Position numbers and translations under genes: made by a program
Assembly (NCBI GenBank): GCA_000437895.1
Contig: FR902159.1
Span: 20,487 to 37,961, forward strand
Source: Clostridium sp. CAG:914
GTDB lineage: Bacteria > Bacillota_I > Bacilli_A > RF39 > UBA660
DNA: 17,475 nt
Direction: 5' to 3'
In this document: positions 1 through 17,475 of the stretch, one piece after another
How positions within the stretch are numbered: position 1 is the first letter of the stretch
Layout: each line of letters begins with the position of its first letter
The notes under the pieces: generated by a model
The model's database searches: none
The model's input: the letters and a program-made list of their open reading frames with translations, nothing else
What the model was told of the DNA's origin: nothing

Positions 1-313
1 CTCTTTCCCTAGAATGTCCATATTCCATAGCCTGACTATAACACTTATCAATAGATATATATATATCTCCCAAAACCCTATAATCATCTATCTTAATATT
101 ATCAGTATCCTCTAAAGCAAAAGATATAACATCCGTCTCTGCATCAATATTACGATATTCCCTATTAATTTCTCTTATTTTTTCATTATCAATTATAATT
201 ATATTAAATTCACATCTCTCTAATCCTAATTTCTTAACAACATATTTTATATATTCATTTAAAACATCTAATTCCAAAACATCATTCTTAACTTCACTTA
301 TAACCTGAAACAT
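1..313 (-). CDS. ybeY: Endoribonuclease YbeY (rRNA maturation factor), N-terminal part; the 3' end runs off the left window edge
   Basis: Hand translation of the minus strand from the ATG at 313-311 gives MFQVISEVKNDVLELDVLNEYIKYVVKKLGLERCEFNIIIIDNEKIREINREYRNIDAETDVISFALED...GDIYISIDKCYSQAMEYGHSRER, open to position 1. The REYRN..D..TDVISF and A.EYGHS..RE blocks are the conserved YbeY core that precedes the HGxLHLxGYDH zinc site, which lies outside the window. GGAGG at 322-318. This ORF is not in the supplied track because it is truncated. Confidence 0.8.
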   Translation of the reverse strand, partial: MFQVISEVKNDVLELDVLNEYIKYVVKKLGLERCEFNIIIIDNEKIREINREYRNIDAETDVISFALEDTDNIKIDDYRVLGDIYISIDKCYSQAMEYGHSRER

Positions 314-321
314 ACATCCTC

Positions 322-942
322 CTATTTAAACCAAGCCACAACATTTATATTAAAAGTATATATTATTAAAATAACTACTATAACAATACTAAGTATATTA
401 AGAAAAGTATCACTCTTTAAAAATTTAGGAAGTCTACCCTTAACTGCATCTAATGCAATATATACAACAAACCCTATTACTCCCCCAATAACATTCAAAA
501 TAATATCATCTATATCAAAAGTTCTACCAATATTATATTGAACCAATTCAATAGACAAAGTAACTATTAAAGTAAATAAAATATTAAAAGAAAACTTCTT
601 ATTATTCAAAAAATATGAACTAAAATATCCATACGGAATAAATAATACAATATTTCCAATAATATTCTTAATAAATTTATCACTCATAAAACTATATCTA
701 AACATTTCCTTAAACGGAACCAAATTTACCCCACCATAGTTAATATTCTTATACGTAACTATATAATACAAACATAAAACATATATAATAAATATAAGAG
801 ACATTACTTCCTTATATATAACTATTCTCTTACCTTGTTTCAAAAGATATCCCAATCGCAAAGATATAACTATTACACCAATAATTACCATCATAGGCCA
901 CATACTTGGTAACATCTCCAAAATAATACCTCTAAGAACCAT
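322..942 (-). CDS. VanZ-like integral membrane protein
   Basis: 206-aa polytopic hydrophobic ORF. The GNIVLFIPYGYFSSYFL and ELVQY..GRTFDIDDIILNVIGGVIGF blocks are typical of the VanZ family. ATG at 942 is preceded by AAGGTGGTG. Confidence 0.6.
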   Translation of the reverse strand: MVLRGIILEMLPSMWPMMVIIGVIVISLRLGYLLKQGKRIVIYKEVMSLIFIIYVLCLYYIVTYKNINYGGVNLVPFKEMFRYSFMSDKFIKNIIGNIVLFIPYGYFSSYFLNNKKFSFNILFTLIVTLSIELVQYNIGRTFDIDDIILNVIGGVIGFVVYIALDAVKGRLPKFLKSDTFLNILSIVIVVILIIYTFNINVVAWFK

Positions 943-1019
943 ATTTACACCACCTTCTTACCTATATATAATTTTACTATATTTTTATCTTCTTGAACAG
1001 TACTTTAAGAAAAAAGAAT

Positions 1020-1238
1020 TTAATTTTCTACATTAAACTCTTCTAAAGTACCATTTTCTTTTAACACCTTGTTAACCTTTTCAACAGCAGTATTTAACTT
1101 ATCAGAGCATTCCTTAGCCAAATTCATAGCCTTAGTATACTTTTCAATAGCATCATCCAAATTAACTTCACCACTCTCTAATTCTTTAACAATTGTCTCT
1201 AATTCCTTTATTTTATCTTCAAAACTATTTTCCATCAA
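1020..1238 (-). CDS. xseB: Exodeoxyribonuclease VII small subunit
   Basis: 72 aa. FEDKIKELETIVKELESGEVNLDDAIEKYTKAMNLAKECSDKL is the canonical XseB helical hairpin. It overlaps the stop of xseA by 14 nt, the classic xseA-xseB arrangement. Confidence 0.85.
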   Translation of the reverse strand: MMENSFEDKIKELETIVKELESGEVNLDDAIEKYTKAMNLAKECSDKLNTAVEKVNKVLKENGTLEEFNVEN

Positions 1239-2499
1239 TATCCACCTTCACAATCTTTGCATCAATAACTGCATTCTTAATATCTATATTTATTATATCA
1301 TCTATTTTTAATTTCTTAACATCTACAACAACTTTATCATTCTGTTTAACAATAGCATATCCTCTCTTTATCGTATTCATAGGATTTAACACCTCTAACT
1401 TAGATATTAAATTAACCAAATTCTGTTCCTTAAATTTATACAATAAAGAAGGATTAGTAAGTATATAACTATTAATATTTTTATATAATCTAATTCTAGT
1501 ATTATCTAAAATATTAATCATTCTCTTATTCAAATTATCAATCAAAAAATCTAATTTCTGTTCCTTAATTTCATAAATAGCTGTCGGTTTCTTTAAAACA
1601 TAACTTTCCAATAAAGAACTAAGTTTAGTCTTATTTTTATCTATCAATTTAATTAAACCATTATAGCATCTTTCCTTAGCCGTAATTAAATATGTATTTA
1701 TCGTATCCATATCAGGAACAGCTAACTCAGCAGCAGCCGTTGGTGTAGGAGCACGTAAATCAGCTACAAAATCAGAAATAGTAAAATCTATTTCATGACC
1801 AACAGCACTAATAACTGGAACACGTGAATTATATATAGCCCTAGCTACTATTTCCTCATTAAATGGCCACAAATCCTCAATAGAACCACCACCACGACCT
1901 ACAATCAACGTATCTATATCATAAGTATTAGCAATATTAATATTTCTAACTATATCCTTAGCAGCATCAGCTCCCTGAACCAAAGATGGAAATAAAATAG
2001 TTTCACATATAGGATATCTTCTCTTTAATGTCGTTAAAATATCTTTAATAGCAGCCCCCGTTGAAGCCGTAACTATTCCTATTTTTCTTGGCATTCTTCT
2101 TATCTTTCTCTTGTGAGTGGGATCAAACAAACCTTCACTAGCTAACTTTTTCTTAAGTTTCTCAAACTCAACATATAAGTTACCTAAACCATCTTGAGAC
2201 ATATCTTGAACATATATTTGATATGAACCAGTTGCTTCATAAACAGAAATCCTACCTGTTACTAAAACTTTCATACCATCAACAGGTTTAAACTTTAATG
2301 CACCAGTATTATAAGAAAACATAACTGCATTAATTCTACTAGTCTCATCCTTTAACGTAAAATAATAATGTCCCCTCGTATGAGCTTTAAAATTAGATAT
2401 TTCTCCCTTAAGATAAACCCTTTGTAAATTATCATCCATATCAAACAAATCTTTTAAATATTTGTTTAATTCTCCAATAGATATATAATTATTGTTCAT
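1225..2499 (-). CDS. xseA: Exodeoxyribonuclease VII large subunit
   Basis: 424 aa. N-terminal OB fold (VYLKGEISNFKAHTRGHYYFTLKD), then the catalytic core (IGIVTASTGAAIKDI, LIVGRGGGSIEDLWPFNEE, ISAVGHEIDFTISDFVADLRAPTPTAAAE) and a C-terminal coiled-coil. Confidence 0.92.
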   Translation of the reverse strand: MNNNYISIGELNKYLKDLFDMDDNLQRVYLKGEISNFKAHTRGHYYFTLKDETSRINAVMFSYNTGALKFKPVDGMKVLVTGRISVYEATGSYQIYVQDMSQDGLGNLYVEFEKLKKKLASEGLFDPTHKRKIRRMPRKIGIVTASTGAAIKDILTTLKRRYPICETILFPSLVQGADAAKDIVRNINIANTYDIDTLIVGRGGGSIEDLWPFNEEIVARAIYNSRVPVISAVGHEIDFTISDFVADLRAPTPTAAAELAVPDMDTINTYLITAKERCYNGLIKLIDKNKTKLSSLLESYVLKKPTAIYEIKEQKLDFLIDNLNKRMINILDNTRIRLYKNINSYILTNPSLLYKFKEQNLVNLISKLEVLNPMNTIKRGYAIVKQNDKVVVDVKKLKIDDIINIDIKNAVIDAKIVKVDIDGK

Positions 2500-2899
2500 T
2501 ATTCACCTTACTATGATATATCTTATCTAACACACCATTTATCATCTTTGATACCTTATCATCAGAGTATTTCTTAGACAATTCAATAGCCTCATCAATA
2601 CATACCTTATAAGGAGTATTCGTATACATAAGTTCATAAATAGCTATTCTTAAAATAGCTTGATCAGTAAAACCAAGTCTATAAATATCCCAATCAGTCA
2701 AATATTTATTAGCTAACTCATCAATTTTATCTCTATTATCAATAACCCCATGTACTAAAGAATTAACATAATCACTCTTCACATCCAATTGATGACTTAT
2801 TATATCATCAACCTTAAAACTAATATCATTACTTTCATACAAAAATATTTGATATAAAATTATCATAGCAGAATATCTCAATTCATGTCTCGTTTTCAT
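2489..2899 (-). CDS. nusB: Transcription antitermination factor NusB
   Basis: RHELRYSAMIILYQ, ILRIAIYELMY and INGVLDKI are NusB signatures. I moved the start from the GTG at 2911 to the ATG at 2899, which has AGGTGA 8 nt upstream. The nusB-xseA-xseB order matches Bacillus-type synteny. Confidence 0.85.
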   Translation of the reverse strand: MKTRHELRYSAMIILYQIFLYESNDISFKVDDIISHQLDVKSDYVNSLVHGVIDNRDKIDELANKYLTDWDIYRLGFTDQAILRIAIYELMYTNTPYKVCIDEAIELSKKYSDDKVSKMINGVLDKIYHSKVNNEQ

Positions 2900-2928
2900 A
2901 ACTTCAATCACCTAATTAAATATATCAC

Positions 2929-2957
2929 AAAAAGAAAAAAGAGTAAACTACTCTCTT
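2929..2957 (-). terminator. Candidate rho-independent terminator after the thiol-redox operon
   Basis: Minus-strand sense: AGAGTA-GTT-TACTCT (2954-2940), extendable by A-U/G-U pairs, followed by TTTTTCTTTTT (2939-2929). The stem is short and AT-rich, so this is only moderately convincing. Confidence 0.4.
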
Positions 2958-3000
2958 AAAAATAATATTCTTTATTAACTTTTGATATAACATTAATTAT

Positions 3001-4227
3001 TTAAAAATTAAACATTATCCACTCAGGTTTAAACATTAAAAGCAGTCCTATAAACAACATAAGAATACCACCAATTAACTTAGATAAATTACCATACTTA
3101 GAAGATACACCAGTTAGTGATAATGTTGTCATAGCAATAACAAATACCACAAAATCATCCAACAAAAAGAATAACATGTATAAAACAATATATATAATCT
3201 CTTCAATAGCCGTCAAATTATTAAGTGACAATATCTCAATAAACATAACAGGTAATCCTGCTGAACAAGCAAGTTCTACAACATTAACACTAATAGCAAG
3301 AACTATAACACCTAAAATAGCTAACCAAAAGTTTTTTTCTGTTGTAAACTTTTTAATTCTAGTAATTATTCTATTTCTTTTCTTATCATCTACAACATCA
3401 CAACCAGAAACTTTTCTATGTTTAATATATCCCCTTAAATTAATAAAACCACCAACAAGAGAAACAACAGCAATAATTACTCTTACCCATACAACAGATA
3501 TTAATAAATTAGCCAAATTTAACCAAGACATCATAAATATTAAATATATTAAAGCCGAAATCAAAAGAAAAGTACTTCCCAATATCCACATTCTCTTTTT
3601 ATCTTTCATACCAATTAACATACTAATCAAAAATAATAATACCCACATAGCACATGGATTAAATCCATCAGCCAAACCAATTACTACTGTTATTAAAGGA
3701 AGTGTTAAATTTTTTAACTTAACTTCCCCAATTAAAGGTAATTTAACTTTATAACTAATATAATTACTAATATATTCATCAACATCTGGATCAGTATCCT
3801 TTACTTCATAACTAGGTAAAGGTATCGAAGAAATATATTCCCCAACCTTATCTTCATAACCATATTTAGAATAATACTCTATAGCTCCTTTAAATCTACC
3901 CTTAGAGTTTTCATAATCATAACCACTAAACACCTTATTACCAATAATTGTATAAGGTGTACCAGTTACTTTACTTCCCATAATTTCTGATATATTCTTT
4001 AATAATTCACCATTCCCATTTTCATTCACTTCATATTTATATACCTTAATATTATCATATTCTTTTTCTAATTCATCTAAAAGTTTAATTTCTTCTTTAC
4101 AATGCTTACAAGTATATGAATGAAACAAATATATATTTACTAAATTCTTTTCAGATACTGCATTTACAACATTACAAAAAGAAAACAAACAAATAACAAG
4201 AAATAATATCTTTAAACTTCTTTTCAT
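3001..4227 (-). CDS. Secreted thioredoxin-fold domain fused to a polytopic membrane domain with conserved cysteines (DsbD/CcdA-like thiol-disulfide membrane protein)
   Basis: 408 aa. Signal peptide MKRSLKILFLVICLFSFCNVVNA, then a thioredoxin/glutaredoxin-like CxxC (LFHSYTCKHCKEE). After that come about six transmembrane helices carrying DGFNPCAMWVL in the first and ELACSAGLP in a later helix. The start overlaps the upstream stop as ATGA at 4224-4227. Confidence 0.6.
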   Translation of the reverse strand: MKRSLKILFLVICLFSFCNVVNAVSEKNLVNIYLFHSYTCKHCKEEIKLLDELEKEYDNIKVYKYEVNENGNGELLKNISEIMGSKVTGTPYTIIGNKVFSGYDYENSKGRFKGAIEYYSKYGYEDKVGEYISSIPLPSYEVKDTDPDVDEYISNYISYKVKLPLIGEVKLKNLTLPLITVVIGLADGFNPCAMWVLLFLISMLIGMKDKKRMWILGSTFLLISALIYLIFMMSWLNLANLLISVVWVRVIIAVVSLVGGFINLRGYIKHRKVSGCDVVDDKKRNRIITRIKKFTTEKNFWLAILGVIVLAISVNVVELACSAGLPVMFIEILSLNNLTAIEEIIYIVLYMLFFLLDDFVVFVIAMTTLSLTGVSSKYGNLSKLIGGILMLFIGLLLMFKPEWIMFNF

Positions 4228-4490
4228 AATTCACCATATTTATCTATTAGTTCTTTTAACTTATCATAGTCTACTTCCCCAATAGTTCTCTCTAACTCAT
4301 TACCATCTTTATCCAAAAAAATATAAACAGGTAATACCTTACCAACATTATATTCCCCTATCTTATCATTATCAATATCATAGTCATATTCCAAAATATC
4401 AAGTTTATAATCATTTTCAATCTTTTTCCATACTTTTCTCATAACTAAACAAGCCGGACACCATATAGCTCCTATCTTAATTATCTTCAT
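4224..4490 (-). CDS. Small thioredoxin-family protein (WCPAC active site)
   Basis: MKIIKIGAIWCPACLVMRKVWKKIE, about 88 aa with a thioredoxin fold. I chose the ATG at 4490, preceded by GGGAGGT plus a 4-nt spacer, over the track start at 4508. Confidence 0.65.
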   Translation of the reverse strand: MKIIKIGAIWCPACLVMRKVWKKIENDYKLDILEYDYDIDNDKIGEYNVGKVLPVYIFLDKDGNELERTIGEVDYDKLKELIDKYGEL

Positions 4491-5628
4491 GCTTACCTCC
4501 CAAATCAAGTTTCTTTATACACATATCAAATATTCTTAAAAATTCATCTACTTCCTCTTCAGTAGTCATATAAGACAAACTAATCCTTAAACTTTGATTA
4601 GACAAATATTCATCTTTAGTTAAAGCATATACACTATTTGACATACTATTAGAAGAAGAACAAGCACTCTTCGTAGATATATAAATAAAATTATCTGATA
4701 ATGCTCTAACCAATGTCTCAGGTTTAATATTTCTAACACTAAAATTTATAATATGTGGAATAGAATTACCAGTACTATTAATATGAACTAAAGAATATTT
4801 CTTAAGTTTATCTATAATTTTTCTATTTAATTTACTAACATAATTATAATTATCATCCACATTAGGAAACAATATTTCCATAGCTTTCATTAAAGAAACA
4901 ATAAGTGGCAAAGCAGGTGTTCCACCTCTAAAAGCAGTTGTACTTTTTCCCCCATGGATAAGAGGAACTATATTTATTTTTTCTTTTTTATATAATATTC
5001 CTATTCCCTTTGGAGCATATATCTTATGAGCAGACATACTAGCCAAATCAACACAAGACAAATCAACATCTACCTTACCTATAGCTTGAGTCATATCTAC
5101 ATGAAAGAAACACTTAGGATAATCTTTTAAAATATTAGCTATTTCTCTAATAGGTTGTTTTAATCCTATTTCACTATCTACCATAGTAATACTAACAAGA
5201 ATAGTATCATCCCTAAGTAATCTCTTTAAATCATCTAAATCAACCAATCCTTCATGAGTTATCTTAACAAAATCAACATCATAACCCTCACCAGCCAAAT
5301 AATTTAAAGGTCCTATTACAGAAGAATGTTCCAAAAAAGTAGTTATAATATGCTTACCCCTATTTTTATATTGCCAAGCTATCCCTTTTATAGCCATATT
5401 ATTAGATTCACTAGCCCCAGAAGTATATATTATTTCACTTGGTTTAACATTCAACATCCCAGCAATCTTAGCCGTAGCATAATCCTCTAATTCTTTTGAC
5501 TTAACCCCAAGAGAATGCAAAGAATTACTATTTCCAGGATAATTAACACATACATCATCAAATGTATCTAAAACCCTCTTATCAAGAGGAGTCGTAGCCG
5601 AATAATCTAAATAAATCATAAATATCAT
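4477..5628 (-). CDS. Cysteine desulfurase (class V aminotransferase, NifS/IscS-like)
   Basis: YLDYSATTP N-terminus, a SGASESNN block, the PLP-lysine motif SAHKIYAPKGIG, and the catalytic Cys loop STKSACSS. An alternative start at the ATG at 5619 (MIYLDYSATTP) is equally plausible. Confidence 0.85.
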   Translation of the reverse strand: MIFMIYLDYSATTPLDKRVLDTFDDVCVNYPGNSNSLHSLGVKSKELEDYATAKIAGMLNVKPSEIIYTSGASESNNMAIKGIAWQYKNRGKHIITTFLEHSSVIGPLNYLAGEGYDVDFVKITHEGLVDLDDLKRLLRDDTILVSITMVDSEIGLKQPIREIANILKDYPKCFFHVDMTQAIGKVDVDLSCVDLASMSAHKIYAPKGIGILYKKEKINIVPLIHGGKSTTAFRGGTPALPLIVSLMKAMEILFPNVDDNYNYVSKLNRKIIDKLKKYSLVHINSTGNSIPHIINFSVRNIKPETLVRALSDNFIYISTKSACSSSNSMSNSVYALTKDEYLSNQSLRISLSYMTTEEEVDEFLRIFDMCIKKLDLGGKHEDN

Positions 5629-5658
5629 ACCTACACTTTCTTATTAATACTAACTATT

Positions 5659-5667
5659 ATTCTACCA
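5659..5667 (-). promoter_or_regulatory. Candidate extended -10 promoter for the desulfurase/thioredoxin operon
   Basis: Minus-strand sense TGGTAGAAT (TGn + TAGAAT). The -35 position holds only TTTAAT. It lies about 30 nt upstream of the CDS start. Confidence 0.35.
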
Positions 5668-5694
5668 TATTTTTACTAATCATTAAAGTTTATA

Positions 5695-6321
5695 TTACTT
5701 AATAGCAATAAATTTATTAATTTTAACACCTAAACTACTAAACTTTTTCTCATACTCAGTCATAACATTATAAACATTTTCTTTATGTAAATCATTAGTA
5801 ACATAACAAATATCATATCCATAATTTTCTAATGAACCAAGAGAATAATTAAACAAATCTATATTATCTGTCTTCATCTCAATTCTAGCTCTATCTTTAA
5901 ATATCTTATCATAAATACTCAAAAAATTATAACTAGTTAATCTTCTTTTCTCATGCCTATCCTTAGGCCATGGATCAGAAAAATTCAAATATATCAAATC
6001 CACTTCTTTATCAAATACTTTATCTAAAAAAATAGCATCTAACCTAATTAACCTTAAATTATCAAGTTCTAATTCATTAGACTTTTGAATAGCCCTAACT
6101 ATAACACTATCATATTTTTCTATACCTATATAATTAATATCAGGATTATTTTTTGCATTCTCCACAATAAAATCTCCCTTTCCCATACCTATTTCTATAT
6201 ATATAGGATTATTATTAGAAAAAACATTATTCCATATCCCCTTATAATCCATAGGATTATCTATATAATACCTTCCCGTAGACATAATATTATCTTTATT
6301 TTTTACATTTCTAAGCCTCAT
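5695..6321 (-). CDS. trmB: tRNA (guanine46-N7)-methyltransferase
   Basis: MRLRNVKN start, the SAM-binding block IEIGMGKGDF, GIEKY, and YLNFSDPWPKDRHEKRRL (the TrmB signature). The start was moved from a TTG at 6339 to the ATG at 6321, downstream of GGGAG. Confidence 0.85.
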   Translation of the reverse strand: MRLRNVKNKDNIMSTGRYYIDNPMDYKGIWNNVFSNNNPIYIEIGMGKGDFIVENAKNNPDINYIGIEKYDSVIVRAIQKSNELELDNLRLIRLDAIFLDKVFDKEVDLIYLNFSDPWPKDRHEKRRLTSYNFLSIYDKIFKDRARIEMKTDNIDLFNYSLGSLENYGYDICYVTNDLHKENVYNVMTEYEKKFSSLGVKINKFIAIK

Positions 6322-6370
6322 ACTAAAAATCACTCCCAATAAGTTATCACTTAATTAATTATATAAAGTA

Positions 6371-6397
6371 TCATAATTTAAGTCAATAGCATACACT
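6371..6397 (+). promoter_or_regulatory. Sigma-E-like sporulation promoter candidate for the cotJ operon
   Basis: TCATAAT (6371-6377) and CATACACT (6390-6397) match the B. subtilis sigma-E -35 (ZHATAxx) and -10 (CATACAHT) consensus as I remember them. The spacer is 12 nt rather than the roughly 14 nt expected. Confidence 0.25.
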
Positions 6398-6417
6398 ATT
6401 TATAGGAGTGGTATTGT

Positions 6418-6621
6418 ATGAATTATATGGAAAATATGCCAATTCAACCTAATATGATAATGCCTTTTAATAACCAAAATATTATTAATGAATTATTATA
6501 TAAATTAAATGAAATGGATAATAAAATAAAAAAACTAGAACAAAGAATTAATAGATTGGAAACAAGTAAAGATAATATCAATAATTATAATGAACCAGAT
6601 AATCTTATGTATATGATATAA
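6418..6621 (+). CDS. Small hypothetical coiled-coil protein, first ORF of the cotJ cluster
   Basis: 67 aa with AGGAG 9 nt upstream. Heptad-like NELLYKLNEMDNKIKKLEQRINRLE. No family recognised. The coding call rests on the RBS and on position ahead of cotJ. Confidence 0.4.
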   Translation: MNYMENMPIQPNMIMPFNNQNIINELLYKLNEMDNKIKKLEQRINRLETSKDNINNYNEPDNLMYMI

Positions 6622-6669
6622 GCCTATACCAAATTAGACTATTAACATAGGATATTATGGGAGGAACAA

Positions 6670-7110
6670 ATGAACAATAATTATTATAATATACCTGTAG
6701 ATTGGTATAGTATGGACACTATTAATAGTTATGATAACATAATTAATGATAGATCTGGTAATTTATTAAGTCCAAAGGATGGTTTCTTAAAAGGAAATAT
6801 GTTTAATAACTTATATAGCAAATATAAAAACTATCCAATTAATGACTTAAATATCCAAAATAAAAGAGAAGAATTATTATATAATTATATGATGTATAAC
6901 TTTACTCTAACAGATTTAGGATTATATCTAGATAATTACCCTAATGATGTTAACGTTATTAACTTATATAACAATTACCTAAACGAATACTACAAAATAT
7001 TAAACGAATATGAAAGAAATTATGGACCATTAACAATCGATAGTCATTATCTAAATACAAGCCCTTGGACTTGGGATAATTCACCATGGCCATGGGAGGT
7101 GACTAAATAA
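6670..7110 (+). CDS. cotJB: Spore coat protein CotJB with an N-terminal CotJA-like extension (apparent CotJA-CotJB fusion)
   Basis: The C-terminal half, FTLTDLGLYLDNYPND...YERNYGPLT...SPWTWDNSPWPWEV, matches CotJB. The N-terminal half, LLSPKDGFLKGNMFNNLYSKYKNYP, resembles the CotJA core (sP.EAL.kGTLw..Ly..Y.nP). GGGAGG RBS. The stop overlaps the cotJC ATG. Confidence 0.75.
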   Translation: MNNNYYNIPVDWYSMDTINSYDNIINDRSGNLLSPKDGFLKGNMFNNLYSKYKNYPINDLNIQNKREELLYNYMMYNFTLTDLGLYLDNYPNDVNVINLYNNYLNEYYKILNEYERNYGPLTIDSHYLNTSPWTWDNSPWPWEVTK

Positions 7111-7667
7111 TGTGGAAATATGTTAAAAGTCTAGAATACCCTGTTAATATAAAAAAGAAAGATTTAAAAATGGCTAAATATCTAGTTACACAATATGGTG
7201 GTGCTAACGGAGAACTAGGAGCTGCCTTAAGATACTTAAATCAAAGATATACTATGCCAGATGAAAAAGGAAAAGCTCTACTTACCGATATCGGTACAGA
7301 AGAATTAGCCCATGTAGAAATAATATCAGCTATGGTATACCAATTATTAAAAGGAGCAACAAAAGAAGAATTAGAAAACGCTGGATTAGGTTCACATTAT
7401 ACTGAACATGGTAATGCCCTATATCCAACAGATTCAAATGGTGTTCCCTTTACCGTAGCTTACTTTGCCACAACAGGAGACCCACTCGCTGATTTATCTG
7501 AAGATATGGCTGCTGAAGAAAAAGCAAGAGCCACATATGAACACCTAATTACCCTAACTAATGATAAAGATATTATTGATGTATTGTTATTTTTAAGACA
7601 AAGAGAAATTATTCACTTTCAAAGATTTAAAGAATTATATGATGAATATAAGAAAAAAGGATACTAA
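7110..7667 (+). CDS. cotJC: Spore coat protein CotJC (manganese-catalase family)
   Basis: MWKYVKSLEYPVNIKKKDLKMAKYLVTQYGGANGELGAALRYLNQRYTMP and GTEELAHVEII are near-invariant CotJC and Mn-catalase di-metal ligand blocks. 185 aa. Confidence 0.9.
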   Translation: MWKYVKSLEYPVNIKKKDLKMAKYLVTQYGGANGELGAALRYLNQRYTMPDEKGKALLTDIGTEELAHVEIISAMVYQLLKGATKEELENAGLGSHYTEHGNALYPTDSNGVPFTVAYFATTGDPLADLSEDMAAEEKARATYEHLITLTNDKDIIDVLLFLRQREIIHFQRFKELYDEYKKKGY

Positions 7668-7670
7668 ACT

Positions 7671-7697
7671 ACAGACTAACAAAAGTCTGTTTTTTTA
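7671..7697 (+). terminator. Rho-independent terminator of the cotJ operon
   Basis: ACAGACT (7671-7677), loop AACAAA, AGTCTGT (7684-7690), then TTTTTTT (7691-7697), directly after the cotJC stop. Confidence 0.7.
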
Positions 7698-7713
7698 GTA
7701 TCTTTCTATCAAA

Positions 7714-9861
7714 TTATTTTTCTTCACTTTTTTTATTCTTAAGAAGTAAATCTTTTCTAGATAAATTTAATTTACCCTTCCTATCATAGCCTGTTGCTAT
7801 AGCCACAATTTCATCTCCAACATTGACAACATCACTAACCTTCTCAACCCTATTAACATCCAATTGAGAAATATGAATTAATCCTTCACAACCAGGCCAC
7901 AATTCTACAAAAGCACCAAAGTCTTCTACTTTAACTACTTTACAAGTATATACCTTACCTATCTCAACTTCTTTTACAACTTGTTCTATTCTCTCTCTAG
8001 TCTTTCTAATAATTTCACTATCCGTATGATATATAATTACTCTACCATCATCTTCTAGATCAACCTTAACAGCATTTTTATCATTTACTGTCTTAACATT
8101 TGAACTTTCCAAAATAATCTTTGTAATCATTTCCCCACCACGTCCTATAACATCCTTAATCTTTTCAGGATCAATTCTAAACGTTTCTATCTTTGGAGCA
8201 TAAGGACTAAGTTCATGACGAGGTTCACTAATAGCACTTTCCATAACATCCAATATTTCCATTCTAGCTTTTTTAGCCTGAAGAAGTGCCTCAGATAATA
8301 TTTGTCTATTAACGCCCTTAATTTTTATATCCATTTGCATAGCACAAATGCCTTTTCTTGTACCAGCTACCTTAAAGTCCATATCACCCATATGATCTTC
8401 TAATCCTTGAATATCTGTTAATATAGTATATTTATCACCATCAGTAATAAGTCCCATTGCAATACCAGCAACCGGTGCCTTAATTGGAACACCAGCAGCC
8501 ATCAAACTCATACATCCAGCACAAATTGACGCTTGACTAGAAGAACCATTACTTTCCAATACTTCAGATACTACACGTACCGTATAAGGAAATTCTTCTT
8601 CTGAAGGCATAACTTGAAGTAATGCTCTTTCCCCCAAAGCACCATGTCCAATTTCTCTTCTACCAGGTGAACCATATCTACCAGTCTCACCCACTGAAAA
8701 AGCTGGAAAATTATAATGATGCATAAATCTTTTCTCTTCTTCAATACCAAGACCATCCAATATTTGATGTTCTCCCAAAGCTCCTAAAGTTGTAACAGAT
8801 AATACTTGTGTTTGTCCCCTTGTAAATAATGCACTACCATGAGTTCTTGCCAAAATATCTACAGAAGCAGATAAATCTCTAATTTCATCCATAGCCCTAC
8901 CATCAGGTCTAATTTTATCATTTATTATAAGTTTTCTAACTTCTTCACCCTCAATAGTATCCACCAATATCTTAACACTTTTAAGTATTGTTTCCAAATC
9001 TTCTGAATCACTATACTTTTCACTAAAATAATTAATCGTATCTTCCTTAACCTCATCTATTTTAGCATATTTTTCCAATTTATCTTTTATTTGAATAGCC
9101 ATAAGCATATTATTTCTAGCATAGTCACTTACTTCTTCACTTAGTGCATCATCAATATGAGCCAATTCAACCTCTATCTTTTCAACACCAATCTCACGAG
9201 TTATCTCTTCTTGGAATTGACATAATTCTTTAATTGCCTCATGTCCAAACATAATAGCTTCTATCATTAATTCTTCACTAACTTCTTTAGAACCAGATTC
9301 TACCATGTTAATAGCATCTTTAGTACCAGCAACATTTAATATCAAATCACAATCATCTATTAATTCAGCATCAGGATTTATTATAAATTCATTATTATAG
9401 TGACCCACAACCACTCCAGCCACCGGTCCCTCAAAAGGAATATTACTAATCATTAAAGCCAATGATGAACCAAATAAAGCTGTCATCTCAGGTGAACAAT
9501 CCTGATCAACAGACAAAACAGTACTAATTACTTGAACTTCATTTCTAAAACCTTCCGCAAACAAAGGTCTAATTGGTCTATCTATCAATCTAGCAGCCAA
9601 AATAGCCTGTTCAGTAGGTCTACCCTCTCTCTTTATAAAACCACCAGGTATTTTACCAACTGAATATAACTTTTCTTGATAATTTATTGTAAGTGGAAAA
9701 AAATCACCCGTCGTAGCATTTTTACTCATTACAGAAGCCGACAATATTGCCGTATCACCATATCTAACAAGAACTGCTCCAGCAGCTTGCTTAGCCAATT
9801 CTCCAGATTCTACAACTAATTTTCTTCCTCTAAAATCCAAATTAAATATTTTCTTTTCCAT
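7714..9861 (-). CDS. pnp: Polyribonucleotide nucleotidyltransferase (PNPase)
   Basis: 715 aa with two RNase PH domains ([26 protein letters not shown]), then KH (IGRGGEMI) and S1 ([20 protein letters not shown]) domains. Confidence 0.95.
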
Positions 9862-9886
9862 ATTACCTCTTCTTTCACAAATTTAA

Positions 9887-9908
9887 AGGCACTCAAAAAA
9901 GAGTGCCT
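9887..9908 (-). terminator. rpsO terminator / pnp leader hairpin
   Basis: An 8-bp stem, AGGCACTC/GAGTGCCT, around a 6-nt loop between the rpsO stop and the pnp start. On the minus strand it is followed by TTAAATTT. The position matches the conserved rpsO-pnp intergenic hairpin. Confidence 0.55.
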
Positions 9909-9923
9909 ACTTTTATAATACAA

Positions 9924-10193
9924 TTATTTTCTTAAACCAAGACTTTGAACTATTTCACGATATTTTACAACATCATTTTCTCTTAAATAGTTTAATAAAC
10001 TTCTTCTTTTACCAATCTTCATATGAAGACCTCTTTTAGATTCTTTATCTTGTTTATTATTATTTAAGTGTAGAGTTAAAGCCTTAATTTCTTCAGTAAG
10101 TATAGCTATTTGTACTTCTGGAGAACCAGTATCCTTAGGATCTCTAGCATATTTTTCAATTAACTTACTTTTTTGTTCTTTCGTTAAAGCCAT
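9924..10193 (-). CDS. rpsO: 30S ribosomal protein S15
   Basis: [43 protein letters not shown]...RRSLLNYLR, 89 aa. The start was set at the ATG at 10193, with AGGAGG 6 nt upstream. The 21-aa extension in the ORF track is spurious. Confidence 0.95.
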
Positions 10194-10267
10194 TTTTTCC
10201 TCCTTTATCTGATTTTCACCTAAATCACAGATGAGGTAAGGAGTACCATCACCCAAGAAATAGGAAC
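10194..10267 (-). promoter_or_regulatory. Structured rpsO 5' leader (possible S15 autoregulatory element)
   Basis: About 74 nt between the predicted start site and the ATG. It contains a hairpin, ATCT-gt-GATTT/AAATC-AGAT, abutting the SD, and an upstream CTCCTT that is complementary to the AAGGAG SD. Confidence 0.3.
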
Positions 10268-10273
10268 AAATTA

Positions 10274-10302
10274 ATAATACTATATATTTAATTATAATGC
10301 AA
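10274..10302 (-). promoter_or_regulatory. Sigma-A type promoter of rpsO
   Basis: Minus-strand sense: TTGCAT (10302-10297), a 17-nt spacer, then TATTAT (10279-10274). Confidence 0.5.
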
Positions 10303-10309
10303 GCATTTT

Positions 10310-10903
10310 TTATTTATCTGTTATATATTCTCGTGCCATAACATAATACTTAGCCCCAGAATATATTGCTAAAACAGAAGCAATTATTAACAAATAACTT
10401 GATACCCTAATTCCAAACAACTCAAAAGGTAAATTATAAAACAACGTTAAAGTTAATCCCACCATTAATGTTGCTGTTTTCCACTTTGCTACAGGTATAG
10501 CAGCAACAGCTTTACCCTTATTACCAATAAGCATCTTTATAGAATCTACGACAATATCACGTACTATAATAATAACCGGTATAACTGGATGTATCATATT
10601 ATCACAAGCTAAAATAATTAATAATGAATTAGTAAGCAATTTATCTGATATAGCATCTATCATCTTACCAAAATCAGTAACCATATCATACTTCCTAGCC
10701 ACATACCCATCAAAAAAGTCTGTTAAAGAAGCAATAATAAATAAAACACCACATATTATATATCTTAAATCCATAACAATATTTCCATTAACAATATATG
10801 TAGGAATATTTACACCCACCTCATGAAAAGGAAACAATAATATTATAATTATTATTACTGACAATATAATTCTTGACATTGTAATTTTATTTGCTTTATT
10901 CAC
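10310..10903 (-). CDS. pgsA: CDP-diacylglycerol--glycerol-3-phosphate 3-phosphatidyltransferase
   Basis: [12 protein letters not shown]-terminus and the CDP-alcohol phosphatidyltransferase motif [30 protein letters not shown] start with GGAGG 5 nt upstream. The rodZ(ymfM)-pgsA order matches Bacillus. Confidence 0.85.
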
Positions 10904-10905
10904 TT

Positions 10906-11376
10906 CTACCTCCTAATAACATAAGTTACATTATCATCTTTAAAATCATTATTTCTAACTCCACTAACAACAAAATAAGTAATTATAAATACCAAAAGTA
11001 CTAACACACAAACACCTATACATATAATATAAGTTTTATTATGTCCCTCTTTCTTTGTATAAGGAGAAGAAAATTCCTTCTTTTCTTTTTCTCTTTTTTG
11101 TTTAGCTTCCTCAATAACTTCTGAAGGTATCTTAGATGTAAAGTCAAACAAAAATTCATTAAATTCATCTACTAGTTTTTCACCATCTAATCCCAAATAC
11201 TTAGCATAATCACGAATAAAAAATTTCAAAGTATTAACATCACTAAAATCTTCTTTTCTTCCCTCTTCTAAACTAATTATTTGACTAGGTCTCATTTTTA
11301 AATCTTCGGCTGCTTCATCAACCGAGACACCATTTTCTTCCCTTTTTTCTTTTAATTTTAAACCAATATCTTTCAT
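10906..11376 (-). CDS. rodZ: RodZ-like cytoskeleton/HTH (XRE-family) membrane-anchored protein
   Basis: N-terminal HTH (IGLKLKEKREENGVSVDEAAEDLKMRPSQIISLEEG), the FIRDYAKYLGLD block typical of RodZ, and a single transmembrane helix (YIICIGVCVLVLLVFIITYFVV). Start set at the ATG at 11376, after AGGAAG. The protein is short and lacks the C-terminal extracellular domain. Confidence 0.6.
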   Translation of the reverse strand: MKDIGLKLKEKREENGVSVDEAAEDLKMRPSQIISLEEGRKEDFSDVNTLKFFIRDYAKYLGLDGEKLVDEFNEFLFDFTSKIPSEVIEEAKQKREKEKKEFSSPYTKKEGHNKTYIICIGVCVLVLLVFIITYFVVSGVRNNDFKDDNVTYVIRR

Positions 11377-11400
11377 AAACACTTCCTTAAAACAAATAAT

Positions 11401-11750
11401 ATGTTATCCTATAAGCCACGTTCTGTACCTCTAAAAGAGGCGACAAACATTTATCTATGGTTTCCCATCCGTTTTATCATTCTTATTCTTCTAAAACAGT
11501 TCCCCTACCATTATTTGGGTTTCTCACTTGTGGGGTTTACCTCGTTTCATTCTATTCATTTCTAAATAGACTCGTCTCTGTGGCACTTTATATTCTTTTA
11601 ATCATAGAAATTCCTTAGACCAAAAGAATGCCGTTAGTCATAAGACTACCTTAGGTTATTTTTTCCCTAAGCACAAACACTACCATCATCACAGACAGTG
11701 TGAGCGTGGACTTTCCTCTATATCACTATAGCGTTTGTCCGGATAACAAT
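11401..11750 (-). ncRNA. rnpB: RNase P RNA, bacterial type B
   Basis: An ORF-free, relatively GC-rich stretch. Universal RNase P blocks on the minus strand: GAGGAAAGTCC (11718-11708), AAAGTGCCACAGAGACGAG (about 11589-11571), GGTAAACCCCACAAGTGAGAAACCCAAATAATGGTAGGGGAAC (11541-11499) and ACAGAACGTGGCTTAT (11426-11411). These are collinear with B. subtilis RNase P RNA. P1 pairs TGTTATCC (11748-11741) with GGATAACA (11409-11402). The ends are approximate, within about 5 nt. Confidence 0.9.
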
Positions 11751-11766
11751 CATTCTCTTCCAAGAT

Positions 11767-12093
11767 TTATTTTTCCTCTTTTCCAAGAATTATTTTCTCT
11801 AACTGAGAAATTCTCCTTAACAAATCAACATTAGTTATTTCTTTTTCACCATATTTCGCTGCTTCTATACTTGATTTTAAATTACGTACTTCTTCTTTTA
11901 ATGTATGATTCTCAGCCATTAAAGACTTATTATCTTTAACAAGTGCTTTAATAATATTATTATATTCATTATAATCTCTCATAATAACATCTAAAAAGCT
12001 ATCAACTTCCTGTGGTCTATACCCTCTAGTATCAATTTTAAATTCTTTTTCCAATATATCCTGAATACTTAGAGAAACATCACCATACTTCAT
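11767..12093 (-). CDS. gpsB: Cell-cycle / divisome regulator GpsB (DivIVA-domain protein)
   Basis: LSIQDILEKEFKIDTRGYRPQEVDSFLDVIMRDYNEY is the DivIVA/GpsB N-terminal domain, followed by a short coiled-coil. About 108 aa from the ATG at 12093, with AGAGGTG 6 nt upstream. As I recall, rnpB is also adjacent to gpsB in B. subtilis. Confidence 0.8.
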   Translation of the reverse strand: MKYGDVSLSIQDILEKEFKIDTRGYRPQEVDSFLDVIMRDYNEYNNIIKALVKDNKSLMAENHTLKEEVRNLKSSIEAAKYGEKEITNVDLLRRISQLEKIILGKEEK

Positions 12094-12190
12094 ACACATC
12101 ACCTCTATTGTAATTATCTCAAATAATTAACCATTTGTCAATTTCAAACAATTTTCTAAAGAACATTTCACCTATCAAAGGTGCACAAAT

Positions 12191-12219
12191 AATATACCAC
12201 ATTATGAACATTTAGTCAA
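12191..12219 (-). promoter_or_regulatory. Sigma-A type promoter upstream of gpsB (and probably rnpB)
   Basis: Minus-strand sense: TTGACT (12219-12214), a 17-nt spacer ending in TGG, then TATATT (12196-12191), giving an extended -10. A second, weaker match lies closer to gpsB: TTGACA at 12141-12136, then 18 nt, then GATAAT at 12117-12112. Confidence 0.5.
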
Positions 12220-12230
12220 ACACTACCAAA

Positions 12231-13499
12231 TTACTTAGTATATTCAAATTCATAATCTAATATTTTAACAATATCACCTTCCTGAATACCCATCTTCTCA
12301 AGATCATCATCTACCCCCATATTTCTAAGTTTCATAGAAAATCTATTAATAGCCTCCTCAGTATTAAAATTCATCATCTTAAATATCCTTTCTACTTCCT
12401 TACCACTTATAACATAAGTATGACCCTCTTTAGTAATAGAATATGGCTTCTCTTTTTTAAACTTATATAACACATGACTTTCTTGTATATCATCTTCATA
12501 TAAAACATCATCTTCTGTCTCTTCAACCAAAACATTTAATTTATCAATTAACTCTTCTAAATTATCCTTATTAAGAGCAGATATAGAAATAACCTCTTCA
12601 CTAACCTTAGACTTAAATTCTCTCAAATTATCCAAACTACCATCAATATCCATCTTATTAGCAATAATAATTTCCTTCTTATTTAATAATTTCTCACTAA
12701 AACTAGCCAATTCTTTTCTAATAGCCATATAATCTTCATATGGATTTCTTCCCTCACTACCACTCATATCAATAACATGAGCAATTATTTTCGTTCTCTC
12801 AATATGTTTTAAAAATTTATGACCAAGACCAACGCCTAAAGAAGCACCTTCAATAAGCCCAGGCAAATCAGCAATAACAAAACTATTACCCTTGGTAGTA
12901 ACAACTCCCAAATTAGGAGATAAAGTTGTAAAATGATAACTTGCTATCTTAGGATTAGCATTAGTAATCATAGATAATATAGTACTCTTCCCAACACTAG
13001 GCATACCTACCAAACCAACATCAGCCATCATTCTAAGTTCAACTTTAATTTTTCTTACCTCACCAGGTTCACCACGTTCAGCAAAAGAAGGACAAGGATT
13101 ATTTTTCGTAGCCAAACTAACATTACCACGTCCACCACGTCCACCATAAGCAACGATTACTTCTTCACCCGGCTTAGTAAGATCAGCAACAACACTTCCC
13201 GTTTCCAAATCTTTTACCGTCGTACCAACAGGAACCTTAATAATCTTATCAACACTATCCTTACCCGTTTGATTCTTTCCCTCACCATTCTTACCAGCAT
13301 CACCAGTAATCTTCTTTAAATATCTCAAATCAATTAACGTTTTTAAACCCGTATCTGTCTTAAAAATAATATTAGCACCATGTCCACCAGACCCACCATT
13401 AGGCCCCCCCATTGGCACAAACTTCTCTCTCCTATATGCCATACAGCCATCTCCACCACGACCAGCACAAACTTCCATAATAACTTCATCCACGAACAT
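12231..13499 (-). CDS. obg: GTPase Obg/CgtA
   Basis: MFVDEVIMEVCAGRGGDGCMAYRREKFVPMGGPNGGSGGHGANIIF (glycine-rich Obg fold), G1 GMPSVGKST, G3 DLPGLIEGA, G4 NKMD, and a C-terminal OCT/TGS-like domain. Start set at the ATG at 13499. Confidence 0.95.
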   Translation of the reverse strand: MFVDEVIMEVCAGRGGDGCMAYRREKFVPMGGPNGGSGGHGANIIFKTDTGLKTLIDLRYLKKITGDAGKNGEGKNQTGKDSVDKIIKVPVGTTVKDLETGSVVADLTKPGEEVIVAYGGRGGRGNVSLATKNNPCPSFAERGEPGEVRKIKVELRMMADVGLVGMPSVGKSTILSMITNANPKIASYHFTTLSPNLGVVTTKGNSFVIADLPGLIEGASLGVGLGHKFLKHIERTKIIAHVIDMSGSEGRNPYEDYMAIRKELASFSEKLLNKKEIIIANKMDIDGSLDNLREFKSKVSEEVISISALNKDNLEELIDKLNVLVEETEDDVLYEDDIQESHVLYKFKKEKPYSITKEGHTYVISGKEVERIFKMMNFNTEEAINRFSMKLRNMGVDDDLEKMGIQEGDIVKILDYEFEYTK

Positions 13500-13539
13500 A
13501 AATATCACATCCCATAAGTATTATATAACATTTCACATC

Positions 13540-13575
13540 AAAAAAAAAGTATATTCAAACTTAATTACTTATACT
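13540..13575 (-). terminator. Candidate terminator after the RT operon
   Basis: Minus-strand sense: AGTATA (13575-13570), a 16-nt loop, TATACT (13553-13548), then a T9 run (13548-13540). The stem is weak and AT-rich, but the U-tract is strong. Confidence 0.4.
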
Positions 13576-13633
13576 ATACATCATTAATCCCTTTAACAAT
13601 AATTCCAAATACCTATTATTTCTAATTCATCTA

Positions 13634-14671
13634 TTAAAACATAATATTTTCTATTTCTCTATATATCTTCTGATATATATGATAACTATTTGCATGCCTT
13701 ATATGTGAAGACCAACTATTAAAACTAAGCATCATCTTCTTCCTATCCAAACATCCCATATTATTATCTTTTTTCCATTTCTTAATTCTCTTTTTTATTT
13801 TTCTTTTACTACTATTTCTAATAAGTCTATACCCATCATATATCCTATAACCACAAAAATTAACTCCCATCTTTGAAGGATAATATCTACTTTTATTATT
13901 CAATTCTAATTTTAATTCCTTATTTAAAAACATCTTTATCTTTTCCATAACTATCCTACATTTTTCTTTCGTAGAAAGAAGAATTACCATATCATCCATA
14001 TATCTCACATAATACCTAACCTTAAGCACTTCCTTAACATATCTATCTAATATACTTAAATATATATTAGCAAAATATTGTGAAGTATAATTCCCTATCG
14101 GTATTCCCTTATCTATTTCATCATCATATATAAATATTTTAGTTAACCAAAGTATTTTTTTATCACTAACGAAACTATTCATTATCTTATATAATATATT
14201 TTTATCAATATTATAAAAATATTTCTTAATATCTAACTTAAGAACATAATATTTACCATATTTTCTTTTCATAATATTAATATATTTATCTACCATCAAA
14301 ACAGCATAATGAGTCCCCCTATTATCAATGCAAGCACAACAAGTATTAATTATTCTAGGTATAATATAAGGTTTTATAAATTCATAAATATACCATTGTT
14401 GTACTATTCTATCTCTATAAGGTAAACACTTAATAATTCTTTCTTTAGGTTCATATATTGTAAATACTTTATACTTACCAAGTCTATAACTACCATTCTT
14501 TAAACTATTCATAATTCCAACTATATTAGTCTCAATATCAACACTAAATTTAAGTAATTCATACCTATTAGTCTTATTTTTTTTAGCTCTATCATGTGAT
14601 CTAAGTAAAGATTCAAATGTTAACTTTTTATAAAAACAATTCTTTATACTTTTAGACATGACTTTATCCAT
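13634..14671 (-). CDS. DGR-type reverse transcriptase
   Basis: 345 aa, RT domain only, with no maturase, endonuclease or RNase H domain. Motifs: EPKERIIKCLPYRDRIVQQ (RT1/2), VLKLDIKKYFYNID (RT3), GIPIGNYTSQYFANIYL (the IGNxxSQ motif 4 characteristic of DGR RTs), YVRYMDDMVIL (YMDD box, as in Bordetella bRT), FCGYRI, and the C-terminal SWSSHIRHANSY. It overlaps avd by 28 nt. Confidence 0.85.
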   Translation of the reverse strand: MDKVMSKSIKNCFYKKLTFESLLRSHDRAKKNKTNRYELLKFSVDIETNIVGIMNSLKNGSYRLGKYKVFTIYEPKERIIKCLPYRDRIVQQWYIYEFIKPYIIPRIINTCCACIDNRGTHYAVLMVDKYINIMKRKYGKYYVLKLDIKKYFYNIDKNILYKIMNSFVSDKKILWLTKIFIYDDEIDKGIPIGNYTSQYFANIYLSILDRYVKEVLKVRYYVRYMDDMVILLSTKEKCRIVMEKIKMFLNKELKLELNNKSRYYPSKMGVNFCGYRIYDGYRLIRNSSKRKIKKRIKKWKKDNNMGCLDRKKMMLSFNSWSSHIRHANSYHIYQKIYREIENIMF

Positions 14672-15000
14672 CCACCAAGTAAATTCCCTATATTATATAT
14701 CTTCTTACTCCAAGCACTATAATTCTTACTATTAATATATTTCTTTTTATAAGATACCCTAATCATTACTTTTAACATCTTAAGTTCTACATCTATTTCA
14801 TTTAAAATAATTATTCTTTTATTCTTATTAAATTCCTTATTAGCAAGTATTATCTTTCTCATACCATTATAAGTAATTCTTTTTATCTCATCAACCATTG
14901 CTCCCTTTTCACTTTTCGGATACTTTAAAGTAATATTTTCCGTATAATATATCATCCCTAAATATTGTTTATATATCATTAATCCTTCTAACTCATTCAT
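14644..15000 (-). CDS. avd: Accessory variability determinant (Avd)-like four-helix-bundle protein
   Basis: 118 aa, very basic and predicted all-helical. KYPKSEKGAMVDEIKR, ELKMLKVMIRVSYKKKYIN and the C-terminal IGNLLGGWIKS fit the Avd / 'S23-IVS' four-helix-bundle pattern. It sits immediately upstream of the RT and overlaps it. Confidence 0.7.
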   Translation of the reverse strand: MNELEGLMIYKQYLGMIYYTENITLKYPKSEKGAMVDEIKRITYNGMRKIILANKEFNKNKRIIILNEIDVELKMLKVMIRVSYKKKYINSKNYSAWSKKIYNIGNLLGGWIKSCLKV

Positions 15001-15361
15001 TTAATAACTCCTTAAACTTATAAAGTATCTCTATCGCTTTTAACGGACTAATATTATCAATATCTATATCTTTAATCATCTTAATTATTTTATCATTTAT
15101 AACACCTCTATCATTATTATTTATTATCTCAACATCCAACTCTAAATTCTCAAATATTCCCATATATTTATCTATACTATTCTTAGGAAAACCACACTTT
15201 ACTATATTTTCATTTAATTTAGTAATTTTAAATGGTACATACTTACTTATCTTATAAGCATCATCATCGATAAATATATAAAACGTTCCACACTCAAATA
15301 AATAATATTTATTTTTATCAATATTCTTTTTTTCTAAATACTTCATATATAATTTACTCAC
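14993..15361 (-). CDS. MutS domain-I-like mini-protein (DGR accessory, MSL-type)
   Basis: 122 aa. YMKYLEKKNIDKNKYYLFECGTFYIFIDDDAYKISKYVPFKITKLNENIVKCGFPKNSIDKYMGIFENLELDVEI aligns by eye with the MutS N-terminal mismatch-binding domain ([45 protein letters not shown]...PMAGIPYHAVENYLAKLV). The C-terminal ISPLKAIEILYKFKELL resembles the MutS C-terminal TPxEAxxLLyeL helix. There is no ATPase domain. GTG start with GGAGG 6 nt upstream. The stop overlaps the avd ATG (ATGAATGA). Confidence 0.55.
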   Translation of the reverse strand: MSKLYMKYLEKKNIDKNKYYLFECGTFYIFIDDDAYKISKYVPFKITKLNENIVKCGFPKNSIDKYMGIFENLELDVEIINNNDRGVINDKIIKMIKDIDIDNISPLKAIEILYKFKELLNE

Positions 15362-15372
15362 ACTATGCCTCC

Positions 15373-15403
15373 AAAAAATAGCAGCACAAAAAAATTGTAC
15401 TGC
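15373..15403 (-). terminator. Terminator/attenuator-like hairpin immediately upstream of the msl-avd-RT ribosome-binding site
   Basis: Minus-strand sense: GCAGTAC (15403-15397), loop AATTTTTTT, GTGCTGC (15387-15381; 7 bp including one G-U pair), then TATTTTTT (15380-15373), which runs straight into GGAGG (15372-15368). Confidence 0.4.
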
Positions 15404-15523
15404 AAAAACTAATTTTGATAAACTCTCATTTTCACCATTTTACTACTCACGCGAATCTATCATTTTTTATGTGTATGTTCATCAACCATGAAAAGGAATA
15501 ATTTCTCTACGATAAAAACTAAT

Positions 15524-15543
15524 ATAATGTCCTTAAACATTAT
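15524..15543 (-). other. Small hairpin about 25 nt downstream of the target-gene stop and candidate VR
   Basis: ATAATGT / ACATTAT 7-bp inverted repeat with a 6-nt loop. On the minus strand it is followed by ATTAGTTTTTAT. It could be a weak terminator or a DGR-associated VR-flanking hairpin. Confidence 0.3.
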
Positions 15544-15567
15544 CCCCTAGCATAATATAATTATCTA

Positions 15568-17475
15568 TTATTGTAGTCTACCAACGACCAAAACCGAGCG
15601 GGCGGCACTATTGATGTTGGCACTACCGTTGTAGATGTCGAAGCTAAACGTGCCCGCACTAGAATCAGTGTTGTAGCCGCCGCCACGCAAGAACCACGGA
15701 TTACCAGCATAGACAAAGCTGGCACTATCATCATACCAATCACTTACTTCGGATAATCCATGTCCATAACATATCCCATCATTACACGCCGTTAGTGAAT
15801 TAGTTGCCGTATAATCATCATAATATTTACTATTAGGTTGGCTTGAGAAACCCGCATAATTACTTAATGAAGTTGCTCCCCACGTACTACCAGCTGGACT
15901 ATAATATCCCATAACATATTCCCAAGCACCACCAGACATATCATACACTCCAGTAATATTGCCTGTCGTACTAGATACTTTACTTATATCATGTGTACTA
16001 CTCTTCGTATTGGTATTATATTCTAGTAAATATCCATCCCAAGTATAAAAGCCATAATAAGTATTATATTGTGAGGTAGATGTTTGACTGGTATATACCG
16101 TATTAATTGCGGTACTTCCACCGACATTTCCGCCACTTCTTCCCGTATAATATCCAGATGAATTATTAATGTATATTTCTCGATTTGCTCCATATCTACT
16201 ATGAGATAAATATGCTACTGCTCCCCATTCACTATTCTTCATCATATGTGCATCGACATTACTAGTCATTCCGTATGTACTTGTCCCAAATCTTTGAGCA
16301 GTTGTAAATTCTGCTGATACTGTTTGGTTTCTAAGAGAACTGATATTGGGCATTATTAATGGAGCCGTAGCCGTTCCACCAGTTTCAAACTTTCCTACCC
16401 AAATACCATTTACTTCGGTATTACCAAATGTAAAGGCTGGATGAGTATAATAAGTATTAACTGCATCTCCCAAAGTTTTAGTTGTTGATTTATCTTCATA
16501 TATAATATCAATTTCTCTTGGACCTGTATAATTATATGAAGAAGAAATTTCCATCGTATATGTTATCTGATTATCTGAATTATTTTGATTATACATGTCA
16601 ATAAGTTGAGAAGTAGTCACTTCAATTCCAAGACTAGCATTTGAAAAAGTACCTGTTTGAAGGGCATTATTTACATCTGTCGTTGCTTCTTCCAATGTAT
16701 AACTAGTAAATCCAGCACTCTGGGCATAAGCATGCACCCAATTAATAAGTAATGTCTTATCACTATCACTTAATACATATATGTCAATAAGTTGAGAAGT
16801 AGACATTTCAATTCCAAGACTAGCATTTGAAAAAATACCTTTCTGAAGAGCATTATTTACATCTGTCGTTGCTTCTTCTAATGTATATGGACCTGAAACA
16901 AATCCTTGATTAATAGCATCTTGCACATAACTATACCACCAATTAATAAGTAATGTCTTATCACTATCACTTAATACATATACATAACATTCAGGATTTT
17001 CCTCATATGTTGGATTAGTTAATGTACTACATTTAACTTCTGGTATTCGGTATTTATACCTAGGTATCCATACATAATAAGCCAATATATCTTCTTCTGA
17101 TACTACAACTCCAGAAGTATTCTGATAAGTACTTCTAGAACTATCATTTACTAAAACCATATTAGCCCATTCCTTATTATTATAATTATACCAAGAAGCA
17201 TCATCTTCAGATACTGTTGAAGTTATTCCATTACTAGATATTACTACTGGTATCATTCCATCTTTAATATCTGGTTTACTTGCTGGAACATCATTCATAC
17301 AACTACCATTTAATGATAAACTAAATGACTGATTCATGGTTTCACTACTTGTCTCTTCAGCATCTAACCATATCCATAAATAATATGTCTCCGTAGCTGT
17401 CGCTGTATATTCTTTTGAAGTGAGTAAATTAACTTTATCACCAGTTATCTTTCCATTAAAATTACCAGAGCTTAC
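15568..17475 (-). CDS. DGR target (variable) protein with a C-terminal FGE-sulfatase / C-type-lectin-like domain; the 5' end runs off the right window edge
   Basis: The frame stays open for all 46 codons upstream of the track's ATG (17337) to the window end (VSSGNFNGKITGDKVNLL...), so the protein is longer than 635 aa. The C-terminal roughly 320 aa carry GIWVGKFE, MMKNSEWGAVAYL, GVYDMSGGAWEYV and WFLRGGGYN....ARSVLV. These correspond to the FGE-sulfatase-type fold used by many DGR variable proteins (DMxGNvWEW ... RGGSW ... GFR). Confidence 0.8.
   Translation of the reverse strand, partial: VSSGNFNGKITGDKVNLLTSKEYTATATETYYLWIWLDAEETSSETMNQSFSLSLNGSCMNDVPASKPDIKDGMIPVVISSNGITSTVSEDDASWYNYNNKEWANMVLVNDSSRSTYQNTSGVVVSEEDILAYYVWIPRYKYRIPEVKCSTLTNPTYEENPECYVYVLSDSDKTLLINWWYSYVQDAINQGFVSGPYTLEEATTDVNNALQKGIFSNASLGIEMSTSQLIDIYVLSDSDKTLLINWVHAYAQSAGFTSYTLEEATTDVNNALQTGTFSNASLGIEVTTSQLIDMYNQNNSDNQITYTMEISSSYNYTGPREIDIIYEDKSTTKTLGDAVNTYYTHPAFTFGNTEVNGIWVGKFETGGTATAPLIMPNISSLRNQTVSAEFTTAQRFGTSTYGMTSNVDAHMMKNSEWGAVAYLSHSRYGANREIYINNSSGYYTGRSGGNVGGSTAINTVYTSQTSTSQYNTYYGFYTWDGYLLEYNTNTKSSTHDISKVSSTTGNITGVYDMSGGAWEYVMGYYSPAGSTWGATSLSNYAGFSSQPNSKYYDDYTATNSLTACNDGICYGHGLSEVSDWYDDSASFVYAGNPWFLRGGGYNTDSSAGTFSFDIYNGSANINSAARSVLVVGRLQ
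15580..15744 (-). repeat. Candidate DGR variable repeat (VR) with a 3' GC-rich IMH-like block
   Basis: The last 55 sense codons before ...GRLQ* contain no codon ending in A. Sense-strand A is 30/165 and G+C is 85/165 by hand count, in a window that is otherwise about 30% G+C. The segment is rich in AAC/AAT/TAC/AGT/GAT-type codons (YNTDSS, FSFDIYNGSANINS). GCCGCCCGCTCGG (15606-15594) lies at the 3' end. No partner TR was seen in the window, so the repeat status is inferred rather than observed. Confidence 0.6.
16595..16981 (-). repeat. In-frame tandem duplication (186 bp + 201 bp) inside the target gene
   Basis: 16595-16780 and 16781-16981 share near-identical flanks (ATGTCAATAAGTTGAGAAGTAG... 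and ...ATTAATAAGTAATGTCTTATCACTATCACTTAATACATAT) around a divergent centre. The encoded units are YVLSDSDKTLLINW...TLEEATTDVNNALQ.G.FSNASLGIE..TSQLID. Confidence 0.9.

Follow-up and report, generated by a model that had tools for sequence, protein, structure and literature searches.

The stretch of DNA analysed here (17,475 nt, referred to as the window) raises the question of where the template repeat (TR) is located in a DGR whose reverse transcriptase (RT), Avd and variable repeat (VR) are all intact. The host is an uncultured low-GC species of human-gut Bacilli with an MSL-type DGR. The following genes were identified:

11407-11746, minus strand: RNase P class B RNA (Rfam)
13634..14671, minus strand: DGR RT, intact (RVT_1, 65.6 bits; motifs IGNYTSQ and YMDD)
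14644..15000, minus strand: avd, DGR accessory protein of 118 aa (PF22296 bAvd, 74.7 bits, cut-off 40)
14993..15361, minus strand: msl, MutS-domain-I-like DGR accessory gene encoding 122 aa (PF01624 MutS_I, 36.6 bits, cut-off 20.6)
15568..17475, minus strand: target gene 2, partial (stop codon at 15568, frame open up to the window edge)

The RT has a length of 341 aa from the start at 14659, or of 345 aa from 14671. It displays the features by which DGR RTs are recognized, a motif 4 of the [ILV]GxxxSQ type (IGNYTSQ) and the catalytic YxDD (YMDD), and its nearest relatives adjoin A-biased VR/TR pairs. The Avd protein scores 72.7 bits with NF033474, slightly under the cut-off of 80. A small MutS-like gene is present in the cassette together with avd, which is the definition of the MSL-type DGRs (Architecture D) given by Wu et al. 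2018 (PMC5758913), where the Legionella DGR is cited as having an MSL gene. The genes avd and RT overlap by 28 nt (RT start 14671) or 16 nt (14659), in agreement with the initial annotation. The target 2 protein terminates with ...ARSVLVVGRLQ*. Its N-terminus extends about 132 codons (~396 nt) past the window edge, and the missing start is supplied by the conspecific contig L117. The match with PF03781 (FGE-sulfatase) is weak (21.5 bits, below the cut-off of 23.3); some homologues have a precomputed PF03781 match, and the conspecific homologues comprise 600-705 aa. Target 2 is predicted to be of the surface type and to have a variable domain of C-type-lectin/FGE-like character at its C-terminus, its PF03781 match being sub-cut-off. 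The protein itself was not among the protein-search matches.

Three approaches were used to search for the TR. An ungapped scan of both strands, tolerating mismatches at adenines of the partner, gave no more than 32/60 identities, and matches at non-A positions did not exceed 59%. A gapped self-BLASTN of the window (word size 7) revealed no A-biased repeat pair. Finally, BLASTN of the window with the species TR consensus recovered a single match, the VR itself (15580-15724). A TR concealed within the window is ruled out by these searches, and the earlier statement that the 17.5 kb contain none stands: the adenine-tolerant alignment proposed to check it, run in the window, gave background only. 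A TR is absent both between avd and RT and from the RT-obg spacer, and no relative has one at these positions. Both the target-msl and the RT-obg spacers are AT-rich (GC 0.22-0.27), as previously described.

The premise that the TR usually sits at avd and the RT is not valid in this clade. The avd and RT genes of the close relatives also overlap, and the TR occupies the interval between target and msl in 4/4 of the closest relatives (L001-L004; RT identity 54-64%), one of which, L003, has two complete VR/TR units. The layout common to these relatives and to about 11 conspecific contigs is target-VR / hairpin and terminator / TR / spacer (Sp) of ~220 nt / msl / avd / RT, which would also be the order of the ancestral single unit, with a DNA hairpin. 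The uncultured Bacilli MAGs L001, L002 and L004 and the conspecific contigs L087-L091 resemble the window's system in gene order, avd/RT overlap, spacer motifs and TR length. The target-msl gap measures 544-620 nt in the relatives and 533 nt in the conspecific long forms, where it contains the hairpin, the terminator and the TR. Whereas single-unit relatives and conspecific long forms keep their TR in this gap, that of the window measures 206 nt and contains no TR. The following elements were recognized in and next to it:

15362..15579, minus strand: Sp2, a copy of the conserved post-TR spacer (DGR RNA 3' domain), from the alignment with relatives and conspecifics
15371..15403, minus strand: terminator-like stem-loop and T-run at the spacer 3' end, just before the msl ribosome-binding site (pattern scan of the identical L117 sequence, mapped to the window)
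15580..15726, minus strand: VR2, putative diversified variable repeat of 147 nt (comparison with the species TRs)
15580..15606, minus strand: 3' segment common to VR and TR (IMH-like, GCCGCCCGCTCGGTTTTGGTCGTTGGT), invariant across the VRs and TRs of every conspecific contig

The 206-bp spacer had been described as AT-rich and devoid of any match with the VR. This is correct, but the spacer is not featureless, as it is homologous to the post-TR spacer of the relatives. Sp2 aligns with the post-TR spacer of L001-L004 and of the conspecifics and not with their post-VR sequence, it is 100% identical to the spacer located 3' of the TR in L117, and its conserved helices show compensatory changes. 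An Rfam search detected no family for the spacer, the sole match being RNase P. Sp2 begins with AGACTACAATAA, and therefore the stop codon of target 2 comes from Sp2. VR2 differs from the canonical species TR at 14 positions, 13 of which are TR adenines; relative to the TR resident in the contigs L116 and L117, there are 13 adenine-site and 4 non-adenine differences. Judged from these differences, VR2 would be a genuinely DGR-diversified repeat.

VR2 abuts the spacer directly. The 3' segment common to VR and TR has a length of 27-31 nt, the VR2/Sp joint falls inside this segment, and exactly 327 nt of the long-form gap (hairpin, terminator and TR body) are missing from the window. No copy of the hairpin GTGATGCGAAGCATCAC, which follows the VR in conspecific long forms, exists anywhere in the window. 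As a target site, VR2 has the homology segment and no hairpin, and VR1 of L116/L117 has the hairpin. Recombination within the 27-31 nt VR/TR 3' overlap would have removed the hairpin, the terminator and the TR body. The second of two readings in the initial annotation, namely that the TR was lost while the VR kept its composition, fits the window's own unit: a VR fused to the spacer, with 327 nt deleted. An exact search of the JGI metagenomes with the window's VR gave 0 matches. In a literature search, VR x TR deletion alleles were not found described in natural DGRs, and only laboratory notes on VR-TR homologous recombination were retrieved.

The likely position of the TR was given by L116 and L117, which are termed same-strain contigs and come from samples that differ from the window's. 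Both show the order target1-TR-Sp-msl'-up'-target start. Over the 420 nt made up of Sp and msl nt 1-202, both contigs match the window with 100% identity, and positions 2422-2663 of L117 are 100% identical to window positions 17475-17234 (242-nt overlap). The msl nt 1-202 (window 15160-15361) are duplicated upstream in L116/L117 as a truncated msl' (proteins P0172 and P0196), the junction sequence of which is GATAAATATATGGAAAAATAAATGTTTTG, with GATAAATATATGG and AAAAATAAATGTTTTGTAG on its two sides. The rare window-type msl allele is present as truncated msl' beside the TR in both contigs. The upper end of the window corresponds to a further repeat:

17042..17475, minus strand: part of a ~870-nt exact repeat that target 1 and target 2 have in common in their N-terminal regions (identity to L116 target 1)

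Window positions 17475-17042 are identical to L116 target 1, the first mismatch is at 17041, and the window ends inside the repeat. Since this repeat of ~870 nt blocks short-read assemblies, the 242 nt in common with L117 could belong to either unit. Msl nt 173 is the first position of two Logan contigs with 100% identity to the window. This position equals 203-30 and matches the branch predicted for k=31 with msl and msl' diverging at nt 203. A tandem locus of like kind is found in another lineage on the 166-kb contig L100.

From the tandem order of L116/L117 and the breaks of the Logan contigs at the msl/msl' divergence, the TR most likely lies to the right of 17475. Probably, then, a tandem duplication has given this MSL-type DGR locus two units, of which the window contains the distal, RT-proximal one, and the only TR lies in the upstream unit, the order of the two units being what we infer; the absence of a TR from the window would result from its covering just the second half of the locus. 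Extrapolation from L116/L117 gives ~18391-18537 in window coordinates, upstream of target 2, so that a surviving TR is likely to be found ~0.9-1.06 kb beyond 17475. In L116/L117 the TR belongs to the upstream unit, which has its own target gene. The full locus would read SHMT - target1-VR1 - hairpin - terminator - TR - Sp - msl' (cut at nt 202) - target2-VR2 - Sp - msl - avd - RT - obg. The other reading offered initially, a TR to the right of 17475, is partly retained: L116/L117 place the TR there, but the cause is a tandem duplication and not a designed layout. A simple TR deletion leaving an orphan cassette was our first conclusion and was revised after the tandem loci with upstream TR were found in L100, L116 and L117.

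Concerning the contigs available for this region, no single one links the window's unique target body to msl'. Look-ups with the RT, msl and avd recovered L091 and Logan fragments, and no contig beyond these.

The best-surviving alternative, which we consider unlikely, is that the genome contains one short unit only (SHMT - target - VR - Sp - msl - avd - RT), with the TR lost by VR x TR recombination, the VR frozen, and the intact RT, Avd and MSL left without anything to copy. This state does occur in the species. The 20-kb loci of L083, L084 and L086 have no TR, a TR is genuinely lacking in the other strains that have one short unit, and the idea of a lost TR also fits the entire genomes of L083, L084, L086, L094 and L102. 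L098 has a window-type VR directly downstream of SHMT, and the sequence upstream of target 2 is beyond what the window can show. Against a single unit, the break of the window-identical Logan contigs falls where msl and msl' are predicted to diverge, the truncated msl' beside the TR in L116 and L117 is of the rare window-type allele, and the end of the window inside the 870-nt repeat is the break point expected for a two-target genome. Along 11.9 kb downstream, L091 and the window are identical, with the same RT protein and 0 nt differences from msl to trx, a comparison in which no differing protein was found. Counting against the tandem model, L091 has a single long-form unit with a spacer slightly different from the window's, and closely related strains may therefore differ at this locus.

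The species displays a series of alleles: a single unit with TR, a tandem with one TR and two targets, a single unit without TR, a broken RT, and a TR overwritten by VR-like sequence. The long forms with intact RT have a different VR in almost every protein and the lineages with broken RT have constant VRs. Within a short-form lineage the proteins (P0138-P0142) vary outside a constant VR. VR diversity follows the joint presence of a TR and an intact RT. Identical VRs across samples were also considered as proof of freezing, an argument weakened by the long-form protein P0122, present on 39 contigs.

In the tandem locus, RT and Avd would bind the TR-Sp RNA, reverse transcription with misincorporation opposite adenines would follow, and the cDNA would replace VR1, which retains the hairpin and the match with the TR, as expected from established DGR biology. 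At the diagnostic TGG TCC codons VR1 agrees with the resident TR, and it is there that VR2 has its 4 non-A mismatches. Because it has no hairpin and is mismatched to the resident TR at non-adenine sites, VR2 looks retired and is most likely no longer rewritten. In E. coli, loss of the hairpin reduced retrohoming just 22-fold (bioRxiv 10.1101/2025.08.18.670894), and VR2 is therefore not necessarily fully inert.

It is very improbable that VR2-Sp2 is a working second template, donating to itself or to the VR1 or TR slots. The VR2-Sp arrangement mirrors TR-Sp, in L108 the TR slot is occupied by a window-type sequence, the 3' part of which recurs in the TR of L100, and one codon (AGC, GGC and GAC in the window, L098 and L108) varies solely at former adenine positions. 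However, the L108 and L100 chimeras are explicable by plain homologous recombination with different crossover points, and the three copies agree at the remaining AAC/AAT codons. Moreover, 2/3 of the differences between the VRs of the window and L098 are outside adenines, VR1 of L117 descends from a canonical-type TR and not from VR2, and the short-form VRs are constant within lineages. If such a template did exist, the 3' end of a target gene, by fusion of its coding VR to the RT-recruiting spacer, would be reverse-transcribed and could replace its own sequence, that of the other VR or that of the TR. This would explain the window's adenine-depleted sequence in the TR slots of L108 and L100, and would represent a natural DGR with template and target in one DNA.

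The short junction was recovered with at least 4 different VRs in MEGAHIT, SPAdes (706x coverage) and scaffolded assemblies, and L098 and L099 carry the window's VR (3 nt different) on an identical junction; on the evidence of these assemblies it is a real allele. An assembly artefact, in which a jump from the VR 3' segment past the TR dropped a 327-nt loop and the real TR lies between 15580 and 15579 with VR2 running into GTTGGTTCTTAGTGATGCGAAGCATCAC, is scarcely credible: the 27-31 identical nt of VR and TR and more identical stretches could confuse de Bruijn graphs, and VR heterogeneity adds bubbles (assessed from assemblies), but the same junction and VR occur in independent samples and assemblers (k141, k119, SPAdes 706x) with k well above 31, the Logan contig L094 (k=31) runs through SHMT-target-junction-msl without branching, and the VR constancy of P0138-P0142 differs from the nearly always different VRs of intact-RT long forms.

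The DGR of the window is a rearranged form of a known system. It shares with the MSL-containing DGRs the DGR-motif RT, the avd and small MutS-like genes, a C-terminal VR of predicted lectin type and, by the comparison with the canonical species TR, adenine-specific diversification. It differs from them by the probably duplicated locus with one TR, two targets, a truncated msl' and two post-TR spacers, and by the RT-proximal VR fused to the spacer with no hairpin 3' of it. The Bordetella phage BPP-1 DGR (mtd-VR / avd / TR / brt) likewise combines an RT, Avd and a TR with a VR whose 3' homology segment is GC-rich and followed by a short hairpin, the role of which is documented in this type of DGR (PMC3240598); in the window's species, VR1 is followed by such a hairpin. 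Unlike in BPP-1, the TR is upstream of the accessory genes and not between avd and RT, the element is chromosomal and not phage-borne, the 3' segment is identical in VR and TR whereas the IMH and IMH* of BPP-1 differ, and the window's VR has no hairpin. Multi-target DGRs using one TR for several VRs are noted in Wu et al. 2018 (PMC5758913) and also combine one RT and one TR with, as here, two target genes in one locus. Contrary to these, the second target derives here from a rearrangement that removed its hairpin, and, being mismatched to the TR at non-adenine sites, it is probably not serviced.

Where RT, Avd and VR are intact, the lack of a TR beside them is not necessarily the sign of a dead or exotic DGR. 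In the present case the window edge most likely cuts a duplicated locus, and the TR position of the clade (target / TR / accessory genes / RT) departs from the textbook one. This abundant gut species represents a natural DGR allele series. As VR diversity follows the TR and an intact RT, VR-TR recombination at the common 3' segment appears as a recurrent route by which DGRs are switched off or rewired. The species also supplies VRs with and without a downstream hairpin, which are useful for studying the function of the hairpin in nature.

The window contains no template repeat (TR), and the initial annotation was correct on this point. Only background was obtained for a TR partner of the variable repeat (VR) in an ungapped scan of both window strands where mismatches at partner adenines were forgiven, and gapped self-BLASTN of the window revealed no adenine-biased repeat pair. 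The TR consensus of the species matched the window solely at the VR itself (15580-15724). The window is very AT-rich, with a GC content of about 0.22-0.30 that reaches 0.40-0.45 only at 15450-15900. The gene order on the minus strand is the following:

Open at the right window edge, stop codon at 15568, minus strand: large target gene
206 nt: gap between the target gene and msl
15361-14993, minus strand: msl (MutS_I, 36.6 bits)
15000-14644, minus strand: avd (bAvd, 74.7 bits)
14671 or 14659 to 13634, minus strand: intact reverse transcriptase, RT (RVT_1, 65.6 bits; motifs IGNYTSQ and YMDD)
After the RT, minus strand: obg
11407-11746, minus strand: class-B RNase P RNA

The overlap of avd and the RT reported initially was also found here, with 16-28 nt shared. 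This diversity-generating retroelement (DGR) belongs to the MSL-containing class, named Architecture D by Wu et al. 2018 (PMC5758913). The class-B RNase P RNA points to Bacillota as the host group. A pair of CotJB-like and manganese-catalase (CotJC-like) genes is present at 6670-7667 (plus strand), opposite to the DGR genes, and is a hint at spore formation in the uncultured low-GC host.

The RT was used as query sequence against the GTDB species representatives. No identical genome was detected among them, and four close relatives (L001-L004) were recovered with 54-64% identity. All four contain an adenine-biased VR/TR pair (15-19 mismatches at adenines and 0-2 others) and display the same avd/RT overlap as the window. 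In each of them the TR is localized between the VR and msl, about 190 nt past the former and 230-290 nt ahead of the latter; the premise that a TR normally sits between avd and the RT is therefore not applicable to this clade. The gap between target and msl is 544-620 nt in the relatives versus 206 nt in the window. The multiple alignment places the window VR on the relatives' TR and the 206-nt spacer of the window on their post-TR spacer, with common motifs that include AGACTAC[A/T]ATA, ATAATGTTTAAGGACATTAT, TTTATCGTAGA and GTGAGTAGTAAAATGGTGAAAATGAGA. In the spacer, RNAalifold detects helices that contain compensatory changes. What had been described as an AT-rich spacer is, judging from the alignment and the helices, a conserved domain of the DGR RNA, and probably corresponds to the RT/Avd-binding and priming domain. 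Its positions are:

Window 15362-15579, minus strand: post-TR spacer
L001 2178-2466: post-TR spacer
L002 9083-9310: post-TR spacer
L003 9063-9310: post-TR spacer
L004 636-876: post-TR spacer

The spacer is kept among species with RTs of only 54-64% identity, contains invariant motifs (e.g. GTGAGTA.TAAA.TG..GAAAAT at window 15423-15450) and has one helix with several compensatory changes; no Rfam family corresponds to it. A terminator-like stem-loop GCAGTACAATTTTTTTGTGCTGC with a T-run (15371-15403, minus strand) is found at its extreme end, immediately ahead of the msl ribosome-binding site. The TR-spacer RNA may be a discrete transcript, the expression of msl, avd and RT depending on read-through. 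In the related species represented by L003 there are two complete tandem VR/TR units (4820-5274 and 8608-9062), one TR apiece, and duplication of the target-TR unit is thus not unique to the species of the window.

In the assembly collection, 1197 blocks, most of them from human gut, contain the exact Avd protein, and the conspecific contigs display two forms of the locus. In the long form (L081, L085, L087-L091, L103, L105 and L106), the VR end ...GTTGGT TCTTAG is followed by the hairpin GTGATGCGAAGCATCAC, a terminator-like stem, a 147-nt adenine-rich TR and a spacer identical or nearly identical to that of the window. The short form (L083, L084, L086, L094, L098, L099, L101 and L102) and the window lack exactly 327 nt: the VR passes via the shared 3' segment (GCCGCCCGCTCGGTTTTGGTCGTTGGT; window 15580-15606) directly into AGACTACAATAA, and the end of the target protein changes from ...VVGS to ...VVGRLQ before the stop. 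The window VR differs from the canonical TR at 14 positions, 13 of which are adenines, and is by its sequence a real, diversified VR. In our census, the VRs of long-form proteins are nearly all different where the strain has an intact RT. The L085-type lineage, whose RT is broken, has a single VR in 15 proteins, and the short-form lineage d has a single VR in five proteins that differ elsewhere. Since one long-form protein was found on 39 contigs, VR identity alone is no proof of freezing.

The reading that the TR lies to the right of 17475 is the one we favor, and the TR is probably localized just outside the window. In the 166-kb contig L100, the order is SHMT, target 1 with VR, hairpin and TR, spacer, a copy of msl truncated at nt 215 (msl'), target 2 with a short-form end, spacer, msl, avd and RT, which demonstrates that a TR can sit upstream of a short-form target. 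A hypothetical msl' derived from the window's own rare msl allele was used as query and matched the proteins P0172 and P0196, originating from contigs L116 (23.7 kb) and L117 (2.66 kb). Their layout is SHMT, target 1 (L091 type), VR1, hairpin, terminator, TR, spacer, msl' (msl nt 1-202, then AAAAATAA), about 90 nt and a target-gene start. Over 420 nt, the spacer and msl nt 1-202 of L117 match the window with 100% identity, and L117 positions 2422-2663 are likewise 100% identical to window 17475-17234. This last overlap is by itself not unit-specific, because both target genes of the L116/L117-type strain have in common an exact N-terminal repeat of ~870 nt; window 17475-17042 equals L116 target 1. 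The unit order is deduced from the connections present in the contigs: L116 links SHMT with target 1, both L116 and L117 link target 1 and the TR with msl', and the window links its own target body with full msl, avd and RT. Independent support for the tandem locus comes from two Logan contigs (5.3 and 3.5 kb) 100% identical to the window, both starting at msl nt 173, i.e. 30 nt ahead of the first msl/msl' difference (nt 203), exactly the outcome of a k=31 graph at such a fork. A right window end falling within the 870-nt repeat would be expected of a two-target genome. By extrapolation, the TR is placed at window-equivalent positions 18391-18537 (minus strand). That the genome of the window has lost its TR outright, the other initial proposal, seems rather unlikely beside these contigs, which put a TR upstream of the target-gene start.

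The window VR (VR2) was compared with the resident TR of L116/L117: there are 13 mismatches at adenine sites and four at other sites. The latter are grouped in the last three codons ahead of the shared segment, where VR1 matches the TR. In retrohoming, the TR information is copied from the 3' boundary inwards, and VR2 has therefore not been rewritten by the resident TR. In addition, the downstream hairpin is missing from VR2; it is needed for efficient homing in Bordetella (PMC3240598), and its deletion in E. coli lowers the activity 22-fold without abolishing it (bioRxiv 10.1101/2025.08.18.670894). On these two grounds, we infer that VR2 is most likely retired. Little speaks for the VR2-spacer RNA acting itself as template. 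The TR slot of the long-form contig L108 (2255-2401) is filled by a window-type, adenine-depleted sequence, almost the whole TR being the window VR, and the template of the L108 VR was clearly a canonical TR and not the present one. In L100, the TR (4333-4477) begins as canonical sequence at the 5' end and becomes window-type towards the 3' end, where the last ~15 variable nucleotides alone equal the window VR. Homologous exchange between short- and long-form alleles, with varied crossover points, explains both TRs.

An assembly error at the short junction is very improbable: at least four unrelated VR sequences display the junction, one lineage has it with an unchanged VR in scaffolded assemblies and in those of MEGAHIT k141 and SPAdes (706x), two further assemblies (L098 and L099) have it with the window's VR (3 nt different), and it is crossed by the Logan contig L094 (k=31), which runs through SHMT, target, shared segment, spacer and msl without the branch point that a TR and a post-VR branch should have imposed.

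Over the 11.9 kb between msl and the thioredoxin gene, inclusive, the window and L091 are identical at every nucleotide, whereas they are ~7% apart in the target gene body and differ at four positions in the spacer, which places a recombination boundary inside the 3' end of the spacer. The RT is broken into two or three ORFs in six contigs (L082, L085, L089, L090, L096 and L097). In one strain (L082, 1-9600), a mobile element encoding a serine recombinase, a TraG-like coupling protein and a sortase has displaced the target gene together with the TR and the greater part of the spacer. Within the species, the DGR is decaying by several independent ways.

Concerning the target, the gene contains internal direct repeats (window 16591-16982, minus strand; period ~186-201 nt; 111 nt at 93% and 68 nt at 85% identity) that encode repeated 'YVLSDSDKTLLINW...TLEEATTDVNNALQ' modules, and their copy number is strain-dependent, with fewer in the L083-type allele. 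The N-terminus of the protein, MDKKKKIVGVLITLTIIFTVMGSTFAYLSW, is encoded past the right window edge (L117 2026-2120). As more distant homologues contain a prepilin-type N-terminal methylation domain (PF07963), the diversified target may be a pilin-like or pseudopilin-like surface protein.

According to Wu et al. 2018 (PMC5758913), inactivated or incomplete elements make up more than half of the DGR candidates in GenBank. We found no description in the literature of a recurrent VR x TR fusion at a shared 3' segment, of a tandem locus in which a single TR is combined with two spacers and a truncated msl', or of such an allele series inside one species. The locus of the window represents a known system in rearranged form and not a new mechanism, and is useful as a natural experiment.

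Follow-up and report, generated by a model that had tools for sequence, protein, structure and literature searches.

The closest described counterparts of the locus analysed here are the MSL-containing diversity-generating retroelements (DGRs), grouped as Architecture D by Wu et al. 2018 (PMC5758913) and including a Legionella DGR, in which a MutS-like gene accompanies avd and a DGR reverse transcriptase (RT). By the published definition, MSL is an accessory gene of DGRs and is never found without avd (PMC5758913). In the DGR of Bordetella phage BPP-1, which is arranged as mtd-avd-TR-brt (TR, template repeat), a hairpin adjacent to the variable repeat (VR) is needed for efficient homing (PMC3240598; PMC12875486).

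The window, a 17,475-nt stretch of DNA from a low-GC, uncultured Bacilli-like bacterium, carries a DGR site between the SHMT and obg genes. As in MSL-containing DGRs, all of its genes lie on one strand and the VR is C-terminal in a CLec/FGE-type target; unlike in those systems, there is no separate TR, which appears to have been deleted by a VR/TR fusion. The locus resembles BPP-1 in its RT, whose homology to PDB chain 8ub7_A spans the full length, in the presence of Avd, in the adenine-specific mutagenesis seen in intact conspecifics, and in a GC-rich 3′ repeat end that does not vary and has a hairpin behind it at the VR. It differs from BPP-1 in being chromosomal rather than phage-borne, in its extra MSL gene, in having the TR 5′ of the accessory genes, with a long conserved RNA and then a terminator behind it, and in that neither TR nor hairpin is left in the window allele. 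We think it likely, from comparison of the sequences, that the window holds a disabled allele of a chromosomal MSL-avd-RT DGR, whose activity would have been lost through a VR-TR deletion of ~321 bp.

The window encodes a DGR-type RT, Avd, MSL and target protein

The DGR RT is encoded by a 345-aa ORF at 13634..14671 on the minus strand. Its reading frame is intact, with a likely start at the ATG at 14659 that would give a protein of 341 aa, and its translation contains GIPIGNYTSQYFANIYL and a YMDD box (motifs IGxxxSQ and YMDD). The ORF matches Pfam RVT_1 (E = 6.8e-18), and in the PDB it aligns over its full length with 8ub7_A (328 aa, described as 'Reverse transcriptase'; E = 2e-47), with group II intron RTs far behind at ~1e-11 (next family, 7e-12). 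Judging by its sequence motifs, the 8ub7_A chain is probably bRT of the Bordetella phage; a literature search on 8UB7 found no paper. The window RT is 98% identical to P0001, while its best match among GTDB representatives is 64% identical, and the loci of homologues that are 54-98% identical contain TR/VR pairs with adenine-specific mismatches. Judged by the 8ub7_A match, the motifs and these loci, the RT is assigned to the DGR clade on sequence grounds.

Overlapping the RT gene is avd (14644..15000, minus strand), a 118-aa ORF with an intact frame. This ORF matches Pfam bAvd with E = 9.7e-21, which exceeds the curated cut-off, and scores 72.7 bits against NCBIfam DivGenRetAVD, just under the cut-off of 80; a PDB sequence search with Avd returned nothing meaningful. 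The first-pass annotation had proposed a DGR RT preceded by an Avd-like ORF, and both assignments were borne out, as neither an RT outside the DGR clade nor a 118-aa product without an Avd-like fold was found. A 122-aa ORF that overlaps avd (14993..15361, minus strand) contains a MutS_I domain (Pfam E = 5.8e-9) and is the MutS-like DGR accessory gene MSL, which is also present in L001-L005. The hallmark of an MSL-type DGR, a small MutS-like gene beside avd, is thus found here.

The target gene occupies 15568..17475 on the minus strand, where its 3′ 636 codons form an ORF that runs off the edge of the window. The full-length target of a conspecific strain (L082) is ~704 aa and has an N-terminal membrane anchor; the long N-terminal region contains tandem repeats of 62-67 aa in addition to the anchor. 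The C-terminal ~330 aa form an FGE-sulfatase/C-type-lectin-like domain. The Pfam FGE-sulfatase match that bears on this claim of the earlier annotation is weak and under the cut-off (E = 1.8e-4), but the predicted fold of the C-terminus, a model of moderate confidence (pLDDT 62), has TaqVP (5vf4) as its best match (E = 3e-7), followed by Mtd and FGE. The target resembles TaqVP, TvpA and Mtd-type variable proteins in this predicted fold and in the placement of the VR at the extreme C-terminus, with a sequence identity of 15-16% to such proteins and a model of moderate confidence; it is unlike them in its long N-terminal region with tandem repeats and membrane anchor. Homologues of the target carry PF03781 or PF07963, many with a prepilin-type N-terminal domain. 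As the VR-type copy encodes roughly the last 49 codons, the VR lies at the 3′ end of a gene with a predicted CLec/FGE-like variable domain, for which the fold evidence is moderate.

The proposal that all these genes form one operon held in part. MSL, avd and the RT gene overlap (14993-15000 and 14644-14671), but the target gene stands outside this overlapping operon: a non-coding stretch of ~200 nt, together with a terminator-like hairpin, lies between it and MSL.

The single repeat copy is joined to a TR-type flank

The intact layout was taken from related DGRs (L001-L004, whose RTs are 54-64% identical to that of the window) and from 12 conspecific contigs covering the same chromosomal site; the unfused conspecific loci cited here are L081, L084-L089, L092-L094 and L096. 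In these loci the order is target-VR, hairpin, a spacer of ~175 bp, TR, a conserved ncRNA of ~200 nt, and MSL-avd-RT, and the mismatches between TR and VR are adenine-specific. In each unfused conspecific locus, ~19-22 adenine sites distinguish the VR from the TR beside it, and no single VR sequence is common to the loci. Since the unfused VRs are adenine-diversified and differ between loci, the element of this species has been active in the past.

We found only one DGR repeat copy in the window (15580..15726, minus strand). Its body is of the VR type and its 5′ flank is target coding sequence, but its 3′ flank, AGACTACAATAATAG (15565..15579, minus strand), is what intact loci have directly after the TR rather than after the VR; flank types were read from TR/VR flank alignments with L001-L004, L081 and the 12 conspecific loci. 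The fusion point is 15580|15579, giving a VR-to-AGACTACAAT junction. AGACTACAATAATAG now codes for the last residues of the target (RLQ) and its stop codon, so that, in a comparison with the C-termini of database homologues, the window protein ends in ...ARSVLVVGRLQ* and the unfused alleles in ...VVGS*. A direct-repeat search (seed 6) detected no second repeat copy or TR in the window, and blastn (word size 7) of the target 3′ end against the whole masked 17.5-kb window gave a best E of 0.8. The TR/VR pair with mismatches at TR adenines, the defining feature of a DGR, that is seen in L001-L004 and the 12 conspecific loci is therefore absent from the window. Relative to conspecifics, the window is ~321 bp shorter, having neither the TR body nor the spacer nor the VR hairpin. 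This VR-proximal hairpin reads GTGATGC-GAA-GCATCAC in the unfused loci shown; of the target-site signals, the GC-rich, IMH-like 3′ end is kept, while the hairpin is deleted and the TR flank stands in its place.

Compared with the species TR (L085), the window copy has 15 differences, 14 of which fall at TR adenines and one at a position where the TRs themselves vary; it retains ~27 adenines. The VR-specific sites nearest the 3′ end of the repeat lie 27-34 nt from that end. The TR type that matches the window copy is that of L084-L089 and L094. The L081 TR was considered as a parent and dropped because of its many non-adenine differences, as was a mid-repeat VR/TR hybrid, since the species' own TR shows the copy to be VR-type almost to its 3′ end.

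Downstream of the junction, the conserved non-coding region (15381..15579, minus strand), which sits between TR and MSL in intact relatives, aligns through conserved blocks with the TR-to-MSL regions of L001-L004 and is presumed, from its sequence, to be a spacer-like part of the DGR template RNA. RNAalifold predicted 28 pairs, 12 with compensatory changes, in an alignment of just five sequences. Within this region lies a conserved hairpin, ATAATGTT-TAAGG-ACATTAT (15524..15543, minus strand), whose 8-bp stem forms in four of the five sequences and includes one compensatory G-C to A-U change; L004 forms three of the eight pairs. A terminator-like hairpin, GCAGTACAATTTTTTTGTGCTGC and then a run of Ts (15381..15403, minus strand), lies just 5′ of the MSL ribosome-binding site, and L085 has the same element. 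Rfam (E<=1) gave no match in 13400-17475, including none to a retron RNA.

Conspecific strains carry the same junction and other lesions

We found the identical junction with the same VR in L082 and L090 (contigs k141_*) and in L083 (Logan), and the identical junction with a different VR, which has 21 A-site mismatches to the TR, in L099 (Logan). Since four further public contigs, produced by two assembly pipelines, share the junction, once with a different VR, the deletion appears to be real and recurrent, and we infer that in the window, too, it is of biological origin and not a product of assembly. The fused copies that share a VR (window, L090, L082 and L083) have 0-2 differences in 150 nt, and diversification between strains was not seen in the fused copy among the four contigs compared. 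In L092 the TR is adenine-depleted and almost identical to the window copy, with five differences, four of them at adenine positions of the canonical TR.

To the right of the junction the window is 99.8-100% identical (100% over 15400-13480) to L096, a locus where the TR is separate and normal, whereas to the left it is 97-99% identical to the L082 group versus 87-93% to L096. This mosaic at the repeat fits both natural recombination and a chimeric join of two co-occurring strains.

Other sister strains carry lesions in the same genes. These comprise RT deletions of 17, 11, 57 or 1 bp, avd deletions of 1 or 39 bp, frameshifts, and an IS in MSL, and from their sequences we regard the RT, avd and MSL lesions as independent and predicted to be inactivating. 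Two further loci from the metagenome scan, L091 and L095, are rearranged or IS-disrupted and were left out of the junction argument. The conspecific alleles at this one chromosomal site thus include intact, frameshifted, IS-disrupted, TR-eroded and TR-deleted forms.

Proposed mechanism and alternative explanations

That the locus is DGR-derived is beyond reasonable doubt, given its DGR-clade RT, Avd, MSL, CLec/FGE-type target and the adenine-specific pairs in relatives. In the intact form, the TR and its ~200-nt structured 3′ extension would be transcribed, RT-Avd would reverse-copy this RNA into cDNA with errors opposite adenines, and the cDNA would take the place of the VR, with which the surface-protein gene ends, guided by the GC-rich 3′ end of the repeat, which does not vary, and by the hairpin just past the VR. 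The fused allele would have arisen by a ~321-bp deletion between the direct repeats VR and TR, with a crossover inside their identical 27-34-nt 3′ ends. Such an event would have taken out the VR hairpin, the spacer and the entire adenine-rich TR body, leaving a single VR copy joined to the RNA region downstream of the TR and a variable protein frozen as one variant, ending in ...GRLQ rather than ...GS. With no separate protected template and the target-site hairpin lost, mutagenic homing should have stopped, and we infer by analogy with the Bordetella phage model that the fused allele would have lost DGR activity. The annotation of a DGR was thus sound in gene content, but without a TR/VR pair the element is incomplete as assembled, and the suggestion that it would give the organism targeted protein hypervariation finds no support in this sequence, in which the TR body and VR hairpin are absent and a lone, essentially invariant VR is fused to a TR flank. 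MSL, avd and RT, with intact frames here, are probably relics. Intact frames in all three are not guaranteed in a long-dead element, an observation that counts against a disabled allele.

The chief competing explanation, which we consider unlikely but worth weighing, is a complete and active DGR whose single copy is an assembly artefact, either a VR/TR collapse or a two-strain mis-join at the repeat. The haplotype switch in the window falls exactly at the repeat, and six conspecific contigs (L081, L084-L086, L088 and L089) start <~600 nt upstream of the VR, a clustering which indicates that the region is hard to assemble; moreover, the resemblance of the L092 TR to the window copy makes conceivable a strain with such a TR and a near-identical VR, which would be harder to assemble correctly. 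However, the k=31-based Logan contigs run unbranched through a junction recovered by both pipelines, the exact VR/TR shared stretch in unfused loci is 22-32 nt, far under k=141, and the window's VR sequence was never found, in front of a hairpin and spacer or otherwise, in the 12 unfused loci in which the VR was read.

We consider it improbable that the fused element is still active, whether self-templated with progressive adenine loss or serving as TR for a remote VR elsewhere. The intact RT, avd, MSL, downstream RNA region and terminator would allow this, as would the adenines left in the copy and the concentration of its differences from the L092 TR at canonical-TR adenines, but the fused copies differ from one another no more than expected from background divergence, the target-site hairpin is deleted, and the 17.5-kb window contains no second VR-like match. 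An RT from a defence system (retron, Abi or UG/DRT) or a group II intron is hardly credible: the matches to group II, retron and Drt models are weak and far under curated cut-offs, whereas the PDB search separates 8ub7_A from all others by many orders of magnitude, avd and MSL adjoin the RT gene, and homologous loci have adenine-specific TR/VR pairs. PADLOC gave no match for Avd or MSL, and a defence RT was dropped as a candidate because PADLOC and NCBIfam yielded generic, sub-threshold RT matches only.

Beyond the disabled allele itself, VR x TR recombination might be a recurrent natural off-switch of DGRs that locks one target variant, an idea that we put forward tentatively and regard as rather doubtful. 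The occurrence of one fusion on three different RT/avd haplotypes suggests that a locked allele has spread by recombination, and the VR-derived, adenine-depleted sequence at the TR position of L092 indicates that information can flow from VR to TR. We also note that the species has two independent fusions with different VRs. If the off-switch were real, the species, in which no fewer than five further types of lesion occur at the site, would lend itself to the study of how and why a DGR is lost in nature.

Significance

The MSL-type DGR is already known, and the window most likely represents a disabled allele of modest interest that leaves the understanding of the DGR mechanism unchanged; our literature search found no description of VR/TR fusion or DGR decay. 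The locus illustrates that a gene set of RT, Avd and target is not proof of a working DGR. Pipelines that score DGRs on proteins only would mis-score this strain as hypervariable, while those that call a DGR by its TR/VR pair would overlook it entirely. Taken across strains, the alleles offer a population-level view of DGR decay, which bears on the useful lifetime of DGRs in a gut bacterium and on whether hosts may fix a favourable variant through destruction of the template.

The window cassette encodes the proteins of an MSL-type DGR

The target, MutS-like accessory (MSL), avd and reverse transcriptase (RT) genes all lie on the minus strand. The RT (13634-14671; 345 aa) matched Pfam RVT_1 (E = 6.8e-18), and its nearest solved structure by far was the 328-aa chain 8ub7_A (E = 2e-47), with a full-length alignment that takes in the GIPIG..TSQ.FAN and YMDD boxes. 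Among structure-database sequences, group II intron, retron and Drt3a RTs reached E-values of only 1e-9 to 1e-12, and none of the defence-RT or group II models in the PADLOC and NCBIfam profiles reached its curated cut-off. The avd product (14644-15000; 118 aa) matched Pfam bAvd above the cut-off (E = 9.7e-21) and scored 72.7 bits against NCBIfam DivGenRetAVD, for which 80 are required. MSL (14993-15361; 122 aa) contains a MutS domain I (E = 5.8e-9). This accessory gene was found by Wu et al. exclusively in DGRs with avd (PMC5758913), and the window cassette belongs to their Architecture D, the MSL-type DGR. The MSL, avd and RT frames are intact, and the RT is 98% identical to its homologue P0001.

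The upstream target ORF (15568-17475) is open to the window end; in a conspecific contig, the full-length protein has 704 aa and an N-terminal membrane anchor. Its C-terminal 330 aa gave a below-threshold Pfam FGE-sulfatase match and a weak sequence match to 5vf4. A structural model of moderate confidence (pLDDT 62, pTM 0.69) had the DGR variable protein TaqVP as its top fold match (E = 3e-7), followed by Mtd variants and formylglycine-generating enzymes. The RVT_1, bAvd, 8ub7_A and TaqVP matches bear out the genes named in the first-pass annotation, an RT, an Avd-like ORF and an FGE/C-type-lectin-like target. The target also carries tandem in-frame repeats of 62-67 codons each (16591-16982, minus strand; YVLSDSDKTLLINW...TSQLID), with two copies in the window and one in the conspecific contig L082, and is 87-99% identical between strains versus 99-100% for flanking housekeeping genes.

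The remainder of the window is housekeeping: VanZ, XseA, NusB, a class-V aminotransferase, TrmB, CotJB/CotJC, PNPase, S15, PgsA, DivIVA and Obg. A 408-aa ORF among these genes (3001-4227, minus strand) matched no Pfam family at E ≤ 0.001. The cotJB and Mn-catalase-like cotJC genes (6670-7667, plus strand) are the sole plus-strand genes among those examined, with a local flip in GC skew; their presence suggests that the host forms endospores.

Unfused loci in relatives and conspecifics show the normal layout

A search of 185,579 species representatives identified RTs 52-64% identical to that of the window in five uncultured-Bacilli contigs (L001-L005). Four of these (L001-L004) share one layout: a target with a 3' variable repeat (VR), a spacer of about 190 bp, a template repeat (TR), a conserved non-coding stretch of about 220 bp, and then MSL, avd and RT. 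Their TRs are 133-145 nt long and 85-88% identical to the VR, and all in-repeat mismatches fall at TR adenines.

Protein searches and exact look-ups recovered 19 conspecific contigs, whose flanking housekeeping DNA is 98-100% identical to the window and whose target gene is less so; all 16 that extend past the cassette share the SHMT...obg site. Separate VR and TR copies were found in 12 (L081, L084-L089 and L092-L096), with the VR only at the contig edge in L095. In these unfused loci the VR and TR start 315-326 bp apart where both starts were read, and their mismatches are adenine-specific. A hairpin, GTGATGC-GAA-GCATCAC, follows the VR (5' arm GGGATGC in L085 and L086), and AGACTACAATAATAG follows the TR. 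Between each VR and the TR of its locus there are about 19-22 differences at adenine sites, and VR sequences vary from locus to locus.

The window carries a single, fused repeat

DGRs are defined by a TR/VR pair. Neither a repeat search (seed 6) nor blastn with word size 7 over the whole window detected the GC-rich 3' end of the target gene a second time. The single copy (15580-15726) is VR-type on its 5' side, where it is flanked by target coding sequence, and TR-type on its 3' side. Of its 15 differences from the species TR, 14 fall at TR adenines and the other at a position polymorphic among TRs. VR-type substitutions reach to within 27-34 nt of the repeat 3' end, after which TR flank follows, so that the VR body runs into AGACTACAAT. 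Compared with intact alleles, the window lacks about 321 bp, made up of the VR hairpin with the spacer (TCTTAGTGATGCGAAGCATCAC...GGGATAATTTCGT) and all of the informative TR body. The crossover fell in the terminal bases that VR and TR share (22-32 nt of exact identity in unfused loci). Because of the fusion, the target ends in ...VVGRLQ rather than the ...VVGS of intact alleles. As assembled, the cassette lacks both a separate TR and target-site signals beside the VR, two defining features, and we class it as a disabled allele of an MSL-type DGR rather than a working DGR.

The main rival explanation is that the junction is an assembly artefact in this window, such as a strain-chimeric join. 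On the right side of the junction, identity to L096, an unfused locus with a normal TR, is 99.8-100%, whereas on the left the window is 97-99% identical to the L082 group and 87-93% to L096, a mosaic that fits a chimeric join as well as it fits natural recombination. The fused allele also occurs on L087-like and L092-like right-hand haplotypes. However, the identical junction with the same VR is present in L082 and L090, from contigs with k141_ names, and in the Logan contig L083 (ERR11566244). The junction recurs in a fifth fused contig, L099, from another Logan run (SRR31228192), downstream of a different VR that mismatches the TR at 21 adenine sites and one other; its fusion is an independent event. 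Exact VR/TR sharing of at most about 30 bases is far under k = 141 and at the limit of k = 31, and other Logan contigs (L086, L088 and L089) correctly traverse separate VR and TR copies. The window VR was not seen in an unfused context among the 12 loci with a VR read. Taken together, we consider it probable that the fusion is a real deletion.

The fused allele has probably stopped diversifying

In the Bordetella phage BPP-1 system, homing is abolished when the TR is deleted and severely impaired when the VR loses its downstream inverted repeat (PMC12875486; PMC3240598); in the window, both elements are gone. The fused copy differs at 0-2 of 150 positions across four contigs, a background level (3-5 differences in the 470 nt upstream). 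Since the TR and hairpin are missing and fused copies are near-invariant while unfused VRs vary, we conclude that the target is probably frozen in this allele. The first-pass annotation thus stands in treating the locus as DGR-derived, while the targeted hypervariation it proposed is probably no longer available here. Most simply, the intact MSL, avd and RT frames are relics or came from an L096-like donor.

A conserved RNA region separates the TR from MSL

The 200 nt from the window repeat to MSL (15381-15579, minus strand) can be aligned in successive blocks to the corresponding TR-to-MSL sequences of L001-L004 (L001:2178-2400; L002:9083-9300; L003:9063-9290; L004:636-873). Conserved blocks include GACTACAATA, a hairpin (ATAATGTT-TAAGG-ACATTAT), GTGAGTAGTAAAATGGTGAAAATGAGA and, at the end, a terminator-like hairpin. 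This apparently structured RNA shows compensatory changes in 12 of 28 predicted pairs (5 sequences) and had no match in Rfam; in MSL-type DGRs it may correspond to the Bordetella spacer RNA. In all unfused conspecific loci (L085:715-890, for example) the VR-to-TR spacer contains an inverted repeat with perfect 13-bp arms, GTGCCTGTTTTGC-(10 nt)-GCAAAACAGGCAC, which may be the target gene's terminator. The window has lost this repeat, and transcription of the target is therefore predicted to continue into the RNA region formerly downstream of the TR.

The DGR is decaying across the species

Only L081, L093 and L096 appear fully intact, and the DGR of this species is decaying in several independent ways. 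The VR/TR fusion arose in two independent events, one shared by the window, L082, L083 and L090 and the other in L099. The RT has a 17-bp deletion in L084-L086, L097 and L098, a 1-bp deletion in L094, and an 11-bp deletion beside YMDD in L087-L090, accompanied by a 1-bp avd deletion. L082 and L083 have in-frame deletions of 39 bp in avd and 57 bp in RT, the former also in L092. RT/avd deletions or frameshifts form at least four independent sets among L084-L090, L094, L097 and L098; in window coordinates the lesions map to 14011, 14161, 14237, 14248, 14715 and 14745, and several sit between short direct repeats, e.g. TAT...TAT. Sequencing error does not account for these lesions, as the database clusters of the truncated RTs contain 27-164 sequences.

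In L095 an IS element with a 409-aa transposase gene (L095:1002-2231, minus strand) interrupts MSL. Behind it come a 705-aa target-like paralogue that lacks a TR match at its C-terminus and, after that, another paralogue. In L091 (3400-4141, oriented), AAC-rich tandem units and unrelated higher-GC sequence precede the TR 3' end and flank; either the TR has been rearranged here or the contig is chimeric.

L092 (ERZ1023848 NODE-2025) has a separate TR (L092:2255-2400, oriented, TR junction on the plus strand) with an adenine-depleted body, 12 A sites being substituted. This TR body is nearly identical to the window VR, while the VR of L092 derives from the canonical TR. Because L092 also shares the 39-bp avd deletion with the fused L082 and L083 and differs from them at only 6 positions in the downstream 1 kb, we infer that it arose when a fused allele recombined with an unfused one through a single crossover within the repeat; VR-type sequence has entered the TR position, probably by this route.

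In the literature searched, DGR loss through VR/TR fusion was not described, which is absence of evidence only. Conceivably, recurrent template loss is a selected way to lock in a variant.

What the first reader, a model, noticed from the sequence alone, without database searches (positions are those of the whole stretch)
14993..15361. A 122-aa protein built from MutS mismatch-binding domain I and a MutS C-terminal helix is coupled to avd and the RT
The ORF aligns by eye with MutS residues of about 10-100, through the GDFYELF mismatch-recognition strand (here GTFYIFI).

- The intercalating Phe is kept (F27), but the catalytically important Glu of the Phe-x-Glu motif is Ile (I29).
- The protein ends with ISPLKAIEILYKFKELL, which resembles the TPxEAxxLLyeL helix near the MutS C-terminus.
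- It has no connector, clamp or ATPase domains.

My recollection is that large DGR surveys list a small MutS-like (MSL) accessory ORF in a minority of cassettes, with no defined function. I cannot verify that here.

One hypothesis is that it binds the mismatched cDNA:VR heteroduplex, or competes with host MutS, so that adenine-derived mismatches escape repair during retrohoming.
Basis: partly seen in the sequence, partly recalled or inferred. Interest (0 to 1): 0.7.

Follow-up and report, generated by a model that had tools for sequence, protein, structure and literature searches.

The report
MutS-like (MSL) accessory protein of a DGR
The 122-residue ORF is a real "mini-MutS": the mismatch-binding domain of the repair protein MutS joined to MutS's C-terminal self-association hairpin. 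It belongs to the already named but functionally untested MSL accessory family of diversity-generating retroelements (DGRs).

Summary
ORF 14993-15361 (-) matches Pfam MutS_I above the curated cut-off, and its predicted fold superposes on MutS domain I. Its last ~27 residues match the helix-loop-helix of the E. coli MutS C-terminal tetramerisation domain.

- **Motif:** across 120 family sequences the wedge Phe (F27) is invariant. The Glu of Phe-x-Glu is never present (Ile/Leu/Val in 115).
- **Operon:** the gene overlaps avd by 8 nt, and avd overlaps a DGR-type reverse transcriptase (RT; IGNYTSQ, YMDD).
- **Context:** 69 of 75 assessable species-representative loci have both avd and a DGR RT nearby, in three gene arrangements.
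- **Selection:** dN/dS is 0.09-0.39.

This is the MSL (MutS-like) accessory gene named by Wu et al. 2018, so it is a new member of a known kind. The C-terminal MutS homology was not mentioned in the MSL passages of the four DGR papers I read.

Function is untested. The best inference is an Avd/RT-associated mismatch or heteroduplex binder that shields the cDNA:VR intermediate from host mismatch repair.

This particular cassette has no template repeat: the variable repeat (VR) and template repeat (TR) are collapsed into one hybrid copy, unlike its closest relatives.

The parts
14993..15361 (-). msl ORF, 122 aa, GTG start. A MutS-like DGR accessory protein.
   Evidence: dN/dS 0.09-0.39. Calculated pI 6.35.
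15116..15361 (-). MutS domain I module (residues 1-82). Predicted elements: H3-14, E19-24, E27-31, H32-39, E54-59, H60-72, E77-80.
   Evidence: Pfam MutS_I. Profile hit to E. coli MutS 14-99. Foldseek to MutS domain I.
15275..15283 (-). Codons F27-Y28-I29, the counterpart of MutS Phe36-Tyr37-Glu38. The Phe wedge is kept and the Glu is replaced by Ile.
   Evidence: Alignments. Family counts. Coordinates.
15005..15112 (-). C-terminal helix-loop-helix (H84-98, acidic loop DIDNISP, H106-119). Homologous to the conserved part of the MutS C-terminal dimerisation/tetramerisation domain (E. coli ~826-852).
   Evidence: MutS C-terminal domain properties from PMC1636413.
15368..15372 (-). Ribosome-binding site GGAGG, 6 nt upstream of the GTG start.
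   Evidence: Sequence.
14644..15000 (-). avd (118 aa). Its start overlaps the msl stop by 8 nt.
   Evidence: bAvd 9.7e-21. DivGenRetAVD 2.6e-20. phrog_3206.
13634..14671 (-). DGR reverse transcriptase (345 aa) with IGNYTSQ and YMDD motifs. Overlaps avd by 28 nt.
   Evidence: RVT_1 6.8e-18. phrog_1423 5.5e-104. Motifs.
15568..17337 (-). Target (variable) protein gene, 589 aa. The C-terminus has a weak FGE-sulfatase / C-type-lectin-like match.
   Evidence: E=1.8e-4, below the cut-off. Syntenic target genes in relatives.
15580..15723 (-). Single hybrid VR/TR copy. The 5' side is VR-like: it sits inside the target gene and is substituted at TR adenine positions. The 3' end and flank are TR-like.
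15362..15567 (-). Conserved spacer that lies between TR and msl in relatives. It contains a terminator-like hairpin at 15403-15381.
   Evidence: Near-identical in L007 and L010. Hairpin. The fold z-score of -1.85 is not significant.

Best explanation
**Identity (shown).** The ORF encodes an MSL (MutS-like) accessory protein of a diversity-generating retroelement. It is a two-module mini-MutS. Module one is MutS domain I, with the DNA-wedging Phe invariant and the repair-authorising Glu always replaced by a hydrophobic residue. Module two, after a short linker, is the helix-loop-helix that in MutS mediates dimer stabilisation and tetramerisation. The gene is translationally coupled to avd and lies in one operon with the DGR RT.

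**Mechanism (inferred).** MSL self-associates through the helix-loop-helix, or docks onto a partner through it, and travels with the Avd-RT complex. Its domain I binds the densely mismatched heteroduplex, or the kinked or partly single-stranded DNA, formed when adenine-mutagenised cDNA pairs with VR. MSL has no ATPase, clamp or MutL-recruiting parts and no Glu38. It would therefore occupy the lesion without licensing repair, and so shield the intermediate from host MutS. Diversified sequence would then be fixed rather than reverted.

**Confidence.** About 0.95 for identity and architecture, about 0.35-0.4 for the anti-repair shielding mechanism.
For: **Identity**
- Pfam, NCBIfam, PDB-profile and Foldseek matches to MutS domain I.
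- C-terminal profile matches to the MutS C-terminal domain.
- In E. coli the MutS C-terminal domain has a conserved helix-loop-helix at 823-853. Expressed alone it forms tetramers, and D835 in its acidic loop is needed for tetramerisation (PMC1636413).

**A real, selected gene family**
- 365 clusters at 50% identity reach E<1e-10. Of the 150 best hits listed, most are 110-150 aa; most of the rest are shorter partial sequences.
- G25, F27, D34, K55 and F58 are invariant.
- dN/dS is 0.09-0.39.

**DGR linkage**
- 69 of 75 assessable species-representative loci have avd and an RT in the locus, in three different arrangements.
- 37 of the 84 loci scanned have A-biased TR/VR pairs.
- 14 of 15 viral loci have an RT within about 3 kb.

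**Physical link to the RT machinery**
- The 8-nt start/stop overlap with avd recurs in the window's close relatives and several species-representative loci, and short overlaps (3 to 22 nt) are common among the 50 same-strand msl-avd-RT loci.
- One natural MSL-Avd fusion exists (P0208/L083).
- Wu et al. report three DGR RTs with C-terminal MutS_I extensions.

**Relevance of mismatch repair**
- Deleting mutS raised Bacteroides DGR mutagenesis 5-10 fold in an all-or-nothing manner.
- DGR engineering in E. coli uses delta-mutS strains or dominant-negative MutL.
Against: - No experiment on any MSL appeared in the searchable literature.
- An isolated domain I lacks the clamp domains that give MutS most of its DNA affinity (established MutS structural knowledge). 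MSL is not basic either: pI 6.35 here, family mean 7.6.
- MutS is not required for BPP-1 phage retrohoming (cited).
- Most DGRs work without MSL: it is present in 16 of 372.
- In Bacteroides the three Msl-bearing DGRs were the low-activity ones. That paralleled low transcription of the DGR genes, so it is not a clean test.
- The C-terminal similarity is short (about 24-27 residues) with a best E-value of only 2e-3.
- Five of 75 loci have msl with no avd or RT within 6 kb.
Confidence: 0.55

Rival explanations
1. **Host-MutS poison or hitch-hiker.** The conserved helix-loop-helix pairs with the C-terminal domain of the host's own MutS instead of with itself. This would cap MutS dimers, block tetramers, or tether MSL to MutS. 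The result would be local dominant-negative inhibition or redirection of mismatch repair at the VR.
For: - The helix-loop-helix matches the MutS tetramerisation domain in register.
- That domain alone oligomerises. Losing tetramers lowers repair 5-10 fold in vivo, similar in size to the mutS effect on a DGR.
- Dominant-negative repair proteins do raise DGR output in engineered systems.
Against: - No host MutS sequence could be compared, so there is no evidence that MSL matches its host's C-terminal domain.
- The positions matching the E. coli interface residues are only moderately conserved. Position 102 (= D835) is N42/D38/E14. Position 106 (= P839) is P in 47 of 120. Position 107 (= R840) is variable.
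- This idea gives no role to the invariant Phe of domain I.
- Global repair inhibition would be costly to the host.
Confidence: 0.17
2. **Repair-independent cofactor of the RT-Avd particle.** Domain I serves as a generic binder of single-stranded, kinked or hybrid nucleic acid. It would help hold the TR-RNA/cDNA or the target DNA during priming or cDNA integration. The helix-loop-helix would dock on the Avd helical bundle.
For: - Translational coupling to avd, and one Avd fusion in which the second C-terminal helix is lost, as expected if its job were to bind Avd.
- MutS_I extensions occur on some DGR RTs.
- MutS-I domains occur as DNA-binding modules next to ArdC-N in polyvalent proteins of mobile elements, where a role in binding single-stranded DNA was proposed.
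- The mismatch-discriminating Glu is lost.
Against: - The strictly invariant Phe wedge points to base stacking of the MutS type rather than generic binding.
- The BPP-1 DGR system comprises RT, Avd, TR and VR with no MSL, and 356 of 372 DGRs lack MSL.
- The fusion is a single case.
Confidence: 0.22
3. **Decaying remnant or chance ORF.** The ORF would be a fragment of a mutS gene or a spurious ORF with no function.
For: - This particular cassette has lost its TR.
- A few orphan msl genes exist.
Against: - The family has hundreds of full-length members of constant size and invariant residues.
- dN/dS is well below 1.
- The ribosome-binding site and the overlap with avd are conserved.
- The identical protein occurs in other samples with an intact DGR.
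Confidence: 0.02

Closest known systems
MSL (MutS-like) accessory proteins of DGRs, 'architecture D' (Wu et al. 2018, PMC5758913). Called Msl in Bacteroides DGRs (Macadangdang et al. 2024 preprint).
   Same: - Small size: 122 aa against the published range of 112-283.
- Near-neutral pI: 6.35 against 7.2 +/- 1.7.
- MutS homology.
- Located in a DGR cassette together with avd and without HRDC.
- No known function.
   Different: Nothing essential differs, so this is a member.

Added here:
- The C-terminal MutS tetramerisation-type helix-loop-helix.
- The family-wide 'Phe kept, Glu never' rule.
- A family at least 365 clusters deep.

This copy's cassette lacks a separate TR.
Bacterial MutS (MutS1), e.g. 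E. coli MutS (PDB 1e3m, 7ou2; C-terminal domain 2ok2, 3zlj)
   Same: - Domain I fold and core motifs: GxFY, DDA, GxP.
- The Phe wedge.
- The C-terminal helix-loop-helix with an acidic loop.
- The same N-to-C order of the two modules.
   Different: - Lacks domains II-V, about 700 residues: no connector, core, clamp, ATPase or MutL-interaction surface.
- Glu38 is replaced by Ile/Leu/Val.
- Four residues are deleted in the 58-61 loop.
- No beta-clamp motif.

It cannot be a repair enzyme.
[quoted passage not shown] 2017, PMC5512222)
   Same: - MutS domain I used outside MutS by mobile elements of Firmicutes and Bacteroidetes.
- One such protein (P0222) scores E=1.3e-25 against the MSL profile.
   Different: - There the domain is a repeat inside giant multi-domain proteins, usually with ArdC-N.
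- No C-terminal helix-loop-helix is reported there.
- Not linked to DGRs.
HRDC accessory proteins of DGRs
   Same: A small nucleic-acid-binding domain borrowed from a DNA-repair or recombination protein and placed in a DGR cassette. According to Wu et al. it never co-occurs with MSL.
   Different: - Unrelated fold.
- Derived from RecQ/RNase D rather than MutS.
Smr (small MutS-related) domain proteins
   Same: Only the name and the small size.
   Different: Smr is a nuclease domain from the MutS2 C-terminus. No Smr match was found at E<=10.
Dominant-negative mismatch-repair proteins used in recombineering (e.g. MutL E32K)
   Same: A possible functional analogy: transient suppression of mismatch repair so that mismatched single-stranded-DNA-derived edits persist.
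   Different: - Engineered full-length proteins.
- No sequence relation to MSL.
- An anti-repair action of MSL is not demonstrated.

Membership tests
DGR MSL accessory family (Wu et al. 2018) | Small protein (112-283 aa) with roughly neutral pI | tested here: met
   122 aa; pI 6.35; definition.
DGR MSL accessory family (Wu et al. 2018) | Detectable homology to MutS | tested here: met
   Pfam MutS_I at 36.6 bits, above the 20.6 cut-off. PDB profile E=9e-8. Foldseek.
DGR MSL accessory family (Wu et al. 2018) | Encoded in a DGR cassette next to avd and a DGR RT, with no HRDC gene | tested here: met
   msl-avd-RT overlap one another. The RT has IGNYTSQ. None of the four cassette proteins matches HRDC.
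Complete, active DGR cassette | A separate TR and VR differing mainly at TR adenines | tested here: not met
   No TR was found in the 17.5-kb window. One hybrid VR/TR copy is present, whereas relatives with the identical MSL have both repeats 320 nt apart.
MutS (MutS1) mismatch-repair ATPase | Domain I with a Phe-x-Glu mismatch-recognition motif | tested here: not met
   The domain I fold and the Phe are present, but the Glu is Ile here and never Glu in 120 relatives.
MutS (MutS1) mismatch-repair ATPase | Connector, core/lever, clamp and ABC-ATPase domains (II-V) | tested here: not met
   The protein ends at residue 122. Only MutS_I was found by Pfam.
MutS (MutS1) mismatch-repair ATPase | C-terminal helix-loop-helix dimerisation/tetramerisation domain | tested here: met
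   C-terminal-only profile: 2ok2 E=0.0023, 3zlj_C 0.014. TIGR01070 positions 811-839 of 840. Predicted helices H84-98 and H106-119. Oligomerisation itself was not testable here.
Smr (small MutS-related) proteins | Smr nuclease domain | tested here: not met
   No Smr hit at E<=10.
Polyvalent-protein MutS-I modules (Iyer et al. 2017) | MutS-I embedded in a large multi-domain protein, usually with ArdC-N | tested here: not met
   This is a stand-alone 122-aa protein. Contrast P0222, which has DUF285 + 4 MutS_I + ArdC-N.

The most novel reading that the evidence does not exclude
MSL arose from MutS by deletion of domains II-V, keeping only the mismatch wedge and the oligomerisation hairpin. It works as a retroelement-encoded local anti-mismatch-repair factor. 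It co-assembles with host MutS through the shared C-terminal helix-loop-helix, or homo-oligomerises on the mismatched cDNA:VR heteroduplex. Adenine-derived mismatches would thereby escape the all-or-nothing reversion by MutS.
Probability: 0.22. Interest if true: 0.8.

Novelty: new member of a known kind. Interest (0 to 1): 0.48.

Why it matters
How mutagenised cDNA replaces VR is an open step in DGR biology, and so is how the mismatched intermediate survives host repair. Recent work shows that MutS cuts DGR output 5-10 fold.

MSL is the only DGR accessory protein visibly derived from the repair machinery, and its role has never been tested. Three results from this analysis turn a vague "MutS-like" label into specific mutants and partners to test:
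- It keeps two defined MutS modules: the Phe wedge and the oligomerisation hairpin.
- It never keeps the repair-authorising Glu.
- It is tied to Avd across rearranged cassettes.

A small natural anti-repair or heteroduplex-protecting factor could also improve DGR- and retron-based genome-diversification tools.

Tried and rejected
- **TR search in the window.** Repeat finding, an adenine-tolerant ungapped scan on both strands and word-7 blastn found no TR. The explanation came only from relatives.
- **Single-sequence phmmer against the PDB.** It was only marginal (E=0.07). A family profile was needed.
- **Whole-protein profile for the C-terminus.** It gave only 2.7 bits there, so a C-terminus-only profile was built.
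- **PF27441.** This family is pre-computed on several homologues' C-termini, but no PF27441 match came back when those homologues were scanned against the local Pfam copy, so it may not be in that copy. I could not name it.
- **Weak Imm39 hits on the C-terminus.** At E about 0.01-0.03 and below the cut-off, I treated these as noise.
- **Rfam.** It found nothing in the DGR region. The TR-to-msl spacer fold is not significantly stable (z = -1.85).
- **My own Avd profile.** It detected no Avd in the 15 viral loci. Avd is poorly conserved, so its absence there is not established.
- **My A-bias TR/VR detector.** It missed known pairs such as L006 and L007, so 37 loci is a lower bound.
- **Not attempted.** Multimer modelling of MSL-MSL, MSL-MutS C-terminal domain or MSL-Avd, because the structure tool takes single chains from a restricted set. 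Comparison with the host's own MutS, because no host MutS sequence was reachable.
Full report
**1. What is in the sequence**

On the minus strand the window carries, in order:
- a 589-aa gene (15568-17337);
- a 206-nt spacer;
- the 122-aa ORF of the finding (14993-15361);
- a 118-aa ORF (14644-15000);
- a 345-aa ORF (13634-14671);
- obg (12231-13508).

The 118-aa protein is Avd: Pfam bAvd 9.7e-21, NCBIfam DivGenRetAVD 2.6e-20, phrog_3206 "Avd protein of DGR" 1.5e-24. The 345-aa protein is a reverse transcriptase (RT): RVT_1 6.8e-18, phrog_1423 5.5e-104. It carries IGNYTSQ, which fits the [I/L/V]GxxxSQ motif that I recall as typical of DGR RTs, and YMDD.

The finding's ORF starts at a GTG six bases after a GGAGG. 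Its stop overlaps the avd start by 8 nt (ATGAATGA), and avd overlaps the RT by 28 nt. The three genes therefore form a translationally coupled operon.

**2. Domain I**

- Pfam MutS_I matches residues 7-85 at E=5.8e-9, 36.6 bits against a gathering score of 20.6.
- NCBIfam's MutS equivalog models are the only hits.
- A single-sequence search of the PDB is marginal (E=0.07).
- A 15-sequence family profile hits E. coli MutS 14-99 at E=9e-8. Only MutS, MSH6 and MSH3 appear down to E=0.01.
- AlphaFold2 with that alignment gives mean pLDDT 89.
- Foldseek against the PDB lists only MutS and MutS-homologue chains among its 50 listed hits. Most have rmsd 1.4-2.7 A, up to 87 aligned columns, and a TM-score of about 0.5-0.6 normalised to the 122-residue query.

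The alignment puts G25-T-F27-Y-I29 on E. coli G34-D-F36-Y-E38. It also aligns D34-A35 with D43-A44 and G57-F-P59 with G70-I-P72, and shows a four-residue deletion in the MutS 58-61 loop.

**3. The Phe-x-Glu motif across the family**

A full HMMER scan of 1.84 billion representative proteins found 365 clusters at E<1e-10. Of the 150 best hits listed, most are 110-150 aa and most are matched end to end; the rest are mainly shorter partial sequences.

In an alignment of the window protein with 119 of them:
- G25, F27, D34, K55 and F58 are invariant.
- Position 29 is I86 L23 V6 N2 Y2 S1, never Glu, Asp or Gln.

From established MutS biochemistry (my own knowledge: Schofield 2001; Lebbink 2006), Phe36 stacks on the mismatched base. 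Glu38 is needed for discrimination and for licensing repair, not for binding. The pattern is therefore what one expects of a protein selected to keep the wedge but not the signalling.

dN/dS between close and more distant copies is 0.09-0.39.

**4. The C-terminal helix**

- phmmer and the family profile both placed residues 93-119/121 on the last 27-28 residues of E. coli MutS, but with insignificant scores.
- I extracted the C-termini of 90 family members and searched the PDB with that 37-position profile alone. The best three hits are the MBP-MutS C-terminal domain fusion 2ok2 (E=0.0023), the 53-residue C-terminal chain of 3zlj (0.014) and full-length MutS 7ou2 (0.018).
- Six of the eight hits are MutS, all in one register: MSL I96...L119 on MutS L829...L852.
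- Independently, four of ten C-terminal peptides scanned against 18,950 NCBIfam models returned a single family, mutS1. They aligned to positions 805/811-839 of 840, with E = 0.004-0.07.
- The model predicts two helices (84-98 and 106-119) joined by the acidic loop DIDNISP.

Manelyte et al. 2006 (PMC1636413) describe the E. coli C-terminal domain as follows:
- a poorly conserved part (801-822, containing the beta-clamp motif);
- a conserved helix-loop-helix (823-853);
- the isolated domain is a tetramer;
- D835 in the acidic loop is required for tetramers but not for dimers.

MSL D102 aligns with D835 and P106 with P839 (P839E is the "dimer mutant" of entry 6i5f). More precisely, it is the conserved half of the MutS dimerisation/tetramerisation domain. 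MSL has MutS's first ~90 and last ~30 residues in the same order, which suggests an origin by internal deletion. That origin is an inference.

**5. Link to DGRs**

*Close relatives.* Look-ups of near and distant homologues show target-TR-msl-avd-RT at the same chromosomal site next to obg. This holds in several independent gut metagenome assemblies.

*Species-representative genomes.* A scan gave 80 loci, almost all uncultured gut Bacilli and Clostridia. I called ORFs and searched them with profiles built from the window's Avd and RT.
- 75 loci have enough flanking sequence. Of these, 69 contain both avd and RT, one has RT only, and five have neither.
- Three arrangements occur: msl-avd-RT on one strand (50 loci); msl-RT with avd opposite (7); and msl followed by RT and avd both on the opposite strand (12).
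- Persistence of the association through rearrangement argues for a functional link.
- Adenine-biased TR/VR pairs were found in 37 of the 84 loci scanned, which is a lower bound.

*Viral contigs.* Only 15 loci were found in 2.9 million viral contigs, 14 of them with an RT within about 3 kb.

*Fusion.* One species has an in-frame MSL-Avd fusion (P0208/L083; Pfam MutS_I 5e-11 plus bAvd 6e-21). In it the second C-terminal helix of MSL is replaced by a low-complexity linker.

**6. What is already known**

- Wu et al. 2018 defined MSL ("MutS-like") as a new DGR accessory gene. It occurs in 16 of 372 DGRs, is 112-283 aa with pI 7.2 +/- 1.7, always occurs with avd and never with HRDC, and defines "architecture D". 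They also noted three RTs with C-terminal MutS_I extensions.
- Later reviews and surveys repeat the name without assigning a function.
- Macadangdang et al. [quoted passage not shown] They show that deleting host mutS raises VR mutagenesis 5-10 fold with an unchanged pattern ("all-or-nothing" repair). They did not test Msl. The Msl-bearing elements were the poorly transcribed, low-activity ones.
- DGR reconstitutions in E. coli use delta-mutS or dominant-negative MutL.
- Iyer et al. [quoted passage not shown] One such protein surfaced in my search: P0222, with DUF285 + 4 MutS_I + ArdC-N.

The MSL passages I read in four DGR papers do not mention the C-terminal MutS homology or the "Phe always, Glu never" rule. 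I did not search the literature for these points directly, and much of the literature is not in the library.

**7. Mechanism**

*Shown.* The architecture, its conservation, purifying selection, coupling to Avd and RT, and DGR association.

*Inferred.* MSL oligomerises or docks through its helix-loop-helix, rides with Avd-RT, and uses the Phe wedge to bind the mismatched cDNA:VR heteroduplex. It lacks everything MutS needs to signal: Glu38, ATPase, clamp and the MutL interface. It would therefore block repair rather than start it. I give this about 0.35-0.4.

*Rivals.*
- The hairpin binds host MutS itself, a dominant-negative or hitch-hiker model (about 0.17).
- MSL is a repair-independent nucleic-acid-binding cofactor whose hairpin docks on Avd (about 0.22).
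- It is a functionless remnant (about 0.02, contradicted by conservation).

*Arguments against the favoured model.*
- An isolated domain I should bind DNA weakly.
- MSL is not basic.
- BPP-1 retrohoming does not need MutS to be removed.
- Most DGRs lack MSL.
- A few msl genes are orphans (L022, L023, L044, L053) or have avd but no RT (L001).

**8. A caveat specific to this window**

No TR exists in the 17.5 kb. In relatives, including L091, which encodes the identical MSL, VR and TR lie 320 nt apart. Between them sit a GC hairpin and a terminator-like hairpin, and the TR is followed by a ~220-nt spacer before msl.

In the window the target ORF runs through a VR-like sequence substituted at TR adenine positions. 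It then continues straight into the TR's own 3' end and spacer, ending ...VLVVGRLQ* instead of ...VVGS*. VR and TR have thus been merged into one copy, with loss of about 320 nt. This happened either by recombination within their identical 3' ends or by assembly collapse. As assembled, this cassette cannot diversify. This does not affect the identity of the MSL gene.

**9. Verdict**

The object is a member of the known MSL family, so it is not new in kind.

The value added is a sharper description: two MutS modules, the motif rule, family size, and 92% DGR linkage across three arrangements. It also gives a concrete, testable mechanism at a time when mismatch repair has just been shown to restrict DGRs. 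Interest is moderate (0.48).

Noticed in passing
window 15580-15723 (-), with the flank to 15362: VR and TR are merged into a single hybrid copy. The 5' side is VR-like and lies inside the target gene. The 3' end and downstream spacer are those of the TR in relatives. About 320 nt are missing, including the post-VR GC hairpin, a terminator-like hairpin and the 5' part of the TR. The cause is either VR-TR recombination or assembly collapse. Contigs with the identical MSL (L091) have both repeats.
   Followed up: yes
L083 5998-6711 (protein P0208, 237 aa): A natural in-frame MSL-Avd fusion (Pfam MutS_I + bAvd). The second C-terminal helix of MSL is replaced by a low-complexity linker. This is a single case among 80 species.
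   Followed up: partly
protein P0222 (2323 aa, from the representative search): A giant polyvalent-type protein with DUF285 repeats, 4-5 MutS_I-like repeats and an ArdC-N domain. It scores 1.3e-25 against the MSL profile. It fits the class described by Iyer et al. 2017.
   Followed up: partly
L001 6001-6747; L011, L022, L023, L044, L053: msl genes without a full DGR within about 6 kb. L001 has msl-avd followed directly by pgi. L044 lies between ylxM/ffh and addA. L011 has target-msl and then a YhcG nuclease gene. These may be decayed cassettes or trans-acting copies. The MAG contig carrying L044 also carries a complete cassette (L045).
   Followed up: partly
L004 2600-4800 and L011 6362-7090: A YhcG/DUF1016 PD-(D/E)XK nuclease gene is inserted into two msl-type DGR cassettes. 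In L004 it is flanked by three copies of a ~440-nt module that each begin with a TR-like segment (repeat families D1-D6).
   Followed up: no
window 15381-15403 (-): A terminator-like hairpin (GCAGTACAATTTTTTTGTGCTGC followed by a T-run) sits about 20 nt upstream of the msl start and is conserved in relatives. It could end the TR transcript or attenuate read-through into msl-avd-RT. One such site was found against 0.3 expected.
   Followed up: no
window 16591-16982 (-): The target gene contains tandem ~190-200-nt direct repeats at 85-93% identity. They encode a duplicated segment (YVLSDSDKTLLINW...TLEEATTDVNNALQ...). Target length varies among close relatives: 589, 689 and 704 aa.
   Followed up: no
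window 11407-11746 (-): Bacterial RNase P RNA class B (288 bits). Window G+C is 28.8%. The msl homologue loci come mostly from uncultured gut Bacilli and Clostridia.
   Followed up: no
L103-L112, L114 (viral contigs): The RTs near msl in most viral contigs are split into two or three adjacent ORFs under genetic code 11. My Avd profile finds no Avd there. Possible causes are stop-codon recoding, frameshifts or divergent Avd.
   Followed up: no
homologues P0012, P0017, P0044 and others: A recent Pfam family, PF27441, is pre-computed on the C-terminal part of several MSL homologues. No PF27441 match came back when I scanned those homologues against the local Pfam copy, so I could not establish its name or whether it already captures the C-terminal helix-loop-helix.
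   Followed up: no

What the first reader, a model, noticed from the sequence alone, without database searches (positions are those of the whole stretch)
15580..15744. A 165-nt compositional island at the 3' end of the target gene has the signature of a DGR variable repeat
- **Wobble positions.** Read in the gene's frame, 55 consecutive codons (15744 down to 15580) have no adenine at the wobble position. The four codons that follow (AGA CTA CAA TAA) and the codons just upstream (GTA, GAA, TTA) revert to the A/T-ending usage seen across the window.
- **Composition.** Sense-strand A is 30/165 and G+C is 85/165 by my count, against about 30% G+C elsewhere.
- **Coding pattern.** The residues are the classic AAC-derived set (Y N T D S S ... 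F S F D I Y N G S A N I N S), embedded in invariant GGC/GCC/CGC codons.
- **3' end.** The segment ends in GCCGCCCGCTCGG (15606-15594), which resembles the GC-rich initiation-of-mutagenic-homing block.

Avoiding adenine except at the first two positions of diversified codons is exactly what adenine-specific mutagenesis selects for.
Basis: seen in the sequence. Interest (0 to 1): 0.75.

Follow-up and report, generated by a model that had tools for sequence, protein, structure and literature searches.

The report
Fossil DGR variable repeat, template lost
The GC-rich island is a real variable repeat of a diversity-generating retroelement in a gut Clostridium surface-protein gene, but a ~320-base deletion has joined it to the far side of its template repeat, so no separate template remains and the repeat looks frozen.

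Summary
Codons 15744..15580 (minus strand) have no wobble adenine, 30 A and 85 G+C in 165 nt, in a window of 29% G+C.

The island is DGR-derived. 147 nt (15726..15580) align to the template repeats (TR) of syntenic relatives of Clostridium sp. CAG:914. Thirteen of 14 mismatches sit at TR adenines (P = 4.5e-8). Across 84 distinct relatives, variation is concentrated in TR-adenine codons.

Downstream lie a MutS-like gene, avd and an intact DGR-type reverse transcriptase.

The window has no TR. In relatives the order is VR, stop, hairpin, spacer, TR. Here the repeat runs straight into the sequence that follows the TR, which explains the AGA CTA CAA TAA tail.

The same junction occurs in 10 loci of this lineage, from several sequencing runs and four kinds of assembly, so I read it as a real VR x TR deletion (about 85%), not an assembly collapse.

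In this lineage the VR varies no more than the rest of the protein, and some members carry damaged avd or RT.

Verdict: a known kind of element in a degenerate, template-less state.

The parts
15568..17475 (-). DGR target gene, whose 5' end runs off the window. The C-terminal part is FGE-sulfatase-like (the C-type-lectin superfamily, per Wu 2018).
   Evidence: The reading frame is open to the window edge. NCBI annotates only the last 589 aa (CDE95894.1, Clostridium sp. CAG:914). Relatives are about 700 aa with an N-terminal hydrophobic anchor. The C-terminal 320 aa score 23.8 bits against PF03781 (cut-off 23.3), and 40 of 44 relatives match it.
15580..15726 (-). VR-derived hybrid repeat (147 nt, 49 codons). 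The body is VR-type (diversified); the 3' junction leads into the TR flank.
   Evidence: Aligned to the orthologous TRs of L005 and L008: 133 matches, 13 mismatches at TR adenines and 1 at a non-adenine.
15727..15744 (-). They lie outside the VR/TR homology.
   Evidence: Homology to the TRs starts at 15726.
15594..15606 (-). GC-rich block GCCGCCCGCTCGG. It is shared in identical form by the VR and TR of relatives and is analogous to the GC-rich start of IMH/IMH*.
   Evidence: The definition of IMH is taken from PMC5758913.
15580..15613 (-). Interval that contains the VR x TR crossover. It lies 3' of the last adenine-derived difference (T at 15614 in ATC). It narrows to 15580-15606 if the T at 15607 (AGT against TR AGG) is VR-specific.
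   Evidence: Alignment to TRs and the junction comparison.
15362..15579 (-). Sequence that follows the TR in relatives (the TR 3' flank and spacer leading to the MSL gene). Its first 12 nt now supply the target's last three codons and its stop (AGA CTA CAA TAA, 15579-15568).
   Evidence: Identical to the post-TR sequence of L001 except for one base. The same holds in L005, L007 and L008.
14993..15361 (-). MutS-like (MSL) DGR accessory gene, 122 aa.
   Evidence: PF01624 MutS_I, E = 5.8e-9. The MSL accessory class is described in PMC5758913.
14644..15000 (-). avd (accessory variability determinant), 118 aa, intact.
   Evidence: PF22296 bAvd, E = 9.7e-21. NF033474 DivGenRetAVD, E = 2.6e-20, at 72.7 bits against a cut-off of 80.
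13634..14671 (-). DGR-type reverse transcriptase, 345 aa, intact. It contains IGNYTSQ and YMDD.
   Evidence: PF00078, E = 6.8e-18. The best solved-structure match is 8ub7_A, a 328-aa reverse transcriptase, E = 2e-47 over residues 7-334. It is about 34% identical over its full length to RTs of DGR-carrying phages. The motifs are read from the translation.

Best explanation
The island is the variable repeat (VR) of a chromosomal diversity-generating retroelement. The ancestral layout was: target gene (VR at its 3' end), stop, short inverted repeat, about 175-nt spacer, TR, MSL, avd, RT.

The VR's composition comes from its template. The TR places adenines only at the first two positions of AAC/AAT/AGT-type codons and uses C, G or T everywhere else. 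Adenine-specific misincorporation by the RT therefore recodes about 22 residues of an FGE-sulfatase-like binding surface and cannot create stop codons or damage scaffold residues.

In the window's lineage, a deletion of about 320 nt between the directly repeated, identical 3' ends of the VR and TR removed four things: the native stop codon, the VR-specific flank with its inverted repeat, the spacer, and the TR body. I infer the mechanism to be homologous recombination or replication slippage, with the crossover within 15580-15613.

What remains is one hybrid repeat with a VR body and a TR 3' flank. The protein now ends ...VVGRLQ instead of ...VVGS. With no separate template and no VR-type recipient flank, mutagenic retrohoming can no longer renew the sequence. 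The VR is a frozen record of its last diversification, and MSL, avd and RT are orphaned. They are still intact here but damaged in several sister strains.

Shown: the VR's identity, the absence of a TR from the window, the junction, and the recurrence of the junction. Inferred: the deletion mechanism and the loss of activity.
For: **The segment is a VR.**
- Mismatches to orthologous TRs fall at TR adenines in 13 of 14 cases, hypergeometric P = 4.5e-8.
- Relatives' own VR/TR pairs show the same pattern: 15-23 adenine mismatches against 1-3 others.
- Across 84 distinct C-termini, entropy is 2.50 bits at the 22 TR-adenine codons, 0.53 bits at the other 27 codons and 0.39 bits upstream.

**The cassette is a DGR cassette.**
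- MutS_I, bAvd and RVT_1 domains are present.
- The RT matches 8ub7 at E = 2e-47 and phage DGR RTs, including Bordetella phages.

**The TR is missing.**
- No second copy is found by repeat search or by adenine-tolerant alignment on either strand.
- No other G+C island exists in the window.
- The alignment to L001 shows one gap of about 320 nt, with near-identity resuming at the TR and continuing through its flank.
- The inverted repeat TGATGCGAAGCATCA that follows the VR in relatives is absent from the window even with 3 mismatches allowed.

**The junction is real.**
- An identical junction is found in L006 and L011-L018. These are Logan contigs from seven accessions, a MEGAHIT k141 contig and a scaffold.
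- Logan contigs are non-branching paths of a k = 31 graph built from k-mers seen at least twice (PMC12424806).
- Logan contigs do traverse intact VR-spacer-TR loci when the longest shared exact stretch is 29-30 nt (L007 and L008).
- In L006, and in L010 (a different fused lineage), single 31-mers contain both a base that differs from every TR seen and the TR flank.

**The VR is frozen.**
- Within the lineage, 4 of 49 VR columns vary against 63 of 656 outside the VR.
- At 2-5% backbone divergence, pairs of fused alleles differ at 26% of adenine codons; pairs of intact alleles differ at 65%.

**The cassette is decaying in sister strains.**
- Fused strains carry a 13-aa deletion in Avd, a 19-aa deletion or a 17-nt frameshift in the RT, or a fully degraded cassette.
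Against: - No raw reads were examined, so the junction rests on assemblies. The window comes from a pooled co-abundance assembly (CAG).
- The lineage's own TR is unknown. If it carried AGT rather than AGG, the shared 3' stretch would be 34 nt, and the 31-mer argument for L006 would weaken. The contiguity argument and the k141 contig would still stand.
- The fused type occurs on at least 10 different VR backbones, some with TR-like Asn-rich 3' halves (P0016, P0017, P0049). That recurrence also fits a systematic assembly error.
- The few differences within the fused lineage fall in TR-adenine codons (4 of 4 variable columns). This could hint at residual mutagenesis.
- MSL, avd and RT are intact in the window, which would be unexpected after a long period without function.
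- The pairwise comparison uses phylogenetically non-independent pairs.
- Only 17.5 kb of the genome was seen, so a remote TR cannot be excluded.
Confidence: 0.8

Rival explanations
1. Assembly collapse. The real genome has the full VR-hairpin-spacer-TR arrangement and an active DGR. Short-read assemblers jumped from the VR into the TR flank through the shared 3' stretch and dropped the roughly 320-nt loop.
For: - VR and TR share exact stretches of 25-37 nt in intact relatives.
- The fused form appears on many VR backbones. It sometimes has a crossover in the middle of the repeat, giving TR-like NFNNNNGNANNN tails.
- P0100 (fused) and P0101 (intact) have the same VR.
- The window comes from a pooled CAG assembly that also shows an odd tandem of two allelic modules.
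- MSL, avd and RT are intact in the window.
Against: - All 17 distinct proteins of the window's lineage (the 16-member P0002 cluster and P0001) are the fused type; none is intact.
- The 10 loci read as DNA all share one junction: Logan k = 31 contigs, MEGAHIT k141, a scaffold assembly and the NCBI CAG assembly.
- A unitig-style k = 31 assembler should break at a repeated 31-mer, not pass through it (method).
- The same pipeline assembles intact loci correctly (L007 and L008).
- In L010 and L006, 31-mers span a VR-specific base and the TR flank.
- P0100 and P0101 come from strains 1.2% apart, and the intact one has lost avd and RT. They are therefore different genomes, not two assemblies of one genome.
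- The VR is not hypervariable in the fused lineage.
Confidence: 0.12
2. The deletion is real, but the DGR still works with a remote TR located outside the 17.5-kb window.
For: - RT, Avd and MSL are intact in the window.
- DGRs with remote targets or separated components are known (PMC5758913).
- The small differences within the fused lineage lie in TR-adenine codons.
Against: - In every intact relative the TR sits at the orthologous site that is deleted here.
- The fused repeat lacks the VR-type flank and inverted repeat that mark a recipient.
- The VR shows no excess variation in the lineage.
- Sister strains carry damaged avd or RT.
- One of the differences is a synonymous C-to-T change, and two are T-to-C and T-to-G changes, as expected from ordinary mutation.
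Confidence: 0.04
3. Single-repeat, self-templating DGR. The hybrid repeat is transcribed together with the TR 3' flank and serves as both template and recipient, so its own adenines are mutated in a one-way ratchet.
For: - The hybrid repeat keeps the complete TR 3' flank, which in the Bordetella phage system carries the priming determinants (my knowledge of that system, not tested here).
- RT and Avd are intact.
- Within the lineage, three changes are A-to-N. One site shows T, C and G in different strains, as if derived from an ancestral A.
Against: - No recipient-type flank or inverted repeat is present.
- The changes are few, and no more frequent than elsewhere in the protein.
- One change is C-to-T at a wobble position.
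- By my hand count, 25 of the 44 first and second positions of the hypervariable codons are A anyway. Relaxed constraint at these surface residues therefore explains the pattern.
- Several sister strains have broken RT or Avd.
Confidence: 0.03
4. The island is unrelated to a DGR: a local codon-usage or horizontal-transfer patch.
For: G+C is 51% against a 29% background.
Against: - Homologous TRs show adenine-restricted mismatches.
- A DGR cassette lies immediately downstream.
- Variability among relatives is specific to TR-adenine codons.
Confidence: 0.01

Closest known systems
MSL-containing DGRs (Architecture D of Wu et al. 2018, PMC5758913) with CLec1/FGE-sulfatase targets of the Treponema TvpA type
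   Same: - The target carries its VR at the C-terminus of an FGE-sulfatase-like domain.
- A small MutS-domain-I accessory protein sits next to avd and a DGR RT, all on one strand.
- In relatives, the TR uses AAC-rich codons, the VR and TR share a GC-rich 3' block, and a short inverted repeat follows the VR.
   Different: - In the window the TR, the spacer and the VR-specific flank are missing, leaving a single hybrid repeat.
- In intact relatives the TR lies between the target and MSL (target-TR-MSL-avd-RT).
- I did not check whether that exact gene order is among the published Architecture D variants.
Bordetella phage BPP-1 DGR (mtd-avd-TR-brt)
   Same: - Adenine-specific differences between TR and VR.
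- A GC-rich element at the 3' end of both repeats.
- An inverted repeat downstream of the VR only.
- Avd plus an RT. The RT's best solved-structure match is 8ub7, a 328-aa reverse transcriptase, and five Bordetella phage records are among the tblastn hits.
   Different: - This element is chromosomal and lies between housekeeping genes (glyA upstream in relatives, obg downstream); it is not in a phage.
- It has an additional MSL gene.
- The target is a roughly 700-aa, apparently membrane-anchored protein, not a tail fibre.
- It is template-less here.
Degenerate or incomplete DGRs (orphan DGR-type RTs without a detectable TR/VR pair)
   Same: An intact DGR-type RT and Avd with no TR in the neighbourhood. 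Detection methods that rely on a TR/VR pair would find nothing to pair here.
   Different: Here the route to the incomplete state can be read directly. Syntenic relatives keep the missing 320 nt, and the junction lies in the identical 3' ends of the VR and TR. In two library searches I found no paper describing this route in natural populations. A reconstituted BPP-1 system reports TR-VR recombination as rare (PMC12875486).

Membership tests
Diversity-generating retroelement (DGR) | A reverse transcriptase of the DGR clade | tested here: met
   The 345-aa ORF matches RVT_1 at E = 6.8e-18. Its best solved-structure match is 8ub7_A, a 328-aa reverse transcriptase, at E = 2e-47 over nearly the full length; group II intron RTs score only 7e-12. 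It is about 34% identical over its full length to RTs of DGR-carrying phages, with Bordetella phages among the hits. The sequence contains IGNYTSQ, which I know as the [LIV]GxxxSQ hallmark of DGR RTs, and YMDD. No RT phylogeny was built.
Diversity-generating retroelement (DGR) | A TR/VR pair in the same locus whose differences are restricted to TR adenines | tested here: not met
   The window has no second copy. Against orthologous TRs of relatives the criterion is met: 13 of 14 mismatches are at TR adenines. The locus is therefore DGR-derived but is not a complete DGR as assembled.
Diversity-generating retroelement (DGR) | Variability confined to codons that carry TR adenines, in a ligand-binding scaffold (C-type lectin or Ig) | tested here: met
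   Entropy is 2.50 bits at TR-adenine codons against 0.53 bits at the others (Mann-Whitney P = 5e-9). FGE-sulfatase is matched by the window protein (23.8 bits, cut-off 23.3) and by 40 of 44 relatives. The fold itself was not confirmed: the AlphaFold model had pLDDT 30.6, and no solved structure matched by sequence.
Diversity-generating retroelement (DGR) | IMH at the VR 3' end, distinguished from IMH* of the TR, often with a downstream inverted repeat | tested here: not met
   The GC-rich block is present (15606-15594). The flank after 15580 is the TR-type flank, and the inverted repeat found after the VR in relatives is absent.
Diversity-generating retroelement (DGR) | Accessory protein Avd | tested here: met
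   PF22296 bAvd at 74.7 bits (cut-off 40). NF033474 at 72.7 bits, just below its cut-off of 80.
Diversity-generating retroelement (DGR) | Ongoing diversification (within-population heterogeneity at adenine sites) | tested here: inconclusive
   No reads were available. Between strains of the fused lineage the VR varies no more than the rest of the protein (4 of 49 against 63 of 656 columns), which argues against activity.
MSL-type DGR (Architecture D, Wu et al. 2018) | A small MutS-like accessory gene together with avd, and no HRDC gene | tested here: met
   The 122-aa protein matches MutS_I at E = 5.8e-9 and lies next to avd. None of the 15 window ORFs scanned against Pfam (two calls) matched HRDC.

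The most novel reading that the evidence does not exclude
The hybrid repeat, which keeps the complete TR 3' flank and sits upstream of intact MSL, avd and RT, may still be reverse-transcribed and act as both template and recipient. That would be a one-repeat DGR that mutates its own adenines as a ratchet. Alternatively, VR x TR deletion may be a selected, recurrent way for this gut species to lock in a favourable surface-protein variant.
Probability: 0.05. Interest if true: 0.8.

Novelty: new member of a known kind. Interest (0 to 1): 0.4.

Why it matters
DGRs are abundant in the human gut. Detection methods that rely on finding a TR/VR pair have nothing to pair at a locus like this one, where an intact RT and Avd sit beside a VR with no TR.

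The syntenic relatives show one concrete way such incomplete elements arise: deletion between the direct VR and TR repeats. In a single step this removes the template and freezes the variable protein.

In this species the fused form appears on at least ten VR backbones. It sits alongside other independent knock-outs: RT frameshifts, in-frame deletions in Avd and RT, and loss of the whole avd-RT segment. The species is therefore a natural series for studying how and why diversification is switched off.

There is also a practical caution. Fused and intact forms can be told apart only by what follows GGTCGTTGGT, so assemblies of DGR loci need read-level checks.

Tried and rejected
- **TR search in the window.** Direct-repeat search with 7-nt seeds, local alignment on both strands and an ungapped adenine-tolerant scan found nothing. 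The TR is not in the window.
- **Exact-protein look-ups.** Look-ups for the window's RT and for the NCBI 589-aa protein found nothing on record. Context came from close homologs instead.
- **Species-representative genomes.** A scan for the 20-mer CGCTCGGTTTTGGTCGTTGG returned only a chance match in a GC-rich Proteobacteria MAG (L002), with no similarity to the window. I therefore could not search the whole CAG:914 genome for a remote TR.
- **A prediction that failed.** I predicted that Logan contigs always break at intact VR/TR pairs. L007 and L008 cross them. The refined explanation, that their shared exact stretches are 29-30 nt and so below k = 31, held.
- **Structure.** The AlphaFold model of the C-terminal 320 aa, built with 44 close homologs, had mean pLDDT 30.6 and is unusable. 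No fold search was run. A profile search of solved-structure sequences gave no hit, and Avd alone gave no hit either.
- **Rfam.** The only match in the window is RNase P RNA, with nothing at the DGR.
- **PDB entry 8ub7.** A literature search for the entry code found nothing, so its identity as the Bordetella phage RT is my assumption from its length and name.
- **Residual adenine mutagenesis in the fused lineage.** I considered it and set it aside. The changes are few, include non-adenine changes, and are no denser than in the rest of the protein.
Full report
**1. The observation.**
The minus-strand ORF that ends at 15568 was read in frame. The 55 codons from 15744 to 15580 have no adenine at the wobble position. 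The segment has 30 A and 85 G+C in 165 nt. The next longest A-free wobble run in the gene is 12 codons, and wobble A is 35% in the rest of the gene, so the run is far beyond chance. The window averages 28.8% G+C, and no other stretch between 13500 and 17475 comes near 50%.

**2. The neighbourhood.**
Five genes lie on the same strand, in this order:
- the target ORF, which is open to the window edge at 17475 and whose C-terminal 320 aa just pass the Pfam cut-off for FGE-sulfatase;
- a 122-aa MutS-domain-I protein (14993-15361);
- a 118-aa bAvd protein (14644-15000);
- a 345-aa reverse transcriptase (13634-14671);
- obg.

The RT's best solved-structure match is a 328-aa reverse transcriptase, 8ub7, at E = 2e-47 over almost the full length. 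That is far better than its matches to group II intron or retron RTs. It is about 34% identical to RTs of phages that carry DGRs, including Bordetella phages. Small MutS-like (MSL) proteins next to avd are a described DGR accessory class (Wu et al. 2018, PMC5758913). This is a DGR cassette.

**3. No template repeat in the window.**
A direct-repeat search, a local alignment of the island against both strands, and a scan that forgives any mismatch at a template adenine all found nothing.

**4. What relatives show.**
The protein is 100% identical to CDE95894.1 of Clostridium sp. CAG:914 and has thousands of homologs in gut metagenomes. A syntenic relative, L001 (target 82% identical), has this order after the target's VR: TCT TAG; an inverted repeat TGATGCGAAGCATCA (folded as DNA, -6.4 kcal/mol); about 175 nt of spacer; a second copy of the repeat rich in AAC; and then AGACTACAATAATAGATAATTATATTATGCTAGGGG....

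That last sequence is exactly what follows the island in the window. A pairwise alignment shows one gap of about 320 nt in the window. Near-identity resumes at the TR and continues through 206 nt of flank into the MSL gene. The inverted repeat is absent from the window.

So the island is a repeat with the target gene on its 5' side and the TR's flank on its 3' side.

**5. The island is VR-type.**
The TRs of L005 and L008 are identical to each other, and that of L001 differs from them at one base. Over 147 nt (15726-15580), the window differs from the L005/L008 TR at 14 positions. Thirteen are TR adenines; the exception is AGG to AGT. With 38 adenines in 147 positions, P = 4.5e-8. The relatives' own VR/TR pairs show 15-23 adenine mismatches and 1-3 others, plus occasional 3-nt indels.

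Across 84 distinct C-termini, mean entropy is as follows:
- 2.50 bits at the 22 codons with a TR adenine in position 1 or 2;
- 0.53 bits at the other 27 VR codons;
- 0.39 bits in the 150 residues upstream.

The first 18 nt of the island (15744-15727) lie outside the repeat.

**6. Real deletion or assembly collapse?**
Among the 120 closest homologs, the C-terminus is either ...VVGS (intact type) or ...VVGRLQ (fused type). About a quarter to a third are fused, on at least ten different VR backbones. That recurrence could mean a systematic assembly error, so I tested it.

- (a) Logan contigs are non-branching paths of a k = 31 de Bruijn graph built from k-mers seen at least twice (PMC12424806). 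They traverse intact VR-spacer-TR loci when the longest exact stretch shared by VR and TR is 29 or 30 nt (L007 and L008).
- (b) In the fused Logan contig L010, one 31-mer contains both a VR-specific G (every TR seen has A there) and the first base of the TR flank. In L006, which has the window's VR, 31-mers contain the T of AGT (AGG in every TR seen) and the TR flank. Such k-mers must exist in reads.
- (c) Fused junctions also occur in MEGAHIT k141 contigs (L009 and L015) and in scaffolds of 80-145 kb (L003 and L016).
- (d) All 17 distinct proteins of the window's own lineage are the fused type and none is intact. These are the 16-member 90% cluster of P0002 plus P0001. All 10 loci read as DNA have the same junction.
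- (e) The pair with identical VRs but different ends (P0100 fused, P0101 intact) comes from strains 1.2% apart. The intact one has lost avd and RT entirely. These are two different genomes, not two assemblies of one.

I put the probability of a real deletion at about 85%. No reads were examined, and the lineage's own TR is unknown.

**7. Consequences.**
Within the fused lineage, 67 of 705 alignment columns vary. Four of these fall in the 49 VR codons, no more than the background rate. At 2-5% backbone divergence, pairs of fused alleles differ at 26% of adenine codons (median 9%). Pairs of intact alleles differ at 65% (median 73%). These pairs are not phylogenetically independent, so this is a trend and not a formal test.

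The cassette shows independent lesions in relatives:
- Avd lacks 13 aa in L006 and L014-L017;
- the RT lacks 19 aa in L015-L017;
- the RT has a 17-nt frameshifting deletion in L014;
- the cassette is heavily degraded in L009 and L010;
- among intact-repeat strains, the RT has a 1-nt deletion in L001, and avd plus RT are deleted in L005.

In the window, and in L003, L011 and L012, all three genes are intact. The picture is a chromosomal DGR that this species repeatedly switches off by different routes. In the window's lineage the route was loss of the template.

**8. Residual activity?**
The four variable VR columns in the fused lineage all lie in TR-adenine codons (S/C538, I/T/S568, N/D574, N/D576). 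At the DNA level the five changes seen in the loci I could read are A-to-T, A-to-G, T-to-C, T-to-G and a synonymous C-to-T. The N/D576 variants (P0129 and P0131) were not read as DNA.

By my hand count, 25 of the 44 first and second positions of the hypervariable codons are A in this allele, and these are the least constrained residues of the protein. Ordinary mutation therefore explains the pattern. A self-templating single-repeat DGR is not excluded, but I give it only a few percent.

**9. Mechanism: what is shown and what is inferred.**
- Shown: the VR's identity, the design of the TR (adenines only at positions 1 and 2 of variable codons), the cassette's composition, the absence of a TR from the window, and the position and recurrence of the junction.
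- Inferred from established DGR biology (PMC5758913): the RT copies TR RNA with errors at adenines, and the cDNA replaces the VR. The 3' limit is set by the IMH, helped by the downstream inverted repeat.
- Inferred here: the deletion arose by recombination or slippage between the identical 3' ends, with the crossover within 15580-15613, and it abolished diversification.

**10. Comparison and novelty.**
The element belongs with the MSL-containing DGRs that diversify FGE-sulfatase-like (CLec1) targets. In intact relatives the order is target-TR-MSL-avd-RT. The window's copy fails two defining tests of a complete DGR: it has no TR/VR pair, and it has no VR-type IMH context. I therefore file it as a DGR-derived, template-less remnant, not a working member.

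The kind is known. The route of decay can be read directly from syntenic relatives, and in two library searches I found no published description of it for natural populations. TR-VR recombination is reported as rare in a reconstituted system (PMC12875486).

**11. Not achieved.**
No whole-genome search for a remote TR was possible.

Noticed in passing
window 16591-16887 (minus-strand target gene): There is a tandem 186-nt (62-aa) duplication in the target gene (copies 16591-16701 and 16777-16887, 93% identical; a second repeat pair, D3, extends it). The two copies correspond to two alternative allelic modules (WWYSYVQDAINQGFVSGPY... and WVHAYAQSAGFTSY...), and relatives carry only one of them. 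This could be a real duplication or a chimera of strains in the pooled CAG assembly.
   Followed up: partly
window 17337-17475: The target ORF is open to the window edge. NCBI's CDE95894.1 starts at the internal Met at 17337 (589 aa). Relatives are about 700 aa and begin MDKKKKIVGVLITLTIIFTVMGSTFAYLSW, a hydrophobic N-terminal anchor or signal. The protein is probably displayed on the cell surface.
   Followed up: partly
window 11407-11746 (-): Bacterial RNase P RNA, class B: 288 bits, E = 8e-85, full length. The mechanical ORF list covers its flanks.
   Followed up: no
L001:13336-14369; L014:7610-8627; L015:7683-8950; L005:9011-9108; L009:8355-9779: Relatives carry independent inactivating lesions in the DGR cassette. 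These are a 1-nt deletion (L001) and a 17-nt deletion (L014) at nearly the same place in the RT; in-frame losses of 13 aa in Avd and 19 aa in the RT (L015-L017); complete loss of avd plus RT (L005); and a heavily degraded cassette (L009 and L010).
   Followed up: yes
P0121-P0134; L011-L018 repeat region: Within the template-less lineage, the few VR differences all fall in TR-adenine codons (S/C538, I/T/S568, N/D574, N/D576). One nucleotide site shows T, C and G in different strains. This is probably relaxed constraint at binding-surface residues, but it is worth a read-level look for residual adenine mutagenesis.
   Followed up: partly
P0016, P0017, P0049 (C-termini): Some fused alleles have a VR-like 5' third and a TR-like, Asn-rich remainder (…NFNNNNGNANNNWAARSVLVVGRLQ). 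The crossover is therefore early in the repeat, giving a protein with an unmutated, TR-encoded binding site. I did not determine whether these are real or assembly chimeras.
   Followed up: no
L001:12073-12106 vs 12394-12427; L005 VR vs TR: VRs of intact relatives differ from their TRs by 3-nt indels (+3 in L001, -3 in L005) and by 1-3 non-adenine substitutions. Such non-canonical differences are mentioned by Wu et al. 2018.
   Followed up: no
P0051, P0074, P0109 (about 975-1038 aa homologs): Some homologs carry two tandem copies of the whole domain, each ending in a VR-like segment with a different 3' end (…SFRLVLSAV). They probably belong to other DGR loci with two VRs.
   Followed up: no
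L002:4863-4882: The only hit of the VR/TR 3' 20-mer in the species-representative genome collection is a chance match in a GC-rich Proteobacteria MAG with no other similarity. The CAG:914 lineage's locus is evidently not in that collection.
   Followed up: yes
window 6670-7667 (+): cotJB and a manganese-catalase (CotJC-like) gene lie next to each other, suggesting the host forms spores.
   Followed up: no
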